From NCBI RefSeq assembly GCF_003334385.1, contig NZ_QOWN01000005.1: 64,000 bases of DNA; one strand, given 5' to 3'. This document shows, in pieces, positions 1-64,000 of the stretch (positions are counted from its first letter, which is position 1; each line of letters opens with the position of its first letter). The position numbers were made by a program, and so were the translations under genes. Below the pieces are notes generated by a model. It worked only from the letters and a program-made list of their open reading frames with translations, ran no database searches and was not told where the DNA came from. The DNA is from Escherichia coli. Its GTDB lineage: Bacteria > Pseudomonadota > Gammaproteobacteria > Enterobacterales > Enterobacteriaceae.

Positions 1-62
1 TTTTTCGTCTTGCGACGTTAAGAATCCGTATCTTCGAGTGCCCACACAGATTGTCTGATAAA

Positions 63-75
63 TTGTTAAAGAGCA
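63..75 (-). promoter_or_regulatory. rRNA leader boxA antitermination motif (TGCTCTTTAACAA read on the minus strand)
   Basis: Minus-strand sequence matches the conserved rrn leader boxA; the surrounding leader (CAATTTATCAGACAATCTGTGTGGGCACTCGAAGATACGG) matches E. coli rrn leaders. The 16S gene would lie beyond coordinate 1. Confidence 0.7.
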
Positions 76-115
76 GTTGCGACGCGGCTTTCAGCTCACT
101 GTCGCGAGGTGGCGT

Positions 116-143
116 ATATTACGCTTTCCTCTTTCAGAGTCAA
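116..143 (-). promoter_or_regulatory. rrn P2 promoter (-35 TTGACT, 16-bp spacer, -10 TAATAT on the minus strand)
   Basis: Minus-strand GGTTGACTCTGAAAGAGGAAAGCGTAATATACGCC closely resembles the rrnB P2 promoter. Confidence 0.7.
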
Positions 144-225
144 CCCTGAATTTCAGGATTTTTCTCTTCAACCGAACCGGCTGTTTGTGTGAAGTGATTC
201 ACATCCGCCGTGTCGATGGAGGCGC

Positions 226-280
226 ATTATAGGGAGTCGGCTCAGGAAGACAAGCGGAAAAATGCATTTTTATTTCAACC
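226..280 (-). promoter_or_regulatory. rrn P1 promoter (-35 TTGTCT at 248-253, 16-bp spacer, -10 TATAAT at 226-231) with A/T-rich UP-element-like tract upstream (about 255-280)
   Basis: Minus-strand TTGTCTTCCTGAGCCGACTCCCTATAATGCGCC is near-identical to the rrnB P1 core (TTGTCAGGCCGGAATAACTCCCTATAATGCGCC); the upstream stretch is A/T-rich. Confidence 0.75.
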
Positions 281-293
281 GCTCATCTTTTAA

Positions 294-869
294 TCATTGT
301 GCCGGTTTTTGCTGCTTTTTTATCGCTTGCGGCAGGTCTGCCAGGCTATTTAACACCCAATCCGCCGCGTTTTCTGCTTCAGGCGTAATAGGTTTACCCG
401 TACGCACCAGCACTTTTGTTCCCACGTTCGCCGCAACCGCTGCCTGCATATCTTCTAATTTATCGCCCACCATATAAGAAGCGGCCATATCAATATGCAA
501 ATAATCGCGTGCTGACAAAAGCATCCCCGGATGTGGTTTGCGGCAATCGCAGACCTGGCGAAACTCTTCAACACTACCCTGCGGATGATGCGGGCAATAA
601 TAGATACCATCCAGATCGACATCTCGGTCCGCCAGCGACCAGTCCATCCACTCGGTCAGCGTTTCAAACTGTGCTTCGGTAAATTTACCGCGAGCAATGC
701 CAGACTGGTTGGTTACTACCACCAGCGCAAAGCCCATTTTTTTTAGCTCGCGCATGGCGTCAATAACACCGTCGATAAATTCAAAGTTGTCGATCTCATG
801 GACATAGCCGTGATCGACATTAATGGTGCCATCACGGTCAAGAAAAATTGCGGGTACGCTCTTCGCCAC
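294..869 (-). CDS. gmhB: D-glycero-beta-D-manno-heptose-1,7-bisphosphate 7-phosphatase
   Basis: 191-aa ORF starting [26 protein letters not shown]-phosphatase DxDGT motif, recognised as GmhB. The start codon reads GTG in the DNA. Confidence 0.93.
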
Positions 870-958
870 CTTTTATAGCTCCTTAATAAGGCATGTGACG
901 CTAGTATCGCATGTTTCGACCTGCAAGAAAGTGCTCTTCGCATAAACCTGATTGATTT

Positions 959-966
959 AGACGTCT
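959..966. promoter_or_regulatory. candidate MetJ box (AGACGTCT) in the gmhB-metN divergent spacer
   Basis: Perfect palindromic 8-mer AGACGTCT about 90 bp upstream of metN; flanking 8-mers match the met-box consensus only partially. Confidence 0.45.
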
Positions 967-1056
967 GGATGCCTTAACATCCATTTCATTGACGGCGTTG
1001 CCCGTTTCAGGCATTCGAGATGCCACGACTAACTTAATGACGATAATAAATAATCA

Positions 1057-2088
1057 ATGATAAAACTTTCGAATATCACCAAAGTGTTCCACCAGGGCAC
1101 CCGCACCATCCAGGCGTTGAACAACGTCAGCCTGCATGTGCCAGCTGGACAAATTTATGGCGTTATCGGTGCCTCAGGCGCGGGTAAGAGTACGCTTATA
1201 CGTTGTGTAAACCTGCTGGAGCGCCCAACCGAGGGTAGCGTGCTGGTCGATGGCCAGGAACTGACCACGCTGTCAGAATCCGAGTTGACCAAAGCTCGCC
1301 GCCAGATTGGTATGATTTTCCAGCATTTTAACCTGCTCTCTTCGCGTACTGTTTTTGGCAACGTGGCTCTGCCGCTGGAGCTGGACAACACACCGAAAGA
1401 CGAGGTCAAACGTCGCGTGACGGAATTGCTGTCATTGGTTGGTCTTGGCGATAAGCATGATAGCTACCCGTCGAATCTTTCCGGTGGGCAGAAACAACGT
1501 GTGGCAATTGCCCGTGCGTTAGCCAGCAATCCCAAAGTATTGCTGTGTGATGAAGCCACCAGCGCGCTGGACCCGGCAACGACACGTTCTATTCTCGAAC
1601 TGCTGAAAGACATCAACCGCCGTCTGGGGTTGACGATTCTGTTGATCACCCACGAAATGGACGTTGTGAAGCGCATTTGTGATTGCGTGGCGGTCATCAG
1701 CAATGGAGAACTGATCGAGCAGGACACGGTAAGTGAAGTGTTCTCGCATCCGAAAACGCCGCTGGCGCAGAAGTTTATTCAGTCGACCCTGCATCTGGAT
1801 ATCCCGGAAGATTACCAGGAACGTCTGCAAGCGGAGCCATTTACTGACTGCGTGCCGATGCTGCGTCTGGAGTTTACCGGTCAATCGGTCGATGCCCCAC
1901 TGCTTTCTGAAACCGCGCGTCGTTTCAACGTCAACAACAACATTATTAGCGCGCAGATGGATTACGCCGGTGGCGTTAAGTTCGGCATCATGCTGACTGA
2001 AATGCACGGCACACAACAAGATACGCAAGCCGCCATTGCCTGGCTGCAGGAACACCATGTAAAAGTAGAGGTACTGGGTTATGTCTGA
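1057..2088 (+). CDS. metN: methionine ABC transporter ATP-binding protein
   Basis: 343-aa ORF with Walker [10 protein letters not shown] and ABC signature LSGGQKQRV; recognised as MetN. Overlaps metI by 8 nt. Confidence 0.95.
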
Positions 2089-2734
2089 GCCGATGATGTG
2101 GCTGCTGGTTCGTGGCGTATGGGAAACGCTGGCAATGACCTTCGTATCCGGTTTTTTTGGCTTTGTGATTGGTCTGCCGGTTGGCGTTCTGCTTTATGTC
2201 ACGCGTCCGGGGCAAATTATTGCTAACGCGAAGCTGTATCGTACCGTTTCTGCGATTGTGAACATTTTCCGTTCCATCCCGTTCATTATCTTGCTTGTAT
2301 GGATGATTCCGTTTACCCGCGTTATTGTCGGTACATCGATTGGTTTGCAGGCAGCGATTGTTCCGTTAACCGTTGGTGCAGCACCGTTTATTGCCCGTAT
2401 GGTCGAGAACGCTCTGCTGGAGATCCCAACCGGGTTAATTGAAGCTTCCCGCGCAATGGGTGCCACGCCGATGCAGATCGTCCGTAAGGTGCTGTTACCG
2501 GAAGCGCTGCCGGGTCTGGTGAATGCGGCAACTATCACCCTGATTACCCTGGTCGGTTATTCCGCGATGGGTGGTGCAGTCGGTGCCGGTGGTTTAGGTC
2601 AGATTGGCTATCAGTATGGCTACATCGGCTATAACGCGACGGTGATGAATACGGTACTGGTATTGCTGGTCATTCTGGTTTATTTAATTCAGTTCGCAGG
2701 CGACCGCATCGTCCGGGCTGTCACTCGCAAGTAA
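2081..2734 (+). CDS. metI: methionine ABC transporter permease
   Basis: 217-aa hydrophobic ORF starting [21 protein letters not shown]; recognised as MetI. Confidence 0.95.
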
Positions 2735-2773
2735 CGTTCAACACAACATAAATAATTGAAGAAGGAATAAGGT

Positions 2774-3589
2774 ATGGCGTTCAAATTCAAAACCTTTGCG
2801 GCAGTGGGAGCCCTGATCGGATCACTGGCACTGGTAGGCTGCGGTCAGGATGAAAAAGATCCAAACCACATTAAAGTCGGCGTGATTGTTGGTGCCGAAC
2901 AGCAGGTTGCAGAAGTCGCGCAGAAAGTTGCGAAAGACAAATATGGCCTGGACGTTGAGCTGGTAACCTTCAACGACTATGTTCTGCCAAACGAAGCATT
3001 GAGCAAAGGCGATATCGACGCCAACGCCTTCCAGCATAAACCGTACCTTGATCAGCAACTGAAAGATCGTGGCTACAAACTGGTCGCAGTAGGCAACACT
3101 TTTGTTTATCCGATTGCTGGTTACTCCAAGAAAATCAAATCACTGGATGAACTGCAGGATGGTTCGCAGGTTGCCGTGCCAAACGACCCAACTAACCTTG
3201 GTCGTTCACTGCTGCTGCTGCAAAAAGTGGGCTTGATCAAACTGAAAGATGGCGTTGGCCTGCTGCCGACCGTTCTTGATGTTGTTGAGAACCCCAAAAA
3301 TCTGAAAATTGTTGAACTGGAAGCACCGCAACTGCCGCGTTCTCTGGACGACGCGCAAATCGCTCTGGCAGTTATCAATACCACCTATGCCAGCCAGATT
3401 GGCCTGACTCCGGCGAAAGACGGTATCTTTGTTGAAGATAAAGAGTCCCCGTACGTAAACCTGATCGTGACGCGTGAAGATAACAAAGACGCCGAGAACG
3501 TGAAGAAATTCGTCCAGGCTTATCAGTCTGACGAAGTTTACGAAGCAGCAAACAAAGTGTTTAACGGCGGAGCTGTTAAAGGCTGGTAA
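2774..3589 (+). CDS. metQ: methionine-binding lipoprotein
   Basis: 271-aa ORF with lipoprotein signal (LALVGC); recognised as MetQ. Confidence 0.95.
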   Translation: MAFKFKTFAAVGALIGSLALVGCGQDEKDPNHIKVGVIVGAEQQVAEVAQKVAKDKYGLDVELVTFNDYVLPNEALSKGDIDANAFQHKPYLDQQLKDRGYKLVAVGNTFVYPIAGYSKKIKSLDELQDGSQVAVPNDPTNLGRSLLLLQKVGLIKLKDGVGLLPTVLDVVENPKNLKIVELEAPQLPRSLDDAQIALAVINTTYASQIGLTPAKDGIFVEDKESPYVNLIVTREDNKDAENVKKFVQAYQSDEVYEAANKVFNGGAVKGW

Positions 3590-3626
3590 TTTTTAGGCTG
3601 TTTCCACAATTTGTAATATCATTCAG

Positions 3627-3655
3627 GACGGGCGCTTGCCCGTCTTGTCATTTTT
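3627..3655 (+). terminator. intrinsic terminator after metQ
   Basis: GC-rich hairpin GACGGGCGCTTGCCCGTC followed by a T-rich tract (TTGTCATTTTT). Confidence 0.65.
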
Positions 3656-3706
3656 ACAAGCTCCTGATTCAATATTGACGTTTTGATCATACATTGAGGA
3701 AATACT

Positions 3707-4111
3707 ATGCGTGCTTTACCGATCTGTTTAGTAGCACTCATGCTAAGCGGCTGTTCCATGTTAAGCAGATCCCCTGTCGAACCCGTTCAAAGCACTGCAC
3801 CCCAGCCGAAAGCGGAGCCTGCAAAACCGAAAGCGCCGCGCGCCACGCCGGTCCGAATTTATACCAATGCAGAAGAATTAGTCGGCAAACCGTTCCGCGA
3901 TCTCGGTGAAGTCAGTGGCGACTCTTGCCAGGCCTCTAATCAGGACTCTCCGCCGAGCATTCCAACCGCACGTAAGCGGATGCAAATCAACGCCTCTAAA
4001 ATGAAAGCCAATGCTGTATTACTGCATAGCTGCGAAGTCACCAGCGGTACGCCAGGCTGCTATCGTCAGGCTGTATGTATCGGTTCTGCGCTTAACATTA
4101 CGGCGAAATGA
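3707..4111 (+). CDS. rcsF: outer-membrane lipoprotein RcsF (Rcs envelope-stress sensor)
   Basis: 134-aa ORF starting MRALPICLVALMLSGCSM with proline-rich linker; recognised as RcsF. Confidence 0.95.
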   Translation: MRALPICLVALMLSGCSMLSRSPVEPVQSTAPQPKAEPAKPKAPRATPVRIYTNAEELVGKPFRDLGEVSGDSCQASNQDSPPSIPTARKRMQINASKMKANAVLLHSCEVTSGTPGCYRQAVCIGSALNITAK

Positions 4112-4815
4112 GCAGTTTCCAGTTCGAGCAAATAGGCGTTATTCGCTCGCCCTATAAAGAAAAGTTCGCCGTTCCGCGCCAGCCAGGTCTGGTAAAAAGC
4201 GCCAACGGCGAACTGCATCTCATTGCTCCCTACAACCAGGCCGACGCCGTTCGCGGCCTGGAAGCGTTCAGCCATTTATGGATCCTTTTCGTCTTTCATC
4301 AAACGATGGAAGGCGGCTGGCGTCCGACTGTGCGTCCACCGCGCCTCGGCGGTAACGCCAGAATGGGGGTTTTCGCAACACGCTCTACTTTCCGCCCTAA
4401 CCCAATTGGCATGTCGCTGGTAGAGCTGAAAGAGGTTGTTTGCCATAAAGACAGCGTGATTCTGAAGCTCGGCAGTCTGGATCTGGTCGATGGTACGCCG
4501 GTAGTGGATATCAAACCGTATCTCCCCTTTGCCGAATCGCTTCCCGATGCCAGTGCCAGCTATGCGCAAAGTGCGCCAGCTGCAGAGATGGCGGTGAGTT
4601 TTACCGCAGAGGTCGAAAAGCAGCTTTTGACGCTGGAGAAGCGTTATCCGCAGTTAACGCTGTTTATCCGCGAAGTACTGGCGCAGGACCCGCGCCCGGC
4701 CTATCGTAAAGGTGAGGAAACGGGCAAAACCTATGCCGTCTGGCTACATGATTTTAACGTTCGCTGGCGCGTCACCGACGCAGGTTTTGAAGTCTTTGCG
4801 CTGGAACCGCGTTAA
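4108..4815 (+). CDS. trmO: tRNA m6t6A37 methyltransferase (YaeB/TsaA family)
   Basis: 235-aa ORF starting MSSFQFEQIGVIRSPYKEKFAVPRQPG; recognised as YaeB/TrmO. Its ATG overlaps the rcsF stop (ATGA). Confidence 0.92.
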   Translation: MSSFQFEQIGVIRSPYKEKFAVPRQPGLVKSANGELHLIAPYNQADAVRGLEAFSHLWILFVFHQTMEGGWRPTVRPPRLGGNARMGVFATRSTFRPNPIGMSLVELKEVVCHKDSVILKLGSLDLVDGTPVVDIKPYLPFAESLPDASASYAQSAPAAEMAVSFTAEVEKQLLTLEKRYPQLTLFIREVLAQDPRPAYRKGEETGKTYAVWLHDFNVRWRVTDAGFEVFALEPR

Positions 4816-4926
4816 ATTCACGCCCTTCTCTTTTGACATTTCTTTTGCACTGGTAAACTAAATCACTTTTTTTTGTCCCAGGCTCGCCTTGAGCCTGTTC
4901 TACCTTCCAACTGGAACCGTAACAAC

Positions 4927-6645
4927 ATGCGTACTAGCCAATACCTGCTCTCCACTCTCAAGGAGACACCTGCCGACGCCGAGGTGATCAGCCATCAGCT
5001 GATGCTGCGCGCCGGGATGATCCGCAAGCTGGCCTCCGGGTTATATACCTGGCTGCCGACCGGCGTGCGCGTTCTGAAAAAAGTCGAAAACATCGTGCGT
5101 GAAGAGATGAACAACGCCGGTGCGATCGAGGTGTCGATGCCGGTGGTTCAGCCAGCCGATTTGTGGCAAGAGAGTGGTCGTTGGGAACAGTACGGTCCGG
5201 AACTGCTGCGTTTTGTTGACCGTGGCGAGCGTCCGTTCGTACTCGGCCCAACTCATGAAGAAGTTATCACTGACCTGATTCGTAACGAGCTTAGCTCTTA
5301 CAAACAGCTGCCGCTGAACTTCTATCAGATCCAGACCAAGTTCCGCGACGAAGTGCGTCCGCGTTTCGGCGTCATGCGTTCCCGCGAATTCCTGATGAAA
5401 GATGCTTACTCTTTCCATACTTCTCAGGAATCCCTGCAGGAAACCTACGATGCAATGTATGCGGCCTACAGCAAAATCTTCAGCCGCATGGGGCTGGATT
5501 TCCGCGCCGTACAAGCCGACACCGGTTCTATCGGCGGCAGCGCCTCTCACGAATTCCAGGTGCTGGCGCAGAGCGGTGAAGACGATGTGGTCTTCTCCGA
5601 CACCTCTGACTATGCAGCGAACATTGAACTGGCAGAAGCTATCGCGCCGAAAGAACCGCGCGCTGCTGCTACCCAGGAAATGACGCTGGTTGATACGCCG
5701 AACGCGAAAACCATCGCGGAACTGGTTGAACAGTTCAATCTGCCGATTGAGAAAACGGTTAAGACTCTGCTGGTTAAAGCGGTTGAAGGCAGCAGCTTCC
5801 CGCTGGTTGCGCTGCTGGTGCGCGGTGATCACGAGCTGAACGAAGTTAAAGCAGAAAAACTGCCGCAGGTTGCAAGCCCGCTGACTTTCGCGACCGAAGA
5901 AGAAATTCGTGCCGTGGTTAAAGCCGGTCCGGGTTCACTGGGTCCGGTAAACATGCCGATTCCGGTGGTGATTGACCGTACCGTTGCGGCGATGAGTGAT
6001 TTCGCTGCTGGTGCTAACATCGATGGTAAACACTACTTCGGCATCAACTGGGATCGCGATGTCGCTACCCCGGAAGTTGCAGATATCCGTAACGTGGTGG
6101 CTGGCGATCCAAGCCCGGATGGCCAGGGTACGCTGCTGATCAAACGTGGTATCGAAGTTGGTCACATCTTCCAGCTGGGTACCAAGTACTCCGAAGCACT
6201 GAAAGCCTCCGTACAGGGTGAAGATGGCCGTAACCAAATCCTGACGATGGGTTGCTACGGTATCGGGGTAACGCGTGTGGTAGCTGCGGCGATTGAGCAG
6301 AACTACGACGAACGAGGCATCGTATGGCCTGACGCTATCGCGCCGTTCCAGGTGGCGATTCTGCCGATGAACATGCACAAATCCTTCCGCGTACAAGAGC
6401 TTGCTGAGAAACTGTACAGCGAACTGCGTGCACAAGGTATCGAAGTGCTGCTGGATGACCGCAAAGAGCGTCCGGGCGTGATGTTTGCTGATATGGAACT
6501 GATCGGTATTCCGCACACTATTGTGCTGGGCGACCGTAACCTCGACAACGACGATATCGAATATAAATATCGTCGCAACGGCGAGAAACAGTTAATTAAG
6601 ACTGGTGACATCGTCGAATATCTGGTGAAACAGATTAAAGGCTGA
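4927..6645 (+). CDS. proS: proline--tRNA ligase
   Basis: Recognised as ProS (572 aa) from [20 protein letters not shown]. The ORF track extends 18 codons upstream from 4873; the ATG at 4927 gives the known N-terminus. Confidence 0.93.
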
Positions 6646-6654
6646 TGCCAGAAA

Positions 6655-6682
6655 GGGGCCTGAATTTCAGGGCCCTTTTTTT
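6655..6682 (+). terminator. intrinsic terminator after proS
   Basis: Hairpin GGGGCCTGAATTTCAGGGCCC followed by T7. Confidence 0.7.
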
Positions 6683-6698
6683 ACATGGATTGTATAAA

Positions 6699-7523
6699 AT
6701 GGATAAACCAAAGGCGTACTGCCGCCTGTTTCTCCCCAGCTTTCTTTTACTTTCGGCTTGTACCGTTGATATCAGCCAGCCAGACCCATCAGCCACAGCA
6801 GTAGATGCCGAGGCAAAAACATGGGCTGTCAAATTCCAGCATCAAAGCTCTTTCACCGAACAATCAATAAAAGAAATAACGGCACCTGATCTCAAACCCG
6901 GCGATTTGCTGTTCTCCTCAAGCCTTGGGGTAACCTCATTTGGAATCCGCGTCTTCAGCACTTCCTCTGTGAGTCACGTTGCAATCTTTCTGGGTGATAA
7001 TAACGTTGCAGAAGCGACAGGCGCTGGCGTCCAGATCGTTTCCCTTAAAAAAGCGATGAAGCATAGTGATAAGCTTTTCGTCTTACGAGTCCCGGATCTT
7101 ACCCCGCAACAAGCCACAGATATCACCGCGTTTGCCAATAAAATCAAAGATAGCGGTTATAACTATCGCGGCATTGTCGAATTTATTCCCTTTATGGTGA
7201 CTCGCCAGATGTGCTCACTGAATCCGTTCTCCGAGGATTTTCACCAACAGTGCGTCAGCGGCCTGGCGAAAGCGCAGTTAAGCAGTGTGGGCGAAGGAGA
7301 CAAAAAGTCGTGGTTTTGTTCGGAATTTGTCACGGATGCCTTTGCCAAAGCCGGGCATCCACTTACACTGGCGCAATCGGGCTGGATTAGCCCTGCCGAT
7401 CTGATGCATATGCGTATTGGTGATGTCTCTGCGTTTAAGCCAGAAACGCAGTTACAGTATGTTGGGCACCTGAAGCCTGGGATTTATATCAAGGCGGGTC
7501 GCTTTGTTGGTTTGACCCGGTGA
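6699..7523 (+). CDS. yaeF: putative lipoprotein YaeF (NlpC/P60-like peptidase family)
   Basis: ORF recognised as YaeF; start chosen at the ATG giving MDKPKAYCRLFLPSFLLLSACTV (lipobox), 274 aa. The track start at 6645 would overlap the proS terminator. Confidence 0.85.
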   Translation: MDKPKAYCRLFLPSFLLLSACTVDISQPDPSATAVDAEAKTWAVKFQHQSSFTEQSIKEITAPDLKPGDLLFSSSLGVTSFGIRVFSTSSVSHVAIFLGDNNVAEATGAGVQIVSLKKAMKHSDKLFVLRVPDLTPQQATDITAFANKIKDSGYNYRGIVEFIPFMVTRQMCSLNPFSEDFHQQCVSGLAKAQLSSVGEGDKKSWFCSEFVTDAFAKAGHPLTLAQSGWISPADLMHMRIGDVSAFKPETQLQYVGHLKPGIYIKAGRFVGLTR

Positions 7524-7529
7524 TAAAGT

Positions 7530-7650
<121 letters not shown>

Positions 7651-7722
7651 AAACGTGCAAATTCAAAATGTTGAAATATATCCTTCTGGCCTGTTTTGCG
7701 TTTGTTTCTGTCTCAAGACGGG

Positions 7723-8433
7723 TTACTGCCCCAAACTACTGCAATCCTGGTTGGGGTAAAATTTCCCTGCCGTATCGGGTGCCAATACTTTAGTCGGCGC
7801 ACCGGTATCCGGATTACCCTCAAGCGTAAAGTGACCTTCTACTGACAGTAACACCGGTTTTTCACTGTGACCGCGCGCAGCCAGGTAGCTACGCTCCAGC
7901 TCTGCGTTATTCGCTACCATGAAACGTTTTCCGGTCGCGCAATCAGTGAAGGTCGCCGCATCAGCCATATAAAAATACATGCCCCGCAGGGTCATCGGCG
8001 TCATAGGTAAACTGGATTGTGCCGCTTCCAGCGTATAGTTGAACTGCGATTCAATCGGATTGCCTTCACGATCGAGCATCTCCAGCGCATCGCCTTTCGC
8101 CCGATAATATGACTTTTCACCTTTGCTGTCGGTTAATACCAGCTTGTCAGCGGTTCGCGCCCATGTACCGTAGGAAGCGAAGGAGGAAGGTTCTTCACGA
8201 GCACCGAGATAACGCTCATTCATCACCCATGTTCCGTCTTTTTCGAGGAACAGAGAGGTTTCGATTCCTTCGCAATCGGCACACGGCAGCACGCCGCGCC
8301 AACTTTGCGGCATCGGTTTCAGTTCGGCAGCCTGCGCCGGAGAAAGCGTATCGACTTCGGCCCGATTATTACATCCCATCAGAGTAAAGAGGCTGATTAC
8401 AGCCATCGCTGTCACTATCGCTTTTTTCACCAT
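7723..8433 (-). CDS. nlpE: envelope-stress lipoprotein NlpE (CutF), Cpx pathway activator
   Basis: 236-aa ORF starting MVKKAIVTAMAVISLFTLMGC with a CxxC motif; recognised as NlpE. Confidence 0.95.
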   Translation of the reverse strand: MVKKAIVTAMAVISLFTLMGCNNRAEVDTLSPAQAAELKPMPQSWRGVLPCADCEGIETSLFLEKDGTWVMNERYLGAREEPSSFASYGTWARTADKLVLTDSKGEKSYYRAKGDALEMLDREGNPIESQFNYTLEAAQSSLPMTPMTLRGMYFYMADAATFTDCATGKRFMVANNAELERSYLAARGHSEKPVLLSVEGHFTLEGNPDTGAPTKVLAPDTAGKFYPNQDCSSLGQ

Positions 8434-8446
8434 CCATTCCTTCTTT

Positions 8447-8869
8447 TTATTCCCGACCGCTGCGCACTTTGCCGCGCATCGCCTTCACGCTTGATTTTTG
8501 TGCTTTCGATGCCAGCCTGCGCTCTTTCGATGCACGGGTGGGCCGCGTGGGTCGTCGGGCTTTTTTTTCTGTTGTTAATTCTTTAATCATAGCCACCAGC
8601 CGGGCCAGAGCTGCTTCGCGGTTCAGTTCCTGACTGCGGTATTCCTGTGCCTTAATGACAATCACGCCATCACTGCTGATCAAATGATGGCTGGCGGCGA
8701 GCAGACGCTCTTTGTAATACTCTGGCAGGCTGGACGCCCGAATGTCAAAACGCAGATGAATAGCCGTTGAGGTCTTATTAACATGCTGCCCGCCCGCGCC
8801 CTGCGCACGAATGGCGGTGATCTCAAGCTCACCATCGGGAATAGCAACATGTCGGGAAATCACAATCAT
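8447..8869 (-). CDS. arfB: ribosome-rescue peptidyl-tRNA hydrolase ArfB (YaeJ)
   Basis: 140-aa ORF with GGQ motif ([10 protein letters not shown]) and basic C-terminal tail; recognised as ArfB. Confidence 0.95.
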
Positions 8870-9411
8870 GAAGGTTGTTGCCAGGCGGTTAAGTTCACTT
8901 CCAGATTATTCTTATCATCCGATAACCAGATCACGCCATCCTGAATCGTTGCCTGCAGCGTCATGGTACGATCGGCAAAGGCGCTTACTTTCGCCAGTTG
9001 TTCATCGTCCAGATACCAGACGGAAAGATTGGCAAACTGCACACATTTGCTCTGATTTTGCTGCCACCAGATTTGCGCCGCCCGACTATTATAGGTAAAC
9101 AGCGCCACTTCTGCGGCCTGGGTGCAGGCTTTCTTAATCCGCCGCTCATCCGGCAGCCCCAGCTCAATCCACAAATCAATGCCCAGGTGATCGTTACGCA
9201 GCCACGCTTCCGGCTCATCATCGGCACACAAACCACGGGTAAATTGCAGACGTTCATCAGCATATTTCAGCCACGCCAGCAAGCGCAGCATCATACGCTC
9301 CTGGGTTTCTGAAGGATGGCGCGCCAGCGTCAGAGAGGCATCGAGAAACTGGTTGCGGTCGAGATCGGCCACATTAACCGTCGCTTTATAAATTGTCGCT
9401 TTAAGCGCCAT
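8866..9411 (-). CDS. yaeQ: YaeQ family protein
   Basis: 181-aa ORF starting [22 protein letters not shown]; recognised as YaeQ. Overlaps the arfB start by 4 nt. Confidence 0.93.
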
Positions 9412-9576
9412 AAGAAAACTCCTTTCGAATCAGGAGGCCATTGTAACGGAATACGTGCAGTTGCGGCGCTGATATTGCAGAAATGAGTGTGGTATAGTCA
9501 CCTTGCGAAACAGAGTTTATCTTCGTAGGCTTAGACTTGCATCCACGGTTAAGTCAGAGTGCTGACAGGAGGGCAT

Positions 9577-9777
9577 GTGGAAAAATATTGTGAGTTAATA
9601 CGCAAGCGGTACGCGGAAATCGCCAGCGGAGACTTAGGATACGTTCCGGACGCGCTGGGCTGCGTTTTGAAAGTGCTGAATGAAATGGCTGCCGACGACG
9701 CCCTTTCTGAGGCTGTCAGGGAAAAAGCAGCATACGCTGCGGCAAACTTACTGGTGAGCGATTATGTCAATGAATGA
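9577..9777 (+). CDS. yaeP: UPF0253 small protein YaeP
   Basis: Recognised as YaeP (66 aa, [22 protein letters not shown]). Start assigned to the GTG at 9577, preceded by AGGAGGG; the track ORF begins 6 codons earlier at 9559, which is also GTG. Confidence 0.8.
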
Positions 9778-10024
9778 TACGTATCAACCAATCAATTGTG
9801 ATGATTACGATAATCTTGAGCTCGCCTGCCAGCATCATTTAATGCTGACACTTGAGCTGAAAGATGGCGAAAAATTGCAGGCAAAAGCCAGTGATTTAGT
9901 CTCCCGCAAAAATGTGGAGTACCTGGTCGTCGAGGCCGCTGGCGAAACCCGCGAGCTGCGTCTGGATAAAATTACCAGCTTTAGCCACCCGGAAATCGGT
10001 ACGGTGGTGGTAAGCGAATCCTGA
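9770..10024 (+). CDS. rof: Rho-binding anti-termination protein Rof (YaeO)
   Basis: Recognised as Rof (84 aa, [23 protein letters not shown]). Its start overlaps the yaeP 3' end by 8 nt; the track ORF begins 2 codons earlier. Confidence 0.9.
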
Positions 10025-10033
10025 TTGACTTTC

Positions 10034-10066
10034 GCCGGATGCGACGTTTGATGCGTCTTATCCGGC
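10034..10066. repeat. single REP element between convergent rof and tilS
   Basis: GCCGGATGCGACGTTTGATGCGTCTTATCCGGC, a REP-type imperfect palindrome. Confidence 0.8.
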
Positions 10067-10072
10067 TTTCAC

Positions 10073-11371
10073 TTAACTAAGCGTTTTCTGCCAGACAAAA
10101 CTTACGCCATTCTCACCTTCAGCCACACCTTCTTGCGTCACAAATACCCCTGCCGCCGCAATCAGCGTTTCGCCATAAAACAGCAGTGGCGTGGTGTCAC
10201 GTAGCCACGGCGGCACGCCCAGCTCTTGCCAGATTTTCTTTAGCTTACGTCCGCCGTTACGCCCGACAATATGCAGCAATCCTGGCGCTTTGAAACGCAC
10301 GCTGACCGCTTCGTCTGCACGCGGAGGGCGAATATCGCCTCCCGCATTAAGCTGTACACTTCCCAGCCCCGCCGGTAATTCCAGCGGTTGAAGCCACGTC
10401 TGCCACGGCACAATGTTTTCGCTTTGCCCGGTGACGGATTTAATCCACCACAGTTGCGACTGATAGCGTCGGATTTCAAACGCGCCCAAACGTAAACAGG
10501 GTGAGGCATCTTCCCGCGCCAGCGCCACTTCCTGCCAGATCCTCACCAACGCGTCGCGGGAAGGCATCGGTGCATTCTGCCCTGCCAGCCAGCGGCGGAT
10601 AATCGCCGCGCGGCGGGCATCACTCATCGCCAGCATTGGCACAATCTGCAGCGTCCCCTGCGGCGATTGACAGTGTGCTAAATCATCTGCCAGCAGTTCA
10701 TCCAGCAGGCTCTCTTGTTCAGCACAAAGTGCGGCGCTGCGGGCCGTTGCTTCGGCAAAATGCGGCCAACGCTGCTGCAATAACGGCACTACGCGCAGGC
10801 GCAGAAAGTTACGATCGTATGAGTCGTCCTGATTACTTTCGTCTTCAATCCAGCGTAAATCATACTGACGCGCCCACTGCACCAGTTCCCCCCGCGTGCG
10901 GGCGAGCAACGGGCGAATAAGCCGCGTTCCGGCAAACTCCGAGACTTCCGCCATAGCCGAAAGCCCGGCAGGGCCACTGCCGCGTTTTAGCGCCAGCAGA
11001 AAGGTTTCACATTGATCGTCGAGATGTTGCGCGGTGACCAGCACTTCACCGGGCAACAAGGTGCGGGCAAATGCCTGATAACGTGCCTGCCGCGCCTGGG
11101 CCTCAATGCCCAGTCCTTCTTGCGCAAGTTGTACGCGTTCGACCACCAGCGGCACCTGCCACTGTTGGCAGACGTTTTCGCAATGCGTAACCCAGGCATC
11201 GGCATTGGCACTTAAACCGTGATGCACATGAATAGCGCGCAGAGCGACACCCGGATTTTCCGTCCGCCACTGCACCAACTGATGCAGCAGAACGGTGGAG
11301 TCAAGCCCGCCGCTAAAGGCCACCAGAATCTGGCGTGAGGTGAGAAGTTGTCTATTGAGCGTGAGTGTCAT
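10073..11371 (-). CDS. tilS: tRNA(Ile)-lysidine synthetase
   Basis: 432-aa ORF with PP-loop SGGxDS motif ([12 protein letters not shown]); recognised as TilS/MesJ. Confidence 0.95.
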
Positions 11372-11435
11372 GATGGTGCGATTTTACAGTAGCAATGCCC
11401 GGCACGTTACCGGGCAAATGCGGCGATGACAAGCC

Positions 11436-11825
11436 TTACTGCTCATACAGTTCCAACGGCAGCCCGTCCGGATCGTTAAAGAAGGTGAAGCGTTTTTGCG
11501 TGTATGGATCGACACGGATGGTTTCACACTTCACGTTATGGCTTTCAAGGTGCGCCACTGCCGCATCGATGTCATCAACGCTAAAAGCCAGATGACGCAG
11601 ACCGCAAGCTTCCGGTCGGCTGGGTCGTTCCGGCGGGAACGGAAATGAGAAAAGCTCAATCACATATTGCCCATTAAGCGCCAAATCCCCTTTCCATGAG
11701 TCGCGCGCTTCGCGATAGACTTCGCTTTGCAGCGTGAAACCAAGAATATCGCAGTAGAAAGCTTTGCTCACCGCATAATCCGTCGCAATAATCGCAATAT
11801 GGTGAACCTGTTTTAAACCCAGCAT
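11436..11825 (-). CDS. yaeR: VOC (glyoxalase-like) family protein YaeR
   Basis: Recognised as YaeR (129 aa from MLGLKQVHHIAIIATDY); the track ORF extends 9 codons upstream. ATG at 11825 verified. Confidence 0.88.
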   Translation of the reverse strand: MLGLKQVHHIAIIATDYAVSKAFYCDILGFTLQSEVYREARDSWKGDLALNGQYVIELFSFPFPPERPSRPEACGLRHLAFSVDDIDAAVAHLESHNVKCETIRVDPYTQKRFTFFNDPDGLPLELYEQ

Positions 11826-11881
11826 AACGTCTCCTTTATTTGTTAACAGCACGTTACTCGCCCGGAAGCCGCTCTGGCAAG

Positions 11882-14023
11882 TTATCCCGCCATTTTTAGG
11901 ACTCGTACGCGGTAAACGCCGTCTTCGTCCTGTTTCGCGCCGTGAATATCCGTTTCAAAACCGGGGTAATGTTGCCCGACGGAACAAAGCATCAGTAGAA
12001 AATCGAGTACTGTGCGGCTCTCTTTGGTCAGCATTTCTCCAGGCATCAACAGCGGTACGCCCGGTGGATAAGGCAGGATCATATTTGCCGATACTCTACC
12101 GACCAGTTGTTCCAGCGCAATGGTTTCTACTTCGCCTTTAATTTGTCGTTGCCATGCCTGATGTGGCGTCATGATCATCTCCGGCAAAGTATCGAATGCC
12201 CGCAACATCAAACCGGGAAGATCGTGTTTACGAATCAGCTTATGGATCCCTTGTGCCAGATCCTGAATACGCATATTGCGGTAGAAATCGGGATCTTCTG
12301 CATAGAGATCGGGTAGCATATTTTTGATCCGCAGGTTGAGATCGTAAGAGCGTTTGAATTCCGTCAACCCACGCAATAATCCCATTGCTTTGGTTTTATC
12401 GATGCCAATACTAAAGAGAAACAGCAGGTTATAAGGGCCGGTTTTCTCTACTACGATCCCACGTTCGTCGAGGAATTTTGCTACCAGCGCCGCCGGGATC
12501 CCCTCCTCGCTCATATTGCCCTGCTCGTCCATCCCCGGTGTCAAAATAGTGACTTTAACCGGATCGAGAAACATATGATCGGCATCCGCATCGTTAAAGC
12601 CGTGCCACTGTTCGCCAGGCGCAACGGGCCAGCATTCGGCTTCATCCACCTGCGGCGGTTGCCAGATATCGAAAAACCAACCGTCAGACTCTTCCCGCAG
12701 CCGCTGGACCTCTTTGCGAAAATGCAGAGCTCGTTCTACTGAACGGTTAATCAGCCGTTTGCCCGGATTACCACGCAGCATCGCCGCCGCCGTCTCAACC
12801 GAAGCAACAATGGGATAACTGGGCGAGGTGGTGGTATGCATCATAAAGGCTTCGTTAAAGGCCTCTTCGTCATACTCGCCTTTAATGTGGATCAGCGAAG
12901 CCTGCGATAACGCCGCCAGCATTTTGTGGGTCGATTGCGTTTCGAAGATCACTTTTCCCGCAACACGCTCGCCGCTCATACCACTTTTACCCTGGTAGAT
13001 CGGATGAAAATGGGTGTACGGCACCCAGGCAGAATCGAAGTGAATCGACGGGACATCCAGCGTCTGTTTGATCCAGTCGGTGTTGTAGAGCAAGCCATCA
13101 TAGGTGGAGTTGGTGATCACCGCATGAACCGGCCATTGTGCTTGCGTGGTAGCAGCGACTTTCTCTTCGATGCTGTCGCGAGTAAATTCACGGCGCGGGA
13201 TCCCACCAAGAATCCCCAACGCATTACGCGTCGGTTTCAGCCAGACTGGCACTACATCGTTCATCATCAACAGATGCGCCAGCGATTTATGACAATTGCG
13301 GTCGATCAACAGCGTACTGCCGGATGGCGCGGCGTACATACCCACAATTTTGTTCGACGTCGATGTTCCGTTGGTAACGATATAACTCTGTTCCGCGCCA
13401 AAAGTCCGCGCGATGTACTCTTCCGCTTCCAGGTGTGGCCCGGTGTGGTCGAGCAACGAACCAAGCTCGGTGACCGAAATAGAGACATCAGCCTTAAGAG
13501 TATTCCCGCCGAAAAAATCATAAAACAGACAGCCAACCGGGCTTTTTTGATATGCGGTGCCGCCCATATGCCCCGGCGTACAAAAGGTGTACTTCCGCTC
13601 TTTGACGTAGGTAAACAAGGCTTTCGTGAACGGCGGTGTAATGTTATCAAGATATTCGTCGGTGTACTGACGCATACGAATGGCGATATCTTCCGCCTGC
13701 CCCAGCGCATATTCAAAAAACCAGAGCGCCATCCGCATATCCTGCACGCTGACATCCATCGTCGAGTGGGTGTTGATGAAGGCATAAAGCGGGAGATATT
13801 CATTAAGCTGATTGATATCGCTACATAAATCGAGACTGTACTCATCCCAGTCAAAAATCACGCCGCAAATTCGAGGGTTATGTTCGATAAATTTCAGCAA
13901 ATCAACGCTGTTTTGTGGCCAGATAATCTGAAAGCCTTGCGCCACCAGCGCCGACTCCAGTTCTTTGATGGGCTCATCTTTATAAAAGACGCCATGCGGT
14001 CCCATAATGGCAATGATGTTCAT
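11882..14023 (-). CDS. ldcC: constitutive lysine decarboxylase
   Basis: 713-aa ORF starting MNIIAIMGPHGVFYKDEPIKELESAL, the LdcC rather than CadA N-terminus. Confidence 0.95.
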   Translation of the reverse strand: MNIIAIMGPHGVFYKDEPIKELESALVAQGFQIIWPQNSVDLLKFIEHNPRICGVIFDWDEYSLDLCSDINQLNEYLPLYAFINTHSTMDVSVQDMRMALWFFEYALGQAEDIAIRMRQYTDEYLDNITPPFTKALFTYVKERKYTFCTPGHMGGTAYQKSPVGCLFYDFFGGNTLKADVSISVTELGSLLDHTGPHLEAEEYIARTFGAEQSYIVTNGTSTSNKIVGMYAAPSGSTLLIDRNCHKSLAHLLMMNDVVPVWLKPTRNALGILGGIPRREFTRDSIEEKVAATTQAQWPVHAVITNSTYDGLLYNTDWIKQTLDVPSIHFDSAWVPYTHFHPIYQGKSGMSGERVAGKVIFETQSTHKMLAALSQASLIHIKGEYDEEAFNEAFMMHTTTSPSYPIVASVETAAAMLRGNPGKRLINRSVERALHFRKEVQRLREESDGWFFDIWQPPQVDEAECWPVAPGEQWHGFNDADADHMFLDPVKVTILTPGMDEQGNMSEEGIPAALVAKFLDERGIVVEKTGPYNLLFLFSIGIDKTKAMGLLRGLTEFKRSYDLNLRIKNMLPDLYAEDPDFYRNMRIQDLAQGIHKLIRKHDLPGLMLRAFDTLPEMIMTPHQAWQRQIKGEVETIALEQLVGRVSANMILPYPPGVPLLMPGEMLTKESRTVLDFLLMLCSVGQHYPGFETDIHGAKQDEDGVYRVRVLKMAG

Positions 14024-14074
14024 GTGTTCCTCCTGGAAAATCCTTCCTTAATCATAGCCTGCTCAAACCGTGGC

Positions 14075-14106
14075 GATAAAAAAGGGCCACCGAAGTGACC
14101 CTTTTT
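14075..14106 (-). terminator. hairpin terminator downstream of accA (A-tract/T-tract flanked, possibly bidirectional)
   Basis: Hairpin AGGGCCAC-CGAA-GTGACCCT with one mismatch, flanked by A6 on one side and T5 on the other. Confidence 0.6.
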
Positions 14107-14121
14107 CAGAACTTTTGCGAA

Positions 14122-15081
14122 TTACGCGTAACCGTAGCTCATCAGGCGCTGATAACGACGATTTTTTAAATCTTCAGTGCTTAACACGTCGAGATCGGCC
14201 AGATCCGCCAGCAGTTGCGCTTTCAACGATGCCGCCATCGCTTCCGGGTTACGGTGAGCACCACCCAGTGGTTCCGGGATGATGGAGTCGATCAGTTTCA
14301 GTTCTTTCAGACGCGGAGCAATGATACCCATCGCTTCAGCCGCCAGCGGCGCTTTGTCGGCGCTCTTCCACAGAATGGACGCACAACCTTCCGGCGAGAT
14401 AACGGAATAGGTGCTGTATTGCAGCATATTCACTTTATCGCCCACGCCAATCGCCAGCGCACCGCCAGAACCACCTTCACCGATAACCGTACAAACTACC
14501 GGTACGCCGAGGCGAGACATTTCACGCAGGTTGCGTGCAATGGCTTCAGACTGACCACGCTCTTCTGCGCCCACGCCAGGATAAGCCCCCGGGGTGTCGA
14601 TAAAGGTGATGATAGGCATCTTAAAGCGTTCAGCCATTTGCATCAGACGCAGTGCTTTGCGGTAACCTTCTGGCGCTGGCATACCAAAGTTACGGCGAAT
14701 TTTTTCTTTGGTTTCACGACCTTTTTGATGACCAATGATCATCACCGGACGACCATCGAGACGGGCGATACCACCGACGATAGCTTTATCGTCTGCATAC
14801 GCGCGGTCGCCAGCCAGTTCGTCAAATTCATCAAATGCCAGGCGAACGTAATCCAGGGTATAAGGACGCTGTGGATGGCGTGCCAGTTGCGCAATCTGCC
14901 ATGCACCGAGATCGGCGAAGATTTTACGTGTCAGTTCTACGCTTTTTTCACGCAGACGATGCACTTCTTCATCGATGTTAATATCCAGTTTCTCATCCTG
15001 ACGGCTAACCGCAGTCAGAGAATCGATTTTCGCTTCCAGCTCTGCAATCGGCTGTTCAAAATCAAGGAAATTCAGACTCAT
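14122..15081 (-). CDS. accA: acetyl-CoA carboxylase carboxyltransferase alpha subunit
   Basis: 319-aa ORF starting [22 protein letters not shown]; recognised as AccA. Confidence 0.96.
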
Positions 15082-15093
15082 AGTATTCCTGTA

Positions 15094-18000
15094 TTAGTCA
15101 AACTCCAGTTCCACCTGCTCCGAACCAATGAGGCCACGGAGATCGTTTAATAAACGATCGCTCGGAGAGACACGCCACGTCGCGCCAAAACGCAACCGCG
15201 CGCGTGCATCCGCCCTCTGATAGTAGAGATGTACTGGAATTGTCCCAGAGCGGTGGGGTTCCAGAGACTGACGGAGTCGGTTTAAAAGCTGGTCATCAAT
15301 TTGCCTGTCCGTCAGCGAGATAGCAAGCCCGCGAGCATATTTTTCCCGGGCTTCGTCAATATCCATCACTTCGCGAGCGGTCATTTTAAGCCCACCGCTG
15401 AAGTCATCAAAGCTGACCTGTCCGCTGACGATAAGTATGCGGTCTTTTTCCAGCAATTGCTGGTATTTATCCAGGGCGTCAGTAAACAACATCACTTCCA
15501 GCCGCCCGGAACGGTCATCCAGCGTGCAGATACCGATACGATTGCCGCGCTTGGTGACCATAACCCGCGCGGCAACAACGAGCCCCGCAGCCGTGATGAC
15601 TTTACCACGTTCTGTCGGGTGCATGTCTTTCAGCCTTACGCCTCCGACATAACGCTCAATCTCTTTTAAATACTGGTTGATAGGGTGTCCGGTCAGGTAC
15701 AGGCCTAACGTTTCACGTTCCCCATCTAATACCACCTGCTCCGGCCACGGTTGGCAGCTGGCGTAGGATTGTTCAATTTGTTCCGGCTCTTCGGCCAGCA
15801 CGCCGAACATATCGGCCTGACCGATAGCTTCCGCTTTCGCGTGTTGATCTGCCGCTTTTAACGCATCGCCCAGCGAGTTCATCAGCGCTGCGCGATGTGG
15901 CCCAAGACGGTCAAACGCCCCGGACATGATCAGTTTTTCCAGCACGCGACGGTTCAACTTTTTGGTGTCGGTACGGGCGCAGAGATCAAACAGTTCGCGG
16001 AAGTAGCCGCCTTTATTACGGGCTTCGATGATGGCCTCAATCGGACCTTCACCGACCCCTTTGATCGCGCCAATACCATACACGATTTCGCCGTCGTCGT
16101 TGACGTGGAAATGGTAAAGACCGGAGTTTATATCTGGTGGCAGGATTTTCAGCCCCATCCGCCAGCACTCATCCACCAGACCCACCACCTTCTCGGTGTT
16201 GTCCATATCGGCGGTCATTACCGCCGCCATAAACTCCGCAGGATAGTGCGCTTTCAGCCATAACGTTTGATATGACACCAAAGCATAGGCCGCAGAGTGC
16301 GATTTGTTAAATCCGTAACCAGCGAATTTCTCCACCAGGTCGAAGATTTTCATCGCCAGTTCAGCGTTGATTCCGTTCTTTTCTGCACCTTCAGCAAATA
16401 CAGAACGTTGCTTAGCCATCTCTTCCGGCTTTTTCTTACCCATCGCACGACGCAGCATATCCGCGCCACCGAGGGTATAACCAGAAAGCACCTGCGCAAT
16501 CTGCATGACCTGTTCCTGATACAGGATAATGCCGTAGGTTGGCTCCAGTACCGGTTTCAGGCTTTCATGCTGCCACTGTACGTCCGGATAGGAGATCTCT
16601 TCACGACCATGTTTACGGTCGATAAAGTTATCCACCATCCCTGATTGCAACGGACCGGGGCGGAACAGTGCCACTAGGGCGATCATATCTTCGAAGCAGT
16701 CAGGTTGTAGACGCTTGATCAGGTCCTTCATGCCGCGCGATTCAAGCTGGAATACCGCCGTGGTTTCCGAGCGTTGCAGCATGTCGAAGCTTTTCTTATC
16801 ATCCAGCGGGATCGCAGCGATATCCAGCGGCGGCTCGCCATTCTTCGCCCGCCGCTTGTTGATCATCTCCAGCGCCCAGTTGATGATGGTGAGCGTACGC
16901 AAACCAAGGAAGTCGAACTTCACCAGTCCGGCGTATTCAACGTCGCTTTTATCAAACTGGGTGACCGGATGTTTGCCCTCTTCATCGCAGTAAAGCGGCG
17001 CAAAATCGGTAATTTTGGTCGGCGCGATAACCACCCCACCGGCGTGCTTACCGGCGTTACGGGTGACCCCTTCCAGTTTGCGCGCCATGTCGATCAGCGC
17101 CTTAACTTCTTCATCCGCTTCGTAGATTTCCGGCAGCTGCGGCTCGGCTTCAAACGCTTTCGCCAGCGTCATCCCCGGATCGGGCGGGATCAGTTTCGAG
17201 ATACGATCGACAAAGCCGTACGGATGCCCCAGCACGCGGCCTACGTCGCGGATCACCGCTTTCGCCGCCATTGTACCGAAGGTGATGATCTGCGATACCG
17301 CATCACGACCGTACATGTCCGCTACGTGCTCGATAACCTGATCGCGTTTCTCCATACAGAAGTCAACGTCGAAGTCAGGCATGGAGACACGTTCCGGGTT
17401 AAGGAAACGTTCGAACAGCAGGTCAAATTCCAGCGGATCGAGGTCGGTGATTTTCAGCGCGTAGGCCACCAGTGAACCCGCACCGGAGCCACGGCCTGGC
17501 CCTACCGGTACGCCGTTATCTTTCGACCACTGGATAAATTCCATAACGATGAGGAAGTAGCCCGGGAAGCCCATCTGGTTGATAACCTGAAGTTCAGTCT
17601 CCAGACGTTCGTCATATTCCGGGCGGCGCTTAAGACGTTCTTCCTCATCAGGGAATAAAAAGGCCAGACGCTCTTCCAGGCCCTCTTTTGCACGCTTGAC
17701 CAGATAATCTTCGGTGCTCATGTCCCCGGTCGGGAACTGCGGCAGGAAGTATTCACCAAGACGCACGGTTACGTTACAGCGTTTGGCGATCTCAACGGTG
17801 TTGGCAAGGGCTTCGGGGATGTCGGCAAACAGCTCACACATCTCCTCTTCGCTACGCATATATTGCTGCGGCGAATAGTTACGCGGGCGTTTAGGATCGT
17901 CGAGGGTAAAGCCGTCGTGGATCGCGACGCGGATTTCGTGTGCGTCAAAGTCGCTGCTGTCGATAAAGCGCACGTCGTTGGTCGCCACGACGGGCAAACC

Positions 18001-18576
18001 GCGCGCTTCCGCCAGTTCCACCGCCGCGTGCAGATAGCTTTCTTCATCCGGCCTGCCGGTGCGGATCAGCTCGAGAAAATAGCGATCCGGGAAGTGTTCT
18101 TCATAAAACGCGACACACTCATCTACCAGCGCGCTGTTACCACGCAAAAGACTGCGTCCGACGTCGCCCATGCGTCCGCCGGAAAGAAGGATCAACCCTT
18201 CGTTTAATTCGATAAGCCAGTCGCGATCGATGATCGGCCCGGCGGCACCGTACCCGCGCTGATACGCTTTTGAGATCAGCAACGTCAGATTCTGATAGCC
18301 GGTATTGTTCGCCGCCAGTACCGTCAGGTGGGTTAACTCATCACCCAGCAGGTCGCACTGGACGTTAAAATCTGCCCCGACGATAGGCTTAATCCCTGCG
18401 CCATGTCCCGCTCCGTAGAACTTCACCAGACCACAAAGGTTGGTGAAATCGGTGATCGCCAGTGCTGGCATACCCAACGCCGCCGCCTTTTTTACCAACG
18501 GTGCGGTTTTGGCCAGGCCATCGATCATCGAGTAGTCGCTGTGCACCCGCAGGTGTACGAAACGTGGTTCAGACAT
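15094..18576 (-). CDS. dnaE: DNA polymerase III alpha subunit
   Basis: 1160-aa ORF starting [23 protein letters not shown] (PHP domain); recognised as DnaE. Confidence 0.97.
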
Positions 18577-18612
18577 CTTCAGATTCCGGTTTACTTAATC
18601 TCGACACAAGAA

Positions 18613-19209
18613 TCAGGACGCAAGTCCCAGTGCGCGTTTGACAGGCCCAAAGCTGCGCCGATGGTGTTCGGTCGCGCCGTGTTCAGCCAGTTTTTCCAGA
18701 TGAAAAGCGGTTGGGTACCCTTTGTGTTGGGCAAAACCATATTGCGGGAAAACAATATCCAGCGCCGCCATTTCGGCGTCACGCGTCACTTTCGCCAGGA
18801 TAGACGCGGCACTGATTTCCGGTACGCGGCTATCGCCTTTCACCACAGCCATCGCAGGCATCGATAATTTCGGGCAGCGGTTACCATCAATCAACACATA
18901 TTCCGGCGCAATATGCAGCCCAGCGACGGCACGCTGCATCGCCAGCATGGTCGCATGAAGAATGTTCAGCTCGTCGATTTCGTGGGGTTCCGCGCGGCCC
19001 AGACTCCAGCTCAACGCTTTCTCTTTGATCTCTTCATAGAGCGCCAGACGGCGTTTTTCGCTCAGCTTTTTGGAATCATTCAGCCCGGCAATCGGGCGCG
19101 CCGGGTCAAGGATCACCGCAGCGGTGACGACCGCGCCAACTAACGGCCCGCGTCCGACTTCATCCACACCCGCAACCAGCTGCGTGTGCGGATAAACAAA
19201 TTCGATCAT
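18613..19209 (-). CDS. rnhB: ribonuclease HII
   Basis: 198-aa ORF starting [28 protein letters not shown]; recognised as RnhB. Confidence 0.96.
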
Positions 19210-20354
19210 TGTGCTAACTCCAGAACGGCTTGTGCCGCCTGCTCATCGGCATTGCAGCGGATCTGCTGATGCAGTTCACGGAAGGTATCGTGCATCGCGT
19301 GGCTGGTTTTCCCGTTCGCCAACAGCGGTAACAGCGCCGCAGCCAGTTTTTGCGGCTCACACTCTTCCTGCAATAATTCTTTGACTAACTCTCTGCCCGC
19401 CAGCAGATTTGGCAGCGAGACATAATCAGTTTTCACCAGCCGCTTCGCCAACCAGAAGGTAAAAGGCTTCATGCGATATCCCACCACCATCGGGCATTTC
19501 GCCAGCATACACTCCAGGGCTGCCGTACCCGACGCCAGTAGCGCCGCATCGCTGGCGACCATCGCCTCACGGCCCATCCCATCCAGCAAATGAACTGAAA
19601 GGTCTGGCGCGACTTCAGCTTTGATGCGTTCAAACTGCTCGCGGCGTTTGGCATTCACCAGTGGCACCACAATTTCGAGATCCGGATATGTCTGGCGCAA
19701 AAGCTGGGCCGTTTTCAGGAAATCGGCACTAAGCATTTCAACTTCTGCACCACGGCTCCCCGGTAGCAACGCCAGGCAGTGGGCATCGTGAGGGATCCCC
19801 AGCACATCACGGGCGGCATTTTTATCTGGATCTAATGGCATGGCATCAGCCATGGTATGACCGATAAAGCGGCACGGTACGTTGTATTTGTCATAAAACG
19901 CTTTTTCGAAAGGCAGAAATGCGAGCACCAGATCGGTGGCTCTGCCTATTTTGAAAACACGTTTCTGTCGCCACGCCCAGACTGACGGACTGACGTAATG
20001 AATGGTTTTGATACCCTGCTTTTTGAGGTTACCTTCAAGAGTAATATTGAAGTCAGGCGCATCAATACCAACAAAAACATCTGGCTTCAGTTCGCCAAAA
20101 CGCTTTGTCAGATCGGCACGAATATGCAGTAAGCGACGCAGACGACCGAGCACTTCAACAATGCCCATCACCGCCAGTTCTTCCATTTCGTACCAGGCTT
20201 CGCAGCCTTCAGCCTGCATTCGTGGCCCGGCAACACCAACAAAGCGGGCGTTGGGCACATGTTCTTTCAGAGCGCGGATTAAACCGGCCCCCAGGATATC
20301 GCCGGAGGTTTCTCCGGCGACCAGGGCAATCGTTAATGGACGCTGTTCAGTCAT
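19206..20354 (-). CDS. lpxB: lipid-A-disaccharide synthase
   Basis: 382-aa ORF starting [29 protein letters not shown]; recognised as LpxB. Its 3' end overlaps the rnhB start by 4 nt. Confidence 0.96.
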
Positions 20355-21142
20355 TAACGAATCAGACCGCGCGTTGAGCGTGCAAAGAAATCGGTAAAGG
20401 CTTTCACTTCCGGATATGTTTCCGCCAGTTCAGCAATTTCCGGTTTCACTTCATCGAGCGTTTTACCGCTACGATAAATCAGCTTATACGCATTGCGGAT
20501 AGCGGTAATCGCCTCACGGCTGAATCCGCGGCGCTTCAGCCCTTCGATATTGACACCGAACGGCGTTGCGTGGTTACCCTGCGCAATGACATAAGGAGGG
20601 ACGTCCTGCGCCACACCGGAGCAGCCGCCAACCATCACGTGCGCACCAATGATGCAGAACTGATGGACTGCGGTCATGCCGCCGATGATCGCGAAGTCGT
20701 CAACCGATACGTGACCCGCCAGCGTTGCGTTGTTGGCGAGAATACAGCGGTTACCTACCGTACAATCGTGCGCAATGTGCGCGTTGATCATCAGTAAGTT
20801 GTCGCTGCCCACCTTCGTCAATCCACCGCCCTGGACTGTGCCACGATGAATGGTGACGCTTTCGCGAATGCGGTTACGATCGCCGATTTCCACACGGGTC
20901 GGTTCGCCAGCATATTTCAGATCCTGGTTAACTTCGCCGATGGAGGCGAACTGATAAATCTCATTATCGCGGCCAATTTTAGTATGACCATTCACGACAA
21001 CGTGAGATTTCAGTACGGTACCCTCACCAATTTCGACATGGGGTCCAACGATACAAAAAGGACCAATGTGTGCGTTCGCGCCAATTGACGCGCCCTCTTC
21101 CACAATGGCGGTTGGATGCACAAAGGCGGATTTATCAATCAC
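20354..21142 (-). CDS. lpxA: UDP-N-acetylglucosamine O-acyltransferase
   Basis: 262-aa hexapeptide-repeat protein starting [30 protein letters not shown]; recognised as LpxA. Stop and lpxB start overlap by 1 nt (TAATG). Confidence 0.96.
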
Positions 21143-21145
21143 GTA

Positions 21146-21601
21146 TCAGGCCTCCCGGCTACGAGCACACATCATCGTTGCTTCGCAAACTACTTTACCA
21201 TCGACCAGAGCAACCCCTTTAAAACGGGTCAGGCCGCGGCGCGTTTTTTCGAAAGTGACTTCCATGATCATTTGATCGCCAGGCACGACCGGGCGCTTGA
21301 AGCGCGCTTCGTCAATACCAGCGAAGTAGTACAGCTCACCCGGTTCCAGTTTTCCTACGCTTTTAAACGCCAGAATACCTGTTGCCTGTGCCATTGCTTC
21401 CAGAATCAGCACACCCGGGAAAATCGGTTTTCCAGGGAAATGGCCCTGGAAGAATGGCTCATTGACAGAGACATTTTTTACTGCGCGCAGAAAACGACCT
21501 TCTTCAAAATCCAGCACGCGATCCACCAGTAAGAACGGGAAACGGTGCGGCAGAAGTTCTAAAATCTCTTCAATCTGCAGAGTATGAGTGTTAGTAGTCA
21601 A
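21146..21601 (-). CDS. fabZ: 3-hydroxyacyl-ACP dehydratase FabZ
   Basis: Recognised as FabZ (151 aa, [28 protein letters not shown]). Start assigned to the TTG at 21599-21601 (verified); the track ORF extends 31 codons further upstream. Confidence 0.9.
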
Positions 21602-21705
21602 GATACTCTTCCTGTCAAAATATAAGAAACGACAATAATAACACGGCCTGCCGCAATCGTAAGAATGAGACAGGCCGTAAAGTTTGGCGAACAAAAGATG
21701 GAACG

Positions 21706-22731
21706 TTAGTCTTGTTGATTAACCTTGCGCTCAAGCGATTTCAGACGCTTGCTCATGTCATCAATGTTCATCACCAGTGCAGCGGTTTTGCGCCAGACTT
21801 TGTTGGGTTGCAGCGGAATGCCTGAGGAATAGACGCCTGGTTCAGTGATGGGACGCATCACCATACCCATGCCCGTAACCGTCACTTTGTCGCATATTTC
21901 CATATGCCCGTTGATTACGCTGGCTCCGCCGATCATGCAGTAACGACCAATTTTCAGGCTGCCCGCCATAATGACGCCACCGGCAACCGCCGTATTGTCG
22001 CCAATCACGACGTTATGTGCAATCTGGCACTGGTTATCAATGATCACGCCATTGCCAATAATAGTGTCATCCAGCGCGCCGCGATCGATGGTTGTGCAGG
22101 CACCGATCTCCACGCGATCGCCAATAATTACGCGACCAATCTGTGGGATCTTCACCCAGTTACCACGATCGTTGGCATAACCAAAGCCGTCTGCGCCTAC
22201 CACTGTTCCGGACTGGATCAGGCAATTCTGACCGATCTGGATCTCATGGTAAATGGTTACGTTCGCCCAGAGACGCGAACCTGCACCGATTTTGCTGTTT
22301 TTACCTACGAAGCAACCGGCACCGATAATCACGTTATCGCCCAGTTCAACGCCGGACTCAATCACCGCGTTAGCGCCAATCGATACGTTGTTACCCAGCT
22401 TCGCCGTCGCGTCGATCACCGCACTGGGTGCAATGTTCTGCGCGGGCTGCGGCGTGGTATCTAAAATTTGCGCCATGCGCGCGTAAGTCAGGTAGGGATT
22501 CTTCACTACCAGTGCGGCACTTTTCGCGAAAGGAAGATCGTCCTGGGTCATGACAACCGCGGACGCCTGGCACAAGCCTAAATGCTCACGGTATTTTGGG
22601 TTAACCATGAACGTAATGTGACCTGTTTGTGCAGATTGCATGGACGCAACGCCGGTGATGACGATATCGCCATCACCGTGTAGTTCTGCATCCAACTGCT
22701 GCGCTAAATCAGCCAGTCGAATTGAAGGCAT
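21706..22731 (-). CDS. lpxD: UDP-3-O-(3-hydroxymyristoyl)glucosamine N-acyltransferase
   Basis: 341-aa hexapeptide-repeat protein starting [31 protein letters not shown]; recognised as LpxD. Confidence 0.96.
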
Positions 22732-22734
22732 TAC

Positions 22735-23220
22735 TTATTTAACCTGTTTCAGTACGTCGGCAGTGATGTCTTTTACATCGCTGCTGTTGTAAGCAACGGC
22801 GTTTGCATCAACAACCAGATCGATATCCTGGCTGTTGGCAACGGATTTCACAGCAGTCTGGATACGAGTAACCAGTTTGCCGCGTTCTTCGTTGGAACGA
22901 CGTGCGCGATCCTGCTCAAAAGCCTGCGCTTTCTGAGCAAAAGTCTGGCGCTGAGCCATCACGTCTTTTTCCAGCTTAGTGCGATCGCTGCCCGCTTTCA
23001 TGGACTGCAGCTTTTTCATTTTAGCCTGCAGATCGGTTTCCATACGCTGCAGTTCGCTGGCACGGCCTTTGAACTCATTTTCCAGCGTGTTAGAAACACC
23101 GGTTTTCTGCGCTACCTGCTGGAACAGGCTGCCCATGTTGACGATTGCAATTTTGTCAGCCGCCTGAGCAGAAGTTGCCAGTGCTAAACCGAGACCTGCA
23201 GCTAATAACCACTTTTTCAC
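22735..23220 (-). CDS. skp: periplasmic chaperone Skp (OmpH)
   Basis: 161-aa ORF starting [35 protein letters not shown]; recognised as Skp. Confidence 0.96.
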
Positions 23221-40081: not shown

Positions 40082-41239
40082 CTACCGCTCTTCATCCAGT
40101 TGTAACGCCACATACAGCAGCAACCTGTCATCAAAATTGCCCAAATCAAGCCCGGTCAGTTCCGATATACGATTAAGCCGATACTCCAGGGTATTACGAT
40201 GAATAAACAACGCCTTTGACGTTGCCAGCGGTTGCACATTGTGGCGAAACCACGCCGCCAGCGTTCGTCGCAGCAAGCCGTTATTGTCCATCGTTTTCAG
40301 CCGCGCCAGCGGTCGCGCCAGTTCGTTGGCCTGCCAGTCGCCACGCAAACTGTCGAGTAACACAGGTAACATCAGATCCTGATAAAAATAGCAGCGACTT
40401 TCTGGCATCCGCTGTTTACCCACCACCATCGTCGTTTTCGCCGTACGATAGGATCGGGCAATACTGCCAGGACCGGTAAAATAGTTGCCCAGTGAAACGC
40501 GAAAACGCAGCTGGCCGTACTCTTTCATGCGGGTAATCAGTTGTTCAACTCGCTTACGATGATCTTCTGCATCCCAGCGCCCAAAAGAGTTCAACGCCGG
40601 TTTCAACACCACCATTTCGGTTAGCGAGACAATCGCCACCAGATTATTACGCTCGGGCGTAGTCAGCGCGTTTTGCAGTTGTTGTAACTCCGCCATTGCG
40701 CTGTCCACGCCAAGCTGACCGCTGTCGACCTCAACAATAGCCACCACTCGCGGTTGATTGAGATCGATCCCCAGCCGTTGCGCCCATTCAGTAAGTGCGG
40801 GAGTATTCTCCTCTGCCTGAATCAGGTTCATCACCAGTTCTTCCCGCAAACGGCTATCCTGCGCCAACAAGTGCATCAACCGCGACTGTTCCAGCATCAT
40901 TTCAGCCGTCATGCAGACCAGTTCGCCATATTTACGCAGATTCTCTGGTTCACCTGTCAGGCCAATTACGCCGACAATTTCACCTTCCAGCCGTAACGGT
41001 AGATTAATCCCCTGCCGCACACCGTGCAGATGACGTGCTACCGCGTCATCGATATCGACGACTCGTCCCTGTGAAAGTACCAGCAATGCACCTTCGTGCA
41101 ATTCACCAATACGCTCACGATCGCCGCTGCCGATAATTCGCCCACGGGCATCCATTACGTTGATATTGGTATCGATGATGCGCATGGTACGTGCCACGAT
41201 ATCCTGCGCCATTTTGGTATCAAGATGCCAGCCAGCCAT
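40082..41239 (-). CDS. cdaR: carbohydrate diacid regulator CdaR (SdaR)
   Basis: Recognised as CdaR (385 aa from MAGWHLDTKMAQDIVARTMRIIDTNINVMDARGRI). The track ORF extends 6 codons upstream; ATG at 41239 verified. Confidence 0.92.
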   Translation of the reverse strand: MAGWHLDTKMAQDIVARTMRIIDTNINVMDARGRIIGSGDRERIGELHEGALLVLSQGRVVDIDDAVARHLHGVRQGINLPLRLEGEIVGVIGLTGEPENLRKYGELVCMTAEMMLEQSRLMHLLAQDSRLREELVMNLIQAEENTPALTEWAQRLGIDLNQPRVVAIVEVDSGQLGVDSAMAELQQLQNALTTPERNNLVAIVSLTEMVVLKPALNSFGRWDAEDHRKRVEQLITRMKEYGQLRFRVSLGNYFTGPGSIARSYRTAKTTMVVGKQRMPESRCYFYQDLMLPVLLDSLRGDWQANELARPLARLKTMDNNGLLRRTLAAWFRHNVQPLATSKALFIHRNTLEYRLNRISELTGLDLGNFDDRLLLYVALQLDEER

Positions 41240-41357
41240 AAGTCCTCCGTTATGCACGGCTTAGCATAAGGAAGTACGTAACGTACGGCATTGTGCAAAT
41301 GCCTAAAGGATGATGAAGATGTATGGAGTTGTGGTGAAGTTCACAGATTGTAAGGAG

Positions 41358-41385
41358 AACCCCTTCCCGTTTTCAGGAAGGGGTT
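41358..41385 (-). terminator. hairpin downstream of degP (probable terminator)
   Basis: 10-bp stem AACCCCTTCC-(8 nt)-GGAAGGGGTT just past the degP stop; the flanking U-tract is weak. Confidence 0.5.
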
Positions 41386-41393
41386 GAGGGAGA

Positions 41394-42818
41394 TTACTGC
41401 ATTAACAGGTAGATGGTGCTGTCGCCGCGCTGAATGTTGAGTGCCAGCACAGACGGTTTGCTGTCGAGAACTTTACGCAGTTCAGCGATATTTTTCACTG
41501 CCTGCTGGTTCGCGCCAATAATCACATCACCTTTCTTCAGGCCGATCTGCGCAGCCGGAGTGCCCGTTTTCACGTTGTTCACTACCACGCCCTGATCTTT
41601 GCCTTTGTTGCTCATCTCAGCGCCTTCAATGCCGTTGAAGATGGAGCTGGAATCAACCTGATTCTGGCTGCTCTGCTGCAGTTCCAGGTTCACGTTAACC
41701 TGCTTACCGTCGCGCAGTAAGCCCAGGGTCAGTTTGCTGCCTACCGGCATAGTACCCACCTGAGCACGCAGTGCGGCAAAGCTGCTGATCGGCTTACCGT
41801 TCAGTGAGGTGATCACATCACCCGCTTTAATGCCCGCTTTTGCAGCGGAGGAATTAGGCAGAACCTGGCTTACGAAAGCACCGCGCTGGGCGTCAACTTT
41901 CATCGCTTTCGCCAGTTCGGAGTTCAGCTCAGTCCCCATAATACCCAGCTCACCGCGTTTCACCTGGCCGTATTCCACCATCTGCGAGGTCAGGTTTTTC
42001 ACCATGTTACTCGGGATAGCAAAACCGATACCGATGTTGCCGCCGTCCGGTGCGAGGATCGCGGTGTTGATACCGATCAGTTCGCCGTTCAGGTTAACCA
42101 GCGCACCACCGGAGTTACCACGGTTGATCGCTGCATCGGTCTGGATGAAGTTTTCGTAGTTTTCGGCATTCAGGCCGCTACGCCCCAGCGCAGAGACAAT
42201 CCCGGAAGTTACCGTCTCGCCCAGACCAAACGGGTTACCAATCGCTACGGTGTAATCACCCACGCGCAGTGCATCAGAATCCGCCATCTTAATTGCGGTC
42301 AGGTTTTTCGGGTTCTGGATTTGGATCAGCGCGATATCAGAGCGCGGATCTTTGCCAACCATCTTCGCGTCGAACTTACGGCCATCGCTCAGTTGAACTT
42401 TAATGACCGTCGCGTTATCAACAACGTGGTTGTTGGTGACGACATAGCCTTTATCGGCATCAATGATGACGCCGGAACCCAGCGCCATGAATTTCTGTTG
42501 CTGGCCGCCACCATTACCGCCCTGGCCACCCTGGCAGAACGGAGAGCTCTGGAACGGAGAACCTTCCTGGCAGAACGGAGAATCATCACCGAAGAACTGC
42601 TGGAAATTACGCGGCATACGCGGCGTATTAACGGTTGTGCTACCTTCTACGTTAATGCTGACCACTGAAGGCATCACCTTTTCGAGCATCGGTGCAAGGC
42701 TTGGCATCTGCTGGGCTGTCGTTGCTGAAGAAGTCTCAGCCGCCGTTGCAGAGAGCGGAGATAACGCCAAACCTAAACTCAGAGCCAGTGCACTCAGTGC
42801 TAATGTGGTTTTTTTCAT
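41394..42818 (-). CDS. degP: periplasmic serine endoprotease / chaperone DegP (HtrA)
   Basis: 474-aa ORF with signal peptide, trypsin-like domain (GNSGGAL) and two PDZ regions; recognised as DegP. ATG verified. Confidence 0.97.
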   Translation of the reverse strand: MKKTTLALSALALSLGLALSPLSATAAETSSATTAQQMPSLAPMLEKVMPSVVSINVEGSTTVNTPRMPRNFQQFFGDDSPFCQEGSPFQSSPFCQGGQGGNGGGQQQKFMALGSGVIIDADKGYVVTNNHVVDNATVIKVQLSDGRKFDAKMVGKDPRSDIALIQIQNPKNLTAIKMADSDALRVGDYTVAIGNPFGLGETVTSGIVSALGRSGLNAENYENFIQTDAAINRGNSGGALVNLNGELIGINTAILAPDGGNIGIGFAIPSNMVKNLTSQMVEYGQVKRGELGIMGTELNSELAKAMKVDAQRGAFVSQVLPNSSAAKAGIKAGDVITSLNGKPISSFAALRAQVGTMPVGSKLTLGLLRDGKQVNVNLELQQSSQNQVDSSSIFNGIEGAEMSNKGKDQGVVVNNVKTGTPAAQIGLKKGDVIIGANQQAVKNIAELRKVLDSKPSVLALNIQRGDSTIYLLMQ

Positions 42819-42863
42819 GTATTTCAGTCTCGATTAACAGATAACGCAAAATTGCTGTGTTCT

Positions 42864-42891
42864 TCAGATTCGTTTTATAGCCTGAAGTTCC
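42864..42891 (-). promoter_or_regulatory. sigma-E-type promoter of degP (-35 GGAACTT, -10 TCTGA on the minus strand)
   Basis: Minus-strand CGGAACTTCAGGCTATAAAACGAATCTGAAG about 45 nt upstream of the degP ATG matches the sigma-E consensus GGAACTT-N16-TCTGA. CpxR sites probably lie further upstream (42895-42945) but were not resolved. Confidence 0.7.
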
Positions 42892-42947
42892 GAACTAAAG
42901 TTTCTGCAAAAGGTAAAAATTTATTGTTCGTCTTTACAAAAGCCTGG

Positions 42948-44465
42948 TTATTGTTCTACGGCCATCAGACGTCGGTATTCATCCCACGCATAGAGGTCGG
43001 TCATACCGCTGATATAATCCTGCAGCAGGCGGCAACGGTAATAATATTCCCATAGCGGAAACTCAGGAGAATCTGACGGTAATTTACTGACAGCCTCGAC
43101 ATAGGCCAGCCGATGGCGCGTCGAGAGTTTGTGGAATAAGCGCGATTCAATAGGGAAACGTTTCACCCGTTCTTTTTCTACCAGTTCAGTAAAGTCTGAT
43201 AACGACAGGCTTAATAAAGGACGATAAATCTCTAATAATCCGCTAATGACCCGATAGCCCTGCAATTCAAGCTGCTCGACATCTGGATGGCTAAACACAT
43301 GTTTTACAGCGACATTTTTATATAGCTTAAGAAGATCGCTGCATTCGCTGGCATCTTCCAATAATGCATGATTAAACGTTCCGGCGAAAATCGCAGGCAG
43401 ATTATCAATAAATCGTTGTGCCGCGTAGGGTACCAGTTTATTTAGGGTGTTTACCCGTAAATACATAAAAAACTGATCTTCCGTACTGCGGCTTAAACTA
43501 TTTGAGCGTGATTTTTCCCAGGCATTTTCAACCACCAGCGAAAAGAGCGAACCTTTCTCATGCTGGCCCCACGCTTCGTGCAAATGATGATAAAGCTGCT
43601 CAACGGTAAATATTCTTTTCTCTACCGCATCTTCAAGGTCTGCCACACAATAGGAGATGTCGTCGGCAGCTTCCATAATCCACGTTAATGGAAAACGACT
43701 GTAAAGCGCCAAATTAAGTTCTTTACGCAACCGGGCAATATAGGCTTCTTCAGAAAGATAATAACCCGGCTTTTTCATTAAATAGTGATGTGTCTCAGGC
43801 GTTTCGCCACGCCACCACGCCGGACGGGTATATTTTAAAATACCGCCAACCTGTGCCCAGGTGAGATTCATCCGCATCAATGTATGCACCAGGCGAATGC
43901 CTTGTGCATTCCCCTCAAAATGACATAAGTCCTGACGAATCTTGCGCCGCAGCTCGTTAAGCGGTTCTTCCCCGTCCCGTAAACGTAGTGCCGCCACGCT
44001 GCAGCGATCGTCAGTCAGAGGCTGGCTTTCGGCATCTTCCGGGTGCAAACGTTGGCGAAACCAGTCATTTATCGCCGCTTCGCCAAAATGACCAAACGGC
44101 GGATTGCCGATATCGTGCATCAGGCATGACATCTCAACAATGCTTTCAAAGGGACCGGTCAGTTCATCCAGGCCGTATGCTTCCAGTAATTTAAGCTCTT
44201 TCAGACGGCTTAAAATTTCTTTGGCGATGTAGCGCCCCACCTGCTGGACTTCCATCGAGTGGGTAAGACGCGTGCGCACGGCGGCATTGCGCTCCAGTGG
44301 AAAAACCTGGGTCTTTTGTTGCAGACGACGAATTGCCGGAGAGTTGATGATACGCCCGCGATCGCTCTCGAAGATCCGCAGGATCTCATGTTCGGTTTTA
44401 ACGCCCTGCGGTGAACGGTAACGACGATGCCAGTTTATTTTTTTTCGGAAATCAATCTGTGCCAT
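42948..44465 (-). CDS. dgt: deoxyguanosinetriphosphate triphosphohydrolase
   Basis: 505-aa HD-domain ORF starting [32 protein letters not shown]; recognised as Dgt. Confidence 0.96.
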
Positions 44466-44548
44466 GTCCTCTCCCGCGTGAGAAATACGCTTCCCCGTAA
44501 GCGCATGGTAAACTATGCCTTCAAATCGGGCTTATCGCGAGTAAATCT

Positions 44549-45247
44549 ATGAAAATCGGCATCATTGGTGCAATGGAAGAAGAAGTTACGCTGCTGCGTG
44601 ACAAAATCGAAAACCGTCAAACTATCAGTCTCGGCGGTTGCGAAATCTATACCGGCCAACTGAATGGAACCGAGGTTGCGCTTCTGAAATCGGGCATCGG
44701 TAAAGTCGCTGCGGCGCTGGGTGCCACTTTGCTGTTGGAACACTGCAAGCCAGATGTGATTATTAACACCGGTTCTGCCGGTGGCCTGGCACCAACGTTG
44801 AAAGTGGGCGATATCGTTGTCTCGGACGAAGCACGTTATCACGACGCGGATGTCACGGCATTTGGTTATGAATACGGTCAGTTACCAGGCTGTCCGGCAG
44901 GCTTTAAAGCTGACGATAAACTGATCGCTGCCGCTGAGGCCTGCATTGCCGAACTGAATCTTAACGCTGTACGTGGCCTGATTGTTAGCGGCGACGCTTT
45001 CATCAACGGTTCTGTTGGTCTGGCGAAAATCCGCCACAACTTCCCACAGGCCATTGCTGTAGAGATGGAAGCGACGGCAATCGCCCATGTCTGCCACAAT
45101 TTCAACGTCCCGTTTGTTGTCGTACGCGCCATCTCCGACGTGGCCGATCAACAGTCTCATCTTAGCTTCGATGAGTTCCTGGCTGTTGCCGCTAAACAGT
45201 CCAGCCTGATGGTTGAGTCACTGGTGCAGAAACTTGCACATGGCTAA
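44549..45247 (+). CDS. mtnN: 5'-methylthioadenosine / S-adenosylhomocysteine nucleosidase
   Basis: 232-aa ORF starting [36 protein letters not shown]; recognised as MtnN/Pfs. Confidence 0.96.
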
Positions 45248-46040
45248 GTCACTGTTCAGGGCGCTGGTCGCCCTGTCTTTTCTTGCGCCACTGTGGCTCA
45301 ACGCCGCGCCGCGCGTCATCACGCTTTCTCCCGCCAACACTGAACTTGCCTTTGCCGCCGGGATCACGCCGGTTGGGGTCAGCAGCTATTCCGACTATCC
45401 TCCACAAGCGCAAAAGATTGAGCAGGTTTCCACCTGGCAGGGGATGAATCTGGAACGCATTGTCGCGCTGAAACCCGATCTGGTGATTGCCTGGCGTGGA
45501 GGTAATGCCGAGCGGCAGGTTGACCAGCTGGCTTCGCTGGGAATAAAAGTGATGTGGGTCGATGCGACAAGCATTGAACAAATTGCCAATGCGTTACGTC
45601 AACTGGCCCCCTGGAGTCCGCAACCAGACAAGGCCGAACAAGCCGCGCAATCCCTGCTGGATCAGTACGCGCAATTGAAAGCGCAATATGCTGATAAACC
45701 TAAAAAACGTGTTTTTCTGCAATTCGGCATTAATCCGCCATTTACCAGTGGAAAAGAGTCGATTCAGAACCAGGTACTCGAAGTTTGTGGCGGAGAAAAC
45801 ATCTTTAAAGACAGCCGGGTTCCCTGGCCGCAAGTTAGCCGCGAACAGGTGTTAGCACGCTCGCCACAGGCGATTGTCATTACAGGCGGACCGGACCAAA
45901 TTCCTAAAATCAAACAATACTGGGGTGAACAGCTCAAAATTCCCGTTATTCCTCTCACGAGTGACTGGTTTGAACGTGCAAGCCCACGTATTATCCTCGC
46001 TGCACAACAGCTCTGTAATGCGCTTTCACAGGTAGATTAG
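45240..46040 (+). CDS. btuF: vitamin B12-binding periplasmic protein BtuF
   Basis: Recognised as BtuF (266 aa from [31 protein letters not shown]). The track ORF starts 9 codons earlier; the ATG at 45240 overlaps the mtnN stop by 8 nt. Confidence 0.92.
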
Positions 46041-46077
46041 CGCCTGACCTTTTCAGGTGCTCAGTGGGGATTGAACA

Positions 46078-46701
46078 ATGCTCGTCTATTGGCTGGATAT
46101 AGTCGGCACAGCGGTATTTGCCATCTCCGGCGTTTTGTTAGCCGGAAAATTGCGTATGGACCCTTTTGGTGTTCTGGTACTGGGCGTGGTAACCGCAGTA
46201 GGCGGCGGGACAATTCGCGACATGGCGCTGGATCACGGCCCGGTATTTTGGGTGAAAGATCCCACCGATCTGGTCGTTGCAATGGTCACCAGCATGCTGA
46301 CCATCGTGCTGGTGCGCCAGCCAAGACGCTTACCAAAATGGATGTTGCCGGTGCTGGACGCCGTTGGTCTGGCGGTGTTTGTCGGCATTGGCGTGAATAA
46401 AGCCTTTAATGCGGAAGCCGGTCCGTTAATCGCGGTTTGTATGGGCGTCATTACTGGCGTTGGCGGCGGGATCATTCGTGATGTTCTGGCCCGCGAAATC
46501 CCCATGATTTTACGTACAGAAATCTACGCAACTGCCTGTATTATCGGCGGTATTGTCCACGCTACGGCTTATTACACATTTTCCGTACCACTGGAAACAG
46601 CCAGTATGATGGGCATGGTCGTGACGCTATTGATTCGGCTGGCGGCTATTCGTTGGCATCTTAAGCTACCGACGTTTGCGCTGGATGAGAATGGGCGTTG
46701 A
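46078..46701 (+). CDS. yadS: UPF0126 inner membrane protein YadS
   Basis: 207-aa hydrophobic ORF with duplicated glycine-rich motifs (VGGGTIRD, VGGGIIRD); recognised as YadS. Confidence 0.92.
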   Translation: MLVYWLDIVGTAVFAISGVLLAGKLRMDPFGVLVLGVVTAVGGGTIRDMALDHGPVFWVKDPTDLVVAMVTSMLTIVLVRQPRRLPKWMLPVLDAVGLAVFVGIGVNKAFNAEAGPLIAVCMGVITGVGGGIIRDVLAREIPMILRTEIYATACIIGGIVHATAYYTFSVPLETASMMGMVVTLLIRLAAIRWHLKLPTFALDENGR

Positions 46702-46712
46702 AGAGAGAAGAT

Positions 46713-46735
46713 GTGCCGGATAGTTTATCCGGCAC
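46713..46735. terminator. hairpin between convergent yadS and erpA (possible bidirectional terminator)
   Basis: GTGCCGGA-TAGTTTA-TCCGGCAC, an 8-bp perfect stem; flanks are not strongly T-rich. Confidence 0.45.
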
Positions 46736-46747
46736 ATGAACAACAGA

Positions 46748-47092
46748 TTAGATACTAAAGGAAGAACCGCAACCGCAGGTGCTTTTCGCGTTCGGGTTGG
46801 TCACGATGAAACGAGAACCTTCCAGACCTTCGGTATAATCAACGGAACCGCCGACCAGATATTGCAGGCTCATCGGATCAACCACCAGGCCAACGCCCTG
46901 TTTTTCGATGGTCATATCGCCTTCGTTCACCTGATCATCAAAGGTGAAACCATACTGGAAGCCGCTGCAACCGCCACCGGTGATATACACGCGTAATTTC
47001 AGATTCGGGTTATCTTCGTCAGCGATCAGGCTTTTAACTTTGTTGGCTGCTGCGTCGGTAAACTCCAGCGGCAGTGCTACGTCATCACTCAT
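46748..47092 (-). CDS. erpA: iron-sulfur cluster insertion protein ErpA
   Basis: Recognised as ErpA (114 aa from [23 protein letters not shown]-terminal CGCGSSF). The track ORF extends 11 codons upstream; ATG at 47092 verified. Confidence 0.93.
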
Positions 47093-47173
47093 ATTTTGCT
47101 CCAAACGACATCGGCAATTGGGCAAATTCTAACCCAATAATAATCGCCATTATCTAATACCCTGGTATTTCGT

Positions 47174-48613
<1,440 letters not shown>

Positions 48614-48819
48614 TCATACAAATAAGATGACGGCATTTTACTCGCACGTTCCATGAAAATCCTTTGCAAAGCGTAATGTTTCAAATGCACAAAACTTTTA
48701 TACTCTAAGAAATCAGGATTGCACCAGTACAAGCAGCCTGATGTTTGACGAGTATTTAACTTGTTATGAATAACATAGAATAGCAGCCATTCACTTTTTC
48801 TACGAATCAGGAACCCTCC

Positions 48820-50100
48820 ATGAGTAAGTCTGAAAATCTTTACAGCGCAGCGCGCGAGCTGATCCCTGGCGGTGTGAACTCCCCTGTTCGCGCCTTTACT
48901 GGCGTGGGCGGCACTCCACTGTTTATCGAAAAAGCGGACGGCGCTTATCTGTACGATGTTGATGGCAAAGCCTATATCGATTATGTCGGTTCCTGGGGGC
49001 CGATGGTGCTGGGCCATAACCATCCGGCAATCCGCAATGCCGTGATTGAAGCCGCCGAGCGTGGTTTAAGCTTTGGTGCACCAACCGAAATGGAAGTGAA
49101 AATGGCGCAACTGGTGACCGAACTGGTCCCGACCATGGATATGGTGCGCATGGTGAACTCCGGCACTGAAGCGACCATGAGCGCCATCCGCCTGGCCCGT
49201 GGTTTTACCGGTCGCGACAAAATTATTAAATTTGAAGGGTGTTACCATGGTCACGCTGACTGCCTGCTGGTGAAAGCCGGTTCTGGCGCACTCACGTTAG
49301 GCCAGCCAAACTCGCCGGGCGTTCCGGCAGATTTCGCCAAACATACCTTAACCTGTACTTATAATGATCTGGCTTCTGTACGCGCCGCATTTGAGCAATA
49401 CCCGCAAGAGATTGCCTGTATTATCGTCGAGCCGGTGGCAGGCAATATGAACTGTGTTCCGCCGCTGCCAGAGTTCCTGCCAGGTCTGCGCGCGCTGTGC
49501 GACGAATTTGGCGCGTTGCTGATCATCGATGAAGTGATGACCGGTTTCCGCGTAGCGCTAGCTGGCGCACAGGATTATTACGGCGTAGTGCCAGATTTAA
49601 CCTGCCTCGGCAAAATCATCGGCGGTGGAATGCCGGTAGGCGCATTCGGTGGTCGTCGTGATGTAATGGATGCGCTGGCCCCGACGGGTCCGGTCTATCA
49701 GGCGGGTACGCTTTCCGGTAACCCGATTGCGATGGCAGCGGGTTTCGCCTGTCTGAATGAAGTCGCGCAGCCGGGCGTTCACGAAACGCTGGATGAGCTG
49801 ACAACACGTCTGGCAGAAGGTCTGCTGGAAGCGGCAGAAGAAGCCGGAATTCCGCTGGTCGTTAACCACGTTGGCGGCATGTTCGGTATTTTCTTTACCG
49901 ACGCCGAGTCCGTGACGTGCTATCAGGATGTGATGGCCTGTGACGTGGAACGCTTTAAGCGTTTCTTCCATATGATGCTGGACGAAGGTGTTTACCTGGC
50001 ACCGTCAGCGTTTGAAGCGGGCTTTATGTCCGTGGCGCACAGCATGGAAGATATCAATAACACCATCGATGCTGCACGTCGGGTGTTTGCGAAGTTGTGA
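48820..50100 (+). CDS. hemL: glutamate-1-semialdehyde 2,1-aminomutase
   Basis: 426-aa ORF starting [26 protein letters not shown]; recognised as HemL. ATG verified. Confidence 0.96.
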
Positions 50101-50109
50101 TCCAGCATG

Positions 50110-50250
<141 letters not shown>

Positions 50251-50257
50251 GGAAAAA

Positions 50258-52240
50258 TTAACGGCTCTGCTTTCTCAACAAATAGATAAAATATGGCGCG
50301 CCGATAAAGGTTGACAGCAGCCCCGCCGGGATCTGGAATGGAAACAGCACCATCCGCCCACACCAGTCAGCGAACACCAGCAGTAAACCACCCACCAGCG
50401 CCGAAATTACGATGTGTGGCATCGTCCGTCGAAAGCCCATCATCCGCGCAATATGCGGTGCCATTAAACCAACAAAACTCAACGGTCCAATAGTCATCGT
50501 CGCGGTCGCCGTCAGGCAAGCCGCTAACAGCAGCAGCGCAATTCGCGTCGGCGTCAGCGCCATTCCTACGGCTCGGGCGGTATCACCACCCAGCGGTAAA
50601 ATGGTCAGCCAGCGGCGGCACAGCGGGGTAATCGCCAGCAAAATCACCATCACAATTCCGGTGCGCCAGACCTGCGCATCGGTCGCGTTGTAGGTCGAAC
50701 CGGAAATCCAGGTCAGCACTTGCGCCATTCGCGGGTCACCACTTGCCTGCAACATCATCAAAAGCATGGTGAACGCGGTGCTTAACGCCATCCCCGCCAG
50801 TAACATACGGTGTGGGGAAAATCCACCGCGGCCGGCGGCGATCATAATGATCAACAGCGTCACCGCCGCGCCGAGACTGCCTGCAGGTAACAGCCAGCCA
50901 AAGGCATTACCCGGCACCAGAAACAGCATCAACACCACGCCAAACGCCGCGCCGGAGCTAATCCCCAGCACTTCCGGGCTTGCCATCGGGTTTCCGGTCA
51001 GTCGCTGAATAATACAGCCCGCCACCGCCAGCATGACGCCCGCAAACAGCGCCGCCATAATTCGCGGCCAGCGCCAGGGCATTAAATCCTCGAGCAACGC
51101 CCCGCTCGCCCACGTCCAGCCGTGCGCATCACGACCAAACGACAGCGCCACCACCACAGCCATCAACAGCAGCACGCCGCCCGCGAGGGCAAACGCCAGC
51201 ACATGTTGGCGTTCAGCCGCGACACGATCGTTGACCTTCATATCCGGCGCGCTAATGCTGCGTAAACGCGGCAACAGCCACAGTAGCAGCGGCGCACCGA
51301 TCAACGCAGTGACCGAACCGGTGGACACTTCCATCCACACGCGAGTCAGCCAGAGGATGATTTGATCGGAAAGCCAGAGGATCAGCGCACCAATCAACGA
51401 CGCCAGCATCAGTCGTGGCAGCAGACGCCGCGCCCCCAGCATTTTTGCCAGCAGCGGCGCGAACAACCCGATAAAGCCGATAATCCCCACAGCGTTCACC
51501 AGCAGCGCACTGATGACAATCGCCAGCGACAGCGCCGCCAGACGCGCAAGCGACAAGGCCAGCCCGAGATTGCGCGCCACGCCATCATCAAGCCCCATCA
51601 GGGTTAACGGACGAAGTAGCAGCAACGTCAGCATCACACCGCCCAGCAGCTGCGGCCATAAACGCTCAACGCCGCCCCAGTCGGTTTGCGTCAGCGTTCC
51701 AGTGCTCCACAGAAACATGCTTTGCAGTTGGTCATGATGGAAGATAACCAGTAACTGATTGATTGCGCCGCAATAAAGGCTCACTACCAACCCCGCGAGA
51801 ATCAGCGTTACCGGCGACAGCCGTTTCCCCCACGCGACGCCAAAGACAATTAAGCCAACAACACAAGCCCCTGCCAGCGCAGCAAACTGGCTCGCCATCG
51901 CACCAGGGATCGCCCAGAGCGTAGTGACGGTAATCCCCAGTTGCGCGCCTGTAGCAACGCCAAGCGTCGTCGGCTCCGCCAGCGGGTTACGCAGCACTTG
52001 CTGAAACAGCACGCCCACCAGCCCCAGACCCGCGCCCACCAGCAGCGAAATCGCCAGACGCGGCAACAAGCTGTAGTGAAAAATCATCTGCTCGATGACG
52101 TCAATATCCGGCGACCAGGCAGCCTGCGCCCACTGGCTACGCGGCAGCGCCTGCGAGAAGTTCATCCAGGTGAGCGCCGTAGCGACAATCACTAACAGCG
52201 CCAGCAATAACGCCGGGAAAAGCGCAATTCGTTTACTCAC
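50258..52240 (-). CDS. fhuB: ferric hydroxamate ABC transporter permease
   Basis: 660-aa duplicated FecCD-type permease starting MSKRIALFPALLLALLVIVATALTWMNF; recognised as FhuB. Confidence 0.96.
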   Translation of the reverse strand: MSKRIALFPALLLALLVIVATALTWMNFSQALPRSQWAQAAWSPDIDVIEQMIFHYSLLPRLAISLLVGAGLGLVGVLFQQVLRNPLAEPTTLGVATGAQLGITVTTLWAIPGAMASQFAALAGACVVGLIVFGVAWGKRLSPVTLILAGLVVSLYCGAINQLLVIFHHDQLQSMFLWSTGTLTQTDWGGVERLWPQLLGGVMLTLLLLRPLTLMGLDDGVARNLGLALSLARLAALSLAIVISALLVNAVGIIGFIGLFAPLLAKMLGARRLLPRLMLASLIGALILWLSDQIILWLTRVWMEVSTGSVTALIGAPLLLWLLPRLRSISAPDMKVNDRVAAERQHVLAFALAGGVLLLMAVVVALSFGRDAHGWTWASGALLEDLMPWRWPRIMAALFAGVMLAVAGCIIQRLTGNPMASPEVLGISSGAAFGVVLMLFLVPGNAFGWLLPAGSLGAAVTLLIIMIAAGRGGFSPHRMLLAGMALSTAFTMLLMMLQASGDPRMAQVLTWISGSTYNATDAQVWRTGIVMVILLAITPLCRRWLTILPLGGDTARAVGMALTPTRIALLLLAACLTATATMTIGPLSFVGLMAPHIARMMGFRRTMPHIVISALVGGLLLVFADWCGRMVLFPFQIPAGLLSTFIGAPYFIYLLRKQSR

Positions 52241-53130
52241 GCTTTACCTCCGATGGCGTTATCCAGAACGCGCACAAAGTGCATTGCCGAGAGCGTCGCA
52301 CCATAAAACCAGACTGCAGGTACGCGCTGAAAGCGTCCGGCGCGGACAAACGGCATGGCCTGCCACAGCGGCGTTGCCATTAGCGCATCCATGTCTTTGC
52401 TGTTGTCGTGATCAAAATAGAGCACATCAACGTCTTTATACGCCGCCAGACGATCGATACTGACGGCGGTACTGCCCCAGAAGTTGGTTTCCCCTTGCCA
52501 GGCATTTGGGATGCCGTACTCATCAAGAATTTCCTGGAACAAGCTGTTTGGACCGAAGACCAGCATATGGCGCGGATCGATAAGCGTCGTCAGCAATAAC
52601 GGACGCGCACCACGCTTCACAAAGCGGGGTTTCATGCTGCGGATAAAGTCTTCATATTGCACTAAATGCGTTTCCGCTGCGCTTTGCAGGTTAAGTAAAT
52701 CTGCCATTTCCGTCAGCGATTTACGCGCCATCGCCAACGGCTGTTTGCCGTCACTGAAGTTAAATCCGCGACCCGGCGCAATACGAGCCAGCATTTCTGG
52801 TGAAGGGCCATATCCTGCCGACCAGACCATAAACGATGGTTTCATTTCGGTCAGCAGTTCAAGGTTAGGTTCTGTGCGCAAACCGACGTCGATCACTGAG
52901 TCCGGCAATGGTGGTTCGCTGACCCACAGGCGATAGTTGATGGTATCCGCCACGCCGTAAGGCACGATGCCGAGCGCCAGCAGTAATTCCACCGGCAACC
53001 ACTCCAGCGCCACAATACGATTGGGATCAATAGCCGCCGCGTGGGCGGTATTCATCTGCCATAACAACGGAGAAAGCGCCATCGCCGTTAACAGTCGACG
53101 GCGCGAAATAAGAGGTAAGCCGCTCATCAA
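52237..53130 (-). CDS. fhuD: ferric hydroxamate periplasmic binding protein
   Basis: 297-aa ORF starting MMSGLPLISRRRLLTAMALSPLLWQMNTAHAAAIDP; recognised as FhuD. Overlaps fhuB by 4 nt. Confidence 0.95.
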   Translation of the reverse strand: MMSGLPLISRRRLLTAMALSPLLWQMNTAHAAAIDPNRIVALEWLPVELLLALGIVPYGVADTINYRLWVSEPPLPDSVIDVGLRTEPNLELLTEMKPSFMVWSAGYGPSPEMLARIAPGRGFNFSDGKQPLAMARKSLTEMADLLNLQSAAETHLVQYEDFIRSMKPRFVKRGARPLLLTTLIDPRHMLVFGPNSLFQEILDEYGIPNAWQGETNFWGSTAVSIDRLAAYKDVDVLYFDHDNSKDMDALMATPLWQAMPFVRAGRFQRVPAVWFYGATLSAMHFVRVLDNAIGGKA

Positions 53131-53924
53131 TAAACAAAACTCACAGGTGCAGCACCCGCCGGATGCGGCAAAATACCCATCGGGATGCCATAAATCATTT
53201 CGAGGGTTTCGCCGCGCATAATTTCCGCAGGCGTTCCCTGAGCAATCATTTCACCGCCGCGCAGGGCGACCAGATAATCACAGTAGCGTGCCGCCATATT
53301 GATATCGTGCAACACGGCAATGACCGTCAGGCCACGCTCCTGACTTAAACGGTGCACCAGCGACAGCACATCAACCTGGTGGGCGATATCCAGCGCCGAG
53401 GTCGGTTCGTCGAGCAACAGACAACGGCTATCCTGCGCCACCAGCATGGCGATCCACGCCCGCTGACGTTCGCCGCCAGAGAGACTATCGACCAGCCGAT
53501 GCGCCAGCGGTTTTAAGCCAACCAGCGAGATAGCTTCCTCGACTTTTTCGCGATCTGCCGCCCCAAAGCGCCCCAGCGCGCCATGCCACGGGTAACGACC
53601 AATCGCCACCAGTTCACGCACGGTCATCCCTTCTGCCGGAGGAAGCTGCTGCGGCAAATAAGCCACTTTGCGGGCAAACGCTTTGCTGCTCCAGCTTTCC
53701 AGCGGTTGGGCATCAAGAAGAATCTCCCCTTCCGACGGCGGCTGATGACGGCCAAGCATTTTGAGCAGAGTGGATTTACCAGAACCGTTGTGACCAATCA
53801 GACCGGTCACTTTCCCGGCAGGAAAGGTTAACGACAGCGGATGCAAAAGCGTGCGCCCGGGCACACGAAAGGAGATATTACGCAGTGCAAAAGTGGTATC
53901 GGAATGATTCGTGTATTCCTGCAT
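53127..53924 (-). CDS. fhuC: ferric hydroxamate ABC transporter ATP-binding protein
   Basis: Recognised as FhuC (265 aa from MQEYTNHSDTTFALRNISFRVPGRTLL, Walker A GHNGSGKST). The track ORF extends 14 codons upstream; ATG at 53924 verified. Overlaps fhuD by 4 nt. Confidence 0.94.
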   Translation of the reverse strand: MQEYTNHSDTTFALRNISFRVPGRTLLHPLSLTFPAGKVTGLIGHNGSGKSTLLKMLGRHQPPSEGEILLDAQPLESWSSKAFARKVAYLPQQLPPAEGMTVRELVAIGRYPWHGALGRFGAADREKVEEAISLVGLKPLAHRLVDSLSGGERQRAWIAMLVAQDSRCLLLDEPTSALDIAHQVDVLSLVHRLSQERGLTVIAVLHDINMAARYCDYLVALRGGEMIAQGTPAEIMRGETLEMIYGIPMGILPHPAGAAPVSFVY

Positions 53925-53974
53925 AACAGCCAACTTGTGAAATGGGCACGGAAATCCGTGCCCCAAAAGAGAAA

Positions 53975-56218
53975 TTAGAAACGGAAGGTTGCGGTTGCAA
54001 CGACCTGACGTTCTGCGCCCCAGAAGCAGCCATAAGTGTTAAAGCAGCTGGCGACGTATTCACGATCGAACAGGTTGTTAACATGCAGCGCCACGTTGGA
54101 GCCAGCCATGCCGACTCGCGCCAGATCATAACGTACTAACGCATCCACGACCGTATAACTTCCCACTTTAAAGGAGTTAGCCGGATCACCATAACTGGAG
54201 CCAGTATAACGACCACCGGTGCCCAGCGTCAGACCTGAAAGCGGACCGTCAAAGAAGGTGTAGTCAGCCCACAACGAAGCCATGTGTTTTGGCACCTGTG
54301 CAGGCGTATTGCCTTTATAGGTAGTATCGGTGGTGTATTCCGCATCGGTGTAAGTATAAGAACCGACTACGTTAACACTCGCCGACAGCGCCGCTTTCGC
54401 TTCGATTTCTACGCCACGTGCGCGGATCTCGCCACCTTCAACCGAGAAGAAGGAACCCTCAGGGTCCGCCATCAGGTTGTTGGTTTTAGTGAGATTATAC
54501 ACGGCACCAGTAACTACAATCGGACGATCTTCCGGTACATATTTCACGCCGACTTCATACTGCTTACCTTTAGACGGTGCGAAAATATTACCATCCTTCC
54601 CAACTTGCGAAGAAGGTTCAAACGATTCGCTATAGCTGAAGTAAGGTGTTACACCATTATCAAACAGGTAGTTAACACCACCACGCCAGGTAAACTGTTT
54701 GTCATCACGTTTATCGGTCGTCCCGGCAACGCGGTTAAGAGATTCTTGATCTGCCCAGTCATAACGACCGCCTAGGGTGACCAGCACTTTATCCCACTGC
54801 GCCTGATCCTGAACATAAACGCCCGTTTGTTTCTGTTTATTCAGAATGCGGTAAGGGCCGGAGTTTGCCGGATCTTTGGCATTGAAGTCGAAATCGGTAT
54901 TCACCGGATTGTACAGATTGAGCAGTGGCACAGAGTCGTCGTAACCAAACCAGGCGTTGATGTCATTACGCATACGCATAAAGTCGACACCGGTCAGCAG
55001 GGTGTGGTCGATATCGCCAGTGGCAAACTTGCTCTGCAACTGGGTATCAACGGAGAAGTTTTGCAGCTTCTCATCATCAACGACGTATTTACGTGCCAGA
55101 TAATGGCCTTTATCCGCTGGCGCTAATGCCGCACACTGTTTGCTGTAAGCATTCGCCGGATCGGAGCAGACGCCGTAACCATAAACGCTGTTTTGCGAGG
55201 TTTTGTTTTCAGCAAAGCGCAGGTTCTGACGCACAGTAAAGGTGTCGTTAAATTCGTGATCGAAGCTGTAGCCGACCATCTTCTCATTACGAGAATAGGT
55301 GTTGTTCTTCGCCCCTTCATTAAAGTCTGTCGGCAGACGCTTACCGTTCGGCAGCGGCTCAACGGTTCCCTCTTTCGGCAACCAGCCGTAATAACCGGTT
55401 TCCGGCTCGTTCTGGAAGTAAGAAAGGAAGGTAAAATTGGTTTTATCATCCGGACGCCAGGTGAACGCCGGTGCAATAGCATAACGCTGCTCTTCTGACC
55501 CTTTCTGCTGGGCATTGGCAGAACGCGCAAGACCGGTCAGGCGATAAGAGTAAACACCGTCATCATCCAACGAATCGCTAAAGTCAAAACCAGTCTGGAA
55601 CAGGCTGTCAGTACCGGCTTTAAACTGAACTTCTTTCAGCGGTTCGGTGGTCGGACGCTTGCTGACCATATTCAACAGGCCGCCAGGACTGCTTTTACCG
55701 TAAAGCACGGAAACCGGGCCACGCATAATTTCAGCGCGTTCCAGCATATACGGGTCAATGACCGCATCGTTATAGAAGTTGCCCTGCAACTTCAGGCCAT
55801 TCAGATAGTTATTCTGGCTTTGGCCTTCTGCCGCAAAGCCGCGAATGATCAGGTGGTCATAGGTGTTGGATGCGCCACGCGTACCAACAGAGACACCCGG
55901 CGTGTAGCTAAGCGCTTCTTTTACCGACTTCGGCTGATGCAGCGCCATCTCTTCGGCGGTCACAACAGAAATAGACTGTGGCACTTTTTGAATCGGCGTA
56001 TCGGTTTTAGTGCCGGTAGCAGACTGTCGCGCCGCAATAGTTGCAGCAGGCCCCCATGCGCTTTCTTGCGGCGCAGGTGCAGCGGTAACGGTGATAGTGT
56101 CTTCTTTCGGTTCAACCGCTGCCTGTGCATAAACAGACATGCCGCTAACCGCTGTGGCTACTACAACTGCGATTTTACGCAGTGAGTGTTTTGGCTGAGC
56201 AGTTTTGGAACGCGCCAT
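53975..56218 (-). CDS. fhuA: TonB-dependent ferrichrome outer-membrane transporter
   Basis: 747-aa ORF with signal peptide and C-terminal ATFRF; recognised as FhuA. ATG verified. Confidence 0.97.
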   Translation of the reverse strand: MARSKTAQPKHSLRKIAVVVATAVSGMSVYAQAAVEPKEDTITVTAAPAPQESAWGPAATIAARQSATGTKTDTPIQKVPQSISVVTAEEMALHQPKSVKEALSYTPGVSVGTRGASNTYDHLIIRGFAAEGQSQNNYLNGLKLQGNFYNDAVIDPYMLERAEIMRGPVSVLYGKSSPGGLLNMVSKRPTTEPLKEVQFKAGTDSLFQTGFDFSDSLDDDGVYSYRLTGLARSANAQQKGSEEQRYAIAPAFTWRPDDKTNFTFLSYFQNEPETGYYGWLPKEGTVEPLPNGKRLPTDFNEGAKNNTYSRNEKMVGYSFDHEFNDTFTVRQNLRFAENKTSQNSVYGYGVCSDPANAYSKQCAALAPADKGHYLARKYVVDDEKLQNFSVDTQLQSKFATGDIDHTLLTGVDFMRMRNDINAWFGYDDSVPLLNLYNPVNTDFDFNAKDPANSGPYRILNKQKQTGVYVQDQAQWDKVLVTLGGRYDWADQESLNRVAGTTDKRDDKQFTWRGGVNYLFDNGVTPYFSYSESFEPSSQVGKDGNIFAPSKGKQYEVGVKYVPEDRPIVVTGAVYNLTKTNNLMADPEGSFFSVEGGEIRARGVEIEAKAALSASVNVVGSYTYTDAEYTTDTTYKGNTPAQVPKHMASLWADYTFFDGPLSGLTLGTGGRYTGSSYGDPANSFKVGSYTVVDALVRYDLARVGMAGSNVALHVNNLFDREYVASCFNTYGCFWGAERQVVATATFRF

Positions 56219-56256
56219 TGGTATATCTCTGATGTAAAGTGAATGATAACGTAAAC

Positions 56257-56280
56257 GAGAATGATTATTATAAAGATAAG
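56257..56280 (-). promoter_or_regulatory. Fur box overlapping the fhuA promoter
   Basis: Minus-strand TTATCTTTATAATAATCATTCTC, about 40-60 nt upstream of the fhuA ATG, matches the Fur consensus (ATAATCATTATC core, 11 of 12). Confidence 0.7.
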
Positions 56281-56397
56281 ATAATATTCGAAACGCTGGC
56301 GGGTTCGCAAGCGGTACGCAATCTGAGCGTTCCTGAAGGGTTAATAAACAACCAGATGAAAAGAAAGGGTTAATATCTTAGATGGGATGTTATTTTA

Positions 56398-56420
56398 CCG
56401 GATGGCAACTCGCCATCCGG
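56398..56420 (-). terminator. hairpin just downstream of mrcB (probable terminator)
   Basis: CCGGATGGC-(5 nt)-GCCATCCGG, a 9-bp perfect stem 18 nt after the mrcB stop; adjacent T/A-rich flanks on both strands. Confidence 0.6.
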
Positions 56421-56437
56421 TATTTCACGCTTAGATG

Positions 56438-58972
56438 TTAATTACTACCAAACATATCCTTGATCCAACCGGCTACACCGTCGCTGTCTTTCTGCTCTTG
56501 CTGAGCAGGTTGCTGTTGCGGCTGTTGCTGCGGCTGAGAAGACTGATCAAACGGATTGCCTGACGGCTGCTGCTGCATCTCGCTCTGCTGGCACAGCGAT
56601 TGCGGATCGCTGGTCCAGACCGGCAAGATACGCATGCCACCGCTGCAAACAAAGTTGCCGTCGTAGTCCACGCCCATATCTGCAATATCTTCTGGCGGAA
56701 CAAGATTCAGCGGCGTTGGCGTCTGGTTAGCCAGATAACGCTGATAAATCGACATTGCCCCGCTGGCACCATACAGTTTGGTCGGCTGGTTGTTATCACG
56801 GCCGACCCAGGTGATGGTCACCGTGCTGCCGTCAATGCCCGCAAACCAGGTATCTACGTTATTGTTGGTAGTCCCTGTTTTCCCTGCCAGATGCAGGTTC
56901 GGGTATTTCGCCCCAAGCTGACGACCCGTACCGCGTTGTACCACCTGCTGCATGGTCCATAGTGTCAGATACGCCGCCTGCGCCGGAACAGCGCGTTCCG
57001 CCTGCGGGAAGCTCTGATACAGCACTTTGCCATCTTCCGCGATTACCGAACGCAGCGCAGAAAGCGGTGCACGGTTACCACCGCTGGCGATGGTCTGGAA
57101 TGCCTGCGCCACTTCGATTGGCGTTAAGTTCAACGCCCCCAGCAGCATTGCCGGAACCGGATGCAACTGATCTTTCGGTACGCCCAGTTTAATCCAGGTC
57201 TCCGTAACCGCAGGCAGCCCCAGCGCCATCCCCAGATTTACCGTCGGCACGTTCATCGAACGGGTCAACGCATCCACCAGCATCACTCTGCCGCTTTCGC
57301 TATAACGACGGTCATCATTCTGCGGTGACCAGACCTGGCCATTCGGCTGACGCAGCGCAATTGGCGCATCCGCAATCCACGTATTCAGACGATAGATTTT
57401 CGGCTGGCTTAAGGCCGTCAGATAAGTCGCTGGTTTTGCAAGGGAACCAATCGAACGACGCGCCTGCATCGCACGGTTGTAGCCCGCAAACTGCGGCTCA
57501 GAACCTCCGACCATCGCACGAACTTCACCACTAAAGCGGTCGACGACCACAATCGCAGTTTCAAGATCGCTCAACTTACGCTGTTTCTTCAGTGCCGGAA
57601 TGCCTTCCACGGCGGCTTTTTCTGCCGCGTCCTGGGCCACCGAGTCAAAGGTAGTGAAGATCTTCACGCCGGAGAGATCTTTTACCTTATCGCCCAGTTT
57701 TGCCTGCAGCTCCTGACGCACCAGTTGCATAAAGGCTGGCTGAGGAGAGATCACCCCACCGCGCGGCTGAACCCCCAGCGGACGGGCACTCAACATGTCA
57801 TAGAGTTCTTGATCAATAATCTGTTGCTGTTGCAGCAGACGCAGCACCAGATTACGTCGCTCCAGCGCCAGTTTTGGGTTACGCCACGGGTTGTAGATGG
57901 ACGCCCCTTTCACCATACCGACTAACAGCGCCTGCTGGTCGAGGCTTAGCTCTTCTACCGGGCGACCAAAGTAATACAAGCTTGCCAGCGGGAAGCCGCG
58001 GATTTCGTTGTCGCCGCTCTGACCGAGATACACCTCGTTCATATACAGCTCAAGAATACGGTCTTTGCTGTAACGCGCGTCCATGATCAGCGCCATGTAA
58101 GCTTCGTTCGCTTTACGCCAGTAAGAACGCTCGCTGGAGAGGAACAGGTTTTTCACCAGCTGTTGCGTCAGCGTACTCGCACCCTGTACCGTGCGTCCGG
58201 CGGTCAGGTTTGCCAGCACCGCACGTCCGATTGAGTAGAGACTGATTCCATCATGCTCGTAAAAATGACGGTCTTCTGTCGCCAGCAAAGTATCCACCAG
58301 CAAATCCGGGAAACCACTGCGCGGCACAAACAGACGCTGCTCACCGTTTGGCGAAGAGATCATGGTGATCAGACGCGGATCAAGACGGAAGAAACCGAAC
58401 TGACGGTTGTTCTCCATATTGACGATCGTCGCCAGATGATCGCCATCAAAGGTCAGACGCGCGCGCACCTGTCCTTCTTTACTGTCCGGGAAATCAAACG
58501 GACGGCGAATCATCTCAATGCTGTTGGCCTGCACGGTAAATTCGCCAGGACGGGTCATTTTCGACACCTGACGATACTGGGTCGCCTCCAGCAGCTTCAC
58601 CATCTCGTTCTTGCTGATGGTCATGTCTGGCTCAAGATTGACCATTCGGCCATAAACTGCCGCAGGCAGTTGCCAGACCTTGCCATCAATACGGCTACGA
58701 ATTTTTTGATCGAGATAAACGCCGTAAATGGCGATCAGCACGGCAAAAACGATAGCCAGTTTTAGCAGTAGCCATAGCCAGCCGCGTTTGCCACGAGGCT
58801 TACGCCCTTTGCCTTTGCCCTTACCTTTGCGCGGCATCGGTTCTTCATCCTCATAGTCATCATAATCGTCGTAATCATCGTCATCTTCGTAACGACGACG
58901 GCTTACCTTTTGTTTGACCGGACGCGTCGGTTTCCCTTTGCGTCCAATTGGCTCGCGGTCATTCCCGGCCAT
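56438..58972 (-). CDS. mrcB: penicillin-binding protein 1B (bifunctional glycosyltransferase/transpeptidase)
   Basis: Recognised as PBP1b (844 aa from [22 protein letters not shown], acidic [15 protein letters not shown] tract). The track ORF starts 5 codons earlier; ATG at 58972 verified. Confidence 0.95.
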
Positions 58973-59015
58973 GCTTTTTCTCCGCAATATTCAGGCGCAA
59001 AAGCCCGATTTTCTG

Positions 59016-59160
59016 TTCTTCTGTTACAAGACAGAAGAAGATATCTCTCAAAATTTGTGCTCGATCGGTCCCCTCTCCCTTGAGGGAGAGGGTTAGGGTG
59101 AGGGTGAACGTGCGCGCTGATGCCCTCACCCCGGCCCTCTCCCACAGGGAGAGGGAGAAA
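59016..59160. repeat. cluster of GC-rich nested palindromes in the hrpB-mrcB spacer (resembles an E. coli intergenic repeat family, possibly Box C-like)
   Basis: Three hairpins: TTCTTCTGT-TACAAG-ACAGAAGAA at 59016-59039; CCCTCTCCC-TTGA-GGGAGAGGG at 59071-59092; CCCTCTCCC-ACA-GGGAGAGGG at 59135-59155. The last two are direct repeats of one hairpin bracketing an inner GGGTGAGGGTGA...CCCTCACCCC inverted pair. Confidence 0.7.
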
Positions 59161-59167
59161 ACCAACC

Positions 59168-61597
59168 TTACGAATACTTTTTCGTCCGTCGCGTCGGTGC
59201 AGTATTTGCCGGGTCGTCCGGCCAGACATGTTTGGGATAACGCCCTTTCATCTCTTTTTGCACCTCACGGTACGCTCCTTTCCAGAAGGCGCTCAAATCT
59301 CGTGTGATTTGTAATGGCCTTTGGGCAGGTGAAAGCAACTCCAGCACCAGCGGCACGCGCCCCTGGGCGATCGTCGGATTGGTGGCCTCGCCAAACATCT
59401 CTTGCATTCTCACCGCCAGCGCGGGCGGGTTATCTTCATGATAACGAATGGCGATCCGGCTTCCCGTCGGCACAGTGTAATGCGCAGGCAATTCACTATC
59501 CAGACGTTGCTGCATTCCCCAATCAAGTAATCCGCGTAGTGCCTGATAAATGTCGAGTGATTTCAGGCCGCGTAGTGAATGTACGCCAGTCATATGTGGC
59601 AGCAGCCACGTTTCCAGCGCTGCCAATAAACTTTCATCATCAACCGCTGGCCAGTCATATTCCGGCAACCACTTTGCGGCGCATAACAAACGCAAGCGTA
59701 GCTGTTCCGCTTCCGCCGTCCAGTTGAGCACGCTTAAACCTTTATCACGGATGCCATTAAGCATCGCCTGATGCAACTCGTCTTCTGACGGTTTCGCCAG
59801 CGGCTGCACTTTCACCGTCAACTGACCGATTTGTAGCCGACGCCAGGCTTTCAGCGTACCTTGCGCGTCATCCCACTCCACAGTGTCAGACTGCTGTACC
59901 AGCTGCGGGCAGCGTTGTACTAACTCATCAATATCGACCAGCAGCGCCAGTAAAATCCGCGCATCCGGCGAGGCGCTGCCCTGCAATAATAACGGTGCGA
60001 TCAACCATTCGTGGCGGCTTAGCGCGTCGTTGGCATCGAGCATCGCTCCCATGCCGTTTGCCAGTTGATAGCGTCCATCTTGCCCACGGCGACGAGCAAT
60101 GCGATCGGCAAACGCCCCGGCAAGTAGCGGCGCGATAAGCGAACTGTCTGCCTCACCGCCACGTACGTTTAAGCGTTTTAACAGTTGCTGACTACGTTGC
60201 TGCCAGGCTGGTTGATTGCGCGAAAACGCCACGCCCAGGTCACTATTGCCCATCCGTGGCGGCTCTTCGAGAATGGCGGCAATTTTTGCCGCGGTAGCAG
60301 CTTCGTCGTCGTTCTTCGCGCTAACCAGCATTGCCGCTAAACGCGGATCGTTACCCAGCGCTGCCATTTTTTGCCCTTGCGCACTAAGCCGTTCACCCTC
60401 CAGTGCCCCCAGCATTTGTAACAGACGTTTCGCGGCCAGTAGATTCACTACTGGCGGTTGATCCAGCCAGCTCATCTGCGCCGGATCGCTGCATCCCCAT
60501 TGCAGTAATTCCATCAGCAAACCGGAAAGATCGCTTTGTAAGATCTCCGGTTCACTTTGCGCCGCGGCGCGTTCTGCTTGTTCTTTGGCGATTAAATGCA
60601 GGCTGATACCCGGCTCCAGACGCCCGGCGCGCCCGGCACGCTGCGTCATGGATGCCTGGCTAACGCGTTGAGTAATCAGTCGCGTAAGCCCCGTGCGCGG
60701 ATCAAAACGCGCCACACGCTCCTGGGCACAATCCACCACCAGACGAATACCTTCAATGGTTAAACTGGTTTCAGCAATATTGGTCGCCAGCACCACTTTG
60801 CGCATCCCTTGCGGTGCCGGGAGGATCGCTTTTCGCTGATCGTTCAGCGACAACGCGCCATACAGCGGGCAGAGCAATACATCACTGCCGATGCGCGAAG
60901 CCAGTTGTTCCTGCACACGCTGAATTTCTCCGACGCCAGGTAAAAATAACAGTAATGATCCGCTTTCCTGACGCAGCATTTCAGCGGTGGCTACCGCAAC
61001 GGCATCGTCAAAACGCTGATGCGCGGGCAGCGGTAAATAACGGCGTTCAACCGGAAACGAGCGCCCTTCTGAGATGACGACAGGCGCTTCTGGCAGCATT
61101 TGCTGCAAGCGGTCGTTGTCCAGGGTAGCCGACATAATCAGCAGTTTAAGGTCATCACGCAGACCTTGTTGCACATCGAGTAACAGCGCCAACGCCAAAT
61201 CCGCCTGCAAGCTGCGCTCATGAAATTCATCAAGGATCACCAGTCCAACACCGCTCAGTTCCGGGTCACGCTGGATCATGCGCGTCAGCACGCCTTCGGT
61301 AACCACTTCCAGGCGGGTATTCGGCCCGACGCAGTTTTGCGCACGCATCCGGTAGCCAACGGTATCGCCTGGCTTTTCGTTAAGCAGCTCCGCCAGCCGT
61401 TGCGCGACGTTACGCGCCGCCAGACGACGCGGCTCCAGCAGGATAATTTTCCCGTTAATGCCGGGATGCGCCAGCAGTTGCAGCGGCAGCCAGGTTGATT
61501 TCCCGGCCCCGGTCGGCGCACTTAATAATACCTGCGGCGCACAATCGAGAGCGGTAAGTAATTCAGGTAAGACGGCAGCAACGGGCAACGACGACAC
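59168..61597 (-). CDS. hrpB: ATP-dependent RNA helicase HrpB (DEAH-box)
   Basis: Recognised as HrpB (Walker A APTGAGKST, DEFHER motif). Start assigned to the GTG at 61595-61597 (809 aa, as I recall the annotation); the ATG 15 codons upstream at 61642 cannot be excluded. Confidence 0.88.
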   Translation of the reverse strand: MSSLPVAAVLPELLTALDCAPQVLLSAPTGAGKSTWLPLQLLAHPGINGKIILLEPRRLAARNVAQRLAELLNEKPGDTVGYRMRAQNCVGPNTRLEVVTEGVLTRMIQRDPELSGVGLVILDEFHERSLQADLALALLLDVQQGLRDDLKLLIMSATLDNDRLQQMLPEAPVVISEGRSFPVERRYLPLPAHQRFDDAVAVATAEMLRQESGSLLLFLPGVGEIQRVQEQLASRIGSDVLLCPLYGALSLNDQRKAILPAPQGMRKVVLATNIAETSLTIEGIRLVVDCAQERVARFDPRTGLTRLITQRVSQASMTQRAGRAGRLEPGISLHLIAKEQAERAAAQSEPEILQSDLSGLLMELLQWGCSDPAQMSWLDQPPVVNLLAAKRLLQMLGALEGERLSAQGQKMAALGNDPRLAAMLVSAKNDDEAATAAKIAAILEEPPRMGNSDLGVAFSRNQPAWQQRSQQLLKRLNVRGGEADSSLIAPLLAGAFADRIARRRGQDGRYQLANGMGAMLDANDALSRHEWLIAPLLLQGSASPDARILLALLVDIDELVQRCPQLVQQSDTVEWDDAQGTLKAWRRLQIGQLTVKVQPLAKPSEDELHQAMLNGIRDKGLSVLNWTAEAEQLRLRLLCAAKWLPEYDWPAVDDESLLAALETWLLPHMTGVHSLRGLKSLDIYQALRGLLDWGMQQRLDSELPAHYTVPTGSRIAIRYHEDNPPALAVRMQEMFGEATNPTIAQGRVPLVLELLSPAQRPLQITRDLSAFWKGAYREVQKEMKGRYPKHVWPDDPANTAPTRRTKKYS

Positions 61598-61670
61598 AAA
61601 ACGCTCCAGAGGGTTAACATTCTTCGCGCCACATTGTAGCATCGCGGTAATTCATAACCGAGTGCCTCAC

Positions 61671-62920
<1,250 letters not shown>

Positions 62921-63097
62921 TAAAGTAAGTAACTGGTTAATTTACATTCTGGTCGCGTGCGCAAATACGCTTTTCCTCACACAGTTGTCAAGTGTTACGT
63001 TTAGATAATTGCTATCCGGAAAAGCATCTGCTATTTATAGCGGCCTCATTTTTCCCCCGAACATGGGGATCGATAGTGCGTGTTAAGGAGAAGCAAC

Positions 63098-63553
63098 ATG
63101 CAAGAAGGGCAAAACCGTAAAACATCGTCCCTGAGTATTCTCGCCATCGCTGGGGTGGAACCATATCAGGAGAAGCCGGGCGAAGAGTATATGAATGAAG
63201 CCCAGCTGGCGCACTTCCGTCGTATTCTGGAAGCATGGCGTAATCAACTCAGGGATGAAGTCGATCGCACCGTTACACATATGCAGGATGAAGCAGCCAA
63301 CTTCCCGGACCCGGTAGACCGTGCAGCCCAGGAAGAAGAGTTCAGCCTCGAACTGCGTAACCGCGATCGCGAGCGTAAGCTGATCAAAAAGATCGAGAAG
63401 ACGCTGAAAAAAGTGGAAGACGAAGATTTCGGCTACTGCGAATCCTGCGGTGTTGAAATTGGTATTCGCCGTCTGGAAGCGCGCCCGACAGCCGATCTGT
63501 GCATCGACTGCAAAACGCTGGCTGAAATTCGCGAAAAACAGATGGCTGGCTAA
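63098..63553 (+). CDS. dksA: RNA polymerase-binding transcription factor DksA
   Basis: Recognised as DksA (151 aa from [41 protein letters not shown]4 zinc finger [26 protein letters not shown]). ATG at 63098 is preceded by AAGGAG. Confidence 0.96.
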
Positions 63554-63581
63554 TTACAGCCGTTCCATCACGTTTACCACA

Positions 63582-63609
63582 GGCGGGAAATGCTCCCGCC
63601 TTATTTTTT
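63582..63609 (+). terminator. intrinsic terminator after dksA
   Basis: Hairpin GGCGGGA-AATGC-TCCCGCC followed by TTATTTTTT. Confidence 0.75.
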
Positions 63610-63619
63610 GTTCAAAGAG

Positions 63620-64000
63620 ATGACAGACACACAGTATATTGGCCGCTTCGCCCCCTCTCCTTCCGGCGAGCTTCATTTTGGCTCTCTGATCGCCGCGCTC
63701 GGCAGCTATTTGCAGGCTCGCGCCCGGCAAGGTCGCTGGCTGGTACGCATAGAAGATATCGACCCGCCTCGTGAAGTTCCCGGTGCCGCAGAAACTATCC
63801 TGCGCCAGCTGGAACATTACGGTCTGCACTGGGACGGCGATGTTCTCTGGCAATCGCAACGTCACGACGCCTATCGTGAAGCACTCGCCTGGTTACATGA
63901 ACAAGGACTAAGTTATTACTGCACCTGTACGCGTGCGCGTATTCAAAGCATTGGCGGTATTTACGACGGTCATTGCCGGGTGTTGCATCATGGACCAGAC
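63620..64000 (+). CDS. gluQ: glutamyl-Q tRNA(Asp) synthetase, 5' partial (runs off the window end)
   Basis: Translation from the ATG at 63620 gives [52 protein letters not shown], the class-I aaRS-like N-terminus of GluQ/YadB. Absent from the ORF track because no stop falls inside the window. Confidence 0.9.

Follow-up and report, generated by a model that had tools for sequence, protein, structure and literature searches.

How far does the control region of a ribosomal RNA promoter reach into the protein-coding gene that precedes it, and does it leave a mark on the codons of that gene? The question arises at one edge of a 64,000-nt stretch of Escherichia coli DNA (this whole stretch is called the window below), where the minus strand carries the promoter region of an rRNA operon directly behind the 3' end of gmhB. 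The initial annotation had proposed that the Fis sites of rrn P1 lie within the last codons of gmhB, which would then be under dual coding and regulatory constraint. Our main reading, to which we give a probability of about 0.85, is that the minus strand of window 1-360 is a standard enterobacterial rrnH control region packed onto the 3' end of the co-directional gmhB gene, with dual-use codons. The window edge is thus an ordinary rrnH control region in which nothing new is hidden. It also provides a clean small case of overlapping codes, in which a predicted Fis array sits at fixed positions in a gene with no indel across the sampled Enterobacteriaceae.

Anatomy of the gmhB–rrnH junction

E. 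coli K-12 is 100% identical over window 1-1100, as are thousands more E. coli chromosomes. MG1655 coordinates are obtained by subtracting the window position from 223702, and this segment is the reverse complement of the metN-gmhB-rrsH region. The mature rrsH gene (16S, rrnH) begins 70 nt past window base 1, and the window does open within an rrn leader on the minus strand, as had been annotated. The coordinates given in the initial annotation for boxA, the gmhB stop codon and the other elements all proved right when the sequence was re-read. The features discussed below are collected in Table 1.

Table 1. Features of the gmhB–rrnH junction (window positions; numbers preceded by a minus sign refer to P1, position -n being window 217+n)
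Feature	Window position	Strand	Sequence or elements	Basis or remark
boxA antiterminator	75..63	minus	TGCTCTTTAACAA	exact match read from the sequence
rrnH P2	143-138 (-35), 121-116 (-10)	minus	-35 TTGACT, 16-bp spacer, -10 TAATAT	promoter scan, 9/12
rrnH P1 core	253-248 (-35), 231-226 (-10), 217 (+1)	minus	-35 TTGTCT, 16-bp spacer, -10 TATAAT, discriminator GCGCCTCC, +1 A	promoter scan and homology
UP element	255..276 (-38 to -59)	minus	GAAATAAAAATGCATTTTTCCG	A/T-rich, 17/22 bases; entirely intergenic
Predicted Fis site I (-71)	281..295	minus	GATTAAAAGATGAGC	PWM 9.3, 99.98th percentile of the 64-kb window
Predicted Fis site II (-91)	301..315	minus	GCAGCAAAAACCGGC	PWM 6.8, 99.77th percentile of the 64-kb window
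Predicted Fis site III (-134)	344..358	minus	GGGTGTTAAATAGCC	PWM 9.7, 99.99th percentile of the 64-kb window
Lys184-Lys185 codons	315..320 (-103..-98)	minus	AAA AAG	A-tract flank and -7 G of predicted site II
gmhB	869..294; stop 296..294	minus	stop TGA	ORF list, RefSeq annotation, PDB 2GMW match

The product of gmhB matches PDB 2GMW over its full length (residues 1-191, E 6e-130), and its homologues carry HAD Pfam domains, as expected for a D,D-heptose-1,7-bisphosphate phosphatase of the HAD superfamily. Relative to P1, the stop codon ends at position -77, and the distance between the stop codon and the P1 -35 hexamer, estimated previously at about 40 bp, measures exactly 40 bp. No intrinsic-terminator-like site was detected on the gmhB/rrn strand, either from the gmhB stop codon to P1 or elsewhere in window 1-1100, and hence gmhB transcripts must enter the rrnH promoters and leader.

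A promoter scan returned five promoter-like sites, with 1.5 expected from shuffled sequences, and placed P1 at the top with 10/12. The +1 of P1 (A217) was assigned by homology with rrnB P1. The sigma-70 core, consisting of a near-consensus -35 hexamer, a 16-bp spacer, a consensus -10 hexamer and GCGCC, is nearly invariant in at least 64 species; the -10 element and the discriminator are essentially invariant, without a single change from -13 to -2 in 80 species. The description of P1 as near-identical to its rrnB counterpart holds for the hexamers (11/12) and for TATAATGCGCC, which is identical, but not for the region from -41 to +3, where just 31 of 44 positions agree because the spacer differs. 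A second promoter in tandem, P2, lies downstream of P1 at the roughly 110-120 bp expected for an rrn P1 promoter, and boxA follows in the leader before the 16S gene. The layout of rrnH P2 is that of rrnB P2, and boxA occurs at the equivalent place in 7/7 K-12 rrn leaders.

The UP element that had been expected upstream of P1 is present, and its location can be refined, as all of it sits in the 40-bp intergenic gap. Most of its columns have undergone 0-8 changes on the species tree and three columns at least 10 (80 species), to be compared with 10-20 or more at typical synonymous sites. UP function is ascribed to all seven rrn P1 promoters in the literature.

Predicted Fis sites and their conservation

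The search for Fis sites relied on a 21-bp symmetric heuristic PWM, fixed before rrnH was examined and derived from published descriptions rather than from a curated site set. According to one of them (PMC4784862), the motif has G/C at +/-7, an A/T-rich centre and Y-R steps at +/-3-4, and A at -4, T at +4 and G at -8 are penalized; another (PMC2018646) gives the consensus ATTGGTTAAATTTTAACCAAT and an anti-consensus. As a positive control, the best three positions of this matrix in rrnB, between -330 and -55, are the known sites at -143, -71 and -102. The best three positions in rrnH are -134, -71 and -91. Placement of the rrnH sites at the rrnB positions -102 and -143 was rejected, as these positions have background scores.

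In K-12, predicted site I takes its -7 G from the TGA stop codon of gmhB, predicted site II spans codons 185-190, and predicted site III falls within codons 171-176 (W V L N S L). The predicted centres of sites I, II and III correspond to MG1655 positions 223414, 223394 and 223351. Two matches, -91 and -134, are thus found in the interval 294-400 where Fis sites had been sought, and site I overlaps the stop codon. The sites had been anticipated in the last 20-30 gmhB codons and up to about -150. Sites II and III do lie in the coding region, in about the last 21 codons, but reach only to about -141. The spacings of 20 and 43 bp correspond to about 2 and 4 helical turns, which would place all three predicted sites on one helical face, with -91 and -134 as the at least two further in-phase upstream sites looked for in such an array. 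A loose rule (G..C at +/-7 and an A/T centre) picked the same three centres in window 270-420; since this rule matches 0.7% of all positions, three matches in 150 nt are not rare on their own. The exact centres -91 and -134 are predictions from the sequence.

To place these predictions in an evolutionary context, 80 Enterobacteriaceae loci were scanned, one genome per species, with GmhB proteins 86-99% identical. In all 80 loci gmhB runs directly into rrn P1, and most contigs end soon after, in the rrn repeat. From the gmhB start codon to P1 the DNA is colinear, with 0 indels in 81 Enterobacteriaceae. In this set the median PWM score is at least 4 between -330 and -58 only at -71 (7.7), -91 (7.8) and -134 (9.7), with an overlapping register at -130 scoring 4.2. 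The proportion of species above the 99th background percentile is 100% at -71, 96% at -91 and 91% at -134, and 91% of species have a site III score of at least 4.9.

The pattern of substitutions, counted by parsimony on a neighbour-joining tree, follows the motif. Zero changes were found at G-78, C-64, G-98, C-84 and C-127; conservation extends to the A/T centres, and variation is free at +/-4 to 6. Site I has G-78 and C-64 in 81/81 species, and its positions -77..-75 vary freely. In site II, the invariant pair is G-98 and C-84 (81/81 species), and the A-run at -93..-90 is conserved. Site III is weakened in about ten species of the Citrobacter clade, where Leu or Phe (TTA, TTG, TTT, CTG) stands in place of Trp171, G-141 becomes T and the score drops to as low as 2.8. 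This replacement removes the -7 G, and site III is therefore not universally kept.

Outside the Enterobacteriaceae, rrn P1 again follows gmhB, with unchanged spacing, in 5/5 complete genomes (Yersinia, Serratia, Erwinia, Hafnia and Dickeya). Despite diverged site sequences, all five have a PWM match at -71, and -91 and -134 are matched in four genomes each, site III being absent by PWM from Yersinia ruckeri. The GmhB tails of these genomes differ entirely (KMRIK, KKRV, KQG, KQRF and KKRDKQSM). Thus the array, which steers codon choice while the tail drifts, is also kept in representatives of four other Enterobacterales families.

Within the Enterobacteriaceae, the gmhB stop shifts by point mutation among -77, -80, -86, -89 and -92, with protein lengths of 185-191 aa, and in most genera the stop codon lies within predicted site II. 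The GmhB tail after approximately residue 185 would be free in length and sequence, with the frame running to whichever stop occurs in the regulatory DNA.

Length polymorphism is seen even within E. coli, at window 297-302 (-85..-80), where K-12 and O157 have GCR CAA TGA and a protein of 191 aa, and in other strains a TAA or TGA one codon sooner yields a protein of 190 aa. An exact K-12 match over window 262-330 was found in 1216/5418 genomes. Differences among four aligned E. coli strains cluster in the linker between sites II and I, the others being at -69, -63/-62, -54 and about -40; the +/-7 G/C of sites I and II are untouched. The E. coli GmhB crystal structures 3L8E, 3L8F and 3L8G contain chain residues 1-187 and lack the last four (188-191; window 297-308), which is consistent with a tail dispensable for folding.

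Codon choice in the gmhB 3' end and competing explanations

The species tree carries about 15 synonymous changes per codon. An excess of synonymous conservation, which had been suggested as a check on the 3' end of gmhB, is mild in bulk and pronounced only locally, at the sites. The bulk observed/expected ratio is 0.74-0.83, and the last 15-20 shared codons fall at the 13th-15th percentile of metN/metI/gmhB windows, which is not significant. By comparison, the ratio is 0.05 at codons 184-185 (1 change vs 20.3 expected), 0.72 at codons 172-176, which form the site III core, and 1.06 at all other codons in 151-183. As a positive control, metN codons 334-343, lying over the metI start (2081) and its ribosome-binding region, have a ratio of 0.12-0.2 (window approximately 2056-2088), the strongest signal in the three genes. 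Further low ratios were observed in the first ten or so codons of metN (0.31) and at about codons 193-217 of metI (0.3-0.5).

The bulk signal is weak because many synonymous changes are still compatible with the degenerate Fis motif. As such changes are permitted, the bulk sliding-window rate was rejected as the main test, and the real PWM score of each species was ranked instead, by exact convolution, within the scores of every synonymous coding sequence possible for its protein. The median percentile across species is 0.98 at -134 and 0.97 at -91, the species values being non-independent owing to shared ancestry, and the real score exceeds the recoding expectation by 4.4 and 3.5 units, respectively. 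Unselected control positions (n=490) have a mean percentile of 0.53, and 1.4% of them reach 0.9. The percentile from a single genome was dropped because it is biased upward for sites picked by their high score; the cross-species values and matched controls were used in its place. The matched controls were coding positions with a K-12 PWM score of at least 4.9, of which the seven best retained across species were recoded; their median percentiles are 0.52-0.89. Only one control, at metN index 260, is equally well retained, and there the amino acids fully account for the motif (expected score 8.8, percentile 0.69).

Individual codons point in the same direction. G is the third base of codon 185 in 81/81 species, including those that have Q, T, M or S at this residue, and Lys184 is encoded by AAA in 80/81. 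Codon 187 is CAA in 59 cases and CAG in 2, vs a ratio of 22:78 in the codon pool, and Asn174 is AAT in 66 and AAC in 9 (pool 39:61). Val172 uses GTG or GTA (GTR) in 76/81 species vs 53% in the pool, and the rare ATA codon is enriched at gmhB codons 173 and 183. Frozen single Lys codons also occur in the baseline (2/22).

The synonymous constraint is local and motif-shaped, with no general slowdown. The bias goes beyond what the protein and codon usage explain and is maintained across species, which is what defines a dual-use codon. The proposal of dual coding and regulatory constraint on the gmhB 3' end is upheld, with recoding percentiles of 0.97-0.98 vs 0.52-0.89 in the matched controls. Anatomy, motif matches, conservation and codon-level bias are all direct observations.

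Could the Fis-like motifs within gmhB be a by-product of protein constraint, imposed by the helix D-W-V-[IL]-N-S-L and the Lys/Gln-rich tail, so that only site I and the UP element are functional? The amino acids alone indeed give an expected PWM score of 4.3 at both sites, the maximum among the 490 controls being 3.69, and the chance motif at metN index 260 is kept in 100% of species by protein constraint alone. Moreover, the upstream Fis sites of rrnB P1 reportedly contribute little. However, in most species the real scores stand above the protein expectation by the margins given above, and the percentiles are far from the 0.69 of the metN motif. Protein constraint also fails to predict that the third-base G of codon 185 withstands amino-acid changes, that C-84 and G-78 never change, no matter whether the gmhB frame of a species extends over them or stops short, that the predicted -91 site persists in other families with a completely different tail, or that the preferences for CAA, AAT and ATA are reversed relative to the codon pool. 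We consider this explanation very unlikely.

Slightly less probable still is a non-Fis role for the conserved DNA upstream of -80, such as intrinsic curvature from phased A-tracts, H-NS or Lrp binding, or the need to avoid a long A-run on which RNA polymerase or the ribosome would slip in the Lys codons. The positions of the A-runs (about -101, -91, -72 and -55) roughly follow the helical repeat, H-NS reportedly binds rrnA, rrnB and rrnH in genomic SELEX (PMC4696680), AAG at codon 185 interrupts what would be a run of nine A, and the A at -101 is frozen though the PWM barely weighs that position. Neither curvature nor H-NS predicts invariant G/C positions 14 bp apart with variable positions between them, three times over, and slippage avoidance leaves C-84, the CAA at codon 187 and site III unexplained; besides, such functions can coexist with Fis binding. 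Both explanations are disfavoured relative to a Fis array written into gmhB by the same three observations, namely the G/C pairs 14 bp apart, the third positions invariant under residue change, and the sites that outlast the turnover of the tail.

Related promoters and the putative mode of action

A close parallel to the predicted rrnH array is rrnB P1. The two promoters share the -35 TTGTCN, the 16-bp spacer, TATAAT, the GCGCC discriminator, an A/T-rich UP element, Fis site I at exactly -71, in-phase upstream sites, boxA and a tandem P2. Each is preceded by a co-directional gene that ends shortly before site I, its stop codon reaching to -82 in murI and to -77 in gmhB. Since murI ends at -82, the rrnB Fis sites II and III fall within its last 20 or so codons, and there they have recoding percentiles of 0.99-1.00, similar to rrnH. 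The differences are in the upstream sites (predicted at -91 and -134 in rrnH vs -102 and -143 in rrnB), in the -35 hexamer (TTGTCT in rrnH, TTGTCA in rrnB), and in the spacer and UP sequences. Further, site I itself overlaps the stop codon in rrnH, unlike in rrnB.

The third case is rrnA P1, where the co-directional hemG ends at -86 and predicted Fis sites at -71, -91, -111 and -123 enter the last hemG codons (K-12 only). The recoding percentile is 0.99 at -111 and -123; the gene is another one, and the site positions differ from those of rrnH. Upstream of rrnG in K-12, clpB ends at -152 with a hairpin terminator in between, and the genes next to rrnC, rrnD and rrnE are divergent. Of the seven K-12 rrn operons, three (A, B and H) thus lie behind a co-directional protein gene whose end is 77-86 bp from the P1 start.

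A similar arrangement of sites is known outside the rrn operons. The tyrT promoter reportedly has Fis sites at -71, -91 and -122. It is likewise a stable-RNA promoter with three in-phase sites, the first two located as predicted for rrnH; it differs in being a tRNA promoter and in the third site, at -122 rather than -134.

Fis binding upstream of rrnH P1 has been published. Purified Fis shifts an rrnH promoter probe of about 500 bp, the number of sites being in agreement with Hirvonen et al. 2001, and a fis mutant has lower rrn reporter activity (PMC4696680). As summarized in the same source, Hirvonen et al. 2001 found three to five Fis sites per rrn P1. Genomic SELEX detected H-NS binding to the rrnA, rrnB and rrnH promoters (PMC4696680), exactly the operons whose upstream region overlaps a co-directional gene. 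The coding overlap itself was not found in the literature on rrnH/gmhB/Fis and on murI/rrnB P1/Fis; the supplements of the Salmonella Fis ChIP-seq study contain no mention of gmhB, yaeD or rrsH, and the Fis ChIP-exo paper does not discuss rrn. With the rrnB sites II and III placed alike in murI, the locus is known biology, as the initial annotation had it, and the additions made here are evolutionary depth and codon-level evidence only.

Partly following this literature, we infer both Fis occupancy at these exact coordinates and the mechanism of activation. The UP element (-38 to -59) would be contacted by the alpha C-terminal domains of RNA polymerase. By analogy with rrnB P1, where this is established, Fis bound at site I (-71) would activate P1 by touching the alpha-CTD, and the in-phase upstream sites at -91 and -134 could be auxiliary, adding activation and bending. 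Synonymous positions in codons 172-176 and 184-188 would then be restricted to bases compatible with the Fis motif.

It is doubtful, though somewhat less so than the explanations weighed above, that the gmhB–rrnH overlap is more than passive packing. Every gmhB transcript would have to cross DNA occupied by Fis and RNA polymerase on its way into the rrnH leader. Bound Fis or RNA polymerase could block gmhB expression, and thereby the supply of LPS heptose, as a roadblock whose strength follows the growth rate. Read-through from the gmhB promoter could provide P1-independent transcription of rrnH, and might contribute to the relative rise of rrsH under nutrient limitation (PMC6312700). If the overlap is active in this sense, the C-terminal tail peptide of GmhB would be dictated by regulatory DNA and not by protein function.

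On the practical side, an rRNA promoter can be altered when the gmhB 3' end is deleted or recoded "silently", and the 3' ends of murI and hemG, with the same layout, may carry the same risk. Scans of synonymous rates should expect 3'-end signals beside rrn operons.

Two minor observations concern the leader region. Window 53-300 on the minus strand matches the Rfam family Ysr197 (RF02849, "Yersinia sRNA 197") over the full model (1-254) with 145 bits and E 9e-37, below the gathering score of 167. Since the match spans the gmhB stop codon, P1 and P2 and continues to just past boxA, Ysr197 looks like an rrn promoter and leader, not an independent sRNA gene. Finally, a perfect palindrome, CCTGAAATTCAGG, lies at window 145-157, directly upstream of the P2 -35; read on the plus strand (antisense to rrn), with ATTTTTCTCT behind it, the palindrome has a terminator-like score, and a second terminator-like plus-strand match, at 111-125, overlaps the P2 -10.

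What the first reader, a model, noticed from the sequence alone, without database searches (positions are those of the whole stretch)
59011..59165. Nested GC-rich palindrome cluster between hrpB and mrcB
This 150-bp spacer holds three strong hairpins. Two are copies of the same unit (CCCTCTCCC-N3-4-GGGAGAGGG) in direct orientation, bracketing an inner inverted pair (GGGTGAGGG...CCCTCACCC). The architecture suggests a member of a dispersed intergenic repeat family rather than a simple terminator. It sits where the hrpB 3' end meets the mrcB promoter, and it generates several spurious ORFs on both strands. I cannot confirm the family name (Box C-like is my best recollection) or its function.
Basis: seen in the sequence. 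Interest (0 to 1): 0.35.

Follow-up and report, generated by a model that had tools for sequence, protein, structure and literature searches.

The report
Known BoxC repeat pair behind hrpB
The GC-rich palindrome cluster between hrpB and mrcB is a real, already catalogued copy of the E. coli "BoxC" repeat (two inverted units); about a third of E. coli strains lack it, so it is an ordinary dispensable repeat, not a new element.

Summary
Window 59071-59155 holds two inverted copies of a 34-35-nt three-block unit (CCCTCTCCC, loop, GGGAGAGGG, TTA or CCG, GGGTGAGGG). Together they form an 85-nt imperfect palindrome, 12 nt after the hrpB stop and just upstream of the predicted mrcB promoter.

These two units are listed by coordinate as TMECO 1 and 2 (also called BoxC or PIT elements) in Holder et al. 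2015. Kaplan et al. 2016 list them as G-quadruplex sites HPGQ 5 and 6.

What I added:
- The element is polymorphic across 5426 complete E. coli genomes: K-12-type junction in 3507, empty site in 1865, whole element inverted in 32.
- E. albertii has the empty site, and slippage-deletion alleles exist.
- Published Term-seq data place one weak RNA 3' end 5 nt past the foot of the hairpin.
- The 68-codon ORF running through the element is widely annotated as a hypothetical protein and has been studied as one.
- The exact purine core occurs in many copies in genomes from at least seven phyla.

Verdict: already known, dispensable here, general function still unresolved. Low interest.

The parts
59071..59105 (+). 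BoxC/TMECO unit of type A: CCCTCTCCC-TTGA-GGGAGAGGG-TTA-GGGTGAGGG-T. It equals TMECO no. 2 and HPGQ no. 6.
   Evidence: Sequence; pattern matches; identical to the Table 1 entry 164631-164597. All 9 base triads fit a purine-motif triplex, and the purine blocks form a canonical G-quadruplex motif starting at 59084.
59106..59121 (.). Central spacer between the two units (GAACGTGCGCGCTGAT). It forms the loop of the long hairpin.
   Evidence: It is homologous to the longer spacers of the other K-12 pairs, with about 10 nt missing here.
59122..59155 (-). BoxC/TMECO unit of type B, read on the - strand: CCCTCTCCC-TGT-GGGAGAGGG-CCG-GGGTGAGGG-C. It equals TMECO no. 1 and HPGQ no. 5.
   Evidence: identical to the Table 1 entry 164547-164580. 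Triads 9 of 9, and a canonical G-quadruplex motif on the - strand.
59058..59070 (.). A-side flank of the element (TGCTCGATCGGTC). It is shared with other K-12 copies and absent from the empty allele.
   Evidence: Alignment of the K-12 pairs; comparison of empty and filled alleles.
59156..59161 (.). B-side flank AGAAAA, shared with other copies. The 12 nt at 59156-59167 separate the hairpin from the hrpB stop codon (59168-59170).
59066..59066 (-). Published Term-seq RNA 3' end (MG1655 coordinate 164636, + strand). It lies 5 nt past the foot of the long hairpin.
   Evidence: Supplementary files 1 and 3 of Adams et al. 2021, with sequence context ...GGGAGAGGGGACC|G. It was listed once, with about 987 reads, and classed 'orphan'.
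58959..59165 (-). A 68-codon ORF (TTG start) that runs through the palindrome, the mrcB promoter and the mrcB start codon. Most likely not a gene.
   Evidence: It is in databases as 'hypothetical protein' on at least 1000 contigs. It is probably D8B36_18480 of the Biofilm 2024 paper. The RefSeq record jumps from locus tag RS18475 to RS18485 here.
59023..59051 (-). Context, not part of the repeat: the predicted sigma-70 mrcB promoter. The -35 hexamer TTGAGA is at 59051-59046 and the -10 hexamer TGTAAC at 59028-59023, with a 17-nt spacer.
   Evidence: Shimada et al. 2014 genomic SELEX table, located by reading. This block is conserved from E. coli to Citrobacter.

Best explanation
This is a pair of inverted BoxC units (also called PIT elements or TMECO), a repeat family known in E. 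coli since the 1990s. One type-A unit lies on the window + strand and one type-B unit on the - strand. With short conserved flanks they make an element of about 105 nt (59058-59161) placed directly behind the hrpB stop codon.

Shown:
- It belongs to a multi-copy family.
- It is an insertion-type polymorphism. About 110 nt in K-12 occupy the place of 9 nt in the empty allele, which 34% of complete E. coli genomes and E. albertii carry. It is therefore dispensable.
- It lies in the only non-conserved part of the spacer, upstream of the conserved mrcB promoter block.
- It is prone to slippage deletions between its internal direct repeats.

From the literature:
- The isolated single strand forms a triplex or G-quadruplex in vitro.
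- No stable triplex, promoter activity or terminator activity was found in vivo.
- Loci carrying these elements are unusually variable.

Inferred:
- It arrived as a selfish, somehow mobile or recombination-spread repeat and persists as a near-neutral passenger.
- Its local effect is structural. In the hrpB transcript it folds into a very stable hairpin of about 85 nt, which stops 3'-to-5' exonucleases. This would explain the Term-seq 3' end 5 nt past the hairpin foot.
- In single-stranded DNA the same palindrome promotes replication slippage.
For: Identity:
- Exact sequence and coordinate match to TMECO 1 and 2, and to HPGQ 5 and 6 between hrpB and mrcB.
- Holder et al. equate TMECO with BoxC and PIT elements.

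Family:
- Median 6 and up to 15 places per E. coli genome.
- Four further K-12 pairs were found. Three of them align with this one including flanks and spacer; the fourth (lldD-trmL) has a divergent arrangement.

Dispensability and insertion:
- Junction-specific searches of 5426 complete genomes give 3507 K-12-type, 1865 empty and 32 inverted.
- E. albertii has the empty 93-nt spacer.

Instability:
- A 64-nt deletion between the two CCCTCTCCC copies in strain N5D43.
- A 12-nt deletion between AGGGAGAGGGTT and AGGGTGAGGGTG in an O145 strain.
- A decayed remnant in E. marmotae.
- Holder's variability analysis.
- MutL-bound replication-error regions are enriched for Kaplan's G-quadruplex site list, Z = 10.6. 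That list has 52 sites, of which roughly 23 are BoxC-type, and the hrpB locus was not named.

Structure:
- Folds with z of -5.5 to -7.2.
- The long hairpin is 8 kcal/mol better than three local hairpins in RNA.

RNA 3' end: at window 59066.

No terminator-like or promoter-like site inside the element.
Against: - No transposase, target-site duplication or other hallmark of a known mobility mechanism was found.
- The filled and empty alleles differ by replacement (110 nt for 9 nt), not a clean insertion.
- The Term-seq 3' end is weak. It has about 987 reads and appears once in the three-condition table.
- Six other BoxC loci I checked have no listed 3' end, so end-protection is not a general property.
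- The exact purine core is conserved across at least seven phyla. That is hard to reconcile with pure neutrality and hints at a sequence-specific partner that nobody has identified.
Confidence: 0.85

Rival explanations
1. The pair is a selected RNA element that works like REP/BIME sequences. It would define and stabilise the hrpB mRNA 3' end and insulate mrcB from read-through. It could also lower HrpB synthesis by stalling the terminating ribosome, because the hairpin starts only 12 nt after the stop codon.
For: - The - strand RNA forms a very stable hairpin (about -66 kcal/mol for 95 nt; z = -7.2).
- A Term-seq 3' end lies 5 nt past its foot, 15 nt before the mrcB -35 hexamer.
- RegulonDB treats hrpB and mrcB as separate single-gene operons (table).
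- Citrobacter carries REP-like palindromes at the same position.
- From my own knowledge, not checked here: REP sequences within about 15 nt of a stop codon reduce expression (Liang, Rudd and Deutscher 2015).
Against: - 34% of E. coli genomes and E. albertii lack the element.
- 32 genomes carry it in the opposite orientation.
- There is no U-tract.
- PIT elements showed no terminator activity.
- No 3' ends are listed at six other BoxC loci.
- Across 141 copies in other genomes there is no strong orientation rule relative to neighbouring genes: 46 same strand versus 28 opposite upstream, 41 versus 41 downstream.
Confidence: 0.25
2. The element is a DNA structural switch (duplex, hairpin, triplex or G-quadruplex) that regulates the adjacent mrcB promoter, as Kaplan et al. 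suggested for these motifs in general.
For: - It ends 7 nt upstream of the predicted -35 hexamer.
- Two of only four canonical G-quadruplex motifs in the 64-kb window are here, one on each strand.
- Circular dichroism and NMR show G-quadruplex or triplex formation by the isolated strand.
Against: - In vivo DMS footprinting showed no protection, and the duplex form showed no triplex signal.
- Family copies lie at no consistent distance from neighbouring ORFs.
- The element is absent from a third of strains, while the promoter block itself is conserved out to Citrobacter.
Confidence: 0.07
3. The 68-codon ORF through the element (58959-59165, - strand; probably D8B36_18480) encodes a real small protein that represses curli expression.
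For: - A pUC19 clone of this coding sequence lowered csgA expression 18-fold.
- The ORF is annotated as a hypothetical protein on at least 1000 contigs.
Against: - Roughly the first half of the ORF is the translated repeat, followed by the mrcB promoter and start codon.
- It has a TTG start with AAGG immediately adjacent, leaving no usable ribosome-binding-site spacing.
- It is missing entirely from the empty allele, frameshifted by the 64-nt deletion allele and rearranged in the inverted allele.
- The RefSeq record has no CDS between mrcB and hrpB, and the tag RS18480 is skipped.
- The cloned fragment also carries the repeat RNA/DNA and the mrcB promoter, either of which could cause the phenotype.
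Confidence: 0.03

Closest known systems
BoxC / PIT elements / TMECO (Bergler 1992 and Bachellier 1990s; Hoyne and Maher 2000; Holder et al. 2015, PMC4666352)
   Same: It is the same thing. The three-block sequence, the type A (TTA) and type B (CCG) units paired in inverted orientation, the intergenic position and the exact MG1655 coordinates all match.
   Different: Nothing differs. I add only locus-specific data: allele frequencies, the inverted allele, the outgroup state and the Term-seq 3' end.
HPGQ G-quadruplex-hairpin-duplex switch (Kaplan et al. 2016, PMC5100583)
   Same: The same two sites are listed as HPGQ 6 (group HPG1, midpoint 164608) and HPGQ 5 (group HPG2, midpoint 164569) between hrpB and mrcB.
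   Different: This is a different structural reading (G-quadruplex rather than triplex) of the same DNA. The proposed regulatory role remains untested.
REP/BIME sequences and REPIN doublets
   Same: Both are extragenic GC-rich palindromes placed just after stop codons. Both often occur as inverted doublets that fold into a long hairpin, are multi-copy, and vary between strains. Citrobacter has REP-like sequences at this very position.
   Different: The sequence is unrelated. The NC_000913.3 feature table returned only coding sequences for this spacer. No RAYT-type transposase was found between paired units in the three loci I inspected. A third purine block has no REP counterpart.
Intrinsic (Rho-independent) terminators
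   Same: Both have a GC-rich stem-loop downstream of a gene, and an RNA 3' end maps a few nt after the stem.
   Different: There is no U-run after the stem; the sequence there is GGGGACCGAUCGAG. The stem is about 10 times longer than usual. The scan finds none. The literature reports no terminator activity.
Rickettsia palindromic elements (RPE)
   Same: This applies only to the distant Gracilibacteria copies. There the short palindromic repeat sits in frame inside conserved protein genes.
   Different: The E. coli copies are all intergenic. The sequences are unrelated to RPEs.

Membership tests
BoxC / PIT / TMECO | A three-block unit: a pyrimidine block CCCTC(T/G)CCC(C), a 3-5-nt loop, the purine block GGG(G)AGAGGG, a 3-nt loop, then the purine block GGGTGAGGG. 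| tested here: met
   Both units match. They are identical to Table 1 entries 1 and 2.
BoxC / PIT / TMECO | The second loop defines type A (TTA) or type B (CCG). Paired copies always combine one A and one B in inverted orientation. | tested here: met
   The + strand unit has TTA and the - strand unit has CCG. Holder names the pair 1+2 explicitly.
BoxC / PIT / TMECO | Multi-copy, dispersed and intergenic in E. coli. | tested here: met
   Median 6 and up to 15 places per genome. Other K-12 copies lie at fepB-entC, ygfF-gcvP, alx-sstT, lldD-trmL, yagA-yagE and xynR-argF, all between genes.
BoxC / PIT / TMECO | All base triads are compatible with an intrastrand purine-motif (class II) triplex. | tested here: met
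   9 of 9 Watson-Crick pairs and 9 of 9 third-strand triads (G.G:C, A.A:T, T.A:T) in both units.
BoxC / PIT / TMECO | The isolated strand actually forms a triplex. | not testable with these tools
   Shown by circular dichroism and NMR for type A and type B oligonucleotides in Holder et al.. Not seen in duplex DNA or in vivo.
HPGQ G-quadruplex motif (Kaplan 2016) | Four G3 tracts separated by loops of 1-7 nt, with the conserved loops AGA/TTA/TGA (group HPG1) or AGA/CCG/TGA (group HPG2). | tested here: met
   GGGAGAGGGTTAGGGTGAGGG at 59084 (+) and GGGAGAGGGCCGGGGTGAGGG from 59143 (-). Both are listed in the paper's table.
REP / BIME | REP consensus sequence, and annotation as a REP or RIP repeat in the MG1655 record. 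| tested here: not met
   The NC_000913.3 feature table for the spacer returned only coding sequences. The sequence is unrelated to the REP-like palindromes seen at this spot in Citrobacter. The REP consensus itself is from my memory.
Intrinsic terminator | A short GC-rich stem-loop followed directly by a U-run. | tested here: not met
   No terminator-like site on either strand of 58800-59400. The tail after the stem is GACCGATCGAGC.
MITE / REPIN-type mobile repeat | Presence/absence polymorphism with defined ends; target-site duplication; a cognate transposase. | tested here: inconclusive
   Presence/absence and both orientations are seen, and the flanks are conserved between copies. No target-site duplication is seen. 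No transposase gene lies between paired units in L077, L045 or L043.
Any Rfam RNA family | A score at or above the family's gathering threshold. | tested here: not met
   Only sub-threshold hairpin matches to eukaryotic microRNA models. The best scored 29 bits against a threshold of 74.

The most novel reading that the evidence does not exclude
The three-block BoxC/TM motif may be an actively spreading selfish element, moved in trans by an unidentified enzyme that reads its folded single strand.

Evidence consistent with this:
- At hrpB-mrcB it shows an ancestral-type empty site, a filled allele, and the whole element in the opposite orientation.
- The exact 21-nt purine core is multi-copy in genomes of at least seven phyla.
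- In one AT-rich Gracilibacteria genome, 15 of 20 copies sit inside long ORFs, including MiaB and IleRS, in the manner of Rickettsia palindromic elements.

If true, the triplex-forming third block could be a recognition feature for that enzyme rather than a regulator of neighbouring genes.
Probability: 0.25. Interest if true: 0.55.

Novelty: already known. Interest (0 to 1): 0.18.

Why it matters
For this window it matters little. The element is a catalogued, dispensable repeat, and the finding can be closed.

Two practical points follow:
- The ORFs it creates are routinely annotated, and one has been interpreted as a curli-regulating protein. That claim needs a control for RNA/DNA or promoter effects of the cloned repeat.
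- The natural empty, filled, inverted and deletion alleles at hrpB-mrcB form a ready-made series for testing whether BoxC pairs affect mRNA 3' ends, neighbouring promoters or replication fidelity.

The wider puzzle is still open and is sharpened by the copies inside genes: why is an exact 35-nt motif kept in many copies from E. coli to candidate-phyla bacteria?

Tried and rejected
- Rfam scan at a permissive E-value gave only sub-threshold matches to eukaryotic microRNA hairpin models, so there is no described RNA family here.
- The sigma-70 promoter and intrinsic terminator scan of 58800-59400 found nothing. The published mrcB promoter has a weak -10 hexamer (TGTAAC) that the scan's rules exclude.
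I therefore could not tabulate Enterobacteriaceae or give a full taxonomic count.
- I looked for a RAYT-like or other transposase gene between closely spaced units in L077, L045 and L043. Only ordinary genes or no convincing ORF lie there.
- A crude ORF-based test of orientation relative to neighbouring genes, over 141 copies in distant genomes, showed no strong rule.
- I checked Term-seq 3' ends at six other K-12 BoxC loci (gcvP-ygfF, alx-sstT, adk-hemH, tauD-hemB, zntA-tusA, lldD-trmL). None is listed, and no Rho-termination region is listed at hrpB-mrcB.
- The Dar and Sorek 2018 supplements are not held.
- My first count of "K-12-type" genomes from the 131-nt query (4189) was inflated by other BoxC pairs. 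I replaced it with junction-specific queries.
- I could not derive a simple insertion-plus-inversion history from the flanks. GGTTGGT next to the stop codon in K-12 and E. marmotae resembles the reverse complement of the empty-site spacer, but the models conflict. I left this unexplained.

Full report
**What is in the sequence**

The window is E. coli K-12-like DNA in reverse orientation. hrpB (59168-61642), mrcB (start codon at 58972) and fhuA all lie on the - strand. The hrpB-mrcB spacer is 195 nt (58973-59167).

The pattern CCCTCTCCC-N2-6-GGGAGAGGG occurs twice here and nowhere else in 64 kb. It occurred zero times in 100 shuffles.

The most economical parse is two inverted copies of one three-block unit.
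- On the + strand: CCCTCTCCC-TTGA-GGGAGAGGG-TTA-GGGTGAGGG (59071-59104).
- On the - strand: CCCTCTCCC-TGT-GGGAGAGGG-CCG-GGGTGAGGG (59155-59123).
- The two are separated by a short central spacer (59106-59121).

Either strand folds as one long three-helix hairpin. RNA of the - strand gives z = -7.2, and DNA gives z about -5.5.

**Identity**

Holder et al. 2015 (PMC4666352) list 23 "TMECO" triplex motifs in MG1655. No. 1 is CCCTCTCCCTGTGGGAGAGGGCCGGGGTGAGGGC at 164547-164580 (type B). No. 2 is CCCTCTCCCTTGAGGGAGAGGGTTAGGGTGAGGGT at 164631-164597 (type A).

With the mapping MG1655 = 164534 + (59168 - window), these are precisely window 59155-59122 and 59071-59105. The paper states that these motifs are the "BoxC" repeats of the 1990s and the "PIT elements" of Hoyne and Maher. 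It also states that five loci carry an A+B inverted pair, naming pair 1+2.

Kaplan et al. 2016 (PMC5100583) list the same two sites between hrpB and mrcB as G-quadruplex motifs HPGQ 6 and HPGQ 5. An earlier survey gives BoxC as 56 bp with about 32 copies in the literature, and 22 in its own search.

**Checks of the family features**

- Both units have 9 of 9 Watson-Crick pairs and 9 of 9 triads allowed in a purine-motif triplex.
- Each purine half is a canonical G-quadruplex motif. These are two of only four such motifs in the window.
- A 131-nt query finds a median of 6 and up to 15 places per genome in 5426 complete E. coli genomes, almost all chromosomal.
- I fetched other K-12 copies. The convergent pairs at fepB-entC, ygfF-gcvP and alx-sstT align with this one. 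Homology extends beyond the three blocks: an A-side flank (...G.GC.C..TC.GTC), a B-side AGAAAA, and the central spacer, which is about 10 nt shorter here.
- The real repeat unit at such loci is therefore a composite of about 105-130 nt.
- Rfam has no family for it.

**Population and outgroups**

Comparing the spacer across E. coli revealed several alleles.
- The K-12 type.
- An empty site with a 93-nt spacer. There 9 nt (AGACCAAAG, in hrpB-to-mrcB orientation) stand where K-12 has about 110 nt, and the hrpB stop codon is TGA instead of TAA.
- A 64-nt deletion between the two direct CCCTCTCCC copies, leaving a single hairpin (strain N5D43).
- A 12-nt deletion between AGGGAGAGGGTT and AGGGTGAGGGTG (an O145 strain).
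- An allele in which the whole element, flanks included, lies in the opposite orientation (strain SWYHX138).

Junction-specific searches give 3507 genomes with the K-12 junction, 1865 empty and 32 inverted, out of 5426.

Among outgroups, E. albertii has the empty 93-nt spacer. E. marmotae has a decayed remnant in the SWYHX138 orientation. Two Citrobacter species carry REP-like palindromes at the same position.

Everything from TTGAGAG to the mrcB start is conserved out to Citrobacter. The segment just after the hrpB stop codon is the variable landing place.

The element is thus a lineage-restricted, dispensable insertion that is visibly unstable. This agrees with Holder's finding that TMECO loci are unusually variable and with their "palindrome effect" deletions.

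**Relation to transcription**

No promoter-like or terminator-like site lies in the element. The literature reports no promoter or terminator activity for PIT elements.

Genomic SELEX predicts the mrcB promoter as TTGAGA-17-TGTAAC. This is window 59051-59046 and 59028-59023 on the - strand, starting 7 nt from the element's A-side flank.

Adams et al. 2021 Term-seq data list a curated RNA 3' end at MG1655 164636 (+), which is window 59066.
- It lies 5 nt past the foot of the long hairpin and 15 nt before the -35 hexamer.
- It has about 987 reads, is classed "orphan", and appears once in the three-condition table.

Because there is no U-run, I read this as a hairpin-protected end produced by 3' trimming rather than an intrinsic terminator. 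That reading is inference. It is not a general BoxC property: six other BoxC loci have no listed 3' end, and no Rho region is listed here.

**The ORFs**

The 68-codon ORF at 58959-59165 (- strand) translates the repeat as LVFSLSLWERAGVRA...TLTLTLSLKGEG. It then runs through the mrcB promoter and start codon.

It is in databases as "hypothetical protein" on at least 1000 contigs. It matches in size and place the "D8B36_18480" protein of a 2024 Biofilm paper, where a pUC19 clone lowered csgA expression 18-fold. I did not compare the two sequences directly.

Several things argue against a real gene:
- the ORF's composition;
- its absence from a third of strains;
- its disruption in the deletion and inverted alleles;
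- the lack of any CDS between mrcB and hrpB in the RefSeq record.

I consider a real protein unlikely. The phenotype may come from the cloned repeat or promoter.

**Wider distribution**

The hosts were:
- Alpha-, Gamma- and Deltaproteobacteria;
- Verrucomicrobia;
- Nitrospirales;
- Armatimonadota;
- a Gracilibacteria genome;
- an unclassified genome.

Most copies have a CCCTC(T/G)CCC-like block just upstream, judged by reading the listing. Gammaproteobacterial genomes show the same A+B inverted pair with a "cagtc" flank.

Broad distribution was already reported. Orientation relative to neighbouring genes shows no strong rule.

In the AT-rich Gracilibacteria genome, 15 of 20 copies lie inside long ORFs in both orientations. 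In its MiaB protein, the motif peptide falls in an insertion of about 20 residues that is absent from a solved MiaB structure. This resembles Rickettsia palindromic elements and supports a selfish, mobile reading of the family.

I found no transposase.

**Verdict**

The element is already known, both as a family and at this locus. Its general function remains unresolved in the literature.

Here it is most likely a near-neutral passenger. Its effects are structural: an RNA hairpin marking an hrpB 3' end, and DNA slippage.

Noticed in passing
window 59016-59039: A perfect 9-bp palindrome (TTCTTCTGT-N6-ACAGAAGAA) overlaps the spacer and -10 hexamer of the predicted mrcB promoter. The arms stay complementary in E. 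albertii and Citrobacter through changes that keep G-T/G-U-type pairing on the mrcB sense strand. It could be an operator or a leader hairpin.
   Followed up: partly
L006 355-466 (E. coli SWYHX138) versus window 59058-59161: In 32 of 5426 complete E. coli genomes the whole BoxC pair, outer flanks included, sits at the same site in the opposite orientation. Its A unit is of the mismatched type (CCCTCGCCCC...GGGGAGAGGG-ATA). I could not decide between an in-place inversion and an independent insertion. GGTTGGT next to the stop codon in K-12 and E. marmotae resembles the reverse complement of the empty-site spacer.
   Followed up: partly
L090-L106 (Candidatus Gracilibacteria genome JALNXF01), for example L101 9658-9700 and L103 2617-2659: In this AT-rich, code-25 genome, 15 of 20 exact copies of the motif lie inside ORFs of up to 1089 codons, most of them several hundred codons long. 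Hosts include MiaB, IleRS, RNA methyltransferases and a glycosyltransferase. The copies occur in both orientations and are read as peptides such as NPHPNPLPEGEG or ALTPTLSQRERE. In MiaB the peptide falls in an insertion of about 20 residues absent from PDB 7mjz. This resembles Rickettsia palindromic elements.
   Followed up: partly
L015-L134: The exact 21-nt purine core is multi-copy in genomes from at least seven phyla. Most copies have a CCCTC(T/G)CCC-like block just upstream (read from the listing), even though each genome embeds the motif in different flanks. In genome GL140, two subfamilies of a repeat of about 75 nt carry the motif followed by a second hairpin (ttgtgggcttgcccac or ttgcgggctccgcccgc).
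   Followed up: partly
window 58959-59165 (- strand): The repeat-derived 68-codon ORF is annotated as a hypothetical protein on at least 1000 contigs. Many cluster members are 'partial' proteins at the ends of contigs of about 59-60 kb. This suggests that short-read assemblies often break at this palindrome.
   Followed up: partly
L138 3231-3355 and L139 3231-3354 (Citrobacter freundii, C. amalonaticus): At the position where E. coli has BoxC, just after the hrpB stop codon, both Citrobacter species carry REP-like palindromes (for example GCCTGATAAGCGAAGCGCCATCAGGC). The same short non-conserved segment therefore collects different repeat families in different genera.
   Followed up: partly
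L013 1030-1062 (-) and 1122-1156 (+), MG1655 lldD-trmL: This K-12 A+B pair is arranged divergently, with the third purine blocks outermost and 59 nt between the units. The other four pairs are convergent.
   Followed up: no
window 8536 (+) and 52037 (-): These are the only other canonical G3-N1-7 G-quadruplex motifs in the 64-kb window. They have unrelated sequences and were not examined.
   Followed up: no

Follow-up and report, generated by a model that had tools for sequence, protein, structure and literature searches.

Operon-internal partial terminators are known in Escherichia coli from rpsU-dnaG-rpoD, where a terminator precedes dnaG with its poor Shine-Dalgarno sequence, and from recA-recX, with a read-through of about 10%. 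In both cases co-transcribed genes are separated by an intrinsic terminator; the gene behind it lacks a separate promoter, has a weak ribosome-binding site and is expressed at a small fraction of the level of the gene before it. A terminator hairpin directly upstream of a queuosine-pathway gene, as at gluQ, is also present in the preQ1 riboswitches of queuosine genes. The closest described system is the dksA-gluQ-rs terminator of Shigella flexneri, which Caballero et al. compared with rpsU-dnaG-rpoD and recA-recX (2012, BMC Microbiol 12:226, PMC3542578). A dksA-gluQ-rs transcript was found by RT-PCR, which demonstrated co-transcription of the two genes. Expression was further assessed with lacZ fusions: (i) a fusion running from dksA codons through the first five codons of gluQ, without the dksA promoters, had baseline activity; (ii) a fusion with the dksA promoters and the spacer was 10-fold below a fusion ending at the dksA stop codon; and (iii) mutations that disrupt the stem raised the reporter activity more than 2-fold (PMC3542578). 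The first of two in-frame AUGs was found to sit in the loop of the hairpin. The reporter experiments and the N-terminal sequencing of GluQ-RS were performed with multicopy plasmids and in a strain different from that of the window.

The window, that is, the whole stretch of 64,000 nucleotides of E. coli DNA analysed here, contains the same element, as it occurs in a sister lineage of S. flexneri. Matching via the published description revealed no substantive difference: the gene pair, the AUG in the loop, a second AUG 27 nt on, the missing Shine-Dalgarno sequence and the N-terminal peptide are those of S. flexneri, and both the peptide of 12 residues encoded from 63620 and the loop ATG at 63590 agree with the description of Caballero et al. 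(PMC3542578). The terminator is thus already known, as the first-pass annotation of the window had stated; the mechanistic experiments are those in S. flexneri, and in E. coli the support comes from transcriptome maps. Operon-internal terminators are a known class, of which this one is a clean example. It differs from those of rpsU-dnaG-rpoD and recA-recX in its genes and sequences, in a start codon that is unusually near (10 nt past the U-run) and in the complete lack of a Shine-Dalgarno sequence. Our analysis modestly extends the Shigella paper with a hairpin in 74/74 species, a gluQ start without Shine-Dalgarno sequence in 71/74 and a problem in the annotation of the gluQ start of K-12.

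The dksA-gluQ locus and its terminator hairpin

Many E. coli chromosomes match the stretch 63000-64000 at 100% identity, and it was found in 5425 of 5426 complete genomes; the 101 nt round the terminator are identical in K-12 MG1655, BL21 and O157:H7. According to the RefSeq annotation of a 100%-identical E. coli chromosome, the gene order on the + strand is thpR, sfsA, dksA, gluQRS, pcnB, folK. DksA scored 346 bits against its NCBIfam model (NF008045, curated cut-off 289), and the best matches of the 126 GluQ residues that lie within the window were the NCBIfam GluQRS models. The features of the locus are collected in Table 1.

Table 1. Features of the dksA-gluQ locus, with positions in the window.
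Feature	Position	Strand	Basis
dksA CDS, 151 aa, TAA stop codon at 63551-63553	63098..63553	+	ORF list (ATG at 63098), RefSeq annotation of identical chromosome, NCBIfam NF008045
Terminator stem-loop, arms AGGCGGGA / UCCCGCCU, 8 bp (6 G-C), loop AAUGC	63581..63601	+	Sequence reading, terminator scan, folding
In-frame ATG in hairpin loop, start of gluQ in K-12 reference (308 aa), most likely unused	63590..63592	+	NC_000913.3
U-rich terminator tail UAUUUUUUGU	63602..63611	+	Sequence reading, scan; first 8 nt 7/8 T
RNA 3' end of K-12 (genome 160097, minus strand), 4 nt past the stem and inside the U-run	63605	+	Term-seq tables, PMC7815308
gluQ (gluQRS, yadB) CDS from experimentally supported ATG, truncated by window end	63620..64000	+	PGAP (298 aa), NCBIfam GluQRS models

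The first-pass annotation had placed a hairpin plus T-tract at 63582-63609 and the gluQ ATG at 63620. Direct reading of the sequence, a consensus terminator scan and folding showed these coordinates to be right within 1 nt; the scan picked this hairpin too, counting 8 pairs (6 G-C) and a 5-nt loop. The 5' arm AGGCGGGA (63581-63588) and the 3' arm UCCCGCCU (63594-63601) enclose the loop (63589-63593), and the stem, which starts 27 nt after the dksA stop codon, is followed immediately by the U-tract UAUUUUUU (63602-63609, 7/8 U), in which a run of six U ends at 63609. The gap between T-tract and start codon, estimated at about 10 nt, is exactly 10 nt (63610-63619), and the ATG (63620-63622) is 18 nt past the stem. 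The geometry agrees with the earlier remark that the ribosome-binding region adjoins the terminator, except that there is no Shine-Dalgarno sequence whatever. In read-through transcripts the U-rich tail UAUUUUUUGU doubles as the leader right before the gluQ start. A G+C-rich stem, a short loop, a U-tract and a published in vivo 3' end inside the U-tract are all present, as in an intrinsic terminator.

The stability of the hairpin was assessed by folding. The isolated hairpin folds at −14.5 kcal/mol, and the 72-nt span delimited in the first-pass annotation at −18.5 kcal/mol (z = −2.73, with 1 of 200 shuffles equally stable). The hairpin was retained in folds of 173 nt and 106 nt, in which it was the sole stable element in both the minimum free energy (MFE) and the centroid structures; no competing antiterminator or alternative pairing was seen in these two folds. 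A second hairpin (63602..63622, + strand), in which the U-run of the read-through RNA pairs with AAGAGAUG and thereby with the start codon, is predicted by MFE and centroid folding, yet it amounts to −2.1 kcal/mol alone, its sequence is unconserved in other genera and it is probably not meaningful. Rfam gave no match at the dksA-gluQ site, neither in a scan of the whole window at the gathering threshold nor in a permissive scan of 62900-64000 (E ≤ 5); the lone permissive match was a snoRNA inside dksA, which we attribute to chance. The locus is therefore unlike the preQ1 riboswitch and attenuator leaders: it has no aptamer, no Rfam match and no antiterminator fold, and a sensor domain would not fit into the 27 nt that separate the dksA stop codon from the stem.

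In vivo 3' ends and read-through

Published Term-seq tables of E. coli K-12 (Adams et al. 2021, PMC7815308) established an RNA 3' end in the U-run. Its conversion from genome coordinate 160097 to the window was verified by matching the published 61-mer. The end was represented by 3.1 million reads in LB at OD 0.4, far above the ∼10^3–10^5 typical of the Term-seq rows inspected, and by 254,767 reads under another condition. Rho-independence was supported in the same work by comparison with bicyclomycin treatment (Rho score 1.16; 'No' significant Rho region), and the intrinsic-terminator score was 7.47. DirectRNA-seq coverage at this position was 250 upstream versus 62 downstream (PMC7815308). 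Term-seq is unable to separate termination from processing, a limitation given by the authors themselves, and a 3' end only 4 nt past the stem implies exonuclease trimming after termination.

According to K-12 RNA-seq, ligT-sfsA-dksA-yadB-pcnB-folK form an operon whose internal promoter and terminator together give rise to a dksA-specific transcription unit (Conway et al. 2014, PMC4161252). No yadB promoter is listed in this operon map; pcnB-folK also has its own promoter. The first-pass annotation had concluded that gluQ expression depends on read-through of the dksA terminator, and this fits both the S. flexneri fusions and RT-PCR (PMC3542578) and the K-12 3' end (PMC7815308). Read-through can be estimated at about 10% from the reporter data and at about 25% at most from the coverage. 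Mutation of the stem raised expression little over 2-fold and removal of the spacer 10-fold, so something besides the stem may limit expression. In stationary phase the intergenic RT-PCR product of S. flexneri increased 20-fold and the dksA and gluQ amplicons 1.3-fold (PMC3542578); the end-point RT-PCR behind the 20-fold figure is only semi-quantitative. A constitutive terminator does not explain this rise.

Start codon of gluQ

In the K-12 reference NC_000913.3, gluQ (b0144) is annotated at 159186..160112 with the ATG in the hairpin loop as its start, whereas PGAP calls the 298-aa form from 63620, 30 nt downstream of the loop ATG. When GluQ-RS was expressed from the native spacer of S. flexneri, N-terminal sequencing demonstrated a peptide of 11 residues that follows the second ATG (PMC3542578). 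The loop ATG is preceded by the Shine-Dalgarno-like AGGCGGG, for which the anti-Shine-Dalgarno duplex was calculated at −6.3 kcal/mol, and both are sequestered in the −14.5 kcal/mol stem. In the divergent E. coli AF16 the loop is AAUUA and the loop ATG is absent, with stem and U-run otherwise identical; of the 24 further species that share this stem only E. albertii has it, and the 23 that lack it include all of the other genera. The start of the 308-aa form in the K-12 reference is probably an annotation error. Because this start lies in the loop, the Term-seq atlas files the dksA terminator under 'internal' for gluQ, at a distance of 15 nt from the annotated start.

The start at 63620 lacks a Shine-Dalgarno sequence according to the anti-Shine-Dalgarno duplex calculation, as was also remarked for the true gluQ start by Caballero et al. 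(PMC3542578). An open reading frame of 57 aa (63450-63623, + strand), which lies inside dksA and whose TGA overlaps the gluQ ATG (ATGA), was considered for translational coupling. Within the spacer this frame offers no ATG, GTG or TTG as a start; the overlap was therefore judged to be chance.

Comparison across species

Loci of 80 species from Enterobacterales, Vibrionales and Shewanella were fetched with DksA as the probe. GluQ is encoded directly downstream of dksA in 74 of them, with a median spacer of 70 nt. Every one of these 74 spacers contains a hairpin of −11.7 kcal/mol or stronger (median −18.75), and folding of the whole spacer gave a median z of −3.57, with z < −2 in 64/74. The U-run is far more variable: of the 8 nt that follow the hairpin, 5 or more are U in 23/74 and at most 3 in 39/74 species, and in the latter the hairpin is not a canonical intrinsic terminator. 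These U-run numbers are taken from the full-hairpin analysis; analysis of the 'core helix' mishandles hairpins with internal loops. For the species without a U-run, the candidate roles of the hairpin are that of a weak terminator, that of an RNA 3' cap or one in translation.

The hairpin ends at most 25 nt before the inferred gluQ start in 55/74 species, and the linker between the two is 40% U (T) and 13.5% G. Upstream of gluQ the anti-Shine-Dalgarno duplex had a median of +0.45 kcal/mol and reached −4.5 in only 3/74, leaving 71 without a Shine-Dalgarno sequence. For dksA the median was −7.4 kcal/mol, and 72/74 reached −6. Start codons had to be inferred where the protein alignment began past residue 1, so the statistics on distance and Shine-Dalgarno sequence carry some noise, chiefly for the distant loci.

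Within Enterobacteriaceae, the GGCGGG/CCCGCC core of the stem is invariant in 25 genomes (the window and 24 other species), and loop, tail and flanks vary. Covariation was confined to the three outer stem pairs, with a score of 0.129 versus 0.082 for shuffled alignments; none of 500 shuffles scored as high, a figure that is not to be read as a probability. The core of the stem, being invariant, is uninformative for covariation. Unrelated stems occupy the same place in Pantoea/Erwinia, Photorhabdus/Xenorhabdus, Yersinia, Vibrio/Photobacterium and Shewanella.

A strong spacer hairpin (−15 to −28 kcal/mol) that is not followed by a U-run was seen in many Enterobacterales other than Escherichia, among loci L023-L070 of the collection. 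Examples are Photorhabdus (L039-L042), Pantoea and Erwinia (L031, L033 and L050) and Yersinia (L036, L043 and L044).

Proposed mechanism and alternative explanations

We consider it highly probable that 63581-63611 is a constitutive, partial Rho-independent terminator, that gluQ mRNA arises solely by read-through under the conditions studied and that GluQ is kept low. The terminator would be internal to a longer operon, thpR-sfsA-dksA-gluQ-pcnB-folK. Of the transcripts that start at the dksA promoters or further upstream, most would stop in the U-run, yielding an abundant, hairpin-capped monocistronic dksA mRNA, and ∼10–25% of the transcripts would read through and carry gluQ, and then pcnB-folK. 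Since gluQ has no promoter of its own, these transcripts would be the only gluQ mRNA under the conditions studied. Translation of gluQ would start on the read-through RNA at ATG 63620, without a Shine-Dalgarno sequence and behind a U-rich, G-poor leader, and the level of GluQ would be low and track the activity of the dksA promoters. We infer that the S. flexneri results carry over to the E. coli sequence. Initiation without a Shine-Dalgarno sequence presumably relies on the U-rich leader, for instance via ribosomal protein S1, and the low output of GluQ may well be a selected outcome.

Four other explanations were weighed against a constitutive terminator with read-through. Read-through could be under the control of a ligand, a protein or a small RNA, and gluQ would then be induced by stationary phase or stress independently of dksA. 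The 20-fold rise of the intergenic RT-PCR product points in this direction, and such regulation was raised as a possibility by Caballero et al. (PMC3542578); the invariance of the six core stem pairs in the 25 Enterobacteriaceae genomes, with diverging flanks, is also consistent with it. However, invariant G-C stems are expected from purifying selection alone, the parts at which a specific ligand or protein should bind, namely the loop and the flanks, are free to vary, other families have unrelated stems, and the RT-PCR was semi-quantitative. A riboswitch or attenuator is recognized by a sensor domain or a mutually exclusive antiterminator; Rfam gave no match at E ≤ 5 and the longer folds showed no antiterminator pairing, so neither is seen here, and we regard a regulated attenuator as unlikely. 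Somewhat less likely still is that the hairpin serves mainly RNA stability; transcription would then continue into gluQ, and the 3' end at 63605 would be a processing product left after trimming by a 3'-to-5' exonuclease or RNase E. That end is nearer to the stem than the usual release point, Term-seq cannot discriminate termination from processing (PMC7815308), and the U-run is poor in 39/74 species though the hairpin is conserved. Against this, E. coli has a textbook U-run (7/8 U) and an intrinsic score of 7.47, and both the stem mutations and the deletion of the spacer raised a downstream lacZ transcriptional fusion, as expected for termination and not for stabilization of the upstream RNA. 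The two roles are compatible, and stability may come as an added role, especially in species without U-runs.

An own promoter of gluQ that overlaps the terminator, for example one for sigma-E, perhaps giving a leaderless mRNA that starts near the ATG, is very improbable. A sigma-24 site is predicted for E. coli gluQ in RegulonDB, as cited in PMC3542578, a leaderless mRNA would account for a start without Shine-Dalgarno sequence, and GGAAATG (63586-63592) and TCAAA (63612-63616) resemble the −35 and −10 elements of sigma-E. The 19 nt between these elements are outside the 15–18 nt that were scanned, however, and the TCAAA and loop sequences are unconserved in other genera; this look-alike was rejected, and no sigma-E site with at least 9/12 matches and a 15–18-nt spacer was found near gluQ. 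Consensus scans, which cannot prove absence, gave no promoter in the 10-nt gap between the terminator and the ATG. The sole sigma-70-like match (63611-63640) was dismissed, as it would initiate transcription past the ATG and such matches are no commoner than in shuffled sequence. In S. flexneri the promoterless fusion that spans the whole region stayed at baseline, and a separate promoter was thereby excluded (PMC3542578), in line with the lack of a yadB promoter in the K-12 map (PMC4161252). The first-pass claim that there is no room for a promoter stands for the 10-nt gap alone; it went too far for a promoter overlapping the terminator, which the reporter data exclude solely under the conditions tested. 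Hardly credible, finally, is a start of gluQ at the loop ATG 63590, which would place the terminator inside the coding sequence. It has the NC_000913.3 annotation, the 'internal' label in Term-seq and the AGGCGGG duplex in its favour, but the N-terminal peptide follows the second ATG (PMC3542578), the ATG and the AGGCGGG are buried in the stem, PGAP calls the shorter form and the loop ATG is absent in AF16 and in nearly all other species with the same stem (23/24).

With the constitutive terminator as the preferred reading, the terminator would tie the level of the enzyme that glutamylates queuosine in tRNA(Asp) to the promoters of DksA, the stringent-response factor, and would keep that level low. 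It is a tidy case of graded expression within an operon. The mechanism published for Shigella fits the E. coli sequence, and independent Term-seq and RNA-seq data from K-12 agree with it. Conservation over the 74 species extends to the hairpin and the start without Shine-Dalgarno sequence, also in those with a degenerate U-run. In about half of the species the hairpin has outlasted the U-run, and it might thus serve the translation of gluQ as a second conserved role. The conserved module would then consist of a stable hairpin, a U-rich and G-poor linker and, usually within 25 nt, a gluQ start without Shine-Dalgarno sequence; the hairpin might, for example, position an S1-dependent or standby site for the 30S subunit or bind a factor. 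We put this forward tentatively and give it a rather small chance. If it holds, the output of GluQ would be set by translation as well as by read-through.

Other features in the window

Upstream of dksA, the sfsA-dksA spacer contains a hairpin CTGCTATTTATAGCGG followed by CCTCATTTTT (63028-63053, + strand), located in the dksA leader/promoter region. An 'orphan' 3' end in the K-12 Term-seq data (160652, minus strand) maps to window position 63050, at this hairpin. The hairpin may terminate sfsA or attenuate transcripts that arrive from upstream of dksA. Another K-12 Term-seq 3' end, of low abundance, falls within the dksA coding sequence at 63315 (+ strand; genome 160387), with ∼29,000 reads, an intrinsic score of 1.04 and a Rho score of 0.89; it is likely a processing product. 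A 5-bp hairpin, GGCTG...CAGCC, lies over the dksA stop codon (63544-63561, both strands) and is terminator-like on the minus strand, with the tail ATCTGTTTTT. It is probably chance: no convergent gene ends there, and 4 terminator-like sites were found versus 2.6 in shuffled sequence.

Elsewhere in the window, four Rfam matches scored above the gathering threshold: naRNA4 (7568-7644), CssrA (32908-33017), t44 (33856-33942) and the HtrA 5' UTR thermometer (42813-42858), all on the minus strand. These are known RNA elements of E. coli/Shigella, unrelated to the dksA-gluQ terminator.
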